Positions 1 to 64,000 of a stretch of 64,000 bases of DNA are shown in pieces (position 1 is the stretch's first letter; every line of letters begins with the position of its first letter). The position numbers and the translations under genes were made by a program. The notes beneath the pieces were generated by a model that did not search any database, had not been told where the DNA came from, and worked only from the letters and a program-made list of their open reading frames with translations. The stretch is from Octopus vulgaris (Eukaryota), in assembly GCA_951406725.2 (NCBI GenBank), contig OX597823.1, positions 117,738,001-117,802,000 on the forward strand. Reading direction: 5' to 3'.

Positions 1-927
1 ATTTTTCTTCCTCTCATCCCTTTCCATCAGAGTAGGCTTGAAACTTCAAAGACTCTTCTATTTTACCCAAGCATCAAACTAATACACCTGCTTGTTGTTC
101 CCTCACCTGTCCCTGCCTTTTGTTTACTGCACATTTGAACTATATATATGTATATATGTATATATATGAATCAGCCACTGATTTATAAGGTAAATACTAT
201 ATACTGACAGTTAGGTTTTAGCCAAACCATTCAGCAATGGAGTAGTCACAACTGATGAGTTTTAATCTTAAGCAAATCTAGACTAGTATTGTAATCTTGC
301 TTGCTGAGGAACAGTTATCTCCCTTGACAGTGCATAAACATCTGCTTCTTTGCAGCTCTCAGAGATTTTAAGTCATATTTCTAGCAATGTAGGAGCTACT
401 CTGCACCATCAGTTACAATCAGTGACAAGGGAATTTCTCCTTTTTGGCCTTACATTGTGTAGAGCTACCTTTGTTATTATATATATATATGAGAAAAAGT
501 AAAACAAAATTATAAAGTAAAGATGATCTCGTAGTAGGTTGGATACAGAGTTCTGGGAAGGAAGGTACAGGATAAGTAATTAGGAAGGTTACTTGAATGC
601 CAGAATTTAAACAATATTTTGGGGAAATGTCAGGTTTGATTCATTCTTGTAAGTGTTCAGGCAGATGTTAAAACCATTTGTAGATTGCAGTATCAAAGCA
701 TTCTCTACAATACATAAAGATCATATTTCTTGTTCGTTTTATTTAATATTGCCAAGTACTTTGATTTCAAACTGGTACCCTTCCTACTTTAATTCTCTCT
801 TCAACAAACTTTAACACTACTTTCACAATAAGCTACCACTAGAAAAATCTTGAAGTTATTTCCCTTACTGGTATCCATGCACATGGCACAAAATTACAAA
901 ATATTTTTTAAAACAGTGTAGTAAAAA

Positions 928-996
928 TGCATACCACATGGATAATCCATTGCATACCACATGGATAATCCATTGCATACCACATGAATAATCCAT
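928..996. repeat. 3 x 23 bp tandem repeat
   Basis: Unit tgcataccacatggataatccat, with internal palindrome atggat-a-atccat. Confidence 0.85.
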
Positions 997-1289
997 AATG
1001 TAAAACTGTATAGTAATGGAAATACAACTAATATATCACATTGTTTAATACATATCCACTCTACAACTATGAGGTCTGCATTTTTCTGAATTAACACTAA
1101 TAAACATTACACACACACATGTACGTATGTACATAAATAATATATGTATATTCATACATACATACCTTATATATATATATATCAGATGGTGCATTGCACT
1201 CCTGAGCAAAGTAATTCATTTCCCATCACTCCAATTCACTCAACTAAGAATGAGCACTAATGCCAATTAGGGGTTAATCATCTAATGAA

Positions 1290-1550
1290 GGCACATGGCT
1301 CAGTGGTTAGAGTGTCAGGCTCACAATCCTGAGGTAGTGAATTTGATTCCTGGACCGGGCTGTGTTGTGTCCTTGAGCAAGAGGCTTTCTTTCACATTGC
1401 TCCAGTTCACTCAGCTGTATAAACGAGTTGTGACATCACTGGTGCCAAGCTGTACTGGCACTTGCCTTTCCCTTGGATAACATTGGTGGGGTGGAGAGGG
1501 GAGGCTGGGAGGGCATGGGTGACTGCTGGTCTTCCATAAACAACCTTCTT
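1290..1550 (+). mobile_element. tRNA-derived SINE
   Basis: A box tggctcagtgg, degenerate B box (ttgattcc), then gtgtccttgagcaag core. A related copy lies at ~18371-18510. Confidence 0.75.
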
Positions 1551-2696
1551 CTTGTCTTGAGACAGCATTCACCCAGGGTGGGTTGAGCTGGCTTCATTCA
1601 TCCTCAATGCTGCATCCCATTGAAGGGTAAGTTTTGTATTCTCTTGGAAATTCAGATAAATTCAGTTATCATTCATTTACACACACCATCAATAATAATC
1701 TCTTAAAAGTTCTACAACTTTAAATTAGTTTTCAAAAATATGTATTGCCCTGCCTGCACGCACCATTCTTTGGTCAACACACCTTCATATAAAGTACCCG
1801 TTATTCTTTTCGAGTAAACTGACAACTTATATAGGAAAAAGAAAAGTAGACAGAGATACGAAGATTATATGAGTGTATATGTATGTGTGTGTATATATTT
1901 GTGCATGTATTATATATATATACAATGTGTGTGTGTGTGTGTATGTGTGTGTGTGTGTATGTGTGTGCACGCAGGTGTGTACACACACACAATCACACAC
2001 ATTTAGTAAGAGTTTGACTCAGCTTCATATGATAAAGTTTCATTAGCACAAATGACATGACTGTCTCAACAGATGTTTGAAGAAGATTGAGAGATTTGAG
2101 ACAAATTTAAAATAGCTTTTAGGTGTTAGGCCTCTATTGGTCAGCTCAGGTCACATGGTATTAATGGTGTGAAAGTGAGACAGAATGTTGGCACACCTTG
2201 GCAGCAGGTTGTTGCATAGAGTATTCAGTGACAACTGAGCTTCTGATTCATACCAACATCCTATTTTACTGTATGCAGTACGCTGTACAAGGAATTTATG
2301 CTGCTGAATATAATATACCACAGCCTACTATCAAAGTGGCACCAGCAACCTACAAACATCCTGTCCAAGCACATGAGTTTAAGAATAAAGAAAACCGTTG
2401 GTGTCAGTCACTGGACCTAACACTACCGGATTTTGGTTTTTATAGGAATACTTAAAAGATGAAGTTTACTGTACAAAACAGGCAACAAGCAAGAGACTGG
2501 CGGCAGCCACTGAATGAGAATGCAAAAAATACCAAACAAAATGTTTCTTGATAATTGCAATTCCATTATTTTGCATTATAAGCAGAGCCGAAACCAGAAT
2601 GGCTTTCATAAAAATATCAAATTCTGTCTGCAGATTCTACTAAATTTTGAAAATGAAATGCATTATTTTAATATACACTGACTTCATAATTAAAGT

Positions 2697-3096
2697 GTAC
2701 TCTTTTACTCTTTTACATGTTTCAGTCATTTGACTGTGGCCATACTGGAGCACTGCCTTTAGTCGACCAAATGGACCCCAGGACTTATTCTTTGTAAGCC
2801 TAGTACTTATTCTATCAGTCTCTTTTGCCAAACCGTTAAGTTATGGGGACATAAACACACTACCATCAGTTGTCAAGTGTTGCTGGAGGACAAACACAAA
2901 CACATATACACGCACATACATATATATACATATATACGACGGGCTTCTTTCAGTTTCCGTCTACCAAATCCACTCACAAGGCTTTGGTTGGCCCAAGGTT
3001 ATAGTAGAAGACACCCAAGGTGCCACGCAGTGGGACTGAACCCAGTACCATATGGTTTGTTAGCAAGCTACTTACCACACAGCCACTCCTATGCCT
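2697..3096 (-). mobile_element. SINE (composite, tRNA-like head at the right end)
   Basis: Reverse complement ggagtggctgtgtggtaag...gggttcagtcccactgcgtggcaccttggg. The same body recurs at ~9285-9420, 16836-16945, 18940-19050 and 29005-29130. Confidence 0.75.
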
Positions 3097-3132
3097 ATAT
3101 GTATATAGATTTTTTGGGGGACACCTAGTATA

Positions 3133-3171
<39 letters not shown>

Positions 3172-5069
3172 GCACACACACACACACACACACGTGTACA
3201 CCATTTTCTTGAAATCACATGATGGTTGCAAATGAACATCACTGCAACATTGTTCATTTCCAGTCTTCTGTGCAAAACTGGCAATGGGAAATATTACACT
3301 GCTTGGAAACAGGTTAGAATTGGTGATAGGAAGAGCATCCAGCCATAGGAAATCTGCCTCAACAAATTCCATCTGACCCATGCAAATATCAAACAAATAT
3401 TAAATGATGAGACACACACATATGCATGTATATATATATGTGGGTATATATATATATTAATATTCAATATATGCCTATTTATTTATTTATATATATATTT
3501 ACACACACACACACACACATATGTATATATATATATATATATATGTGCATATTTACACACACAGATATATGTATTCACATGCATATAGATGATAATTCAT
3601 TCTTCTAAGATTCTACATTTGGTTGAACAAATTCATACAGAATAAGTGGAATTCTAAATATTCAAATATATCCATAAACAGTTCGAGTATGAAGACCAAA
3701 TTAATATTAATAAGTGATATTAGCCAAGTGAAATAATGTGCATTGCTTAAACTCTGAGGTCAGAGCCATCATTTAGATGTTAAATTTCTTAACCATGGAC
3801 CCACAATGCATTGGCCAGAGAACGTATATGAATGACCAATCTTTTATGTGATTGTCCAGTGTCTTATGAGTATAGCAGTCACTAACACACACACACACAT
3901 AAGAAAGAGAGAGTGAGAGAGAGAGAGAAAATAAAAGTAAGAGAGAAAGAAAGAAAGAGGAAAAGTGAAAGTTGCTAAGATATAGTTTGGAGTTTTGCAA
4001 TTTGAAGGAAAAAAATAGTGTGTTAAGGTCGATTAGATACACTTGTCCCACCGGCCTCTTAATGTAGCAATAAACTATTATTTGATAGCAGTATGTAAAC
4101 CATAAAATATTCACAAACAAGAAAATCTAAGAAAAAGACATTAAAGATAATATAAAAATAATACATTGAGTGGTGATAATTAAGTCAATTTTAAATTCAG
4201 AGTAGACATTAATTCCAAAAGTTATGAAAAGCAAAAACAGAGAAAATTTTCAAAATATTTTTTTTTTAAACAAAAAAAAAATTGTCTGAAAATTAGCATT
4301 AAATAATATAATAAATTATAATGGAAAAAAATAAAAAATGAAATATATGATCCCCAAAAGTCTGATTGGAAATTTCCAAGCTGAGCAGAATACCAAAATG
4401 ATTTATATATTACCAGCATTTGTTTGTCATAAATATGCAAAATAGCCAGTATAGAAAAAGATTAGTAAGAAATCCCAATATAGCAGATATACTTTCCTTG
4501 ATTTTGAATTGATCAGGAGAAATATGAGAAGAAATGAGGAAGAAAATTTTTTAAATATTAACCAAAACAGAAAAAAAAAAAAAAATCTTCAATTTCAGAA
4601 CAAATATTCTATGTTAGATAAGACAAGAAAAACAAAGATTGCTGAGATTTTTATCTGCTGCCAATATATGGCTAACAACAATAATCTGTGTTCTATCTGC
4701 TGAGGAAGAGGAATTATTTCTAATCATAATCCAGCATGTAGAACGGATTCAATCCAAAAGGCTTCTTCAGTAATCACAGAAACAAAGACTTATTTGTTGT
4801 TCAATTATTGTCGTCTTATTTTTTATAACCTATTTCCAAAAGACACTACTACTTGCCAATTCTCAAAGTGCATTATTGCAATATCGGAGTTTTACATTGG
4901 AGCTGCATATTTTTGTTTTTTGTTTTGCTTTGTTTGTTTTTGCAGGGTGAATGTGATACAAAAGTTCATCTGGAGAAAGACTTCAACAACAAATATCTCT
5001 AATAAAAGACAAATAAATACATTCCATTTCTATGATTTTTTCTTTATTAAATTACTGCTGTTGTTCTTA

Positions 5070-5085
5070 TAATTGTTATTATTGC

Positions 5086-5121
<36 letters not shown>

Positions 5122-5333
5122 AACTATTACTACTACTACTATTATTATTATTATTACTACTACTACTATTATTATTACTACTACTACTACAACTGTTATT
5201 ATTACTGCTACTACTACTACAACTGTTATTATTACTACTACTACTACAACTGTTATTATTACTACTACTACTGTTGTTGTTGTTGTTGTTGTTACTACTA
5301 CTACTACTACTACTGTTATTATTATTATTATTA
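5070..5333. repeat. Compound (TAT/TAC/TGT)n microsatellite
   Basis: Direct inspection. Confidence 0.95.
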
Positions 5334-6492
5334 AGCTGTCAGAATCATTAGTTTGCCAGGCAAAATGCTTAGCAGCATTTCATTCGTCTTCACATCCTGA
5401 GTTCAAATTCTGCCAAGGCTGACTTTGCCTTTCACCCTTTTGGGGTCAATAAATTGAGTGCTAGTCAAGTACTGGGGTTGATGTAATCGACTTATTTCCT
5501 CCCCCAAATTCCAGGCCTTGTTCCTATAGCAGAAAGGACTATTATATTATTATGGTTATCATTATTATTAAGGTGGCGAGCTGGCAGAATTGTTAGCTTA
5601 CTGGGTAAAATGCTTAGGGGCATTTCGTCTGTCCTTATGTTCTAAGTTCAAATTCCACCGAAACTGACCTTGCTCTCATCTTTTCAGAGTTGATGAAATA
5701 AATACTAGTTATGCACTGGGGTCGATGTAATTGGCTATCTCCCACCCCTAAAATTTCAGGCCTTGTGCCTATAGTAGAAAGGATTATTATCATCACCATA
5801 TTATTATTATTATTATTATTATTGAGGCAGAATCATTAGCAGGTCAGAGAAATTGTTTTGTCGCATTTCTTCTGACTTTACATTCCTAGTTTGAATTCTA
5901 CCAACGTTGACTTTGCCTTTCATCCTCTCCAGTTCAATGAAATAAGTACCGCTAAGCACTGGGGTCAATGTAATCAACTAGCCTCTTCCCCTAAAATTTA
6001 AGAGCTTGTGCCTACAGTAGAAAGGATTAACTTTATTATTGTGAAGGGCATTGGATTAACAAAATCAGTAAGGTCTCACATACAACACCTTGTGATATTT
6101 CTTCAAGTTCTTTGCATTTAAAGATCAAATTCCAATAAGGTCAACTTCACTTTCATTCTTTCAAGGTTGATAAAATAAGTACCAGTGAAACACTGGGCTT
6201 AATGTAATCGACTTATTCCTTCCCCAAATTCCAGGCCTTGTGCCTAGAGTAGAAATTATTATTATTATTATTATTATTAAGGCAGCAAGCTGGCAGAATC
6301 ATTAGCATGCCAGGTAAAATGCTTAGTAGCATTTTGTCTGCCGCTATATTCTGAAAGCAAATTCTGCCATGGTCAACTTTGCCTTTTATCCTTTAGTGGT
6401 TGATAAATAAAGTACCAGCAAAACACTGAAGTCAATGTAATTGATTAGTCCCCTTACCTAAATTTCAGGCCTTGTACCTTTAATAGAAAGGA

Positions 6493-6523
<31 letters not shown>
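5333..6523 (+). mobile_element. Five head-to-tail SINE copies separated by (ATT)n
   Basis: The ~220 bp unit gcagaatcattag...gagttcaaattc...gactttgcctttcatcc...gtaccag...ggccttgtgcctatagtagaaaggattatt starts near 5335, 5570, 5825, 6045 and 6280. Confidence 0.85.
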
Positions 6524-6857
6524 TAAGAATACTGACAATAAAAACACACTTGACCACAGCTCAGTAAAATTGCCAAATTTTTAACCCTTTTCACCTGAAA
6601 TGGAGTGAGTTTTAGTCTAAATTTGTTGTCATGTGTACAGAGGAGCAGACCAGCTTCATTTTGGTGATTGTTTCCATTTTGCTGGATTACATTTTCTTAG
6701 GGAAAGAGAAAAAAAAAAGACATGGATCTTTCTCTGAAGAAGTAATAATGTCCAATAGAGACAAATATAAAACACAAGAAATGAAAGAGGGAAAAACAAC
6801 CAACAAAGTCTTCCTAATTGCACAATCCATGCCAGCATGGGAAACAGATAGATAGAT

Positions 6858-6992
6858 GAAGAAGTAAAAGGAGGAGGAGAAGAAGAAAAAGAAGGAGAAG
6901 AGGATGAGGGGGAGAAAAAGGAGGAGGGGAGAAGAAGAAGAAGAAGAAGAAGAAGAAGAAGAAGAAGAAGAAGAGGAGGAGGAGGAGGAGGA
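6858..6992. repeat. (GAA/GAG)n microsatellite
   Basis: Direct inspection. Confidence 0.9.
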
Positions 6993-7189
6993 TGAACATC
7001 CCACTTTTATGCAGCTATGTTCTTTGCACATAAGCATCATTCTGAAGGAGAAGTGTTTTGTTGTCAGCAGAGATAAAAACTCTCTGAACTTTTTTCTAAT
7101 CTATTTTTACTCAACTAATTTTATAATATATTCACAACACTCAACGTCACTGCTAATTGAGTTACCTAAGTAACAAAAGCTATCAACTA

Positions 7190-8950
7190 CTGCACGTGAT
7201 CCTTCTGAGATAATTTATTTCTTGTGTGGTCTTCGTGCTTATTACTGCTGATCACCTGCCAGACACAATGTCTACTTTTTCCATTAGGCTACCTGTGACC
7301 CCACTATATCTCTTGTGCATGTATTGTTTACAATGGACACACTGTATAAAATTTCTACCGACTCTTTTTCTGAAAATTGAGCACAGCCATTTTTTCTTTC
7401 TTTTTTTTTTTTATGAAAGCAGAGTCTTGTTTCTCTTTTTACTGCCTAAAATTTTAGTCTCTGCTGAGTTTATTTCAAGGTCTTTCAATTCTAGGTCTTC
7501 TCCAGATCTACAAATTCTGCTTAAAGAACTCCATATACAAGAGTTTCCATGGAAACCAGTCCTAAACCTTTGAGCCCATAACACAGGTTTACTGGTGGAT
7601 GGCTTATTTTTCTCTATACTGTTGCACTGCTCTATGGGTGGAGTGCATCAGGAAGCCAGGTATATGGTCAAATAAGGTTCAGGAGGTCAGAGCTCAAAGA
7701 GTTACACTCCTCTGGATTTTTAAAACTGGACTGATTGGGAAAATAAAAATAAACAGAGGGTATTGAGGACTGGGTCCTGATGGAGACCCACTTGCATTCT
7801 AAATTCTTCACTGAATTCATCGCTAACTCTCACTTTGCTAACAGCACCTCTAAACATAGATTGCTCTCACAAGCCATTCATTTATCCTTTGTTTCCATAC
7901 AGACCAGTTAAAATTCTTCTCTGTATCAACAAATAATAATTGCAAGGGCCTACTCGAAGCTAAGTACTTCTATTGTAGATATCTCACAAGGAATATGGCA
8001 GCATTGATGGCACCCATTTCTATCACAAAGCCAAATTGCATTTTATTCAGACTAATCCTGCTTTCTATCAATTTTGCAACAGCCCAGTTTTCATAAGGTG
8101 ACGCTTTAACAGGACTGTAGCCTAATGACTGAAATGAGTTTAAAAAAACACAGGTTTAATGTCTCTGTAGTTTCCTAGCTCTAGAACACCTCGTTTGCCC
8201 TTGTAGCAATTTACAATGATAATGTTCTACTTGTTACTGGGTATGACACCTTCCTGTATTACTTGGTTGACTATTTATGTGACTAGCACATACCAGATAT
8301 TTTAATCCTTTCATTATCAACCCGGCTGAAACCGCCCCTGGCTCTGTAGGACAAATGTCTTGTTTTCTTAAGTTTTGAATTAAAATTTTCCACCAAACCT
8401 TAGTCACAATTTGTGTTCTTAACACTAGCTGAATGATAACTAAGTTATTTTACTAAATTCCTTGTTATATTTAAAGTAATCGAAAGAAACACAGAGCATC
8501 TCAAAATAAATACAGTAACAAAAGGGTTAAACATTTCATCAACTATTTTCAGTAGACCGGCTCCTTTCCCTGCCTTCATAACCTTAATTGTTCTATCTAC
8601 CATACTGTTATCACCTTGGTTTGCTGCTCCCTCTGCTGGATCTCCTTTAGGTAAACTTTTTTATCTCCCTTCCATGCATTTTCCACATTTAAAAGATCCT
8701 TAGGGTAGCACTTTTATGATTCATTTTTTTTTTTCAGTATAAAAGCAAGTTATCGCTGACACACACTTGTCCCTAATGATGTCTTGATTGTCTCTCTCGT
8801 ACTCAGCCCAGCAATCCAGACCCCCACCCCCAACCCCACTTATGTCTCAGAACATGTACAAACAGCTTTCTTTTTGCATATCCCATTGCTATGTATACAT
8901 GATATCAAACCTCTAACTGTATCATCTTTTTCTCTACTCTCCTATTTCTT
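7190..8950 (-). mobile_element. Highly decayed RTE LINE fragment
   Basis: Reverse complement resembles the RT and Cys-rich region of the 36.9-39.9 kb RTE (e.g. 7330-7390 corresponds to WPCSI..GVGRNSI.C). Interrupted by a MITE. Confidence 0.7.
8302..8530. mobile_element. piggyBac-type MITE
   Basis: TTAA-tcctttcattat...gtaacaaaaggg-TTAA. Termini resemble the element at 20042-21125. A related decayed copy lies at ~9420-9635. Confidence 0.75.
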
Positions 8951-11900
8951 TGTCTTTGCAAGCCTCTGTCTTAGCTATTTGGGCTCTAAATACCATGCTT
9001 TTACAAAATATCATCTTTAAAATACAAAGACAGGTTGGCTAATGTAGTCCTAGATATACTGTGCCTATAAAAAAAAAGAGTTAAGATGGTTTCATCTGGA
9101 ATACTTTTTATAGAAGTTCATTAACAAAACAGTAAAAAGACATCCACAGCAAAAAATAAAAACAAAACGAGGGTTATAGGTAAACTAATTTGGATTACTA
9201 TCTTTGCCCCACCCACTTCCTGGATGCAGTAAAAGAGAGAGTGAGAGACAGACAAAGGGAATGGGAGGGAGGGAAAGAGAGATGGACTTCTTCATAGTTT
9301 CTCTCTACTAATTTCATTCACCTGGCATTGGTAAATACCAGGCTATACTAAGGAGACAGTTGCCCAAGGTGCCACTCAGTGGGACTGATCCCAAGACCAT
9401 GTAACTGTGATGCTAACTTCTTAGCTCTTTTGAACCCACTCTAGACCATCGTTGTTCTATGATACAAACTTCCTGTTTTAATATGGACTGAATCAAAACC
9501 TTCCATCAGAATTTCAGGTTCCAAACACCAGCTTAACAATGACAAAAGTTATTTTACTAAATTCTTCTTTAATTTCAAAATTACTTGAAACAAAAACACT
9601 GTATTTCAGCAACAATATGGTAACAAAAAAGGTTAGTCATGCATCCAAGGCTGCACTTAAGAAACTATTTTTGAAAGCTGTGTTCCAATAAATAAATCAA
9701 AATTGTTGCTTTATTAAACTCTTCAAATTCTTGGTTATTTTGAAAATTTATTGAAACACAGGGGAAGTCTATTGTAACTGGAAATAGAGTCAATAAATGC
9801 TTAATGTATCAGAAGGAATGAGGTGAGGAATACATAAAAAAAATATAACAATAACAAAAAAGAAAGAAAAATAGTAAAAATTAAGGAGAACAATTTTTAT
9901 GAAATTAGCTGAAGAATTTGACCTACAGTCATTGTGCAGGTACTCAAAAGACATAATGTTAATATGTTTACTGTGAAATAAGCCCCGATTCTACAGCTAT
10001 GATGGTAGTAGAAGGGAAGGAAACTATGCAGCATTAAAGCTACATGTTCTCATAAATTGGTGCACAACTTTCAGATCTGCAGAATCATTTGATCTACGAT
10101 AGACAAGAAGGATTGACATAAAATTGAATTTAAAGACCCTCACCTCTACCATCATACTTTATCACTCTACCTCACATTCATCATAATGCTTGTATAATGA
10201 GGGATGATATTAAAATTCGTCCATATCCAGTAACACAACTATCCACCATTATCATACCATTCCTCTCTCTCTCTCATGTGACACTCTTATTGACATCTAA
10301 AACTGGCACCTACCTTTGCTATCCATCAATCCTTCCCCATTACCATCACCCATCCATATTGTTACCCCATGCTGTTGCTCTTTCTTCATCTTCTTACCAG
10401 CAACCAATATGTAGCTAATACTGTCTCTCTTCCATTACTCCCTCTCCTACTGTTCTCACATTCCCTAACTCCCACACACCCATACCTTGTCTCCTTTCAC
10501 TCTCTTTCACTAAGTGGTTGGCATTAGGAAGGGCATCCAACCATAGAAATTATACCAAATTAAGGATGTAAGAGTGACGCAGGATGCACCAACTTGTTTG
10601 GAAGAACAGCAACTCCAAATAAAAACTGAGTCAGATCATAATGACCCGACCAATCCATGCCAACATGGGAAGTGCACGATGATGCACTTGAGAAAATTAG
10701 ATAAATACAGGAGAAATATATAAGATTTGAAAGTGAAGAAATGTGTTCTTATACAGAAATATCTAGCACCTTGATAAATAGAAGGTGGAGGCATGTTTGG
10801 AAAAGTCAGCTATATTCCAGATAACAGTGTCAGACATGAAGATGGTAAAAAGAAAACAAGAAAGAAAAGACAAAAAGGATGAGTAAGAGTAGTAGTTTGA
10901 GAGAGAGGAGTACTTGTAGGAGAAGTATAAGAAAAAGAGATGAAGATGAGGAAAATAGTAAAAGCAAAAAGCAAAAGAGAGAGGAAAGGAAGAGTAGAGG
11001 AGGAGAAAAGAGAAAAGAGAGCAAGGACAATTGGAACTATATAAAATGTGGCAGCAGCAGCAGGAGGGTAGGTAGGAGATGGGAAAGAGGGTGAGGGGAG
11101 GGAGGAAGAAAACAGGTCACAGATATGAAAAAATAAAGACAATGAGTTCAAAAAGTGAATTAAATGCTTTTAAGTCTGGCAATAAAACGAGAAATGGGGA
11201 ATTAAAATAGCTATGATTAGTGGCATTTGTTAACATGAAAACAACTAACAATACATGGCGCCACCAATATTGATTATGTCTGGAATTAAAACTGGGAATT
11301 CCTTGCTGTGTTGACATTTCCACAGCACTATTTCCTACAGGTAACAACAGGATCTAATACAAGATGGAGTCGATCTCTAAATATAACACTTTTTAACCTA
11401 AATATAAATGTTTATAGGGCTTTCAGAATGAACTTAATATGCACTCTAGAAGAGCTAACTGGAAATGTCTGAAAAATCTACTTCACACACTTCCATTGCC
11501 AGAATTACCTGCTTAGAAATAACCGAATTCAATAATGTTACTCAGTATTAGTAACAATAAAATTAGTATATTAGATGCAACCAGGCTTTTATTTATCTTA
11601 AATTTAATACATCAACCAAGACATAACAATTCATGGCATTAAGTTACATAAGGAAGAAAAATGATAAAATGTACACATCACATTCTATTAATCAATGGAG
11701 CCACCCACAATATTAAGTAGATGTATAAACAAGGCCACCCATCAATTTATCTATTTCTGTAATGATATCGGATGAAATAAGGAATTACATAAAGGATCAA
11801 CATTAGTTGGAAATTTGTCAACTCTACTTCTGACAGGCCTAACCCTAACCCTTTCATCTTTAAGACTCTTTTACTCTTCACTTTTCTGCCCTTTTTTTTT

Positions 11901-13437
11901 CTTCTTTTTGCATTTTAATCTGCATTGTGCATGCAGTTGTGGTTTTCATTGCTGTCTTTCTTTACTTGACTTATTACCGACTGCTTTCTGTCCTGTTTTT
12001 CACCTTTTTCTGATGAGTTGTGCTGCACCTGAACACTGTATGTAACAATTATAGAAATAGCAGACTCAAAATAACAATAGAAATAGCAGCCAAATCTCCC
12101 TCTACCTCAAATCACTTCCTATAGAGGCATACTAAGATACTAAAGATATTCTTGATAATATAATCTCAAATATTTCATTTTTGGATTTGGTTTGCGAGAG
12201 TCAAGACTATTGAAAAGGTTGCAAGACGCAACGAAAATTTTAGGAAAATAAAAATAAGAAATAAGTGGAAATTTCACCGGTGAGTGAGTTACATTATAAG
12301 GCACAAAAAAAAATGACTCTCCCCAGACAAGACAGAATAGTCTCAAATACATTATGGGAAACATACGGAAGAGTCTGTGATCATAGTTCTGCTAGACCAT
12401 GGTAAACAAGAGTTAAACAACAATAAAATCAACCAAATACATGGATAAAAGAAGCTGAAACAAAAATAGCTGAAGATTTGAGATGTACATTGAATCTTTC
12501 ATTAATTACTAGTTTCAATTTATTGCTCTCTCTGTCTCTTTCCCTTTTTCTTCCTTCTCTTTATTACCTTTATAATCTAATACCCACCCCTCTCCTATTC
12601 ATTGTACTACACTGCCTGTAGAATTGGAGCTATGCATATTCAATAACCCTAACATCACTCTTTATTGCTAGCCACCAATCCCTTCTATGTCACTTTTTAT
12701 TGACATCTCTCACTGTCCTTTCACATTAACCAGCTCAAATGTTATCCATCACTTACTCTCTGGTACTATCATCTATATTCATTATCATTCAATCCTCTCT
12801 CTCTCTCTCTCACACATTTCATCTTCTATCATTCTATGTTGACATACAACACTCTTCTTTGTTTCCATAACACTATCTTCCATCAACCTCACTCCCTCTG
12901 ATACTCCCTCTTCCCTCATCACACTACTCATGTTTTTCCAGGTCAATTTTCTTACCACCAATCAGTACCTAGCACTGTCTCTTTCTTGACACTCCAATCA
13001 CTATTTCTCCCAACATATTCTTACTCTCTTTTCCTTCACACTCTCCTCCTGTTTCTCACTATCATTATTCTCTCTTCTACAGACTCCTTCAGTTACACTT
13101 ACCATGAACAAATGGAGAGAAGCTTTTAGTTTTGCCAAGAATGAATAAGACAAACTCTCCAGAGAAGGAAAAAGGAAAAACATACCCAGCATACCCCATG
13201 TAAAGTGATTTGTGTATAGATAGGTATCTAACTGTTGAAATCAAGCCAGCATGAACTTTGCTTAAAATGAATACTAGCCACATGCTAATGAGGCCTTCCA
13301 TTGTGTCATGGGTGGGGTCCAACAAGGCGTCTATGTCTGCCCACAACTACATAGAGACCTAAAACTATTATCAAGAGCAGAGTTCCATCTGCCAAACCAT
13401 ACCCTCTAGCAAGTAACAGTTACACTGCTTTTAAGTA

Positions 13438-13943
13438 TTGGATTGTCCAGAAAGTTTGTGCCGATTTTTAAAGGAAAGAAAAAGGTCAATAAATACTTGC
13501 CATTACATTTTTAATCAACCAAATATGAACCATTTTGTTACACAATGCATCACCATCTTTCCTTTAACTTGAAAATACCCTTTTCCTAGAATTGAGGTGG
13601 TTTCATGGCAAAGAATTCATCAAGTTATCTTTTTACATCATCCAAGGAATTGAAATTTTTACCATTAAGACTATTCTGCGGAGACCTGAATAGCCGAGCT
13701 GCAGCAATTTTTGTCTGGTTCCCAAAGCATCAAGTGCCGAAAATGAACTTTCTTATCTTCCATTTTAAAGGGTTACAGGATTAACACAGGTTATAGGAAC
13801 ATAAACCTTCTTCCACGAAAAGACAGCTTAAACTTTGCTCTAAATGGAGGTGTAGTCAAATCTTATTTTATGAACTCAAGCATGTTCTAAAATAAAGAAA
13901 GGTAAGCTACTATAAGTCGGCACAAACTTTCAGGACAACCCAA
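13438..13943 (-). mobile_element. Internally deleted mariner (Tc1/mariner) element
   Basis: TIRs ttggattgtccagaaagtttgtgccga / tcggcacaaactttcaggacaacccaa with TA target duplication. Minus-strand transposase remnants MEDKKVHFRHLMLW and NSLNGKNFNSLDDVK...GIFKLKERW. Confidence 0.88.
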
Positions 13944-14025
13944 TATTAAGTGCAGTAGTCTACCAAACCATTTATGGGAGCAGAGCAAATAAGAGCTCAC
14001 TTAGAATGTCATAAACCATTTCACC

Positions 14026-14296
14026 TAGTGGTTCCCAAAGTGGATGGTGCTGTCCCCTTGGGGGTAGTGGAAAAATCTGAGTGCGGGGCCCTTAAAGAAA
14101 ACTGGGGTGATAATAGGGTGGATGTAAAAAAAATTAAAATAATGGGTTGATTAGGTGAAGTTTTATTTGTGAAATACATCTTTTTAAAAAATTTGCTGCA
14201 GTTGTTTATGTTTGTGGTGGTGAGTGGGGAGCAGGTGCTAGGAATGTGGCTTGGGTGCCAAGGGTGCAGCAGCTTGAAAAAGTTTGGGAACCACTG
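14026..14296. mobile_element. hAT (Charlie-like) MITE
   Basis: Termini tagtggttcccaaa / tttgggaaccactg. The 8-bp TSD is degenerate. Confidence 0.75.
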
Positions 14297-14636
14297 ATCT
14301 AAGCCATGCAAGTATGAAAAACAAACAGAAAAGGATAAGGATGACAATTTTTACAGATACTGTGAGTAATGTTAAAAATCCATATCTTGGAGCTTTTCAT
14401 TAAATAAATAAGCACTAAATATTGTTGCCATTAGTTAATTCTAGTTGTTAATGATGGATGCATAAACTGAAATTAAATTTCCAGCTTAATACTAATATCT
14501 TTTACATCCCTTTTCTTTTCTTTTTTCAAAATAAATTTGAGTTGAATATAAAAATAATTTATATTAAAAAAATCTATTTATATTTTCTAAAAAAAAAAAA
14601 ACCTGAAAATATATTGAAGCAAGGAAACATTCTCAC

Positions 14637-14779
14637 CTCAAAAAGATCTGTTGGGTTGCCAACTTTGGAGAAAAGGTAAGGCCACAATGCAACCTCTGTC
14701 TTCCGGGCACAATGGACCACAGTCTGCAGGAACTCGGGAAACTCCTGGATGAAGGCAACAACGCGTGGAAGAAGGGGAT
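14637..14779 (-). CDS. RIC1: RIC1 next coding exon
   Basis: Translates (D)[47 protein letters not shown], containing the RIC1-domain hallmark CARKTE. Acceptor ctttcag, donor gtgaga; 143 nt. Phase-compatible with the 41053-41177 exon (G|AT = Asp). Confidence 0.94.
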
Positions 14780-17700
14780 CTGAAAGGGAACAAGATTAGA
14801 AATGAAGTGTAGTATTGAAGATGCTTCTTTTAGGAATTTTTTTAAGAATATTTAAATTTGTTGTATTTGTGTGATGTGACAATAAGATTAATTGATTCTT
14901 TAAACTACTCCAAGAGTTGCTGACATTATAGCTGAGCGAAAGCCATGAATGTCACAACTGTCATTTCCCATCCTCTCTGAGGTTCCACATAATAAACAAC
15001 TATTCTGTTGTAACAAACATTACTAATGCTTTAAAAAAAAAAAGCAATTGCAATAAAAATACAGGGTTTCATACCAACATCGGATACAATCGTTAGTGTC
15101 ACTCTAAATATACATCAAAGGAATAAACATTCAAAGATCAAAAGTTATTGGAAAACGTTGAAGTAGTTTAAAATGATAGAATATCGGACAACAGTCGAGA
15201 GCTATACAATGAAAGTCTTTGATATAGATATGGAAAAAAATGTCCATGTTATGGCATTTTCAGGATATAGAAAATGATGAGAAGCAGGTTTCTGTCAAGG
15301 ATATTAGGAACTTGTGCAAAACAGATTTAAAACTGGGATTCATAACTGAATTACAAGCTTAGTTAGTCAGTGGCACACATAAAGCCAGGTAAATACATAA
15401 ATTATAACAATTCTGCAGGTTTCATAACTGCAAAAATACCAAAATTTCAAGTTTTCCATTTTTTTTTCTTTATGCCACACAAATTTTGCAGCAGAGGAAA
15501 GAAATAGTATTAAACTTACTTTTTAATATTATCTTTATTACTATTGTACCTATTGTGTTGCACATTAGACTGTCCTTAGATAGCTTCAGTAACACGTGTT
15601 TTTTTTTGGGGGGGGGAGTCTTTTTGTTTTTGTTCATGACAAGAAGTTGCTATGCTTTTGTTGAACCTTTCTCCATTCCTGGAGAAGGGGAAACTGTGAG
15701 TTGTTTACTATGACCCTTCTCCAGTTCTTTGTGAGTGGAATGTGGCCGATACATAGAGAAAGAGGGTGAAAGAGAAAAGAACCAACTCCAATACTGTCTC
15801 ACTGATACTTTATTCAGTGGTCTCAGACATCTGAAAGGTAAAGCTGATCTGAGAGGGAATTGAACTTAGAGTACCAAAAGCTTGAACAAACACTGCTAGG
15901 TATTCTATCCCACACTATAATGAGTCTGCCAATTTGCTGCCTACTATATTTTTGGTACTTAATCTATCAATGCTGAAGGGAATAAAAGACGAAATCAACT
16001 TTAGTATCATGAAGTATGAAACAAGATATTGTAAATCCTTTATTCGGACAACTCTACATACTACACCAACCAAAATACAGTAGTATCAGTTGCAGCAGAC
16101 AAGGTAAAGTTAACTCTATCGTTAATGAGGTAAACTAAATAAAAAGAATGGTAAATACCACGAATGAAGAGAAGCAGAAAAGCTACAAGAGAATAAGAAA
16201 TTGATTTTGAGAAAAGAGTAAGTGATAAGATGGTTTAAAGAAAAAAGAAAGCTTTTAGGTGTATCAGATAAAAAGTAGAGGCAGGCATAAAGTGAATGAC
16301 TTCCTGTAAATGTTCTTAGAGAACTATATAAATATAGTAGTGCCCTTAGGCAGCATCTAAAAAGAAATAATGAAATTGCATGAATGTGTATAGAAGTTAG
16401 CAATGCAATCCACTTGATTAAAGATGTACTGATCTCAAAAACAAACAGAACCAACAGACAACATATATTGAAATACCTAACAGGGTATGAAAGAAATCTA
16501 TCATTTATAGGATAATGACTAAATATTTATGTAAATTAGGAAGCTATATATTTTTTGTCTTTTTTAAATTTTAATTCATGTCTGACTTAGCCTTCCTGTA
16601 ACTTTTAATCATTCAACAAATTAATCATGAATCTTGATAACAAGGAAATCTAATAAGGGGAAATATTTAAAAGTTAGATGTTCGTTGTGATAGAGAGAGA
16701 TGTACCCAGTAGACAATTCCCAGAATTAGTTTGCTAACTAATAAACAAGGGAAAGCAAAGGCAACCCTCTAGAAGGATTCAAAATTATAAAAACAAGACA
16801 TGATAGTCACTAACAGAATGACATTATCCCTTCATAGGTGCAAGCATGGTTGTGTCAGGTTCAATCCCAGTGTACAGCACCATGGGCATCTGCCTTTCAT
16901 AGCCTCAGGTTAACCAATACTTTGTGAGTGGAATTTGTTAGGCAGGCACCAACACTGTTATAATGTCTGTGTTTGGTGGGTGACTGGATACATTAAATAG
17001 AATAGATAGAAAATTAGATTAAAAGGATTTTTTTTATTACTTAGAAAAGGGGAAAGAGCATAGCAATGACTCATTACAGGGCCTTGGAGACTGGATGGAA
17101 GGAAGGAGAGGAGAGTATCCTCAAACTGGAGACCTATCCTGAATTCTTACTAGAGAATGAACCCCACAAAAGGGAGTCAAGGACTGAGTGGAGGGGTTAA
17201 AACTGAGAAATAGTTTAAGGCACTAATTGCACTAATTGAAGCCAACTAACAGACGAAACCACTACAGACTACAGCCAAGCTATGCCATATCCTCCACAGT
17301 GAAATTGTCATTGACGTCTGCCTAACAACTGTTGGGAATGTGTTATTTTTGTTTCTCAGCCATATAAAGAACTTCAGTGAGATTTTGGTTAAGTATATTA
17401 CGTCTTCCTGCTTATTTTGTTTTATGTTCAAGTAGATTATCATTCTGATTTGACATCTAGGAGTGAAACGACAATGTGAGGAGACAAAAAGAAACAAAAT
17501 ATTATTCAGGTGACTCCACAGACCAAGAACAATGAAGGACAAGTTAAACCTACAAAACTGTATTAGTTCTTTGTAATTGTATCAAAAGATAAACTGCATA
17601 GAGCGGGTTAATAATATAGCAGCTGAGTGTACATATAAACACACACACACACATAGGCATACAACAGGGAAGAAGCTTCCTTGATAAAGCATGGGTTGAA

Positions 17701-19851
17701 GTGATTCAAAATTTTATTGCATTTTAGAAGAGCCATTATACAAACACAAAAACAAAAAAGAACCAATTAAGTTTTTCCATTTGTGTAAATTGTTTCTGAC
17801 TTGCGCAGGAAGTTGCACATTTTTGGAGATGAAGACACAAATCAACCCTGATACTTTACAATTACTAAATGTACCAACTCCTGAGAGAGTGAACAAGAAA
17901 GTGAGCCTTGAGATGACTGCCCAGTCTGCTAGTAATAGCAGCTAAATCTGTCAAATTACACCATATTAAAAGAAAAAAAATGAACCTATTGGCTGATTTA
18001 TCATAGATAGATATTTAGAAAAAGGTGTAAACATTATGGACTGAATTAAATCATAGTTTTATTGGATCAAGGCTTGCCTGAAAGCTAAACAACCACCTCA
18101 GAGGACTGAACACCAAATTTCAATCATGGTAGAATTTGAACTCAGAAACATAAATAAACATCACAAAGCTACCAGGTGTTCTACTGATCCTGCTAACAAC
18201 CATCACCACCATTCTCCTCTTCCATTCTCCTCTTCATTATTATAATGAGATGCAAAACAAAACAAAAACATAAAGAATATTAAACCTTTGACACTAAAAA
18301 AATCTCTTAATTATAATACAAGACAATGGAATAGGGCATATAAGTATTGATTAAGGATTAGATATGAAGACACATGGCTTAGTGGTTGGGGTGTTAAGTT
18401 TACAATCATAAGGTCATATGTTCAATTTCTGGATCAGGTTGATATGTTGTATCCTTGATCAGGGTACATCATTTCACACCGCTTCAGTGTACTTAGCTTA
18501 AAATGAGTACTAGACACCTGCTAATGAGGCCCTCCTTCGTAACTGTCACATCTACAATGTTCCATTGTATGAAGGGTGGAGTCCAACAGAATGTCTGCCC
18601 ACAACTACATGGAGACCTAAAACTATAAGTAAGGGCATAGTACCATCTGCCAAATCATACAGTTATGCTGCTTTTAAGTATCAAGCACAGTAGTTTAGCT
18701 AGTAAGCATGTGTTTAATCTCTGGGCAAGTCAAATAATATATACTTGAGTTCATGCTAAAAGAATAAGCAACATCACAAGTCCAAAATCTACGCTTATGG
18801 ATTTAATAATAATCATATTTGTTTCAATGTCCACTTTTCTGTGGTCCAACAGGATTAATTTCTATGGCTGGACACCCTTCCTGTTACTAAACTTTACATG
18901 TTTCCAAGCAGGGTAGTGTTTCCCTGTTTCCAGGATTCTAACTACCAAATCCCTTTACAAGGCTTTGGTTTTCCTGCCCAAGGTGCCACACAGCAGTACT
19001 GAACCTGAAACCATGCAGTTAGGAAGCTAACATCTTCACCACATTGTCAAGTTTGCACCTAATAAATATAAGGTTCAAAATTTTGAGCACAACACCAAAT
19101 ACAATAGAAATTCAAACAAAATTAATGGGAAGCAGTATACTGTTTCACACAAGTTAAAATACAATCTTGGCATTAATTTGATTAAAATCTGAATTTTATA
19201 TAAATGGTTTGGAAAATTTTTCAGATATTGACAGACACATTGAATATTATATATCATTATTATTAAATAAATGGCACTGGAGGGGAAGGTCTCCCACTCC
19301 AATCTCCTTTTTCTCCTTTATCAATAAGCATGATCAAATATTTTGACTGTTGTGAATAATAATTTAGTTATATGGTGACTGAATAAAACAGTCTCAGAAT
19401 CTAGCAAAACAATACAATCTTAAATGGGTTTTTTTCATTGCTTTGTAGCCACATATCAAACTTCAACAAGCATATATTGGAGCCTCTATATGTAGTTGCT
19501 AAATCTGTTTGAAAAAGCAGCCAAATCAGCCTCAAATCCCACCTTAACATAGCTAAGGAAGATAATGAATGCAGTATTAGATTCACTGGGTGTGTTTTAG
19601 ACAGTATGGTCACAGTTAGAACACTTTTGATTATAGGTCAAATGGGTCGTGAATGACCTGGGGGTTAAAGAACAACTTCGAACAGAAGTATTTTTTTACT
19701 AGTAAGAGATGTCAGTCATATTAATCACAGATTTCACTCCAATATGATATGATATAGAATATGCCAAAACTAAGATATTGCAGCAAGATGGTATGCACAA
19801 GCCTCTTGGATCATCCAACCCATGTCAATATTGAAACTGGATATAAAATAG

Positions 19852-19876
<25 letters not shown>

Positions 19877-19891
<15 letters not shown>

Positions 19892-21240
19892 GGCATTACT
19901 ATACATAAATGCCACATGCTTGGAGGGACTCTTAAAGTCAAAACTACCAAAATAAATAAACACATCGTACCAAATGCAACTCTCGAAGCAAGTCATTTAA
20001 AAACAGAATTCAGCTGTTTTTAAAACCATTTCTGTTTTTAACCCTTTCGTTACCAAACCGCCCAAAGCCGCCCGAAAAAAATTTTGGTTTATGAGACCAA
20101 ACCGCCCAAAGCCGCCCAAATTTACCTATTCATATTTAAATGAGAATATCAGAGCAAATCTCTTCAGTACATTCGTAAAAACACGTATTATACTTCGTAA
20201 ACAGTTCAACTACAGTTTTGTACAATAATCGAAGTGTAATTTTAATTCCGTGAATTTTGGGAGATTTTTTTCCGAAATTTGTTCCTATTGTGTTTTCAAA
20301 ATTTGTAATTCTGACAAAAAATGGATACGAATTTCATTATATCAAGCAGCGAGTCAGAATTCGAAGGATTTTCTACTGAAGACCTTCATAAATCTAACTC
20401 TATGACTGAAAAAAAAGCATGTGGTATTTGATAATGAATCTGATGTTTCATTTTCCGAAAGTGAAAACAGTGAATCTGAGATCTCCGATAGCGATAAAGG
20501 AAACGAATTGGCACCTGAATGGAGTGAAAATTTAAAAACTGTTTCTTTCGGTGATTTTTCTGAAGAAACTGGACCAAGCCACAGACTTTCCCAGAAGGGT
20601 AAAGCCTTAGACTATTTCTATTTACTTTTTCGAATGAGCCTATTTGAAATCATTACGGCAGAAACAAACCATTACGCTAAACGTAAACAAAGCGAAAGAA
20701 AGGATAGTTTGTTATTTCCCACAACCTTAAATGAAATTAAGACTATTTTGCCATAAATATTATTATGGGTATCAGAAAGTTACCCAGAATAACAAATTCT
20801 ATCGTAAAATTTTGTTGTATACCCAATTGAATATTAGCTAATAACCCATTTTCTATAGCGATGTTTGAACAAAATTTTAATAATTTTATATTTTGTGGAA
20901 TTTACCTGTATCTACCTGCAATTAGAGTCACTTTGTGACAAAAATTATAGTATAGAATTGGTTGAGAATATTTCATTAAATTATCTTCCAAAAATCAGAT
21001 TAATATATCGATAAATAAAAAAGCTATAGTTGTTTAATGAAACCAGACTAAATTTATGATTATGTTAGAAATTAATTGAAACACATAAGGGGTGTAATTT
21101 GGTCAGAAATATAGTAACGAAAGGGTTGCTTCGAGAGTTGCATTTGGTACGATGTGTTTATTTATTTTGGTAGTTTTGACTTTAAGAGTCCCTCCAAGCG
21201 TGTGGCATTTATGTATAGTAATGCCCTCTATATTATATAA
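19877..21240. repeat. Long inverted-repeat (foldback) element split by the piggyBac insertion
   Basis: 19877-19991 is the near-perfect reverse complement of 21126-21240. Confidence 0.9.
20042..21125 (+). mobile_element. Internally deleted piggyBac transposon
   Basis: TTAA then TIR ccctttcgttac...gtaacgaaaggg, with subterminal accaaaccgcccaaagccgccc repeats. Acidic N-terminus and transposase motif LDYFYLLF...IITAETNHYA in ORF 20421-20756. Confidence 0.88.
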
Positions 21241-21347
21241 ACAAATATATTTAAGTGAAAAAATTTCTCTTATGAGGTTTTTCATGCTAACTACTTGATA
21301 AATTCTTATAAATATTTTATCCTATTTTTAAATTATATATATATATG

Positions 21348-22101
21348 AGGTAGACCCAGGAAAACCTGGGACGAGGTGGTGAAGCCCGACTGCTACACCC
21401 TAGCAGTTGAGGGAACCTGTTGAAGAGGTAGACGCAGGAAAACCTGGGACGAGGTGGTGAAGCACGACCTTCGAACTTTAGGTCTCACCAAGGAAATGAC
21501 TAGAGACTGAGACCTATGGAAGTATGCTGTGCGTGAGAAGACCCGGCAAGACTAGTCAGGCCATAACCCGTGGCCCCTACCTGGGACGTAGTCAGTCCAC
21601 CTGTGCATACCTTCCTTCTTGTGACACTTGTGAAGACCTGTTGAGGCAAGTGAAAATCAAACCAAATCAAAATAGATGAACATCAATGGAATTTGTATCT
21701 TTGTGGTACCGCATCGACTGGCCTCCGTGCTGTGGGCACGTAACAAACACCATCTGATCGTGGCCGTTCGCCAGCCTCATCTGGCACCTGTGTCGGTGGC
21801 ACATAAAAAACACCATCCGAGCGTGGCCGTCTGCCAGCCTCGTCTGGCACCTGTGTCGGTGGCACATAAAAACATCATCCGAGCGTGGCCGTTCGCCAGC
21901 CTCGTCTGGCACCTGTGTCGGTGGCACATAAAATCACCCACTACACTCTCGGAGTGGTTGGCGTTAGGAGGGGCATCCAGCTGTAGAAACACTGCCAGAT
22001 CTGACTGGGTTGGTGCAGCCATCGGGCTCCCCAGACCCCAGTTGAACCGTCCAACCCATGCTAGCATGGAAAGCGGACGTTAAATGATGATGATGATGAT
22101 G
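21348..22101 (+). mobile_element. 5'-truncated RTE LINE (ORF end, 3'UTR with ~61 bp repeats, (TGA)n tail)
   Basis: Encodes RKTWDEVVKHDLRTLGLTKEMT..LWKYAVREKTRQD*. The 3' tail is shared with 40190-40362. Confidence 0.88.
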
Positions 22102-22747
22102 ATATATATATTATACACACACACACAGCCAGATGCTCTTCTTGTTACCAACCATCACCTGTTTCCAAGCAAGGTAATATTTCCCCATGGCCAGGCATGG
22201 CAGACTATTAGAAATGAATGACACTGCTTGTATAACAATGACAATCATTTTACAATAATCATGTGATGTCAAGAACTCCCACTCACTTTGAAAGTCTACC
22301 CTAACACCTCATCACCAATATTTTTATCTCTTTCCAGCACCACCCTGGCCACTCCTGCCCTCTCTTCACTAGTGTTCAGTAGTCATACAGATCCTCTACA
22401 GCAAGAAATCTGCTCTGTTCTCTCTGACCGCTCATCCCCCAAGCATTATGCCATCTTCTTCCCTACTGTAACTTCATTCAGTCAAAGCAGATCTTAAGTT
22501 TTGCAGGCTGCATGGTAACCTCACTAGTGCTGGTGCCATGAAAACAAGCACTCACCATTACACACTGTAAAGCGGTTCACGTTAGAAAGGGCACTAAGCT
22601 ATAAAAATTACACCAAAGAAAACATTAGAACATAATGCAGCCTTTGGACTTGTCACATGCAGCTACACCATGTAACCCATGGCAGCATGGAATATAGCTG
22701 TGAAATGATGATGATGAGAAATATATATGTATGTATATGTGTATGTA

Positions 22748-22780
<33 letters not shown>

Positions 22781-22864
22781 ATGTATGTATGTATGTATAC
22801 ACACACATTTTTGTGACAATCATTTATATATAAATGTCTCCTTATCATTATATATATATATATA

Positions 22865-23340
22865 TCATCATCATCATTGTTTAACGCCCACTTTCCATAC
22901 TAGCATGGGTTAGACGATTTGACTGAGGTCTAGCGAACCAGATGACTGCACCAGACTCCAATCTGATCTGACAGAGTTTCTACAGCTGGATGCCCTTCCT
23001 AACGCCAACCACTCTGAGAGTGTAGTGAGTGCTTTTACGTGCCACCAGCATGAGGGCCAGTTTGGTGGTACTGGCAACGGTCACGCTCAAATGGTGCATT
23101 TTATGTGCCACCTGCACAGGAGCCAGTCCAGCGGCACTGGCAACGACCTCGCTCGAATGTTTTTCATGCGCCACCAGCACAAGTGCTACTAAGGTGATGC
23201 AGGTAACGATCATGCCCGAATGGTGTGTTTAATGTGCCATCGACACAAAGGCCAGCTTGTTGCTCTGGCAACGATCTCACTCGTATGGTACTCTTAGTGC
23301 TCCACTAGCAAATGGATGCCAGTGACTGAGTTTGATGACT
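22865..23340 (-). mobile_element. RTE 3'UTR/tail fragment
   Basis: (CAT)n-gtttaacg...ccatactagcatggg...ggatgcccttcctaacgccaaccact plus gtgccac repeats. Confidence 0.8.
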
Positions 23341-25384
23341 GTCATAGGAAGTTTGTGTCTTAAAATTATAATGATTATATAATGTCCAATAGTGTTGTAC
23401 ATAATGTTCTACAAAGTAGTGCACACAGTGTTGTATGCAGTACTGTACAGTGTTGTGCAAAGTGCTGTACAATGTTTCACACAGTACTTTACACACACAA
23501 AATTGTACATGAATCAGTGAGAGAGCTCCAGTGTAGCTGATCAGCCCACTAGAAACTGCAGCCCAGCCTACCTCCACCCACTAAATAAAAAAGCAAAAAG
23601 TAAAAAAGGCAAGCAAAGTCATGGCTGCAAATTCTTTGAACACAGATCTGCTCCATCAGAGTTAAACTAGGGCTAAACAACGAGCACATGACATGGGTAA
23701 GAGGAAATATGATGAGAAACTAAATTAAAATGCAATGAAGCAATTCTGATTAAAATACAGAGTATTATTACCGATTAAGTTTGGTTTAGTTGCAACAGAG
23801 AGGAAGTTTGTAAATAATCTAATGATTGTGTCTAACAAATATTGATACTGCATTACTAAATAAAATTCTGAATATTACAAGATAGCAGTGATATTTATGG
23901 TTATACATATCTATAGTGATAAATATCAAGAGGATATCATCAAAGGGAATATAGAAAATATGGTAGGTGACTGGGCTGAATAGTGAGAGACAAAGAGGAG
24001 ATATTAGTTCCACAGTACTGCCTACCAAAGACACAAAGAACTAATAAAACATCAATTTATTATGGTATCTAAATGATACAGCACACAACTGATCTCCAGT
24101 GCCATATCCAATGTGTATCAAATTGATATATCACAGCTAAATAGGAAAGTTCCACGAAAAAACAAAAACAGTAACTTCTACTGCAATTATAATAAGTTGT
24201 TTTGCCAATGTATATAAGATAAACAATGAAAACAAAGTAAAAAGCAATATGAACCTACAATTTTAGCAAGTCACTGTAGTAAAACAGCGCATAATAAACT
24301 GATTGAAAGACTAAATGAGATTGTAGAATTTGCGTGCAAAGGTGAAGTAAAATATTGATATTTGTCTTCCTTCAAAGAATGTTGTATATTGGAAAAGTAA
24401 AAGAAAACAAAAGTGTTTCTCCATAAACTCTCACAAAGTAACAATAATAAAAAAAACACTTCATTGTTGGAAATATTTTAATGAAACATAATTGGAATGT
24501 GTACCATTCAGTCTTGAATCTACCCATTTATGAACAGAAGTATACTAGATCTTCAACAAATAAATATACATACACATATGTATTATATATATATATATAT
24601 GTATGTATGTGTGTATATATATATATATATATAATGAAAATGAAAACTGAACAATTTCCTTCCATATTCTGATTTACTATAACCTCTGTGTTATCAACAA
24701 TGGAGAAATATTTGTAAAGGAGTTCTTATAAAATATATTCTTTAGATACAATTCTCAAAGGCAATACAGAACAGCCAAGCACTTGCACTTTTCTCTTAAA
24801 CCCTGATACACACACTCACATACACACAATTTCCTTCTGTCAGTTCATACACAAGCTCAATGTTAAACACTACTACATCATCATTACTTATTATTATTAT
24901 CAATATTATTATTATTTTTAATAATATATGGAAGTCACATACATTCTAAGCCACTAACATTCTAAGCAGAAATTCTATTTCTTATATATATATATAAATA
25001 TGAATCAATCATATTTTCAAAATATTTTATTCCAAGAGTACAAGATCTTGTTAAAAGTATGATTGCTGATAAAAACATTGTCCGGATTAATTTTCTTAAT
25101 TCTTTCAAGATCTCACAGGAACATCATTTTCAATGTATTGTTTTAAAAATATGTAATGTCCAAATGAAAGGCAATTTCTGTAGCTTAGCTAATTAGTCAA
25201 ATATATATCTTAAAATACTTCTTGACTACATCAAAAACCTTCTTAACTACAAGATAACACATGATTATTTCAAAACAATGTGAGTAAATAGCTATTTCTT
25301 TTGACCGAGTAACTTGAATGCTGAAGATGTAGTTTGGCTGGTTGTGGTTGAGTGTGTGAGAAGTTTCCTTCACTCTTGTGATTC

Positions 25385-25626
25385 TGCATCTCTATTTCTT
25401 TATTACCCACAAGGGGCTAAACACAGAGGGGACAAACAAAGACAGACAAATGGATTAGGTCAATTACATCGACCCCAGTGCGTAACTGGTACTTAATTTA
25501 TCGACCCCGAAAGGACGAAAGGCAAAGTCGACCTCGGCGGAATTTGAACTCAGAACGTAGCGACAGATGAAGTACCGCTAAGCATTTCGTCCGGCACGCT
25601 AACGTTTCTGCCAGCTCCTCGCCGCC
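25385..25626 (-). mobile_element. Young SINE copy of the same family
   Basis: CpG-intact reverse complement: ggcggcgaggagctggcagaaacgttagc...gagttcaaattccgccgaggtcgactttgcc. Confidence 0.85.
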
Positions 25627-25936
25627 GCCTGTGGTTCTGCAAGTCTAAGCATCAAGTTACACTTCAGTTTCTGTTGATTCCTCTTTGGATTTCACAACTG
25701 TAAACTCCCAGGAAATTCTACTCCTAGCAGGCTGTCATTCAGCTATAGTATACAACACCATTTATTTCTAAGGCAAATGGGAATTGCTTCATCAAATCAA
25801 AACATATCGATTGATACTTAACAGACTTTAGGCAATTGAAATGCAAAGCTGATCAAAGCAGGATAACGAAGATGTGATGGTCATGCAATTCCTGTGACCA
25901 TTGTTAAAGAGTAACACACAACTACCACCTCTTACT

Positions 25937-27692
25937 ATCATCATCATCATCATCATCGTTTAACATCTGCCTTCCATGCTGGCATGGGTGGGATAGTTTG
26001 GCAAAAGCTGGCCAAGCAGTGAAATTTGTTTTGCCATAAGAGTTCCAGCCCCTAGTTATGAACTCATTTGCATATAGCCAATCAGAGCTCAACTATCAAA
26101 CTAATTTATGAGCGCATAACAAGTGATTGGCAATAAGATATGGTCACTTGGGTAAGGAATGACCATGCTTCTTTTCTTTCTTAATAATGCTTGTTCTTCT
26201 TGTTTCAACCATGGCTGCTTCTATGTAGCTATTTGTGTTGTTGTTTACTTTGTACTTGTCTCTGTCTAAAATCAGACATAACTTGGCGATCGGTCGACTT
26301 ACAACACCGTTCTTCATCTTAATTTTACTTGGTAGAGAGTGGTTGTCAACTCGACATGGTCAAGGTGAGCTCTGATTGGCTGTATGCAATTGAGTTCATT
26401 ACTGGGGTTTAGAACTCGCGTGGAAAAAAATTTATAGAAGCCTGCACCAGACTTTTGTGATTGTTTTGGCAGGATTTTTACAGCTTGATGCCCTTCCTAA
26501 CACCAACCACCTAGCTGAATGGACTTAGTGCTTTTACATGACACAGGCAAGGTCTCTTTTAGCAAGGTTTTTACAGCTGGATGCCCTTCCAAATGCCAAC
26601 CACTTTACAGTGTGGACTGGGTGCTTTTTAAGTGGCACCTGCACTGACAGGGTCACCAAGTAACTTGCAAGACAAAACTCTTTTGAGAGGGGAGGGGGAA
26701 TTGGAGGAGGTGATCTTGTGTCAGATGAGATGAAAGGTTATAGTGAGACAGAAAGACAGAAACAGGTGTCTTGCTGTAGAGGTATATGGTTACCCAGCCA
26801 GAGAGAGAGAGAGAGAGAGAGATGAGGAATGAAGAGAGAATCAGGAGATATATGGTTACCCAACCTGAGGGAAGTGCAGGAGAAGGAGAGAGACAGAGTG
26901 GGAGACAGCATGATAGAGATGGTGGCAAAGTGCCACACATACTGACAGGGATCAGAATATAAATGGGATGGTTGAGTAAAGGTAGAGAGAGATATAGATG
27001 GTGACAAGTGCCAGGGCATACCCTCGAGGTTCAAAGGTCATAATATAAGTGGCAGGATATTGCCAAAGAAAAGTGATTAGAGAGTGTGGAGGGGAAGTGA
27101 GTGGTGAAAACCTGGGTATAAATAGAGTGGGGGGTCTACTGGATAGCAATGATACAGAGAATTAGGGCTGTGTGGACAGGATTGGGGAATGAGAAGTGGA
27201 TGTAGTGCATGAAGGATGAAATGTGAGGAAGGGATGTAGAGATGTACATTCGTTTGTTGGGACAGGGTGTTTGAAAGTTTTCTTGGTTATGTGTGGGTGG
27301 AACACACAGGTCGGGGACTTGTGGCTAGCAGTGATGCAGTGAGACTGGGCCAAGAGGAGAGTGCATGAAGTGGAAATGTGAGGAAGAGAAGAGATGTATA
27401 GTTTGGCTTGTTGTGGTAGGGTGTGGGAAGAATTCCCTAGTTATGTGTGGGTGAGTCACACAGCGCTTCTAGAATTCAATTTCACTGACATGGGCAGGTC
27501 TTCTCAAGAACCTCATATTGCCAGACATCTCAGTCCATTGTCATTTCCTCCATGAGGCCCAACATCCTGAGATTGATCCTTACCACTTCGTCCCACATTT
27601 TCCTGGGTCTCCCTCTTCCATGGGCACCTTCCACTTTCAGTGATCGGCACTTCTTTATGCAGCTATCCTCATTCATATGCATCACATGAACT
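25937..27692 (-). mobile_element. 5'-truncated RTE LINE with long purine-rich 3'UTR, interrupted by a MITE
   Basis: Minus-strand 27480-27692 reads MNEDSCIKKCRSLKVEGAHGRGRPRKMWDEVVR. The tail with (CAT)n is at 25937-26020 and resumes after 26435. Confidence 0.75.
26021..26435. mobile_element. MITE with ~70 bp terminal inverted repeats
   Basis: gagttccagcccctagttatgaactcatttgcatatagccaatcagagctca versus tgagctctgattggctgtatgcaattgagttcattactggggtttagaactc. Confidence 0.75.
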
Positions 27693-28289
27693 ACCAAAAT
27701 TATTCCAATGCATCACAGAACTACCAAAATCACAAGAAGGAGAATCATCATCAACAACTACTAAACAACGAGGTGGGGGGGGGAGAGGCTCTATTGTCAT
27801 TCGACCTGGTAGAAAGAGTAACCAAATCATTCTCAAATCATGCCTACTGTTTTTAAAAGGGGCAGATTGGATGTCCTAGTCCTAGATATACTATGCTGGA
27901 GTCAAAAAGGGATGGTCACAGTGCAGATACTGTTGCAGATAAGGATGCTGGATCAAGACTGAACTGATTTTAACATCACCAACAGCCATAACTATAAGAA
28001 AGGAAATGAATTTGACAGTTAAAGAAACTATTTAAAATACAGAGTTGGCTATTTTGTGGAGTGGTCTGTTGTGGAGTGGTCTGTTGAATTAGGGAAGAGT
28101 GAAGATGGGGGGGCTGGGGTGGAGATGAGCTGGATCACAGGAAGAGGGATGAGCAGAGAAACAGTGAGAGGGAGAGAAAGAAGTAGAGAGGTACAAAGTG
28201 ATGAGAAATAGAAGGAAGAGATTTTAAAAGGTGAGGGAAAGAAAGAAACAAAGTGGAAGAGAGAAAAAGTAGATCTATGAAAGAAGGAT

Positions 28290-28646
28290 GGTGAAGGTGA
28301 TTGTGATGATGATGATGGTGTGGTGGTAATAGCAGCAATGGTGTTATGGTGTTGGGAGGGAGGTGGTAGTGATGGCAGTTGCAGTAGTGGTGAGGTGGTG
28401 TAGGTGGCAGTGGTAGTGGCAGTGATGGTAGGTGGTGGCAGTAGTGATGGTGGTAGTGGTAGCAGTGGTGGTGGTGGTGGTGGCAGAGGCAGTGGTTGTG
28501 GCATTGGTAGTGGAAGTGGCAGAAGCAGCATTGATGGTGGTGGAGGTAGTAGCAGTGGTGGAGGTGGTGGTGGTGGTGGAGGTGGAGGTGGTGGAGGTGC
28601 AGGTGGTGGTGGTGGTGGTGGTGGTGGTGGTGGTGGTGGTGGTGGT
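28290..28646. repeat. (GGT)n-rich low-complexity tract
   Basis: Direct inspection. Confidence 0.9.
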
Positions 28647-29004
28647 ATCAGCCAATTAACTACGTTGTGAATACAATAAAATATTCACAGCAGGAATGGA
28701 AATATGGAAGAATGTGAGGTGAAGGTTTATAATTTCATATTCAGGTCATGTATGTGTGTATATATTGTTTATGGCATGCGTAAAGTGTGTGTGTGTGTGT
28801 GCGTGTGTGTGTGTGTGTGTGTGTAGGTAGAGACTGTTTATGATATGGGTATGTTGTTGTATGTGACATGAGTTTGTAGCTGTGTCAGTTTGCCATAGAA
28901 TAGATATCTTGAGACATTAGCATTTGTAAATATATATCTTTGGATTAAGTTGATATGAGTATATATGCATGTATATATTACACACACACACACACCTTTA
29001 GTAC

Positions 29005-29718
29005 GAATGTATGGTCTTTGGGTTCAGACCCACTGCACGGCACCTTAGGTGAGTGTTTTCTACCCTACTCCCAAGCCAACCAAAGCCTTGTGAGTGGATT
29101 TAGTAAACAGAAACTGAAAGAAGCCCATCATGTGTGTATGTAAGGTGGGGTGGGGGTGTGGTTATGTGTATTCGTGCTTCCTCAACATGACATGGCAGGA
29201 TAGTTGTAAATGAGTGCCACCATCATGAAAGCAGTGTCATTCATTTCCATTCCTTCATGGAAACATGCCCGTTCATTGGGAAATATTACCTTGCTTGGAA
29301 ACAAGTGACGCCTGGTGGTGACACAGAAGGGCATCCAGTGATAGAAAACCAGCCTCAATGACTTCTCTCACACTCATGCAAATATAGAAAAATAGATGGT
29401 TATGACGAACATTCGAGCGAAGCCGTTGCCAGTGCCGCTGGACTGGCTCCTGTGCAGGTGGCACGTAAAATACACCATTTGAGCATGGCCATTACCAGTA
29501 CCGCCTGACTAGCCCCCGTGCCGGTGGCACGTAAAAAGCACCCACTACACTCTCGGAGTGGTTGGCATTAGGAAGGGCATCCAGCTGTAGAAACTCTGCC
29601 AGATCAAGATTGGAGCCTGGTGCAGCCATCTGGTTTGCCAGTCCTCAGTCAAAATCGTCCAACCCATGCTAGCATGGAAAGCAGACGTTAAACGATGATA
29701 ATGATGTTGATGATGATA
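29005..29718 (+). mobile_element. SINE followed by an RTE tail fragment
   Basis: ggttcagacccactgcacggcacctt...gaaactgaaagaagccc SINE body, then an RTE tail at 29415-29718 ending in (TGA)n. Confidence 0.75.
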
Positions 29719-30347
29719 TGTTTAGCTATGTTGATATGTGCATAAATATATATGGATGTGAATTCAGATGACAGACACTTTCACCCATCCAGTTCTTATT
29801 ATCTGCAGTTTAACCATAGGTCAACCTAATCCAGCAGTCTTATGGTGACACAATCTATGGATGACCATCACATCTTTATGTAGAATTGATACTGTTTAAC
29901 ATATCCTTTCAATATTTCTGACAGTATGGTGTGATGTACTGTGATGTGGTATGGTGTAATGCACTACAGTAGAGAGTGGTGTAGTGCATTGTAATGTAGA
30001 GTGGTGTAGTGCAACGTACTGCAGGTTGAAATGTTGAAGGGTAAAGTGATACAATGTGGTGTTGGTGTGGTTAGTGCAATGTAGTGTATTTTAGTGTTGC
30101 ATGCTATAATATGGGTGTTGTGTTATGTAGTGTCATGTGGTGTGAAGTAGTATTGTATACCACATAGTATAATGTGGTGTGTTGCAGTATAGCATGGTGT
30201 AGTATACTGCAGTGTGGTTCAGTGCAATGTTGTGCTATTAGAATAAAAAGAGATTATGTAATTGTTAGGAAGCTCAGGTGGAGGTTTTAGAATACCTGGT
30301 TTTGGGGGATCAAAGCCTGCCATAACTGACTTCACATTTCAATCAAC

Positions 30348-30730
30348 AAGAATCATTAGCACACAAGGCAAAATGCTTAGTGGCATTTTGTCCATCTTTA
30401 TGTTTTGAGTTCAAATTCTGCCAAGGTCAACTTTGCCTTTCATCCTTTTGGAATTGATGAAATAAGTATCAGTTATGCACTGGAACTGATGTAATCAACT
30501 TGCTCCATCCCCCAAAATTTCAGGCCTTGTGCCTACAGTAGAAAGGATTATTATTATTATTATTAGTGGCATTTCATCCATCTTTACATTCTGAGTTTGA
30601 ATTCCGCTGAAGCCAACCTTGACTCTCAGGGTCAATAAAATGAGTACTAGTTAATCACTGGGGTTGATGTAATCAACTTGCCCCTCTCCCAAAATTGCTG
30701 GCCTTGTGCCAAAATTTAAAACCATTATTA
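30348..30730 (+). mobile_element. Two tandem SINE copies joined by (ATT)n
   Basis: Same unit as 5333-6523. Confidence 0.8.
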
Positions 30731-32637
30731 CCATCGTTTCTTTCATAACAAATATTTCATTTTTAATTCGCTATTATGCAGTGTTATACATAAGCGTACA
30801 TATTGTACTCAACCTGATTTGAGGTTTACACTTTAAATTTATGCTGATATTATAATAAAGCTTAGTTGATAAATTATTCCTCAACATTTTCAAAAAATTA
30901 ACCTTGTGATTGGCTACAAGAAAAAAAATTACTTTATTTCAGCATAAAATATATGGAGGTAGGGGTTATGTTTCTGTGAGGAGGGTACAGTAGAAAACTG
31001 AAACTTAACATAATTCCGGTGCTTGGGAATTTAGGTTAGAAACCACTCGGTAGCTCAGAGTTTTAGAAGATATTGTCCAGCTCTGTTTCAATGATGACTA
31101 ACCAAGTAGACCTGACCAGATATTCTAGGAACTGTTAAATTATTAAACCAGCCATTATCCATTTCAATACATCTAAATTTCCAAAATTTGAAGAAATACT
31201 ACTGATGCAGTGTTGTCAAACAACTGTAACACTTCCCCTTATCAATGAATAGATATTATTATTTATTAGAACAGAAGGGGTCATAAAAAGGTTAAAAAGA
31301 TTAGTTAGAGATTTTAGAGAATATAGTTTTTTTTAAAATTCAAATCCTAACATAACTGACGTCACATTTCAATAATCCTGCATCAATAAAATGAATTCCT
31401 GTTTGCAACATCCAGAATAGCTCACAAAAGAAAAAAAAAAGAGTAGAAAGCAAATGCATTGTTCTGGGTTGATTCAATCAAGAACAACCTCATCTTTCTG
31501 CCATCAAAAAATATTCCTAGATAATCAAAAGAAATGATTGAATTCCATGAGGGAGAGGACCTTAAAATACACAAACATGCACAATTACTACTTCAACAAA
31601 TGAGCCCAAATTATTTTGATAGGTTTAACACACCAGCTCACCAGTATTTTCATCATAACATATGACAATAAATTATTGAACAAAAATGTTGGCAAAACTC
31701 TTGAGGTTAATGTAAAATGAAGCCTAACAAATGAGGGAACAGCTTTTCCTGCTCACAATAGTTAATCCAATAAATGGTGAAGCCTGTGTTTGTTATCATG
31801 CATCAATGTCTCGGCTGACAAAGAAATTGAGTGAATGACAAACAGTTCTGAAAGCCAAACCTTGTCAATAGGGGGTTGAATGTCAGGGAATGATGGATTA
31901 GGTATAGAAAATAACAACAACAACAACAGCAAATTAAGTTTTAAAACTGCTATTGAGTCAAGAGTAGCCAGTATGATAGAATATAGGTAAATTGAAGCAA
32001 TGACATCATTGATCCACATCAGCTATGTGAATTACAAGAAATATATGAAATTAGTGTGTCCACAAAATAAATAGAGGACACAGGAAAAAAAAGAAGAAAA
32101 AGAAGAAATTAAAACCAGATTTAAAAAAAAAAACGCAAATAAAAAGATTTTATTTGTTTCATTTGGGATTTCTTACCAATTTCTGTAATCTCTCATTAGT
32201 AATATCAGTGAATGATCCCACCTTGCTCCCACCCACCCACATGGCTGTTGGCCCTTCCTCTCACTTTACACAATAAACTTGTTTGTTTAACTTTACTAAC
32301 TGAAAAGAATAAAAACAAATTGAACTAGGAATATGGTTGTTATTGTTGTTATGGGTGTTTGTTGGGAGTCAATTACAGGGATTGTGAAACAGCAGGGAGA
32401 GGGAGGTGTAGTTTTAGTCAGTTCTATTCAAATATTATGGACAGCTGTAACACATGGTTATACCAGTCACATGTAGTAATACAGAGCTACAGCAGTCAGG
32501 TAAAGTAATATATAGTTATACCAGTTGCTTACTGTAACACATGGTTATACTAGTTGTAGTAATACATAAGTATACCAGTTAGGTGCAGTAATAGATGGTT
32601 ATAACAGTTAGTTGTAGTAACACTTGGTTATACCAGT

Positions 32638-33140
32638 ATCATCATCATCATCATTTAACATCCACTTTCCATGCTGACATGGGTTGGACAGTTTGACTGA
32701 GGACTGGCAAGCCAAGAGGCTGCACCAGGCTCCAGTCTGATCTAGCAAGGTTTCTACAGCTGGATGCCCTTACTAACACCAACCACTTAAAGAATGTAGT
32801 GGGTGCGTTTTACATGCCACTGGTATGGGAGCCAGTCAGGTGGCACTGGCATCGGTCACGCTCGAATGATGCTTTTTACATGCCACTGGCACAGGAGCCA
32901 GTCAGGTGGCACTGGCATTAACCATGCTCGAATGGTGCTTTTTATGTGCCACTGGCATGAGTACCAGCCAGGTGGCACTGGCATCGACCATGCTTGAATG
33001 GTGCTTTTTATGTTCCACCAGCATGAGCACCAGTCAGGTGGCACTGGCATCAGTCACACTCAAATGGTGCTTTTTGCATTCCACTGGCACAGGAGCCAGT
33101 CAGGCGGTACTGGCAACGACCCCACTCTACTGATGCTTTT
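32638..33140 (-). mobile_element. RTE 3'UTR/tail fragment with five ~64 bp repeats
   Basis: (CAT)n tail, ggatgccctt core and repeated tgccactggcac...gtcaggtggcactggcatc units. Confidence 0.8.
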
Positions 33141-34313
33141 TATCTGTATTTTATCATGGATCCCACCTGAGTGTTAAAGAGGGTTAGTAGTTCTTTGGGG
33201 ACTCAAGTTGAAGATGGCTGTGTTTACCACAGTATAACCCTTAATCATAGTAAGGTGTCCTTTGTTGCAACCTCAAACATTCTAATTGTGTGTTGTTCTT
33301 GTTCAAAAGGAGGAAGAGGATATGTGTCTTTCCTTAAAATGGTAAGGTGTGCTTTGAGGGAGATCTGACTGTTATTTCTACCAGATCAAATGAGCAAGTA
33401 GAGGAAGGTTTACTGGCTTATGAGTTAAAGCAATGGCTATGGGTGGATATTATTGTTGTTGTTGCTGGAGGGGTTTTGCATAATCAGCCCAATGAACAAA
33501 AAGGAAACAAAACTCAAGTAAAAAAACAAAATAAACAACAAAAGACTGAAACCCTGCCTCTAATGTGGTGGGGAGGGGGTGACAAACAAAAAACCTGGAG
33601 AAAATAGAATTTTTATTTAAAAATATGAAAAAGAAAAAGGAATGGAAATTTAAAATCAAAATTATAGAAAATAAATATGAGAAAGTGCAGAGATGTGTGG
33701 AGAAGAGTAATTGGGGTTGACAAGGGCAACAAGATTAGGAGGAAAGGAGGGTCACTGGGTTGGGAGAACAACAGGGGAGAATGGAGAAAACAATTAAAAA
33801 AGAAAGAAAAACACTATTTCTGACAATGGCGATGGTGGTGGTGTGTAGTGGTGATGGCAGGGTGATGGTGGACGTTGTTTGTATGTTGATGAGTGGTAGT
33901 AATAAGGTGGTTGTGTAGGTGGTGGTGGTGATGGTTGTGTGGGTGGTGGTGGTGGGTGTATGTGCATTGGTGGTGGTGTTAGTGGTTGTGTGGTAGTGAG
34001 GGTGGTGGTAATGAAAAGGGAAGGCAGGAGGGGAGATGAGAAGTAAAACAATCACAACAGTAACAATAACAACCACAGAGAGAGATGGAGAGAGAGAGAA
34101 AGAGAGAGGGGGGTAGCCATTATGCGGTTATGTGAGAATCTTTTTGAACAAAAATTGATCACATGTAGTGAGTGGTAGTGGCAGGTGAGAGAGAGAGAGA
34201 GGGTGAAATGGATAGAGAGAGAAAAAGATGAAGGGAAAAGATAGAAGCCTAAACAGTTGCGTGAAAGAGTGGGAAACAAGATACAAAAGAGAATACATAC
34301 ATTACATACATAT

Positions 34314-34551
34314 ATATTATTGTATTTTGGAATGGTCATGTTTCTTTTTTTCTTTTTTTGCCAAAGAAACACATGCACTATATATTTTTTTTCTCCATTT
34401 ATTTATTACTGTTCTTATCTTATTATTAACTCACGTCCATTGTCCAGAAATAATAAAATAAGAACAGTAACAAATGAGTGAAGAAAAAAATATATACAGT
34501 GCGTGTGTTTATTTGGAAAAAAAAAATGACCATCCCAAAATACAACAATAT
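34314..34551. repeat. Imperfect long inverted repeat (~110 bp arms)
   Basis: tattgtattttggaatggtca...ttactgttcttat versus ataagaacagtaa...tgaccatcccaaaatacaaca. Confidence 0.8.
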
Positions 34552-34607
34552 CTGCTTCAACACACGCTCTCACATACTGAAGCTTGCAAAATGCATTGAT
34601 AAACCTG

Positions 34608-34639
<32 letters not shown>

Positions 34640-34738
34640 GATATATATAAAGTTAATCCAAACATGAAAACACAACAACGCGAGGACGTGGAACAAATAT
34701 AGTATTATTGGACGCTCAGGAAGGAGGGAAGAAGGAGG

Positions 34739-34773
34739 GTTTAACGTTTCGAGTGGAGCTCTTCGTCAGAAAC
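34739..34773 (-). ncRNA. Putative minimal type I hammerhead ribozyme in a short repeat (~34660-34840)
   Basis: Minus strand reads gttt-CTGACGA-a-gag ctcca ctc-GAAA-cg-TT-aaac: core boxes, stem II, palindromic mini stem III and stem I gttt/aaac. Confidence 0.55.
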
Positions 34774-35020
34774 ATAGGAAAAGGAAAGATCCAGAGAAGG
34801 GAAGACAGAGGAAAAAAAATTGCCAACGGTGCACACACGATCCTTTAGACTTAAACATAAGGCATGTTGCTCAACATTATATATATATATATAAAGAAAT
34901 TAAAATGACAAGGGAATAAGAAATGTCATGCACTCCATTAGCTTACAGCTGTTTCTGCTATAAGATGCAATGCACTCATAGTTCAATGCTTGCATAATAC
35001 CCTATAGATTCAAAAGTAAA

Positions 35021-35060
<40 letters not shown>

Positions 35061-35064
<4 letters not shown>

Positions 35065-35349
35065 AATTGCAGTGTGGAAGGTGTTTATAAGCCATTTAAA
35101 AACACACAAAAATCTGTTAGATTCACTTCAACATTTAAATTTAATTTGTCAAAATATTTTCATTGCTTTGTAACCATGACCTTTTCACTGACAAAATTTC
35201 ACGCTGCACAAAATTTTGACAGTCAACAGGTCATGGTTACAAAGGGATGAAAATATTTTGACAAATTAAATTTAAATGTTGAAGTGAATCTAACAGATTT
35301 TTGTATGTTTTTAAATGGCTTATAAACACCTTCCACACTGCAATTGTTT
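35061..35349. repeat. Near-perfect long palindrome (~135 bp arms) next to (TA)n
   Basis: aaacaattgcagtgtggaaggtgtttataagccatttaaaaac...gtttttaaatggcttataaacaccttccacactgcaattgttt. Confidence 0.93.
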
Positions 35350-35526
35350 TTGTTTCAGCACACAATCTCATATCAAGTCACTTGCTATGCAAGTATATTT
35401 CTGTAATATATATATATATATATAGCCTCGCCTAGTATTACATATTATATATAATTCATTAGTTATTGTTGTCTATCGATCAGCCTCGATTTTTCGTGGG
35501 GTGCGCCCGCACTCCCACCCCCTCCA

Positions 35527-36710
35527 CCGTTGCAGGAAGCCTTAAATTTTCTCATCCTTGTTGACTCCCATGTACACTTCAAAGTCTTACACCGCCTCCA
35601 CCGCTACAGGAAGTCCTAAATTTTCTCATCCTTGTTGTCTCCCATGTACACTTCAAAGTCTTACACCGCCCCCACCGCTACAGGAAGTCCTAAATTTTCT
35701 CATCCTTGTTGTCTCCCATGTACACTTCAAAGTCTTACACCGCCCCCACCGCTACAGGAAGTCCTAAATTTTCTCATCCTTGTTGTCTCCCATGTACACT
35801 TCAAAGTCTTACACTGCCCCCACCGCTACAGGAAGTCCTAAATTTTCTCATCCTTGTTGTCTCCCATGTACACTTCAAAGTCTTACACCGGCCCCACCGC
35901 TACAGGAAGTCCTAAATTTTCTCATCCTTGTTGTCTCCCAAGTACACTTCAAAGTCTTACACCGCCCCCACCGCTACAGGAAGTCCTAAATTTTCTCATC
36001 CTTGTTGTCTCCCATGTACACTTCAAAGTCTTACACCGCCCCCACCGCTACAGGAAGTCCTAAATTTTCTCATCCTTGTTGTCTCCCATGTACACTTCAA
36101 AGTCTTACACCGCCCCCACCGCTACAGGAAGTCCTAAATTTTCTCATCCTTGTTGTCTCCCATGTACACATCAAAGTCTTACACCGCCCCCACCGCTACA
36201 GGAAGTCCTAAATTTTCTCACCCTTGTTGTCTCCCATGTACACTTCAAAGTCTTACACCGCCCCCACCGCTACAGGAAGTCCTAAATTTTCTCATCCTTG
36301 TTGTCTCCCATGTACACTTCAAAGTCTTACACCGCCCCCACCGCTACAGGAAGTCCTAAATTTTTTCATCCTTGTTGTCTCCCATGTACACATCAAAGTC
36401 TTACACCGCCCCCACCGCTACAGGAAGTCCTAAATTTTCTCATCCTTGTTGTCTCCCATGTACACTTCAAAGTCTTACACCGCCCCCACCGCTACAGGAA
36501 GTCCTAAATTTTCTCATCCTTGTTGTCTCCCATGTACACTTCAAAGTCTTACACCGCCCCCACCGCTACAGGAAGTCCTAAATTTTCTCATCCTTGTTGT
36601 CTCCCATGTACACTTCAAAGTTTTACACCGCCCCCACCGCTACAGGAAGTCCTAAATTTTCTCACCCTTGTTGTCTCCCATGTACACTTCAAAGTCTTAC
36701 GCCACCCCCA
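35527..36710 (+). repeat. 16 x 74 bp tandem repeat (minisatellite) upstream of the RTE ORF
   Basis: Unit ccgctacaggaagtcctaaattttctcatccttgttgtctcccatgtacacttcaaagtcttacaccgccccca. The ORF track recurs every 74 nt. Confidence 0.97.
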
Positions 36711-36817
36711 CCTCCTTCCATAAAAGGTAGTGGTCATTCATTGAAAGATACACTTCAAAGTCTTATGCCACCTGCACCTCCTTCCATAAAAGGTAGTGGT
36801 CATTCATTGCAAGATAT
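36711..36817 (+). repeat. ~1.6 copies of a related 66 bp unit
   Basis: cctccttccataaaaggtagtggtcattcattg occurs at 36711 and 36777. It shares tacacttcaaagtctta with the 74-mer. Confidence 0.85.
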
Positions 36818-36863
36818 GTTAGTGTAACGTACGCGGTTTGAACTTGAGTTTTATTGTCTGTCT

Positions 36864-39800
36864 ATGAATCCTGCCATACGCGAGTTTTCTTCTTTTCAGG
36901 TTCATGATGCTACTAGGTCCATTACCTCCCACTCCCTCAGGGTTGGCACCCTCAAAGTTGGCACACTGAAAGGCAGATCTGGCGAGATCGTTGAATTGCT
37001 TGAACGGAGGTGTGTGGATATATGCTGTATTCAAGAGGTGAGGTGGAGAGGAGGTTCTGCTAGGTTCCTCACAGGTAAAGGACAGAGGTACAAGATTTTC
37101 TGGGCTGGGAATACTGAAGGGGTCGGGTGAGTGGGTATGCTTATTGCCAAAAAATGGGTAGATAAGGTAATTGAGGTAGTCAGAGTATGTGACAGAATAC
37201 TGAAGATTAGATTAGTGCTCCATCATAGTATAGCAACTATTATATCGGCCTATGCCCCTCAGCCAGGGCTACCCGATGGACCGAAAGACCGTTTCTATGA
37301 CACCCTACTGCAGACCACCTCATTGACGAACGACAGGGACCTTCTCTTTGTGGCTGGTGATTTCAATGGGCATGTTGGACGACATGCTGGGGGCTTCCAT
37401 GGCGTACATGGAGGCTACGGTTATGGTTCCCGCAACGAGGAGGGAACCAGGCTGCTGGAGTTCTGCGATGCGAATAGTCTTATGGTTTGCAACACTAACT
37501 TCAGGAAACCGACAAGCCACTTGGTCACCTACCGTTCAGGCCGGCATACTAGCCAAATCGACTACATCCTTGCCAGAAAAAGGGAAAGATAGCTGCTTAT
37601 AAATGCCAAAACCTTCCCAGGCGAAGAATGTACCCCACAACATAGACTGGTAGTCAGTGACTTTAGGATCAGGACTAAGAGGACGACTAGAAGACGACCA
37701 ACATGGAGAAGAAGGGTCTGGAAGCTTAAAGACCCTGCAAATGGACAGAGATTTAGAGACATGTTACTTGAAGCCTTCGACGAAATAGAAGGGGGTATAG
37801 CTACACATGGGGTAGAAGATAACTGGGCATTTCTAAGGGACAACCTGCTGAAAGCCACTGACCAGATTTGTGGCTGGTGCAAAGTCCCCTCAAGACCCAA
37901 AATAACGTGGTGGTGGAACAATATTGTTGACAGGGCTATTAGACAAAAGAAACAGGCTTGGAAGGACTGGAAGAACGGTGGTAGCAGGGAAGTGTATCAG
38001 ACTGCAAGAAGGGAAGCTAGGAGGCAGGTTTATTTAGCCAGAGGGGAAGCAGATAAGAAAAAATTTGCCAATGTCCTGCGCCGTGAGGATGAAAAACTTG
38101 ATGTATTTCGTGTTGCAAGACAGTGTGTGAGAGAGAATCGTGACATGGTAGGAGAGAAATGTGTTTGCATGGATGACGGCTCACTTGCGCTAAATGAGGA
38201 TGTGAAGAGAGAGGTTTGGAGACGCCACTATGAAAGGTTGTTGAATGAGGAAAATGAATGAGATAAAGAGAGTCTGCCGAATGTGGACCCAACAGAGGGA
38301 CCAGCAATCTGGGTTAACAGTTCCTTAGTAGTTAAGGCAATTACAAGCATGAAAACAGGGAAGGCCCCTGGCCCATCAGGAATTACTGCAGAGATGCTCA
38401 AAACATCTGGTAGTGTTGGCTATAGCCTAGTCACCCGTATAGTAAACCAGGTGATACACGAAGGAGTCATACCCAATGACTGGTGTAGCAGCATAATAGT
38501 TAACTGCTACAAAGGTAAAGGTGACGCTCTAGATACAAATAACTACAGGGGTATCAAGCTGCTGGATCAGGTAATGAAGGTCACGGAAAGGGTTATAGCC
38601 CAACTAATTAGAGAGAGAGTTAGCTTAGATGAGATGCAGTTTGGGTTCATGCCAGGGAAAAGTACTACTGATGCTATATTCCTGGTAAGACAGCTGCAGG
38701 AGAAATACCTAGCCAAAGACAAGCCCCTATACCTGGCTTTTGTTGATATGGAGAAAGCCTTCCACAGGGTCCCCCGATCCCTTATCTGGTGGTCAATGAG
38801 GAAACTAGGGATAGATGAATGGTTAGTGAGAGCTGTACAAGCAATGTACAGAGACGCTGCAAGTAAGGTGAGGGTTAGCATCGAGTACAGTGAAGAATTC
38901 AGGGTAGAGGTTGGGGTCCACCAAGGTTCAGTCCTCAGTCCCCTCCTATTTATCATAGTCCTCCAGGCAATAACGGAGGAATTCAAGACAGGATGCCCCT
39001 GGGAGCTCCTATATGCTGATGACCTTGCTCTAATTGCTGAGTCTCTATCAGAACTGGAGGAGAAGTTTCAGGTGTGGAAGCAAGGTTTAGAATTGAAGGG
39101 CCTTAGAATCAACCTAGCCAAAACCAAAGTCCTAATAATTAGGAAGGTAGACCAATCACAAACGCCTTCAGATAGATGGCCCTGCTCGATCTGGAAAAAA
39201 GGTGTAGGTAGAAACTCTATAAGATGCACCAAATGTAAGCTATGGACACATAAGAGATGTAGTAATGTCAAAGGAAGACTAACTAGGAAAATAGTTTTTA
39301 TCTGTGGCAGATGCTCAGGAGCAATAAACTCTGAAAATATGCAGAGACCAACTTCTACCACGTTCCAGGGAGAAAAACTAGAAGTAGTTGATAGCTTCCG
39401 CTACCTAGGTGACCAAGTCAATAGCGGGGGTGGGTGTGCTGAAAGTGTAACTGCTAGAGTAAGAATAGCCTGGGCAAAGTTTAGAGAGCTCTTACCCCTG
39501 CAGGTGACAAAAGGCCTCTCGTTCAAAGTAAAAGGCAGACTGTATGATGCATGTGTATGTACAGCCATGCTACATGGTAGTGAAACTTGGGCTGTGACTG
39601 CTGAGGATTTGCGTAAGCTCGCAAGAAATGAAGCTAGTATGCTCCGATGGATGTGTAATGTCAGTGTTCATAATCGACAGAGTGTAAGTACCTTGAGAGA
39701 AAAGTTGGACCTAAGAGGCATCAGTTGTTGTGTGCAAGAGAGACGTTTGCGCTGGTATGGTCATGTGACGAGAATGGCTGAAGATAGTTGTGTGCGAAAG

Positions 39801-39955
39801 TGCCACACCCTGGCAGTTGAGGGACCTGTGGAAGAGGTAAACCCAGGAAAACCTGGGACGAGGTGGTGAAGCACGACCTTCGAACTTTAGGAAATGACTA
39901 GAGACCGAGACCTATGGAAGTATGCTGTGCATGAGAAGACCCGGCAGGACAAGTG
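36864..39955 (+). pseudogene. RTE ORF (APE + RT + PHD-like Cys/His insert), inactivated
   Basis: ORFs starting at 36864, 37131, 37761 and 38283 share one frame, separated by in-frame stops at 37128, 37590 and 38259. Motifs IQEVRW, SAYAPQ, GDFNGHVG, QIDYIL, NYRGIKLL, GVHQGSVLSPLLF, YADD. A 1-nt and an 11-nt deletion near the 3' end relative to the copy at 21400-21555. Confidence 0.93.
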
Positions 39956-41052
39956 AGAACAGTCAAAATCAAAATCAAACCAAATCAAATCAGATATCAG
40001 AAAGCAGAACCAAAATTGAGGTCGATCAACATCAGTGGAAATTGCAGCTGTGGTTAAGCGAACCATCCGATCATGGCCGTTGCCGGCGCCGCCCCGTCTG
40101 GCCTCCATGCCGGTGGCACGTAAAAGCACCATCCGTTCGTGGCCGTTTGCCAGCTCCGTCTGGCACCTGTGCGGGTGGCACGTAAAAAGCACCCACTTCA
40201 CTCACGGAGTGGTTGGCGTTAGGAAGGGCATCCAGCCGTAGAAACACTGCCAGATCAGACTGGGTCTGATGCAGCCTTCCGGCTTCACAGTCCCCAGTTG
40301 AATCGTCCAACCCATGCTAGCATGGAAAACGGATGTTAAATGATGATGATGATGATGATGATACATGCATGCAATGCACACACATACACAGGAGAGGGAG
40401 AAGGATAGGAAATCTTGGAACATTCAAGTAAAACAATGGTTTCCAAATGATGTGGCATGCCTTATTGATGAAGCAGAAGAGGATAGCAGGTGAGGTGGAA
40501 TGATTGAAAGACAATCAAAAGACTTAGAAACAAAAAAATTCATAAGCCAAAAAGAAAAAAGGTTTCAAAGTTTAAAATATCATTGGACTCTTTTGGGATA
40601 TACAACTAGAGACAATATTCATGTGTCTCCTCAAAAGTATTATCCATTCTTCTACTGTTCTCTACAACATATTGCTGTGAACAAGAGATTTTTAGTTCTG
40701 ACAAATATCAAAAACCAAAAAAGGAAAGGCTTCTTTGTGTTGATGAAGAGATGAGAGTTTGTTTATTTCAAATTAGGCCTAATATAAAGGAGATTACTCA
40801 TCAAAAACGAGCTAATACCTTTCATTAAATTTGTATGCTTTAATTATATTATATGTTGTGTTATATATTATATCTAACACACTATTAGTCGACATTTAAA
40901 CATTTTTAAAAGTACTTTTTATCACAAAAAATTTGGTGAGGCGCAAACAAATTTTTATTCTGAACATGCAGCCGAGAGAAAAGAAGTTTGGAAACCGCTC
41001 AAGTTAAACATCAACTAGGTTATAATGAGTGCATCAATAAGAATTTACTTAC

Positions 41053-41177
41053 CTGGAATTGGTTCCTTTGAAGTGGCTTCAGCTTCGAGCACCTCATGTA
41101 GCAACAATTCCAGCACATGTGGGAAGTAAGGTAGTTCAGTACAACAATGGGCTAGGGCCAGTGCATGAACACCCAAA
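41053..41177 (-). CDS. RIC1: RIC1 (RAB6A GEF complex partner 1) internal coding exon
   Basis: Manual translation of the minus strand gives [41 protein letters not shown](D). This matches my recollection of the metazoan RIC1 motif [28 protein letters not shown]. Flanked by ttttcag acceptor and gtaagt donor; 125 nt, ends in phase 1. Confidence 0.93.
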
Positions 41178-41839
41178 CTGAAAAGAATCAACGAAAATTA
41201 GTTTTAATGATTTAGTTGTAGTCAAAGTTGTCTGAACAACGTTATAGGTCATAAAATGAATTCATTGACAGCAAGGAAGAGCATCCATAGATTAACATTG
41301 GGCTCCTAAACTCGTGACTACCCAGGGCAACTGCTCAGTGTACCCATACCTTAAGAATACGGGGAGAAAGTGATAGTCAATTCAGATAAAGGCAAATTTG
41401 ATTCCACTTGAAAAACACAAAGCTACAAGCTGATTGTCATCACCGCCTTTTTTGTTCAAATAATTTCAGGCAAAGATGCAGACTGGAAACTGTCCCACAA
41501 ATACACATATGCACACGTGTGTGTGTATGTGTGTGTGTGTACATGTGCAACAGGCTTTCATACAATTTCTGGCACCTTCAGCATGTCTTCTACATTAGCC
41601 TTGAGCCAAGCAATTTCTTCATCATCATCATCATCCTTTAAAGTCAGTTAGGGAAACAGACATTAAAGGATGATATGATGATGATGATCATCATCATCAT
41701 CATCATCATGAAGGAATTGCTTGGCTCAAGGCTACAGTAGAGGATACTTGCCCAAGGTACGACCAATTAAGATAAAACTCAGAACCAAATAGTTAATAAG
41801 TGAACTCAATATCTGCACAACTATGCATATGCATGTCTG

Positions 41840-41871
<32 letters not shown>

Positions 41872-42049
41872 CAAACACACACACACGCACGCACACACAC
41901 ACACACAATCAACACTGAAAGGATGAAAGGCTAAGTTGGCACTGACAGGATTTGAAGTCAGAGTGCAGAGAGTCAGAACAAATACTGTGAGACATTCAAT
42001 TTGACAAACTATCGACTCTGCCATGCAAATGTGCATACATACGTGTGTT

Positions 42050-42501
42050 TATAATTATGAAAACAGATGCAAAGACAGAAACAGACATTTGCTATAAACC
42101 CACACATTCAAAGCAGTATCTTCTCCTCTCATCCTCAACATACAAGAATTCCATTTAACCTAGCTAAAAGAATTTGTACAATAGTATCAAGCCCATCAAA
42201 ACGTGATCAAAGACTAGCTGAAATGAAAAACATACTTATTCAAAGAGCATTTCTATAAAATCTAGTCACAAATGGAATAGAAAAGCAAAACTTATAGATA
42301 TTCAAGATCTAAAGCTAGTAAAAAGTACAACCACCAAGAAAAAAGTTTTACCATACGTGTCTACATTTAACCCTAGAAGTGCGGAAATATTTGGCCGTAT
42401 TTATAAAAACTTGCCTGTTTTTATATGAAGACTAAGAAATGGAAAAAAGTTTTGGAAAATCAATAAGTCATTATAAGTAAAAGAAAACCTAAGACATGGA
42501 A

Positions 42502-42558
<57 letters not shown>

Positions 42559-43200
42559 AAGATAAAAGTTCATAAACAAGTTTCCAACTTAATTATTATG
42601 AGATGTAGAAGGCCAAACTGTGCAACATGCTTATATTTGACCAAAGGATCAGAGTTCAACTTCAAGGAAGGACAAATCTTTAACCCCTTAGCATTTAAAC
42701 CAGCCATATCAGGTCCAAATATTCTGCCGGTTCTTTATTCAAACAGGCCAAATCAAGTCTTTCACACCTATCCTACATTGTCATTCTAAAAGTAAACAAT
42801 CACATCATCAAAATCTTGAAGCTATGAGATATTAAATGACCAAGTAAAAAACAATGTGAATAAGTGTTACAATTGACAAAGTAATTGGAAATCTAAAAGG
42901 TTTAAGTAAAATAGAATTTTACTTGCTACTCTCAGAATACAATTTATATAATAACATATTGTGGAGTTGTAGAGGTCCAGAAAACAATAGCAAACAAACT
43001 GGACTGACACAATGCAAATGAATGACAATACAGAGACAGCACATGAGTTATGAGTATACCAGAAAAATAGAATTAGGTGAACATATAGCAATATGTGCAG
43101 AAATACATCTACTTAATTTTAAAATATTTTCAGTTTGTAAATACTCAGATACAACTATAGAACCACAACAAATTAACAAAGAAAAATGATTTAAGAAATA
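42050..43200 (+). mobile_element. Decayed Penelope-like element (RT thumb, Cys linker, GIY-YIG)
   Basis: SSHPQHTRIPFNLAKRICTIVS...RLAEMKNIL, KVLPYVSTFNP, CRRPNCATCLYL. After the MITE: NFTCYSQNTIYIIT...QTG...MTIQRQH...EHIAIC. Confidence 0.8.
42680..42905. mobile_element. piggyBac-type MITE inserted in the Penelope fragment
   Basis: TTAA-ccccttagcatt...atctaaaaggt-TTAA. Penelope coding similarity resumes on both sides. Confidence 0.7.
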
Positions 43201-44074
43201 TAAGCCATGTTTAAATATTAAATTATTAATCACTGTTAATAATATACCCTGTTATAAAGAACACAACTATACAAGGACAAGCACTGCAAATTGCAGCACA
43301 TTCTTTTTAAAGATACTTAAAAAGTTAATTACTCATTCTCACTGAATGGCTCAAAAAGTGACGAGATGCACTAAATGTGAAAATATTTTGTGACTTAATA
43401 TATCAAATACAATTCCAACTAAGCTGTGTATTTTCATCTTTGTTTTCGTATCGTCATATTAGGAACATTTCAATCGCATGTGTGTGAGTGAGAGAGTGAG
43501 TGAGACAGTGTGTGAGTGAGTGAGACAGTGAGTGCGTGTGTGAGTGAGCGAGTGCATGTGTGAGCGAGTGCGTGTGTGAGTGAGTGCACGTGTGAGCGAG
43601 TGCATGTGTGAGTGAGTGCACATGTGAATGAATGCGTATATGTGTACATGCATGTTTGTGAATGCATTTTATACCATAAATAACACAACTGCCCTCAGAT
43701 ATGCTAAGTACTTGTTTTGACTTACAGACATCTCTATGACTAAGGATGTCTGTACTATTGTGTGTGTGTGTGTGTGTGTGAAATGTTGGGGTATTTAGGT
43801 GATCTGAATGAGAAGTCAGCCTTCCTTGAAAATATTCCACTTTTACCGTCAAAAGCCTGTCAGAGAAACTTGCATCTTGAAGCAATTATTTGATCATGTG
43901 TCACCCATTCTAATCTCAGATCTGATCAAACATTAAGGAGTCAAGAGGATTTAAATATATGGCTTCATCGGATGAGTCAAAAGTTAAAAAGAAGGGGAAA
44001 AGGAAAAAAACAAAAACAAAGCAAAATATTGATTTTTACCTACATGCCCATGTGATACACACAGAGCAAAATAA

Positions 44075-44162
44075 AGATATATATGTATATATACATAAAT
44101 AAAGATATGTATATATATATATAAATAAATAAAGATATATATATATATATACATAAATAAAG

Positions 44163-44199
<37 letters not shown>

Positions 44200-44212
44200 C
44201 ACATAAATAAAG

Positions 44213-44289
<77 letters not shown>

Positions 44290-44523
44290 CATATACATAT
44301 AAATATATATACACATATGTATATATATATACATATGTATATATATATACATATGTATATATATATACATATGTATATATATATACATATGTATATATAT
44401 ATACATATGTATATATATATACATATATATATATACACATATATATATATACATATATATATACATACATATATATATACATACATATATATATATACAT
44501 ACATATATATATATACATACATA

Positions 44524-44564
<41 letters not shown>

Positions 44565-44570
44565 ACATAC

Positions 44571-44601
<31 letters not shown>

Positions 44602-44609
44602 CATACATA

Positions 44610-44641
<32 letters not shown>

Positions 44642-44899
44642 CATACATATATATATATACATAAATATATATATATACATACATATATATATATACATAC
44701 ATATATATATATACATACATATATATATACATACATATATATATACATACATATATATATATACATACATATATATATATACATACATATATATATACAT
44801 GCATATATATATATATACATATATATATACATACATATATATATACATACATATATATATATACATACATATATATATATATACATACATATATACATA
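44075..44899. repeat. (TA)n/(TACA) compound microsatellite
   Basis: Direct inspection. Confidence 0.95.
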
Positions 44900-45052
44900 C
44901 ATCATCATCATCATCATCATTTAGCGTCCGCTTTCCATGCTAGCATGGGTTGGACGGGTCAACTGGGGTCTGTGAAGCTGGAAGGCTTCGTCAGGCCCAG
45001 TCAGATCTGGCAGTGTTTCTATGGCTGGATGCCCTTCCTAACACCAACCACT
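44900..45052 (-). mobile_element. Short RTE tail fragment
   Basis: (CAT)n-ttagcgtccgctttccatgctagcatggg...ggatgcccttcctaacaccaaccact. Confidence 0.85.
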
Positions 45053-45055
45053 CAA

Positions 45056-45491
<436 letters not shown>

Positions 45492-45580
45492 ATAACTTAG
45501 AATAACTTAGAAAGGTTTTTTGCCAGTATTGGCCCAGGCCATGTCTAACTTAATAGCACCACCTGGCGAAGTCTTTCAGT

Positions 45581-48500
45581 TCAGGATTTGGGCACCAAGG
45601 CCCATTCGAGCAGAGAGTTATTGTTTGCGGAGACATATCCGGGTGTGGATGGTTTGTCCGGTACTGTTTGAAGGAATTTGTCCAAAGACTTCTTGAATTT
45701 TGTGTGGTCAGTTTCTTTTTTGACGTGTCCTGGTGTAATGTTGAAGAGAGCGGGTCCAATTGAGGTGAAATAGTTGTGCCGTATTGTCGTTATGTGATGC
45801 GATTTAGATTTTTGTTGTGGACGGATGGCACGTGGTCCAAGCCTTGGATGCATTTTGAAGGTGATGCCAACATCATTCGGACAGTGCTGATGGAATATTT
45901 TCCACATCATACAGATAATGTAGCGTTCACGGCGTCGTTGGAGTGAATACAATTTCAGCTTCTCTAGTCTACCCCAGTAGTCAAGGTCTGACATGCCATC
46001 TATCTTTTTTGTGATTGACCTTTGGGGAGCTTCAATTCTCATAATATTTTGTTTTGTGTAGGGAGACCACAGTGGACAGCAGTATTCAAGGTGGGGTCGG
46101 GCAAAAGTGGAGAAGAGAAGGATAATAGCGTGGGAATCTCTCGACTGGAAGGTTCTGAGAATCCAGGAACACATTCTGCGGGCCATGTCAACTTTGCTGC
46201 TTATATGTGTAGCCCAGCTTATGTTGTTGTCCACTGTTACTCCCAGGTCTCTGATGTTGTTGGATGCCATGAGAATTTCTCCAGAAGGAAGAGAGTATGG
46301 GAGTTTCAGAGCGTCCTCTCTTCCAAAGTGGATCAGTTCGAATTTGTCTTCATTTAGCAACATGTTATTCTTTTCCGCCCATTGGACAACAGCCAGTAGG
46401 TCTGACTGAAGGTTTATTCGGTCATCCACGCCATTGATGACCTTCTGGAGCTTGGAATCATCAGCGAAGGTTCTGATGTTGCTGTGTTTGATGGTGTCAG
46501 TAATATCATTTATGTAGATGATGAAGAGAAGTGGGCCCAACACAGTGCCTTGTGGGACACCACTGCTGACTTTGGCTGGGCTGGATTTGACTCCTTCGAC
46601 TACAACATGTTGGGTTCTGTTAGAGAGGAAGCACTTGATCCATTGCAGCAGCTTTCCAGTGACACCAATATTGGACAGCTTTCTCAGAAGGATCTTATGA
46701 TCAACCCTGTCAAAGGCCTTGCTGAAATCAAGGTAGATGACATCAGTGTTGGAACCCTCTCCCAAGGCTCTCAAAATGTCATCAAAATGATGCAGTAGCT
46801 GCGTCAGGCAATCTCTCCCATTACGGAATCCATGCTGGTTGGGGTTCAGCATATTATGACTCTCAAGGAAGTGAGTCATACGCGATCTCAGCACCCTCTC
46901 AAATACCTTGATGATATGAGAGGTGAGTGAGATTGGACGGTAATTCACGGCAAGCGATTTGTTTCCTTTTTTGAAAACTGGGACAACAGACTGGGATAGA
47001 AGGTCTTCTGGTATATATCCAGCATCCAATGAGTTCCGCCACAGATTGGCTAGAGGGGGTGCAAGTTGGTTTTGACACATCTTCAAGACACAAGCAGGGA
47101 ACCTATCGGGACCTACTGCTGAATTATGCTTCATTTCCTTTATTGCTGCTAAGACATCAGGAGCGCCAAATGTTATGTCCGATAAAGTGTATTGGGGAGT
47201 AACATCACTGATACAGCCCAGATCAGTCATATCAGGATTGCTGAAAACAGAGCAATATTGTTTCTGCAATATTTCTCCCATGGTTTTGGCATTGTCTTGA
47301 AGAATACCATTTTCATCAATCAGAGGGCCAACAGTAGAACCAGTGACTCTGTGTTTTTTTGCAAATGAAAAGAACACTTTGGGATTGAGTTTGATCTTCT
47401 CAATGGCCCAGGCCTCTTCAGCTCTTCGCTGACTATTGATGATAGACATCATGTTGTTTTGGAGTTTATGTTTTTTAATCTCTAGCGACGAGATGGCAGT
47501 CAGGTTGGTGTGTTGCTGTTGACAGTATTTCAGCATGTTGATCTTTTTGTTGATTCTTTTAATTTTCCTTATGAGAGATTTTCTATTTCTAGGGATTCGA
47601 CACTTAGATTTGTTTGCAGATCTTAATGGGGTGTGTCTTGCACATATGTTCGTGATGGTGTCTACAAGTGACTGCCAGGACTTTTTGATGTTAGTGGGTG
47701 TGTATGTGTGCGTGAAGGACCAATCGACTTGTGCAAGATCATTATTGATCGCTTCCCAGTTTGCATTGTGGAAATCCATAGTGTCAAATGGATGAACAGG
47801 AGGGATGACATTTGTTTTGCATTTTGGCCAGTGAAATCTCAGATCACAGAGAACCATGTCATGGTCGGAGAGTAGGGTTTTCTCCACTGCAATATTGTGG
47901 ATAGTATCAGTGTGATTGCTGAAAATTAAGTCTAAGACGTTTTTGTGACATCTCGTTGGTTCGAGTACCAGTTGGGACAAGAAGAAGTCATCCATGAAGT
48001 CAAGAAGCGATTCCACTGCCTCCCTGTCAGGGGTTGAGAGAGAAGAACCTGGCAGCAGACTGTTTGTAGACCAGTCAACCCCGGGAAGGTTGAAATCTCC
48101 CATCATTAAAATGTTGTCAGGTTGACACTGCTGAATGAAACACTTTATGCTGTTGAGGCATTCCTTGAAGCATGGTAGGGGCGTTTGGGGTGGTCTGTAG
48201 AGCCCAACTACTGTTAAGTTGTTGGTTTGACTGAATACAGCGACTGCTTCGCAGTATCCATTCGAAAATATGTTCATGGCTTCTGTTGAGAATGAATCAT
48301 GGACATAAATGGCAGTCCCACCCTTTCTTCTGCCAACACGATCAGCACGAATGGTTTTGAAATTTTTAACTTTCACCTCGGCTTCCAAGTGGAGGTCACT
48401 AAGATGGGTTTCAGTGAGGACGAAGAAAGGGATGTGGTTTGGATGGGCCTCGACCCAGTCCTCCAGGAATCTTATCTTCCATTTTTGTGTATTGGTGGAA

Positions 48501-48598
48501 GGGCTGATGCCTTGGGCATTAAGCAGAAATGTTGAGGCGAGAGTGGATGGTTTTAATTGTTTTGGTGATTTGTTTATTTGATTGCTTTTTAATGGCAT
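45581..48598 (-). CDS. LINE ORF2: apurinic-like endonuclease + reverse transcriptase
   Basis: 1005 aa uninterrupted. EN motifs LNAQG, TETHL, YRPP, GDFN, SDH. RT motifs [33 protein letters not shown]1-like RPHLEYC. Confidence 0.96.
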   Translation of the reverse strand: MPLKSNQINKSPKQLKPSTLASTFLLNAQGISPSTNTQKWKIRFLEDWVEAHPNHIPFFVLTETHLSDLHLEAEVKVKNFKTIRADRVGRRKGGTAIYVHDSFSTEAMNIFSNGYCEAVAVFSQTNNLTVVGLYRPPQTPLPCFKECLNSIKCFIQQCQPDNILMMGDFNLPGVDWSTNSLLPGSSLSTPDREAVESLLDFMDDFFLSQLVLEPTRCHKNVLDLIFSNHTDTIHNIAVEKTLLSDHDMVLCDLRFHWPKCKTNVIPPVHPFDTMDFHNANWEAINNDLAQVDWSFTHTYTPTNIKKSWQSLVDTITNICARHTPLRSANKSKCRIPRNRKSLIRKIKRINKKINMLKYCQQQHTNLTAISSLEIKKHKLQNNMMSIINSQRRAEEAWAIEKIKLNPKVFFSFAKKHRVTGSTVGPLIDENGILQDNAKTMGEILQKQYCSVFSNPDMTDLGCISDVTPQYTLSDITFGAPDVLAAIKEMKHNSAVGPDRFPACVLKMCQNQLAPPLANLWRNSLDAGYIPEDLLSQSVVPVFKKGNKSLAVNYRPISLTSHIIKVFERVLRSRMTHFLESHNMLNPNQHGFRNGRDCLTQLLHHFDDILRALGEGSNTDVIYLDFSKAFDRVDHKILLRKLSNIGVTGKLLQWIKCFLSNRTQHVVVEGVKSSPAKVSSGVPQGTVLGPLLFIIYINDITDTIKHSNIRTFADDSKLQKVINGVDDRINLQSDLLAVVQWAEKNNMLLNEDKFELIHFGREDALKLPYSLPSGEILMASNNIRDLGVTVDNNISWATHISSKVDMARRMCSWILRTFQSRDSHAIILLFSTFARPHLEYCCPLWSPYTKQNIMRIEAPQRSITKKIDGMSDLDYWGRLEKLKLYSLQRRRERYIICMMWKIFHQHCPNDVGITFKMHPRLGPRAIRPQQKSKSHHITTIRHNYFTSIGPALFNITPGHVKKETDHTKFKKSLDKFLQTVPDKPSTPGYVSANNNSLLEWALVPKS

Positions 48599-49812
48599 GT
48601 GTAGTGGGGTAATAATGGTGGATGGCGGTGGGTGATAGCTCGGATGTTTTTTTCCAGTTCTTTTGCTAGATTCATTATAGCTAAAAAAGAGGAAGAAGAG
48701 GTGGTTTCCTGTCTAGGGAACCGCAGGTGACTGTGGCCACGGCTATTTTTATGTGAGTGGTTATCTTTAAATGTCCGACGAGTGCCCGGGAGATGGGTAA
48801 AGGGGCAATCCCTGTGCAAACACAATCTGTCTCGCTGGGAATAGCAGCAGATTTGGGGATTCCTTGTTTGAGATATTGGTGGTTGTGGTGATGTTGTATT
48901 ATGGTGGTTGCTGTTGTAGTTTGTGGGGATAGAGCGTTTTGTTCCAGGTAAATGGGTGAATTTGCAGTCTCTATCAGTGCACAGTCTATGGTGAAGAGAA
49001 TATCGGCAAATGATGGGGTTTCGAGTGGGTGTGTAGGTGCGTGTGTGTGTGTGAGCTGTGAAAGGTGTAGATGATAGTTTGTTGAAGTTTTGGCGACCTT
49101 TGTGACCTGTAGGAGGTAAATTCCTTGAGATAGCATTAGTAGTAGTAGCTGTAGTAGTAGTAGTAGTAGGTAGAAGAGATGTTGACAGTGGTAATGATTG
49201 AGGAGGTCGATTCCAAGACAAAGATGTTTGTCGATATATAGTGGGAGTAGTACTAGTAGTAGTAAGCAGAGGAGATGGTGTTGACAATGATGATGATTGA
49301 GCTGCTGGGGCAGTGAAAGGAAGGGGTGGTGCTTCCTGCTGTGTGACCCTGATGACTGGGGGGTCAATCGTTTCATTTAGCAAATCGGCCATTGTAGATG
49401 AATCAAGGAGTGGTTCATCCTGTTGTTGTTGTTGAGGTTGCTGTTGTTGCCTCTGAGGTTGTTGCTGCTGAAGTTGTTGTTGTTGCTGTAGCTGTTGTTG
49501 TTGTTGTTGCCGCTGAGTTTGTTGTTGTTGAGGTTGTTGTTGTTGTTGCGCCGGTGATGCATTCGAAGAGAAAACACATCTCAGTTTATCGAAGTGTTTA
49601 TTTATTAATTTAAAAGCAACTTCGATTTGTTTTAATTTATTTTGGATCTGCTGTTCAGATCGAGTTTGCAAATGGTGAACTGTTCGTTTAGCAATTTCGT
49701 TCAGACACGAAGCACCTATGCTCTCTGTTTCGGTAAGGCCATGCCATGTGTTGATAAGAACGTCGACTTCATTATCAGACCAGTTTTTGTTGGATTTTTG
49801 GTGGCTAGCCAT
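48589..49812 (-). CDS. LINE ORF1: Myb/SANT-like N-terminus, polyQ, two CCCH zinc fingers
   Basis: 407 aa ORF with NWSDNEVDVLINTW...RSEQQIQNKLK, a Q-rich tract and two C-x8-C-x4-C-x3-H motifs followed by LPGT. Homologous to the ORF at 53489-54601. Confidence 0.85.
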   Translation of the reverse strand: MASHQKSNKNWSDNEVDVLINTWHGLTETESIGASCLNEIAKRTVHHLQTRSEQQIQNKLKQIEVAFKLINKHFDKLRCVFSSNASPAQQQQQPQQQQTQRQQQQQQLQQQQQLQQQQPQRQQQQPQQQQQDEPLLDSSTMADLLNETIDPPVIRVTQQEAPPLPFTAPAAQSSSLSTPSPLLTTTSTTPTIYRQTSLSWNRPPQSLPLSTSLLPTTTTTTATTTNAISRNLPPTGHKGRQNFNKLSSTPFTAHTHTRTYTPTRNPIICRYSLHHRLCTDRDCKFTHLPGTKRSIPTNYNSNHHNTTSPQPPISQTRNPQICCYSQRDRLCLHRDCPFTHLPGTRRTFKDNHSHKNSRGHSHLRFPRQETTSSSSFLAIMNLAKELEKNIRAITHRHPPLLPHYTCH

Positions 49813-50253
49813 TCTGGTTGATATGTTTTATTAAATTTTATTTTGTTCGTTCGTTTTGTTGATTACTTTTAATTATTATTATTATTTTTTTTTTAAGGAG
49901 AAGTATGTAGAATTGATTGTACAGAATGTTTGTTGTAATACTGAGAAGTTTGTATTTGAATTATGAGCTTGTAGTTATTTTATCTTTCTTTTCTTTTCTT
50001 TTTTTTTTTTCCTCTTTTTCTAATTTTTAATGTGTGGGTGATCCTTTAGTTATCAGAAGGTGTTTGAAAATATTTGGTCGTTTGAAAATTATGAAAATAG
50101 TTTGTGGTTAAGGAAAAGTCTACTCACGAGTTGGGAAAAAGCGTGGTTTCAAATATACAGGAATATATGTGATGGTCAATTACGACGAATGTAGCTGTGA
50201 AGCTTGCTGCTGACCGGCGCAGAGAGGAGACATATATATATATACATATATAC

Positions 50254-50286
<33 letters not shown>

Positions 50287-50376
50287 CTTTGATACTTTGT
50301 TACTTTGATAGGTTTCGGCCATTATTGGCCCAGGCCATGTCTAACTTAATAGCACCACCTGGTGAAGTCTTTCAAG

Positions 50377-53300
50377 TCAAAATTTGGGCACTATGGCCCA
50401 CTCAAGTAGAGAGTTATTGTTTACAGAGACATATCCGGGTGTAGGGGGTTTATCCGGGATTTCTTGAAGGAATCTGTCCAAAGACTTCTTGAACCCTATA
50501 GGGTCAGTTTCTGTTTTAATGTGTTTTGGTGTAATGTTAAAGAGAGCGGGGCCAATTGAGGTGAAATAATTGTGCCGTATTGTTGTTATGAGATGAGAGT
50601 GCGATTTTTGTTTTGGGCGGATGGCACGGGGCCCAAGCCTTGGATGTACCTTAAAGGTGATGCCAACATCATTTGGGCAATGCTGATGGAATATTTTCCA
50701 CATCATGCAGATGATGTAGCGCTCACGACGACGTTGGAGAGAATAAAGTTTTAGCTTTTCTAGTCGACCCCAATAGTTGAGGCCTGTCATGCCATCTATC
50801 TTTTTTGTGATTGCCCTTTGAGGTGCTTCAACTTTTATGATACCTTGTATTGTGTGGGGAGACCACAGTGGACAACAGTATTCAAGGTGGGGTCGGGCAA
50901 AAGTGGAGAAGAGAAGGATAATGGTGTGGATATCTCTCGACTGGAAAGTTCTGAGAATCCAGGAACACATTCTGCGGGCCATGTCAACTTTGGTGTTTAT
51001 ATGAGTGGCCCAGCTTATGTTGTTGTCCACAATTACTCCCAAGTCTCTGATGTTGTTGGACGCCGCGAGAGTTTCACCTGAAGGAAGGGAGTATGGGAGT
51101 TTCGGGGCATCCTCTTTTCCAAAGTGGATTAGCTCAAATTTATCCTCGTTCAGCAGCATATTGTTTTTTTCTGCCCATTGGATAACAGCCAGTAGATCTG
51201 ACTGAAGGCATGTCCGGTCACTCGCCTCATTTATGACCTTCTGTAGCTTGGAATCATCTGCAAAGATTTTTATGTTGCTGTGCTTGATGATGTCATTAAT
51301 GTCATTAATGTAAATGATGAAAAGAAGTGGGCCCAGCACAGTGCCTTGCGGAACGCCACTACTGACTTTGGCTGGGCTTGATTTTACCCCTTCAACTACA
51401 ACATGTTGAGATCTGTCTGTCAGGAAACACTTGATCCATTTCAGTAACTTTCCAGAGACACCAATGTTGGATAGTTTTTTTCAATAGGATCTTGTGATCG
51501 ACCCTGTCGAAGGCCTTACTGAAATCAAGGTAGATGACATCGGTGTTGGAGCCCTCTCCCAAAGCTCTCAAAATGTCCTCAAAGTGATGCAGGAGCTGCG
51601 TTAGGCAGTCCCTTCCATTACGGAACCCATGTTGGTTGGAGATCAGCCGTCTGTTGCTTTCCAGAAATTGGGTTATTTGAGATCTCACCACCCTCTCAAA
51701 TACCTTGATGATATGAGAGGTGAGTGAGATCGGACGGTAATTCACTGCAAGGGACTTGTTTCCCTTTTTGAAAACTGGGACAACAGACTGGGACAGAAGG
51801 TTTTTTGGAATATAGCCAGCATCCAGTGAGTTTCTCCACAGATTAGCAAGGGGAGATGCAAGTTGGTGTCGACACACCTTCAGGACACAAGCAGGGAACC
51901 TATCGGGGCCTACTGCTGAATTGTGTTTTATTTCGTTTATCGCCGCTAAGACATCAGGGGCACTAAACATTATGTCCGATATAGTGTGTTGGGGGTTGAC
52001 ATCACTGATACAGCCCAGATCGGCCATATCAGGATTGCTGAAAACAGAGCAGTATTGTTTCTGCAGTATCTCGGCCATGGATTTGGCATTATCTTGGAGA
52101 GTGCCAGTTTCGTCAATTAGAGGGCCTACAGTGGAGACAGTGACCCTGCGTTTCCTCGCAAATGAAAAGAACACTTTGGGGTTGAGTTTGATTTTTTCAA
52201 TGGCCCACTTCTCCTCAGCTGATCTTTGATTATTGATGAGGGTCTTCATGCATTGTTGGAGGTTATATTTTTGGGATTCAAGCAGTGCGATAGCCGTCGA
52301 ATGTGTGTGTTGCTGTTGGCAGTACTTTAGTTTGTTAATTTTTTTGTTTGTTCTTTTTATTTTTCTGATAATGGTTTTTCTGTTTTGGGGGATTCTGCAC
52401 TTTTTGTTCACAGGTCTTAGTGGGGAGTGTTTTGCACATATGTCTGTGACGGTGTCTACAAAGATCTGCCAAGATGTTTTATGGTTGGTGGAGATGTGTG
52501 TATGTGTAAAGGACCAGTCAACATGTGATAACTCATTCCTGATTGCATCCCAGTTGGCATTATGGAGATCCATGTTGTCAAATGGGTGGGCTGGAGGAAG
52601 GTCACTAGGATTAGCTTTTGGCTGGTGGAATTTCATGTTACAGAGAACCATGTCATGGTCTGAAAGAAGGGTTTTTTCCACTGTAACGTTATGTATAGTG
52701 TTAGTGTGGTTACTAAACACTAGGTCCAAAAGGTTCTGATGTCTTGTTGGTGCAAGGACAAGTTGGGACAAGAAAAACTCATTCGTAAAGTCGAAAAGTG
52801 ACTCTGCTGCTTCTTTGTCAGTGGTTGAGGCGGGAGTGCTTGGTTTCAAACAGTTTGTAGTCCAGTCAACACAGGGTAGATTGAAGTCTCCCATCATGAG
52901 TATGTTGCTAGAATGGCACTGTTGAATAAAGCACTTAATGCTGTTGAGGCATTCTTTAAAGCACAGTATGGGTGTTTGGGGCGGCCTATAGAGCCCAATT
53001 ACTGTCAGGTCATTGGCTTTGTTGTGCACGGTGACTGATTCACAGTAGCCGTTGGAGAATATACTATTTCCATCTGCCGTAAATGAATCATGCAGGAAAA
53101 TGGCAGTTCCACCCTTCCTCCTGCCGATACGATCCGTGCGGATGGTTGTGAAATTCTTCACTCTCACTTCGGCTTCCAAGTGGGAGTTGTCAAGGTGGGT
53201 CTCAGTGAGAATGAAGAAAGGGATGTGGTGTGAATGGTTACCAACCCAGTCTTCAATGAATTGGACCTTCCATTTTTGTGCATTGATGGAAGGGCTGACA

Positions 53301-53395
53301 CCTTGTGCATTGAGTAGGAATGTGGAGGTTAGTGTAGTGGCTGGTTTTGACTGTTGCAGGGGGCTTGGATTTTTTGTGTGTGTTAGTGGCAGCAA
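50377..53395 (-). pseudogene. ORF2 (APE-RT) of copy 2, split by a +1 frameshift near 51480
   Basis: ORFs 51392-53395 and 50377-51339 are collinear with copy 1 ORF2. The T run at ~51475-51481 has 7 T versus 6 in copy 3. Confidence 0.9.
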
Positions 53396-53488
53396 TGTGG
53401 GAATTGGTGCACTGGGGTAATAGCATAGGATGGTGTTGAGTGATGGCTAGAATGTTTTTGTGTATCTCTTTTGCCATGTTCAACATGG

Positions 53489-54601
53489 CTAAAAAGAATT
53501 TTCCCGCTTAGGGAGCAGTTTTTGGCTGGAGGTGTGGTTGCACTGTTGGATAGGGTTGTAGTTTCCACTTTTGTTGTTGTTGTTTTTGTGTCTTCCTGAA
53601 AAGACTGGACCAGCATTACTGCAGCATGGTGTGTTTCTATTTTTATTTTTATTCAGGTTTGTGTGTTGGCTTGAAGCCCCGTTTCTGTTTGTGCGTCGGG
53701 TCCCTGGAAGATGAGTGAAGGGACAGTCACTCAGCAGACATGTTCTCTCACGTTGGGAATACCGGCAGATTTTGGGACTCCGAGTTGTGTGTGTTTTGAA
53801 TTTCGATTTACTATTTAGTGGTGTTGATGTTATTGTGGGATGCGTGCTTTGGCCTTGGCCGGTAGTGCGTCTAGTGCCGGGTAGATGCGTGAAGATGCAG
53901 TCACTATTTGTGCAGAGTCTCTGGCGCAGTGAATAGCGGCATATTTGGGGATTTCTTGTTTGTGCCGTGGGGGGCGCATTCTGCTTCCTATGTTTCTTTA
54001 AGTTTTTGTTACTGCAGTAGTATTGAGGTGGTGATGTGGGGGAAGAGGGCAGTGGGTTCTTATTTGGTTTTCTGTTGGTATTTTTGGTGATAGAAGACGA
54101 TGGTGGCAGCGGTGGTGATGATGATGATGATAATTGTGGTGAGAGTGGTGAAAAGATACTGGCATTTAGTGAATCATCTAGTAAGCTAGAGTTGAGGAGT
54201 GGCTGTTGTTGTTCTTGTTGCTGTGGCTGTTGTTGTTGTTGTTGTGCCTGACCGATGTTAGGGTCAGCCATTGTGCTGGGAACCAGGAGTGGCTCATTCT
54301 GTTGTTGTTGTTGTTGTGGCTGCTGATTTTCTAGCTGTTGCTGTTCTTGAACTGTGAAAATATGAAGAAGCTTTTCATAATGGCCTTTTGTCAGTTTGAA
54401 AGATACTTCCATATGTTTCAGTTTGCTACGAATCTGTTTGACGGATCCTGTGTTGACCACTTGTGATGTTTTTTCAGCAATCTCATTCAAACACAAAACA
54501 TTTAGATTTTCTGTTTGGGAAAGAGAGAACCATGTGTTTATTAAAACATCAATTTCGTTATCAGACCAATTTCGTCTGTTGCAGGCCTGCAAGTTAGTCA
54601 T
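53489..54601 (-). CDS. LINE ORF1 of copy 2 (Myb/SANT-like, polyQ, 2x CCCH)
   Basis: 370 aa with NWSDNEIDVLINTW, CRYSLRQRLCTNSDCIFTH and CRYSQRERTCLLSDCPFTH. The C-terminal segment homologous to copy 1 continues in ORF 53253-53486 after a 1-nt shorter T run. Confidence 0.82.
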   Translation of the reverse strand: MTNLQACNRRNWSDNEIDVLINTWFSLSQTENLNVLCLNEIAEKTSQVVNTGSVKQIRSKLKHMEVSFKLTKGHYEKLLHIFTVQEQQQLENQQPQQQQQQNEPLLVPSTMADPNIGQAQQQQQQPQQQEQQQPLLNSSLLDDSLNASIFSPLSPQLSSSSSPPLPPSSSITKNTNRKPNKNPLPSSPTSPPQYYCSNKNLKKHRKQNAPPTAQTRNPQICRYSLRQRLCTNSDCIFTHLPGTRRTTGQGQSTHPTITSTPLNSKSKFKTHTTRSPKICRYSQRERTCLLSDCPFTHLPGTRRTNRNGASSQHTNLNKNKNRNTPCCSNAGPVFSGRHKNNNNKSGNYNPIQQCNHTSSQKLLPKRENSF

Positions 54602-54892
54602 GTTTGTTTTTCTTTTGTTTGTTTTCCTTTTGATTTTTGAAAATATATATATTCTTTCTTGGGAGTTAAAGAAGTGTATATATATATAAATGTTCTCTCT
54701 TAAGGGTGTGAGTTTTTGATTATTTGGTTGTTTGAGGATATTAAAAGAAAAACAGGTGTATATAACAATTTGTAGTTAAATGAAAACGTACTTACGGGTT
54801 TGTAGGCAAACACGTGGTTACAAATATATATATATTTAAGGTCAGTTAAGTTTTGAAGCTGTGTAGCTTGCTACTGACTTGCTACTGACTTG

Positions 54893-58932
<4,040 letters not shown>

Positions 58933-60385
58933 ACTTTGATACTTTGATACTTTGATAGGTTTCGGCCATTATTGGCCCAGGCCATGTCTAACTTAATAGC
59001 ACCACCTGGTGAAGTCTTTCAAATCAGAATTTGGGCACTATGGCCCACTCAAGTAGAGAGTTATTGTTTACAGAGACATATCCGGGTGTAGGGGGTTTAT
59101 CCGGGATTTCTTGAAGGAATCTGTCCAAAGACTTCTTGAACCCTATAGGGTCAGTTTCTGTTTTAATGTGTTTTGGTGTAATGTTAAAGAGAGCGGGGCC
59201 AATTGAGGTGAAATAATTGTGCCGTATTGTTGTTATGAGATGAGAGTGCGATTTTTGTTTTGGGCGGATGGCACGGGGCCCAAGCCTTGGATGTACCTTA
59301 AAGGTGATGCCAACATCATTTGGGCAATGCTGATGGAATATTTTCCACATCATGCAGATGATGTAGCGCTCACGACGACGTTGGAGAGAATAGAGTTTTA
59401 GCTTTTCTAGTCGACCCCAATAGTCGAGGCCTGTCATGCCATCTATCTTTTTTGTGATTGCCCTTTGAGGTGCTTCGACTTTTTGATACCTTGTATTGTG
59501 TGGGGAGACCACAGTGGACAACAGTATTCAAGGTGGGGTCGGGCAAAAGTGGAGAAGAGAAGGATAATGGTGTGGATATCTCTCGACTGGAAAGTTCTGA
59601 GAATCCAGGAACACATTCTGCGGGCCATGTCAACTTTGGTGTTTATATGAGTGGCCCAGCTTACGTTGTTGTCCACAATTACTCCCAAGTCTCTGATGTT
59701 GTTGGACGCCGCGAGAGTTTCACCTGAAGGAAGGGAGTATGGGAGTTTCGGGGCATCCTCTTTTCCAAAGTGGATTAGCTCAAATTTATCCTCGTTCAGC
59801 AGCATATTGTTTTTTTCTGCCCATTGGATAACAGCCAGTAGATCTGACTGAAGGCATGTCCGGTCACTCGCCTCATTTATTACCTTCTGTATCTTGGAGT
59901 CATCTGCAAAGATTTTTATGTTGCTGTGCTTGATGATGTCATTAATGTCATTAATGTAACTGATGAAAAGAAGTGGGCCCAGCACAATGCCTTGCGGAAC
60001 GCCACTACTGACTTTGGCTGGGCTTGATTTTACCCTTTCAACTACAACATGTTGAGATCTGTCTGTCAGGAAACACTTAATCTATTTCAGTAACTTTCCA
60101 GAGACACCAATGTTGGATAGTTTTTTCAATAGGATCTTGTGATCGACCCTGTCGAAGGCCTTACTGAAATCAAGGTAGATGACATCGGTGTTGGAGCCCT
60201 CTCCCAAAGCTCTCAAAATGTCCTCAAAGTGATGCAGGAGCTGCGTTAGGCAGTCCCTTCCATTACGGAACCCATGTTGGTTGGAGATCAGCCGTCTGTT
60301 GCTTTCCAGAAATTGGGTTATTTGAGATCTCACCGTCCTCTCAAATACCTTGATGATATGAGAGGTGAGTGAGATCGGACGGTAA

Positions 60386-60388
<3 letters not shown>
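58933..60388 (-). mobile_element. 5'-truncated CR1-group LINE (copy 3), nearly identical to copy 2
   Basis: RT C-terminal half, 3'UTR and (TATCAAAG)x3 tail. Truncated at NYRPISLT and joined directly to (TA)n; 1-nt frameshift near 59480. Confidence 0.92.
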
Positions 60389-62340
<1,952 letters not shown>

Positions 62341-62343
<3 letters not shown>

Positions 62344-64000
62344 TCATCATCATCATCATCATCATTTAGCGTCCGTTTTCCATGCTAGCATGGGTTGGAC
62401 GGTTCAACTGGGGTCTGGGGAGCCCGAAGGCTGCACCAGGCCAGTCAGATCTGGCAGTGTTTCTACAGCTGGATGCCCTTCCTAACGCCAACCACTCCGA
62501 GAGTGTAGTGGGTGATTTTATGTGCCACCGACACAGGTGCTAGACGAGGCTGGCGAACGGCCACGCTCGGATGGTGTTTTTATGTGCCACCGACACAGGT
62601 GCCAGACGAGGCTGGCAGACGGCCACGCTCGGATGGTGTTTTTATGTGCCACCGACACAGGTGCCAGATGAGGCTGGCGGACAGCCACGATCGGATGGTG
62701 TTTGTTATGTCCCCAAAGCACGGAGGCCAGTCTATGCGGTACTGGCTACGGCCACGTTCGGATGATTTTCTTGTGTGCCACCGGCACTGGTACCACAAAG
62801 ATACAAATTCCATTGATGTTCATCTATTTTGATTTGTTTTGATTTGATTTGATTTTCACTTGCCTCAACAGGTCTTCACAAGTGTCACAAGAAGGAAGGT
62901 ATGCACAGGTGGACTGACTACGTCCCAGGTAGGGGCCACGGGTTATGGCCTGACTAGTCTTGCCGGGTCTTCGGATGGTGTTTTTATGTGCCACCGACAC
63001 AGGTGCCAGATGAGGCTGGCGAACGGCCACGATCGGATGGTGTTTGTTGCGTGCCCACAGCACGGAGGCCAGTCGATGCGGTACTGGCTACGGCCACGTT
63101 CGGATGGTTTTCTTGTGTGCCACCGGCACTAATTTACCACAAGATACAAATTCCATTGATGTTCATCTATTTTGATTTGATTTGATTTGATTTTCACTTG
63201 CCTCAACAGGTCTTCACAGGTCTTCACAAGTGTCACAAGAAGGAAGGAAGGTATGCACAGGTGGACTGACTACGTCCCAAGTAGGGGCCATGGGTTATGG
63301 CCTGACTAGTCTTGCCGGGTCTTCGGTTGGTGTTTTTATGTGCCACCGACACAGGTGCCAGATGAGGCTGGCGGACGGCCACGATCGGATGGTGTTATGT
63401 GCCCACATCACAGAGGCCAGTCGATGCGGTACTGGCTACGGCCACGTTCGGATGGTTTTCTTGTGTGCCACCGGTACTGGTACCACAAAGATACAAATTC
63501 CATTGATGTTCATCTATTTTGATTTGGTTTGATTTGATTTGATTTGATTTTGATTTTCACTTGCCTCAACAGGTCTTCACAAGTGTCATAAGTAGGAAGG
63601 TATGCACAGGTGGACTGACTACGTCACCGGGTCTTCGGATGGTGTTTTTATGTGCCACCGACACAGGTGCCAGATGAGGCTGGCGAACGGCCACGATCGG
63701 ATGGTTTTCTTGTGTGCCACCGGTACTGGAACCACAAAGATACAAATTCCATTGATGTTCATCTATTTTGATTTGGTTTGATTTTCACTTGCCTCAACAG
63801 GTCTTCACAAGTTTGGTTTGATTTTGATTTTCACTTGCCTCAACAGGTCTTCACAAGTGTCACACGTGTCACACACTTGCCTCAACACGTCTCCACAAGT
63901 GTCACACACTTGCCTCTGCCTCCACTTGCCTCAACAGGTCTTCACAAGTGTCACACGTGTCACACACTTGCCTCAACACGTCTCCACAAGTGTCACACAC
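62341..64000 (-). mobile_element. RTE 3'UTR amplified in tandem, running off the window end
   Basis: Same subfamily as 21348-22101. A ~310-350 bp block repeats at ~62631, 62974, 63326 and 63637, followed by short cacttgcctcaaca/cacaagtgtcaca repeats. Confidence 0.88.

Follow-up and report, generated by a model that had tools for sequence, protein, structure and literature searches.

Two neighbouring retrotransposons in the analysed stretch of Octopus vulgaris DNA (64,000 nucleotides, hereafter the window) encode an ORF1 in which a Myb/SANT-like domain precedes tandem CCCH zinc fingers, apparently an undescribed variant within a known LINE group. The elements combine this domain order with purifying selection, an in-phase heptamer followed by an open -1 frame, and an insertion bias toward TA, and a Myb domain is absent from the 150 best relatives of the finger array. 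The explanation favoured here, with confidence about evenly balanced for and against it, is that the Myb/SANT-like domain likely took the place of an ancestral PHD module and would likely serve to tether the protein to DNA or chromatin in a general way, that the CCCH fingers would likely bind the element's own RNA, and that a -1 frameshift would likely attach a fraction of ORF1 to the endonuclease and reverse transcriptase (RT). Three young families make up the lineage; they are related, have this new ORF1 domain in common and are unequally strict for (TA)n, and the window holds an intact copy together with a candidate frameshift site. They bear on the role of ORF1 outside L1, on ORF2 translation and on the origin of site specificity in APE LINEs.

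Element 1 (45494..50224, minus strand, as for all features of the elements given here) is a family A LINE with both ORFs open, approximately 35 nt short at its 5' end relative to other copies. Its ORF1 of 407 aa (48589..49812) contains the Myb/SANT-like domain at aa 9-80 (49573..49788; PF13837, three predicted helices), a Q-rich stretch with 35 Q in aa 89-131 (49420..49548), CCCH fingers 1 (48940..49008) and 2 (48781..48849), and a C-terminal FL-helix at aa 375-396 (48625..48690) that overlaps the -1 frame leader of ORF2. ORF2 (45581..48598; 1005 aa counted from AUG) carries the APE endonuclease and RT, and the 3' UTR behind it (45494..45580) has a short tandem tail ending in TA and a block that is near-invariant in families A, B and C, with a predicted hairpin and no covariation. 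Element 2 (50287..54892) is a family B LINE whose ORF2 is approximately 80% identical to that of element 1 and which has frameshifts in the ORF1 end and in ORF2. Its 370-aa ORF1 (53489..54601) includes a Myb/SANT-like domain (54362..54577) and two CCCH fingers (53873..53941 and 53699..53767) and ends short of the C-terminal helix; its ORF2 region (50377..53400) has one frameshift near 51470 and no in-frame AUG upstream of the endonuclease motif. The two diverged ORF1s reported in the initial annotation are thus present, 49% identical to each other. Element 3 (58934..60388) also belongs to family B; it is truncated at the 5' end and has 98.7% identity with element 2. (TA)n-rich sequence lies 3' of element 1 (44077..45494), where a short ATG-tailed repeat breaks it up, at 50232..50286 as a (TA)n tract that separates element 1 from element 2, between elements 2 and 3 (54893..58933) and 5' of element 3 (60389..62341).

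Elements 1 and 2 are members of young multi-copy families, A and B respectively; family C, the third, combines this Myb domain with four fingers. An APE domain followed by RT in ORF2, 5' truncation, a tandem 3' tail and many dispersed copies mark all of these as APE-type LINEs. These young elements are likely of the CR1 group, with which they share the two-ORF APE-RT layout, the short tandem tail and an ORF1 built of modules of which the N-terminal one is exchanged; their C-terminal motif would be of CR1 type. In a quick RT tree of 65 rows, built without named reference elements, families A, B and C formed one clade (SH-aLRT 100) within a 28-row clade (99), apart from a clade with metagenome elements bearing esterase or PHD ORF1s.

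The N-terminal block had been read as Myb/SANT-like, and both Pfam matching and the predicted three-helix fold bear this out. Against the gathering cut-off of 27 bits for PF13837 (Myb_DNA-bind_4), the full window ORF1s scored below it (22.4 and 23.6 bits; E 1.6e-4 and 6.8e-5), the isolated window domains barely reached it (27.6 and 27.2 bits), and the full family C ORF1 gave the best Myb match of the three families (29.8 bits). An AF2 model from a 16-row alignment (pLDDT 82) predicted helices at residues 13-29, 37-47 and 53-82, and its best structural matches were all homeodomain, Myb or GT-1 trihelix folds (Z 5-7.4, rmsd 2.1 over 66 residues; GT-1 Z 5.3-5.4). The expected helix-turn-helix type of fold was therefore recovered, but the Foldseek E-values were 0.9 or worse, and these together with the Z-scores are what any small three-helix domain would give. 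From one sequence alone, AF2 gave a poor model (pLDDT 64) without a Foldseek match, a PDB sequence search with the domain or its profile gave no meaningful match, and ESM Atlas gave leads below 0.9 only (0.88 for Myb/SANT clusters and 0.88 for CCCH clusters). Of the three regularly spaced tryptophans of the Myb core, the LINE domains keep only the first, the second being replaced by Leu, Tyr or Arg and the third by Leu, Ile or Thr; these tryptophans are also missing from the host L155 and L156 domains, the nearest non-LINE domains in the genome (30-33% identity), which likewise start with N-W-[ST]-D-N-E. Domains of families A and B are 54% alike and resemble those of family C at 29-36%. All are net basic (pI 8.7-10, net charge +2 to +7) with a basic helix 3, and fold and charge combined suggest that the domain may bind DNA. 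The PF13837 family is shared with the PIF/Harbinger Myb-like protein and with host MSANTD and trihelix (GT-1) proteins, which differ in that they come from DNA transposons or the host and have no CCCH fingers.

Each window ORF1 has exactly two fingers of the form C-x8-C-x4-C-x3-H-LPGT, with exact spacing in all four. The window fingers gave weak Nab2-type CCCH Pfam matches under the cut-off, and the family C finger array matched zf-CCCH_4 at 24.7 bits (cut-off 24.6); from what is known of the CCCH family, these fingers would be expected to bind RNA. Divergence between the family A and B ORF1s shows purifying selection, with dN 0.33 and dS 4.5 (near saturation) in the Myb domain and dN 0.16-0.19 and dS approximately 1.4 in the fingers. 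The linkers had been described as diverging freely; at dN 0.54 and dS 2.4, conservation is indeed lowest in the linker, which is nevertheless not free to vary. Of the three ORF1 parts previously said to be conserved, the N-terminal block and the two fingers occur in both window copies, but element 2 encodes the C-terminal helix in a different frame from the rest of its ORF1, because the six-T run of element 2 is one T short (five T at 53490..53495, compared with six T in 21/33 family B copies), so that this ORF1 stops at 53489. Elsewhere in family B, ORF1s of 409-410 aa with the helix in frame at the end were found in 9/29 copies among those listed.

The combination of a Myb domain with CCCH fingers had been called unfamiliar among described LINE ORF1s. 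The classification of CR1-group ORF1s (Khazina and Weichenrieder; Metcalfe and Casane 2014, PMC4120745) tabulates PHD, RRM, CCHC, Tnp22, esterase and zf/lz types, but neither Myb or SANT nor CCCH, and the combination is missing from the classifications consulted. The CCCH array itself is not confined to this genome, with 1,649 database protein representatives retrieved by an exhaustive search. The earlier word-index searches, in which the full ORF1 found no homologue and the family C finger region found one partial protein, are accordingly attributed to low sensitivity. When the Myb profile was run against the best 150 of the 1,649 proteins, which come without genomic context and are therefore only putative LINE ORF1s, none reached inclusion, and among the same best 150 a C4HC3 PHD-like pattern was present in 77/91 proteins of at least 340 aa; Pfam matched PHD in 8 of 60 finger-array relatives and PF13837 in none. 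The LINEs on metagenome contigs were all distant (approximately 30%); their ORF1s were of esterase, PHD or coiled-coil kinds, and none matched the Myb domain or the fingers. Because the best 150 relatives lack Myb and most of the long ones are PHD-like, the distribution of motifs suggests that Myb probably took the place of PHD in this lineage, in that direction. Type V ORF1 of CR1 subgroup 2 is described as having a PHD, with less than 10% of the ORF identified (PMC4120745), and as a guess, that subgroup may equal the PHD-CCCH relatives found here.

At the end of the element 1 ORF1, the heptamer U_UUU_UUA (48682..48688) lies in phase across x-Phe-Leu codons, with the -1 frame open into ORF2. 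This in-phase heptamer with ORF2 in the -1 frame is kept in all three families: six T are present in 29/31 A, 21/33 B and 12/13 C copies, an open -1 frame runs on to the endonuclease in 28/31 A, 22/33 B and 7/13 C copies, and 20/22 open family B copies have no AUG in that frame. An ORF1-ORF2 fusion through the conserved slippery sequence is therefore considered likely, which, if real, would link ORF1 covalently to the endonuclease. The pattern X_XXY_YYZ with an open -1 frame is present. Hairpin modelling found no stimulatory RNA structure 5-9 nt downstream in any family: family B has a 7-bp hairpin that abuts the heptamer with no spacer (z -4.0), and A, C and C2 have none. This candidate site resembles that of HIV-1 gag-pol, where U_UUU_UUA has the same phase and lies where a structural ORF overlaps an enzymatic one (PMC5009743); it differs in having no consistent downstream stem-loop.

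Alternatively, ORF2 could be made by termination-reinitiation or from a non-AUG start, in which case the heptamer would have arisen by chance from the conserved x-F-L at the start of the helix and ORF1p would remain a separate RNA chaperone, an unlikely account although the most probable of the alternatives. Reinitiation would be possible in families A and C, because an AUG overlaps the ORF1 end in A and lies inside the overlap in C, but these AUGs are at different positions and most family B copies have none. There are precedents in SART1, which differs from a frameshifting element in making ORF2 by an overlapping stop-start (PMC3894237), and in the unusual ORF2 start of L1 (PMC5009743), and synonymous shuffling gives the open -1 frame a probability of 0.06-0.30. 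For the heptamer itself, the probability in view of the encoded amino acids is 0.02-0.05 in each family, and it is kept across synonymously saturated families; Leu is seldom TTA in these elements, with both copies TTA at conserved Leu positions in 1/84, 0/73 and 0/70 cases. The residues FL could be retained for protein reasons; against an accident, a codon ending in U is possible before FL in 116/117 relatives, with which a helix N-cap preference overlaps. 

The insertion bias was used to weigh the earlier proposal that ORF1 is a (TA)n targeting module. TA-rich flanks were found at 29/30 3' and 24/29 5' ends of family A, and at 28/29 5' ends and 4/4 full-length 3' ends of family B, for which the 3' search gave 7 matches only. 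In family C, 14/30 3' flanks (also 13/25) were in TA tracts, similar to a single-ORF RTE without a Myb domain (15/29). The TA background was 5.3% and 7.8%. For comparison, 19 window copies of the ATG-tailed short repeat and random regions were given a rough look; a genome search for that repeat as a control gave no match. Nearly all insertions are therefore in one target for A and B, but not for C (Fisher test, A vs C p 2e-5; A vs RTE p 8e-6; C vs RTE p = 1.0). Half of all TATA 4-mers in the genome sit inside TA tracts, and a mere TATA preference predicts 53% of insertions there, which matches C and RTE; the strictness of A and B exceeds this prediction, and 97% requires 10-12 bp of TA. Part of the 3' TA may arise at insertion, because some truncated C copies have TA 3' only; no clear target-site duplications were seen among 21 truncated family C copies.

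The targeting proposal is not borne out by these comparisons, since family C holds the best-scoring Myb domain with a TA bias equal to that of an element without one. The enzyme, together with the RNA tail, is likely the main determinant of the TA preference: in the simplest account, the ORF2 endonuclease would nick at TA, the TA-ending RNA tail would pair with the nicked target, and the additional strictness of A and B would reflect a putative endonuclease specificity. The alignment of the endonuclease to solved structures ended before the specificity loop. TRAS1 and SART1 of the R1 clade are comparable as APE LINEs concentrated in a simple repeat with possible 3' RNA-target pairing, and TRAS ORF2 also has a Myb-like region. 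The source of their specificity is reported to be the endonuclease and the 3' UTR, and the APE endonuclease by itself recognises 10-12 bp of microsatellite in both (PMC7265360).

It is unlikely that ORF1 encodes the (TA)n targeting, and equally so that the Myb-like domain of A and B recognises (TA)n by sequence and, once the -1 frameshift has joined it to ORF2, brings the endonuclease to long TA tracts in convergence with the zinc-finger/Myb-RT-nuclease design of R2. The near-exclusive TA flanks of A and B relative to background and the difference of A from C and RTE are consistent with such a reader, and the limited resemblance of the A and B domains to that of C means that specificity could differ. 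The top structural matches of the domain are homeodomains, which read TA-rich DNA. Families A and B, however, also differ from C in the endonuclease (dN 0.25-0.28), finger number and tail. R2 provides a Myb domain in a non-LTR element, and a genuine frameshift would likewise put Myb, zinc fingers, nuclease and RT into one chain here; the R2 Myb is inside a single ORF with a restriction-like nuclease and has been shown to bind rDNA, its target (PMC12503042), whereas the octopus domain is PF13837-type, lies in ORF1 with an APE nuclease, and is a putative DNA binder. The broadest version, quite unlikely as a whole, is that a CR1-group LINE captured a host- or Harbinger-type Myb in exchange for PHD and, through a -1 frameshift like that of HIV, links this Myb to the endonuclease-RT, with A and B made (TA)n-specific through an ORF1 DNA reader, so that the R2 design was rebuilt from separate parts in an APE LINE. 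If ORF1 does carry specificity, it would be a module that could be transferred to direct gene insertion by retrotransposon-based systems.

Other roles for the domain would compete with that of a general tether. The Harbinger transposon Myb-like protein binds the ends of its own element, and the LINE domain might similarly bind a conserved 5' UTR motif in the element's own DNA, regulating transcription or assembly. All three families have a short motif in common at their 5' ends and otherwise little similarity there, and host regulators of this genome also carry PF13837-type domains, but an internal promoter bound by host factors explains the shared motif equally well, and this role is considered very unlikely. 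A SANT-like function, in which the domain would be a histone-tail or protein-interaction module that keeps the chromatin-reading role of PHD and makes no DNA contact, is improbable to the same degree: the domain occupies the position of the PHD-like motif in relatives and its aromatic core is unlike that of DNA-binding Myb repeats, but histone-binding SANT domains are acidic, in contrast to the net positive charge and basic helix 3 found here. Lastly, a chance resemblance of the N-terminal block to Myb was dismissed, because the Pfam cut-off is reached in three diverged families.

Within the window, the minus strand carries three LINE copies in the interval 45.5-60.4 kb, each flanked by (TA)n-rich tracts. 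Element 1, a member of family A, has both ORF1 (48589-49812) and ORF2 open, the latter encoding an APE endonuclease and reverse transcriptase (RT); element 2 (family B; ORF1 at 53489-54601) carries two frameshifts and is ~80% identical to A over ORF2; element 3 is a 5'-truncated family B copy with 98.7% identity to element 2. The ORF1s of elements 1 and 2 were borne out as the initial annotation described them, with two C-x8-C-x4-C-x3-H-LPGT fingers in both and an N-terminal Myb/SANT-like block that matched PF13837 at 27.6 and 27.2 bits, barely over the cut-off, when the isolated domains were scanned, and that scored under the cut-off within the full ORF1 proteins. The C-terminal helix, also claimed for both, lies outside the stated element 2 ORF1, since a run of six T has only five in that element, but it is found in other B copies, with 9 of the 29 listed family B copies having an ORF1 of 409-410 aa that ends in the helix. 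Both fingers and a normal ORF1 end were retained in 18 of the 29 listed family A copies, and comparison of A with B indicates purifying selection on the Myb/SANT-like domain and the fingers.

Searches of the genome (2.8 Gb, 227 contigs) showed families A and B to be young and present in many copies: of the places listed for the family A domain, the first 24 were 100% identical (761 candidates, 150 scored), and all 150 scored of the 615 family B candidates were at least 93% identical. A PF13837 search, with 131 matches among 150 scored candidates, uncovered family C, whose domain scores 33-43 bits and whose ORF1 combines a Q-rich linker, four CCCH-type fingers with the A/B spacing in the last, and the FL-helix; its ORF2 is ~62% identical to A. 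A further family with the A/B layout, older and decayed, is also present, and a family C subfamily (loci L327, L329 and L330) has a partial extra first finger upstream of the array. A quick IQ-TREE analysis covered 65 RT rows, with rows of <200 aligned residues dropped (including proteins P0022 and P0024-P0026); in it the three families formed one clade (SH-aLRT 100), nested in a 28-row clade of database proteins (SH-aLRT 99) apart from metagenome elements whose ORF1 is of the esterase or PHD type. The three families likely belong to the CR1 group.

The finger array of family C matched 1,649 representatives at E <=0.001 (610 at 1e-10). Among the best 150 of these, the last-finger spacing was found in 143, the Myb profile reached inclusion in 0, and a PHD-like C4HC3 pattern occurred in 77 of the 91 proteins of at least 340 aa. 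A Pfam scan of 60 finger-array relatives detected PHD in 8 and PF13837 in 0, and FL followed the fingers in 117/132 long tails (~28 expected by composition). Because the layout is shared, these relatives, known from proteins without genomic context, appear to be LINE ORF1s. The simplest reading of these sequences is that the ancestral ORF1 comprised PHD, CCCH and FL-helix, that its N-terminal module was exchanged for a Myb/SANT-like domain in the A/B/C lineage, and that A and B would then have retained two last-type fingers. Several PHD-CCCH relatives (P0080, P0081, P0083, P0086, P0089 and others) have an extra helical region N-terminal to the PHD that carries no Pfam name and might be another nucleic-acid-binding module.

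The nearest relatives of the LINE domain within the genome are non-LINE exons (30-33% identity), L155 and L156, two PF13837 exons 18 kb apart on contig G000:C26; their family is a possible donor. The helix-turn-helix proposed at the outset agrees with AF2, which predicted three helices (pLDDT 82) from a 16-row alignment of LINE copies alone. Foldseek placed homeodomains, Myb repeats and the GT-1 trihelix in its top rows, none at E <=0.001, and structural re-alignment reached Z up to 7.4 (rmsd 2.1, 66 residues), the range usual among small helical domains. The predicted model thus supports a Myb/SANT-like fold class, with the first alone of the Myb tryptophans retained. The domain is basic (pI 8.7-10), and we infer that it binds DNA. 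In R2, the Myb domain binds target DNA (PMC12503042). The favoured reading of the LINE domain, at about even odds, is that it anchors the complex on DNA or chromatin.

The ORF1 in which a Myb/SANT-like domain takes the position of the PHD before a CCCH array is a real, conserved variant. Its novelty among described LINE ORF1s, suggested initially, agrees with the CR1/LINE literature as far as its available text extends: Myb or CCCH domains are unmentioned in those parts of Metcalfe and Casane 2014 (PMC4120745), Ivancevic 2016 (PMC5203782), a gastropod survey (PMC11203168) and a 2026 vertebrate CR1 survey (PMC13343379). The corresponding parts of the octopus papers (PMC13282606, PMC9115989) report young CR1 families or an RTE and do not give CR1 ORF1 domains, which are likewise absent from that of a Hydra CR1 paper (PMC6859323). 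A full-text literature search returned no paper describing, by title or abstract, a CR1/LINE ORF1 with CCCH or Myb domains or with ribosomal frameshifting. The variant is therefore apparently undescribed, although supplements, Repbase or Dfam may already annotate the three families.

Insertion into TA tracts was scored at 8 TA dinucleotides per 30 nt, with a looser rule for 5' flanks, against backgrounds of 5.3% and 7.8%, respectively (200 kb of arbitrarily chosen regions). Including the window copies, and with no junction from one A and one B locus, TA tracts were found at 29/30 3' flanks and 24/29 5' flanks of family A, at 28/29 5' flanks and 4/4 full-length 3' ends of family B, and at 14/30 and 13/25 for family C; A and B are truly stricter than C (p 2e-5). 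A bare TATA preference predicts 53% of insertions in such tracts and a 10-12 bp TA preference 91-95%; a short TA preference therefore suffices for C and for a single-ORF RTE without the Myb-like domain (15/29, tail trimmed and query copy excluded). Nor does the stricter TA bias of A and B require ORF1, since 10-12 bp of microsatellite sequence are recognised by the endonucleases of TRAS1 and SART1 (PMC7265360). The A, B and C tails lead directly into TA, so tail-target pairing is permitted. The proposal that ORF1 is a (TA)n targeting module was not sustained, as C has the best Myb score of the families and yet matches the RTE; specificity encoded by the Myb-like domain is unlikely, and conceivable in A and B alone. 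The greater age of the RTE copies (94-97% identity, versus 98-99% for C 3' ends) may have eroded their flanks. A full-length RTE-type LINE (L318:1570-5500), with a single 1,043-aa ORF and a ~700-nt 5' UTR, adjoins (TA)n.

ORF1 is likely linked to ORF2 by a -1 frameshift, as judged from the sequence of a candidate site: x-F-L at the start of the FL-helix is encoded by in-phase U_UUU_UUA. Among copies with the site located, family A has the six-T run in 29 of 31, family B in 21 of 33 and family C in 12 of 13, counts that omit 3 A and 6 C loci in which the endonuclease start was seen and the T-run was absent. An uninterrupted -1 frame leads into the endonuclease in 28 of 31, 22 of 33 and 7 of 13 copies, respectively, and of the 22 such B copies 20 lack an AUG in it. 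With the encoded amino acids and the codon use of ORF1 taken as fixed, the probability of the heptamer is 0.02-0.05 per family and that of the open frame 0.06-0.30; synonymous sites are close to saturation between A and C, and conserved leucines are seldom encoded by TTA. Against frameshifting, A has an AUG at the ORF1 end and C has one inside the overlap. No downstream stimulatory structure was consistent across families. One of 21 distant loci examined, a metagenome LINE with an esterase ORF1 (L073:1414-1459), has an in-phase U_UUU_UUA just 5' of the ORF1 stop and ORF2 in the -1 frame. If real, the frameshift would yield Myb-polyQ-CCCH-EN-RT in a single chain as a minority product. Four copies (L066, L067, L196 and L327) have both ORFs in one frame of 1,360-1,440 aa, with the T-run two bases short or the site otherwise shortened; they are probably homopolymer slips and illustrate the would-be fusion.

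The three families also share ~45 nt of nearly invariant 3' UTR (window 45520-45570 and 50310-50365; L188:5740-5790), predicted to form a hairpin for which no supporting covariation was found, and a short 5' UTR motif (L002:1040-1100, L040:1175-1230, L186:1055-1110) that is a candidate internal promoter. Many full-length copies have short duplications of their first 5-15 nt. Elsewhere in the window, a 74-bp tandem repeat occupies 35516-36712 (16 copies, 97% identity), and nested 62-bp, 342-bp and 42/91-bp tandem repeats occupy 62511-64000, the 62-bp unit recurring at 21735-21938. A short, SINE-like repeat with an (ATG)n tail occurs at 44921-45053, 62366-62500 and five further places, frequently adjoining TA tracts.
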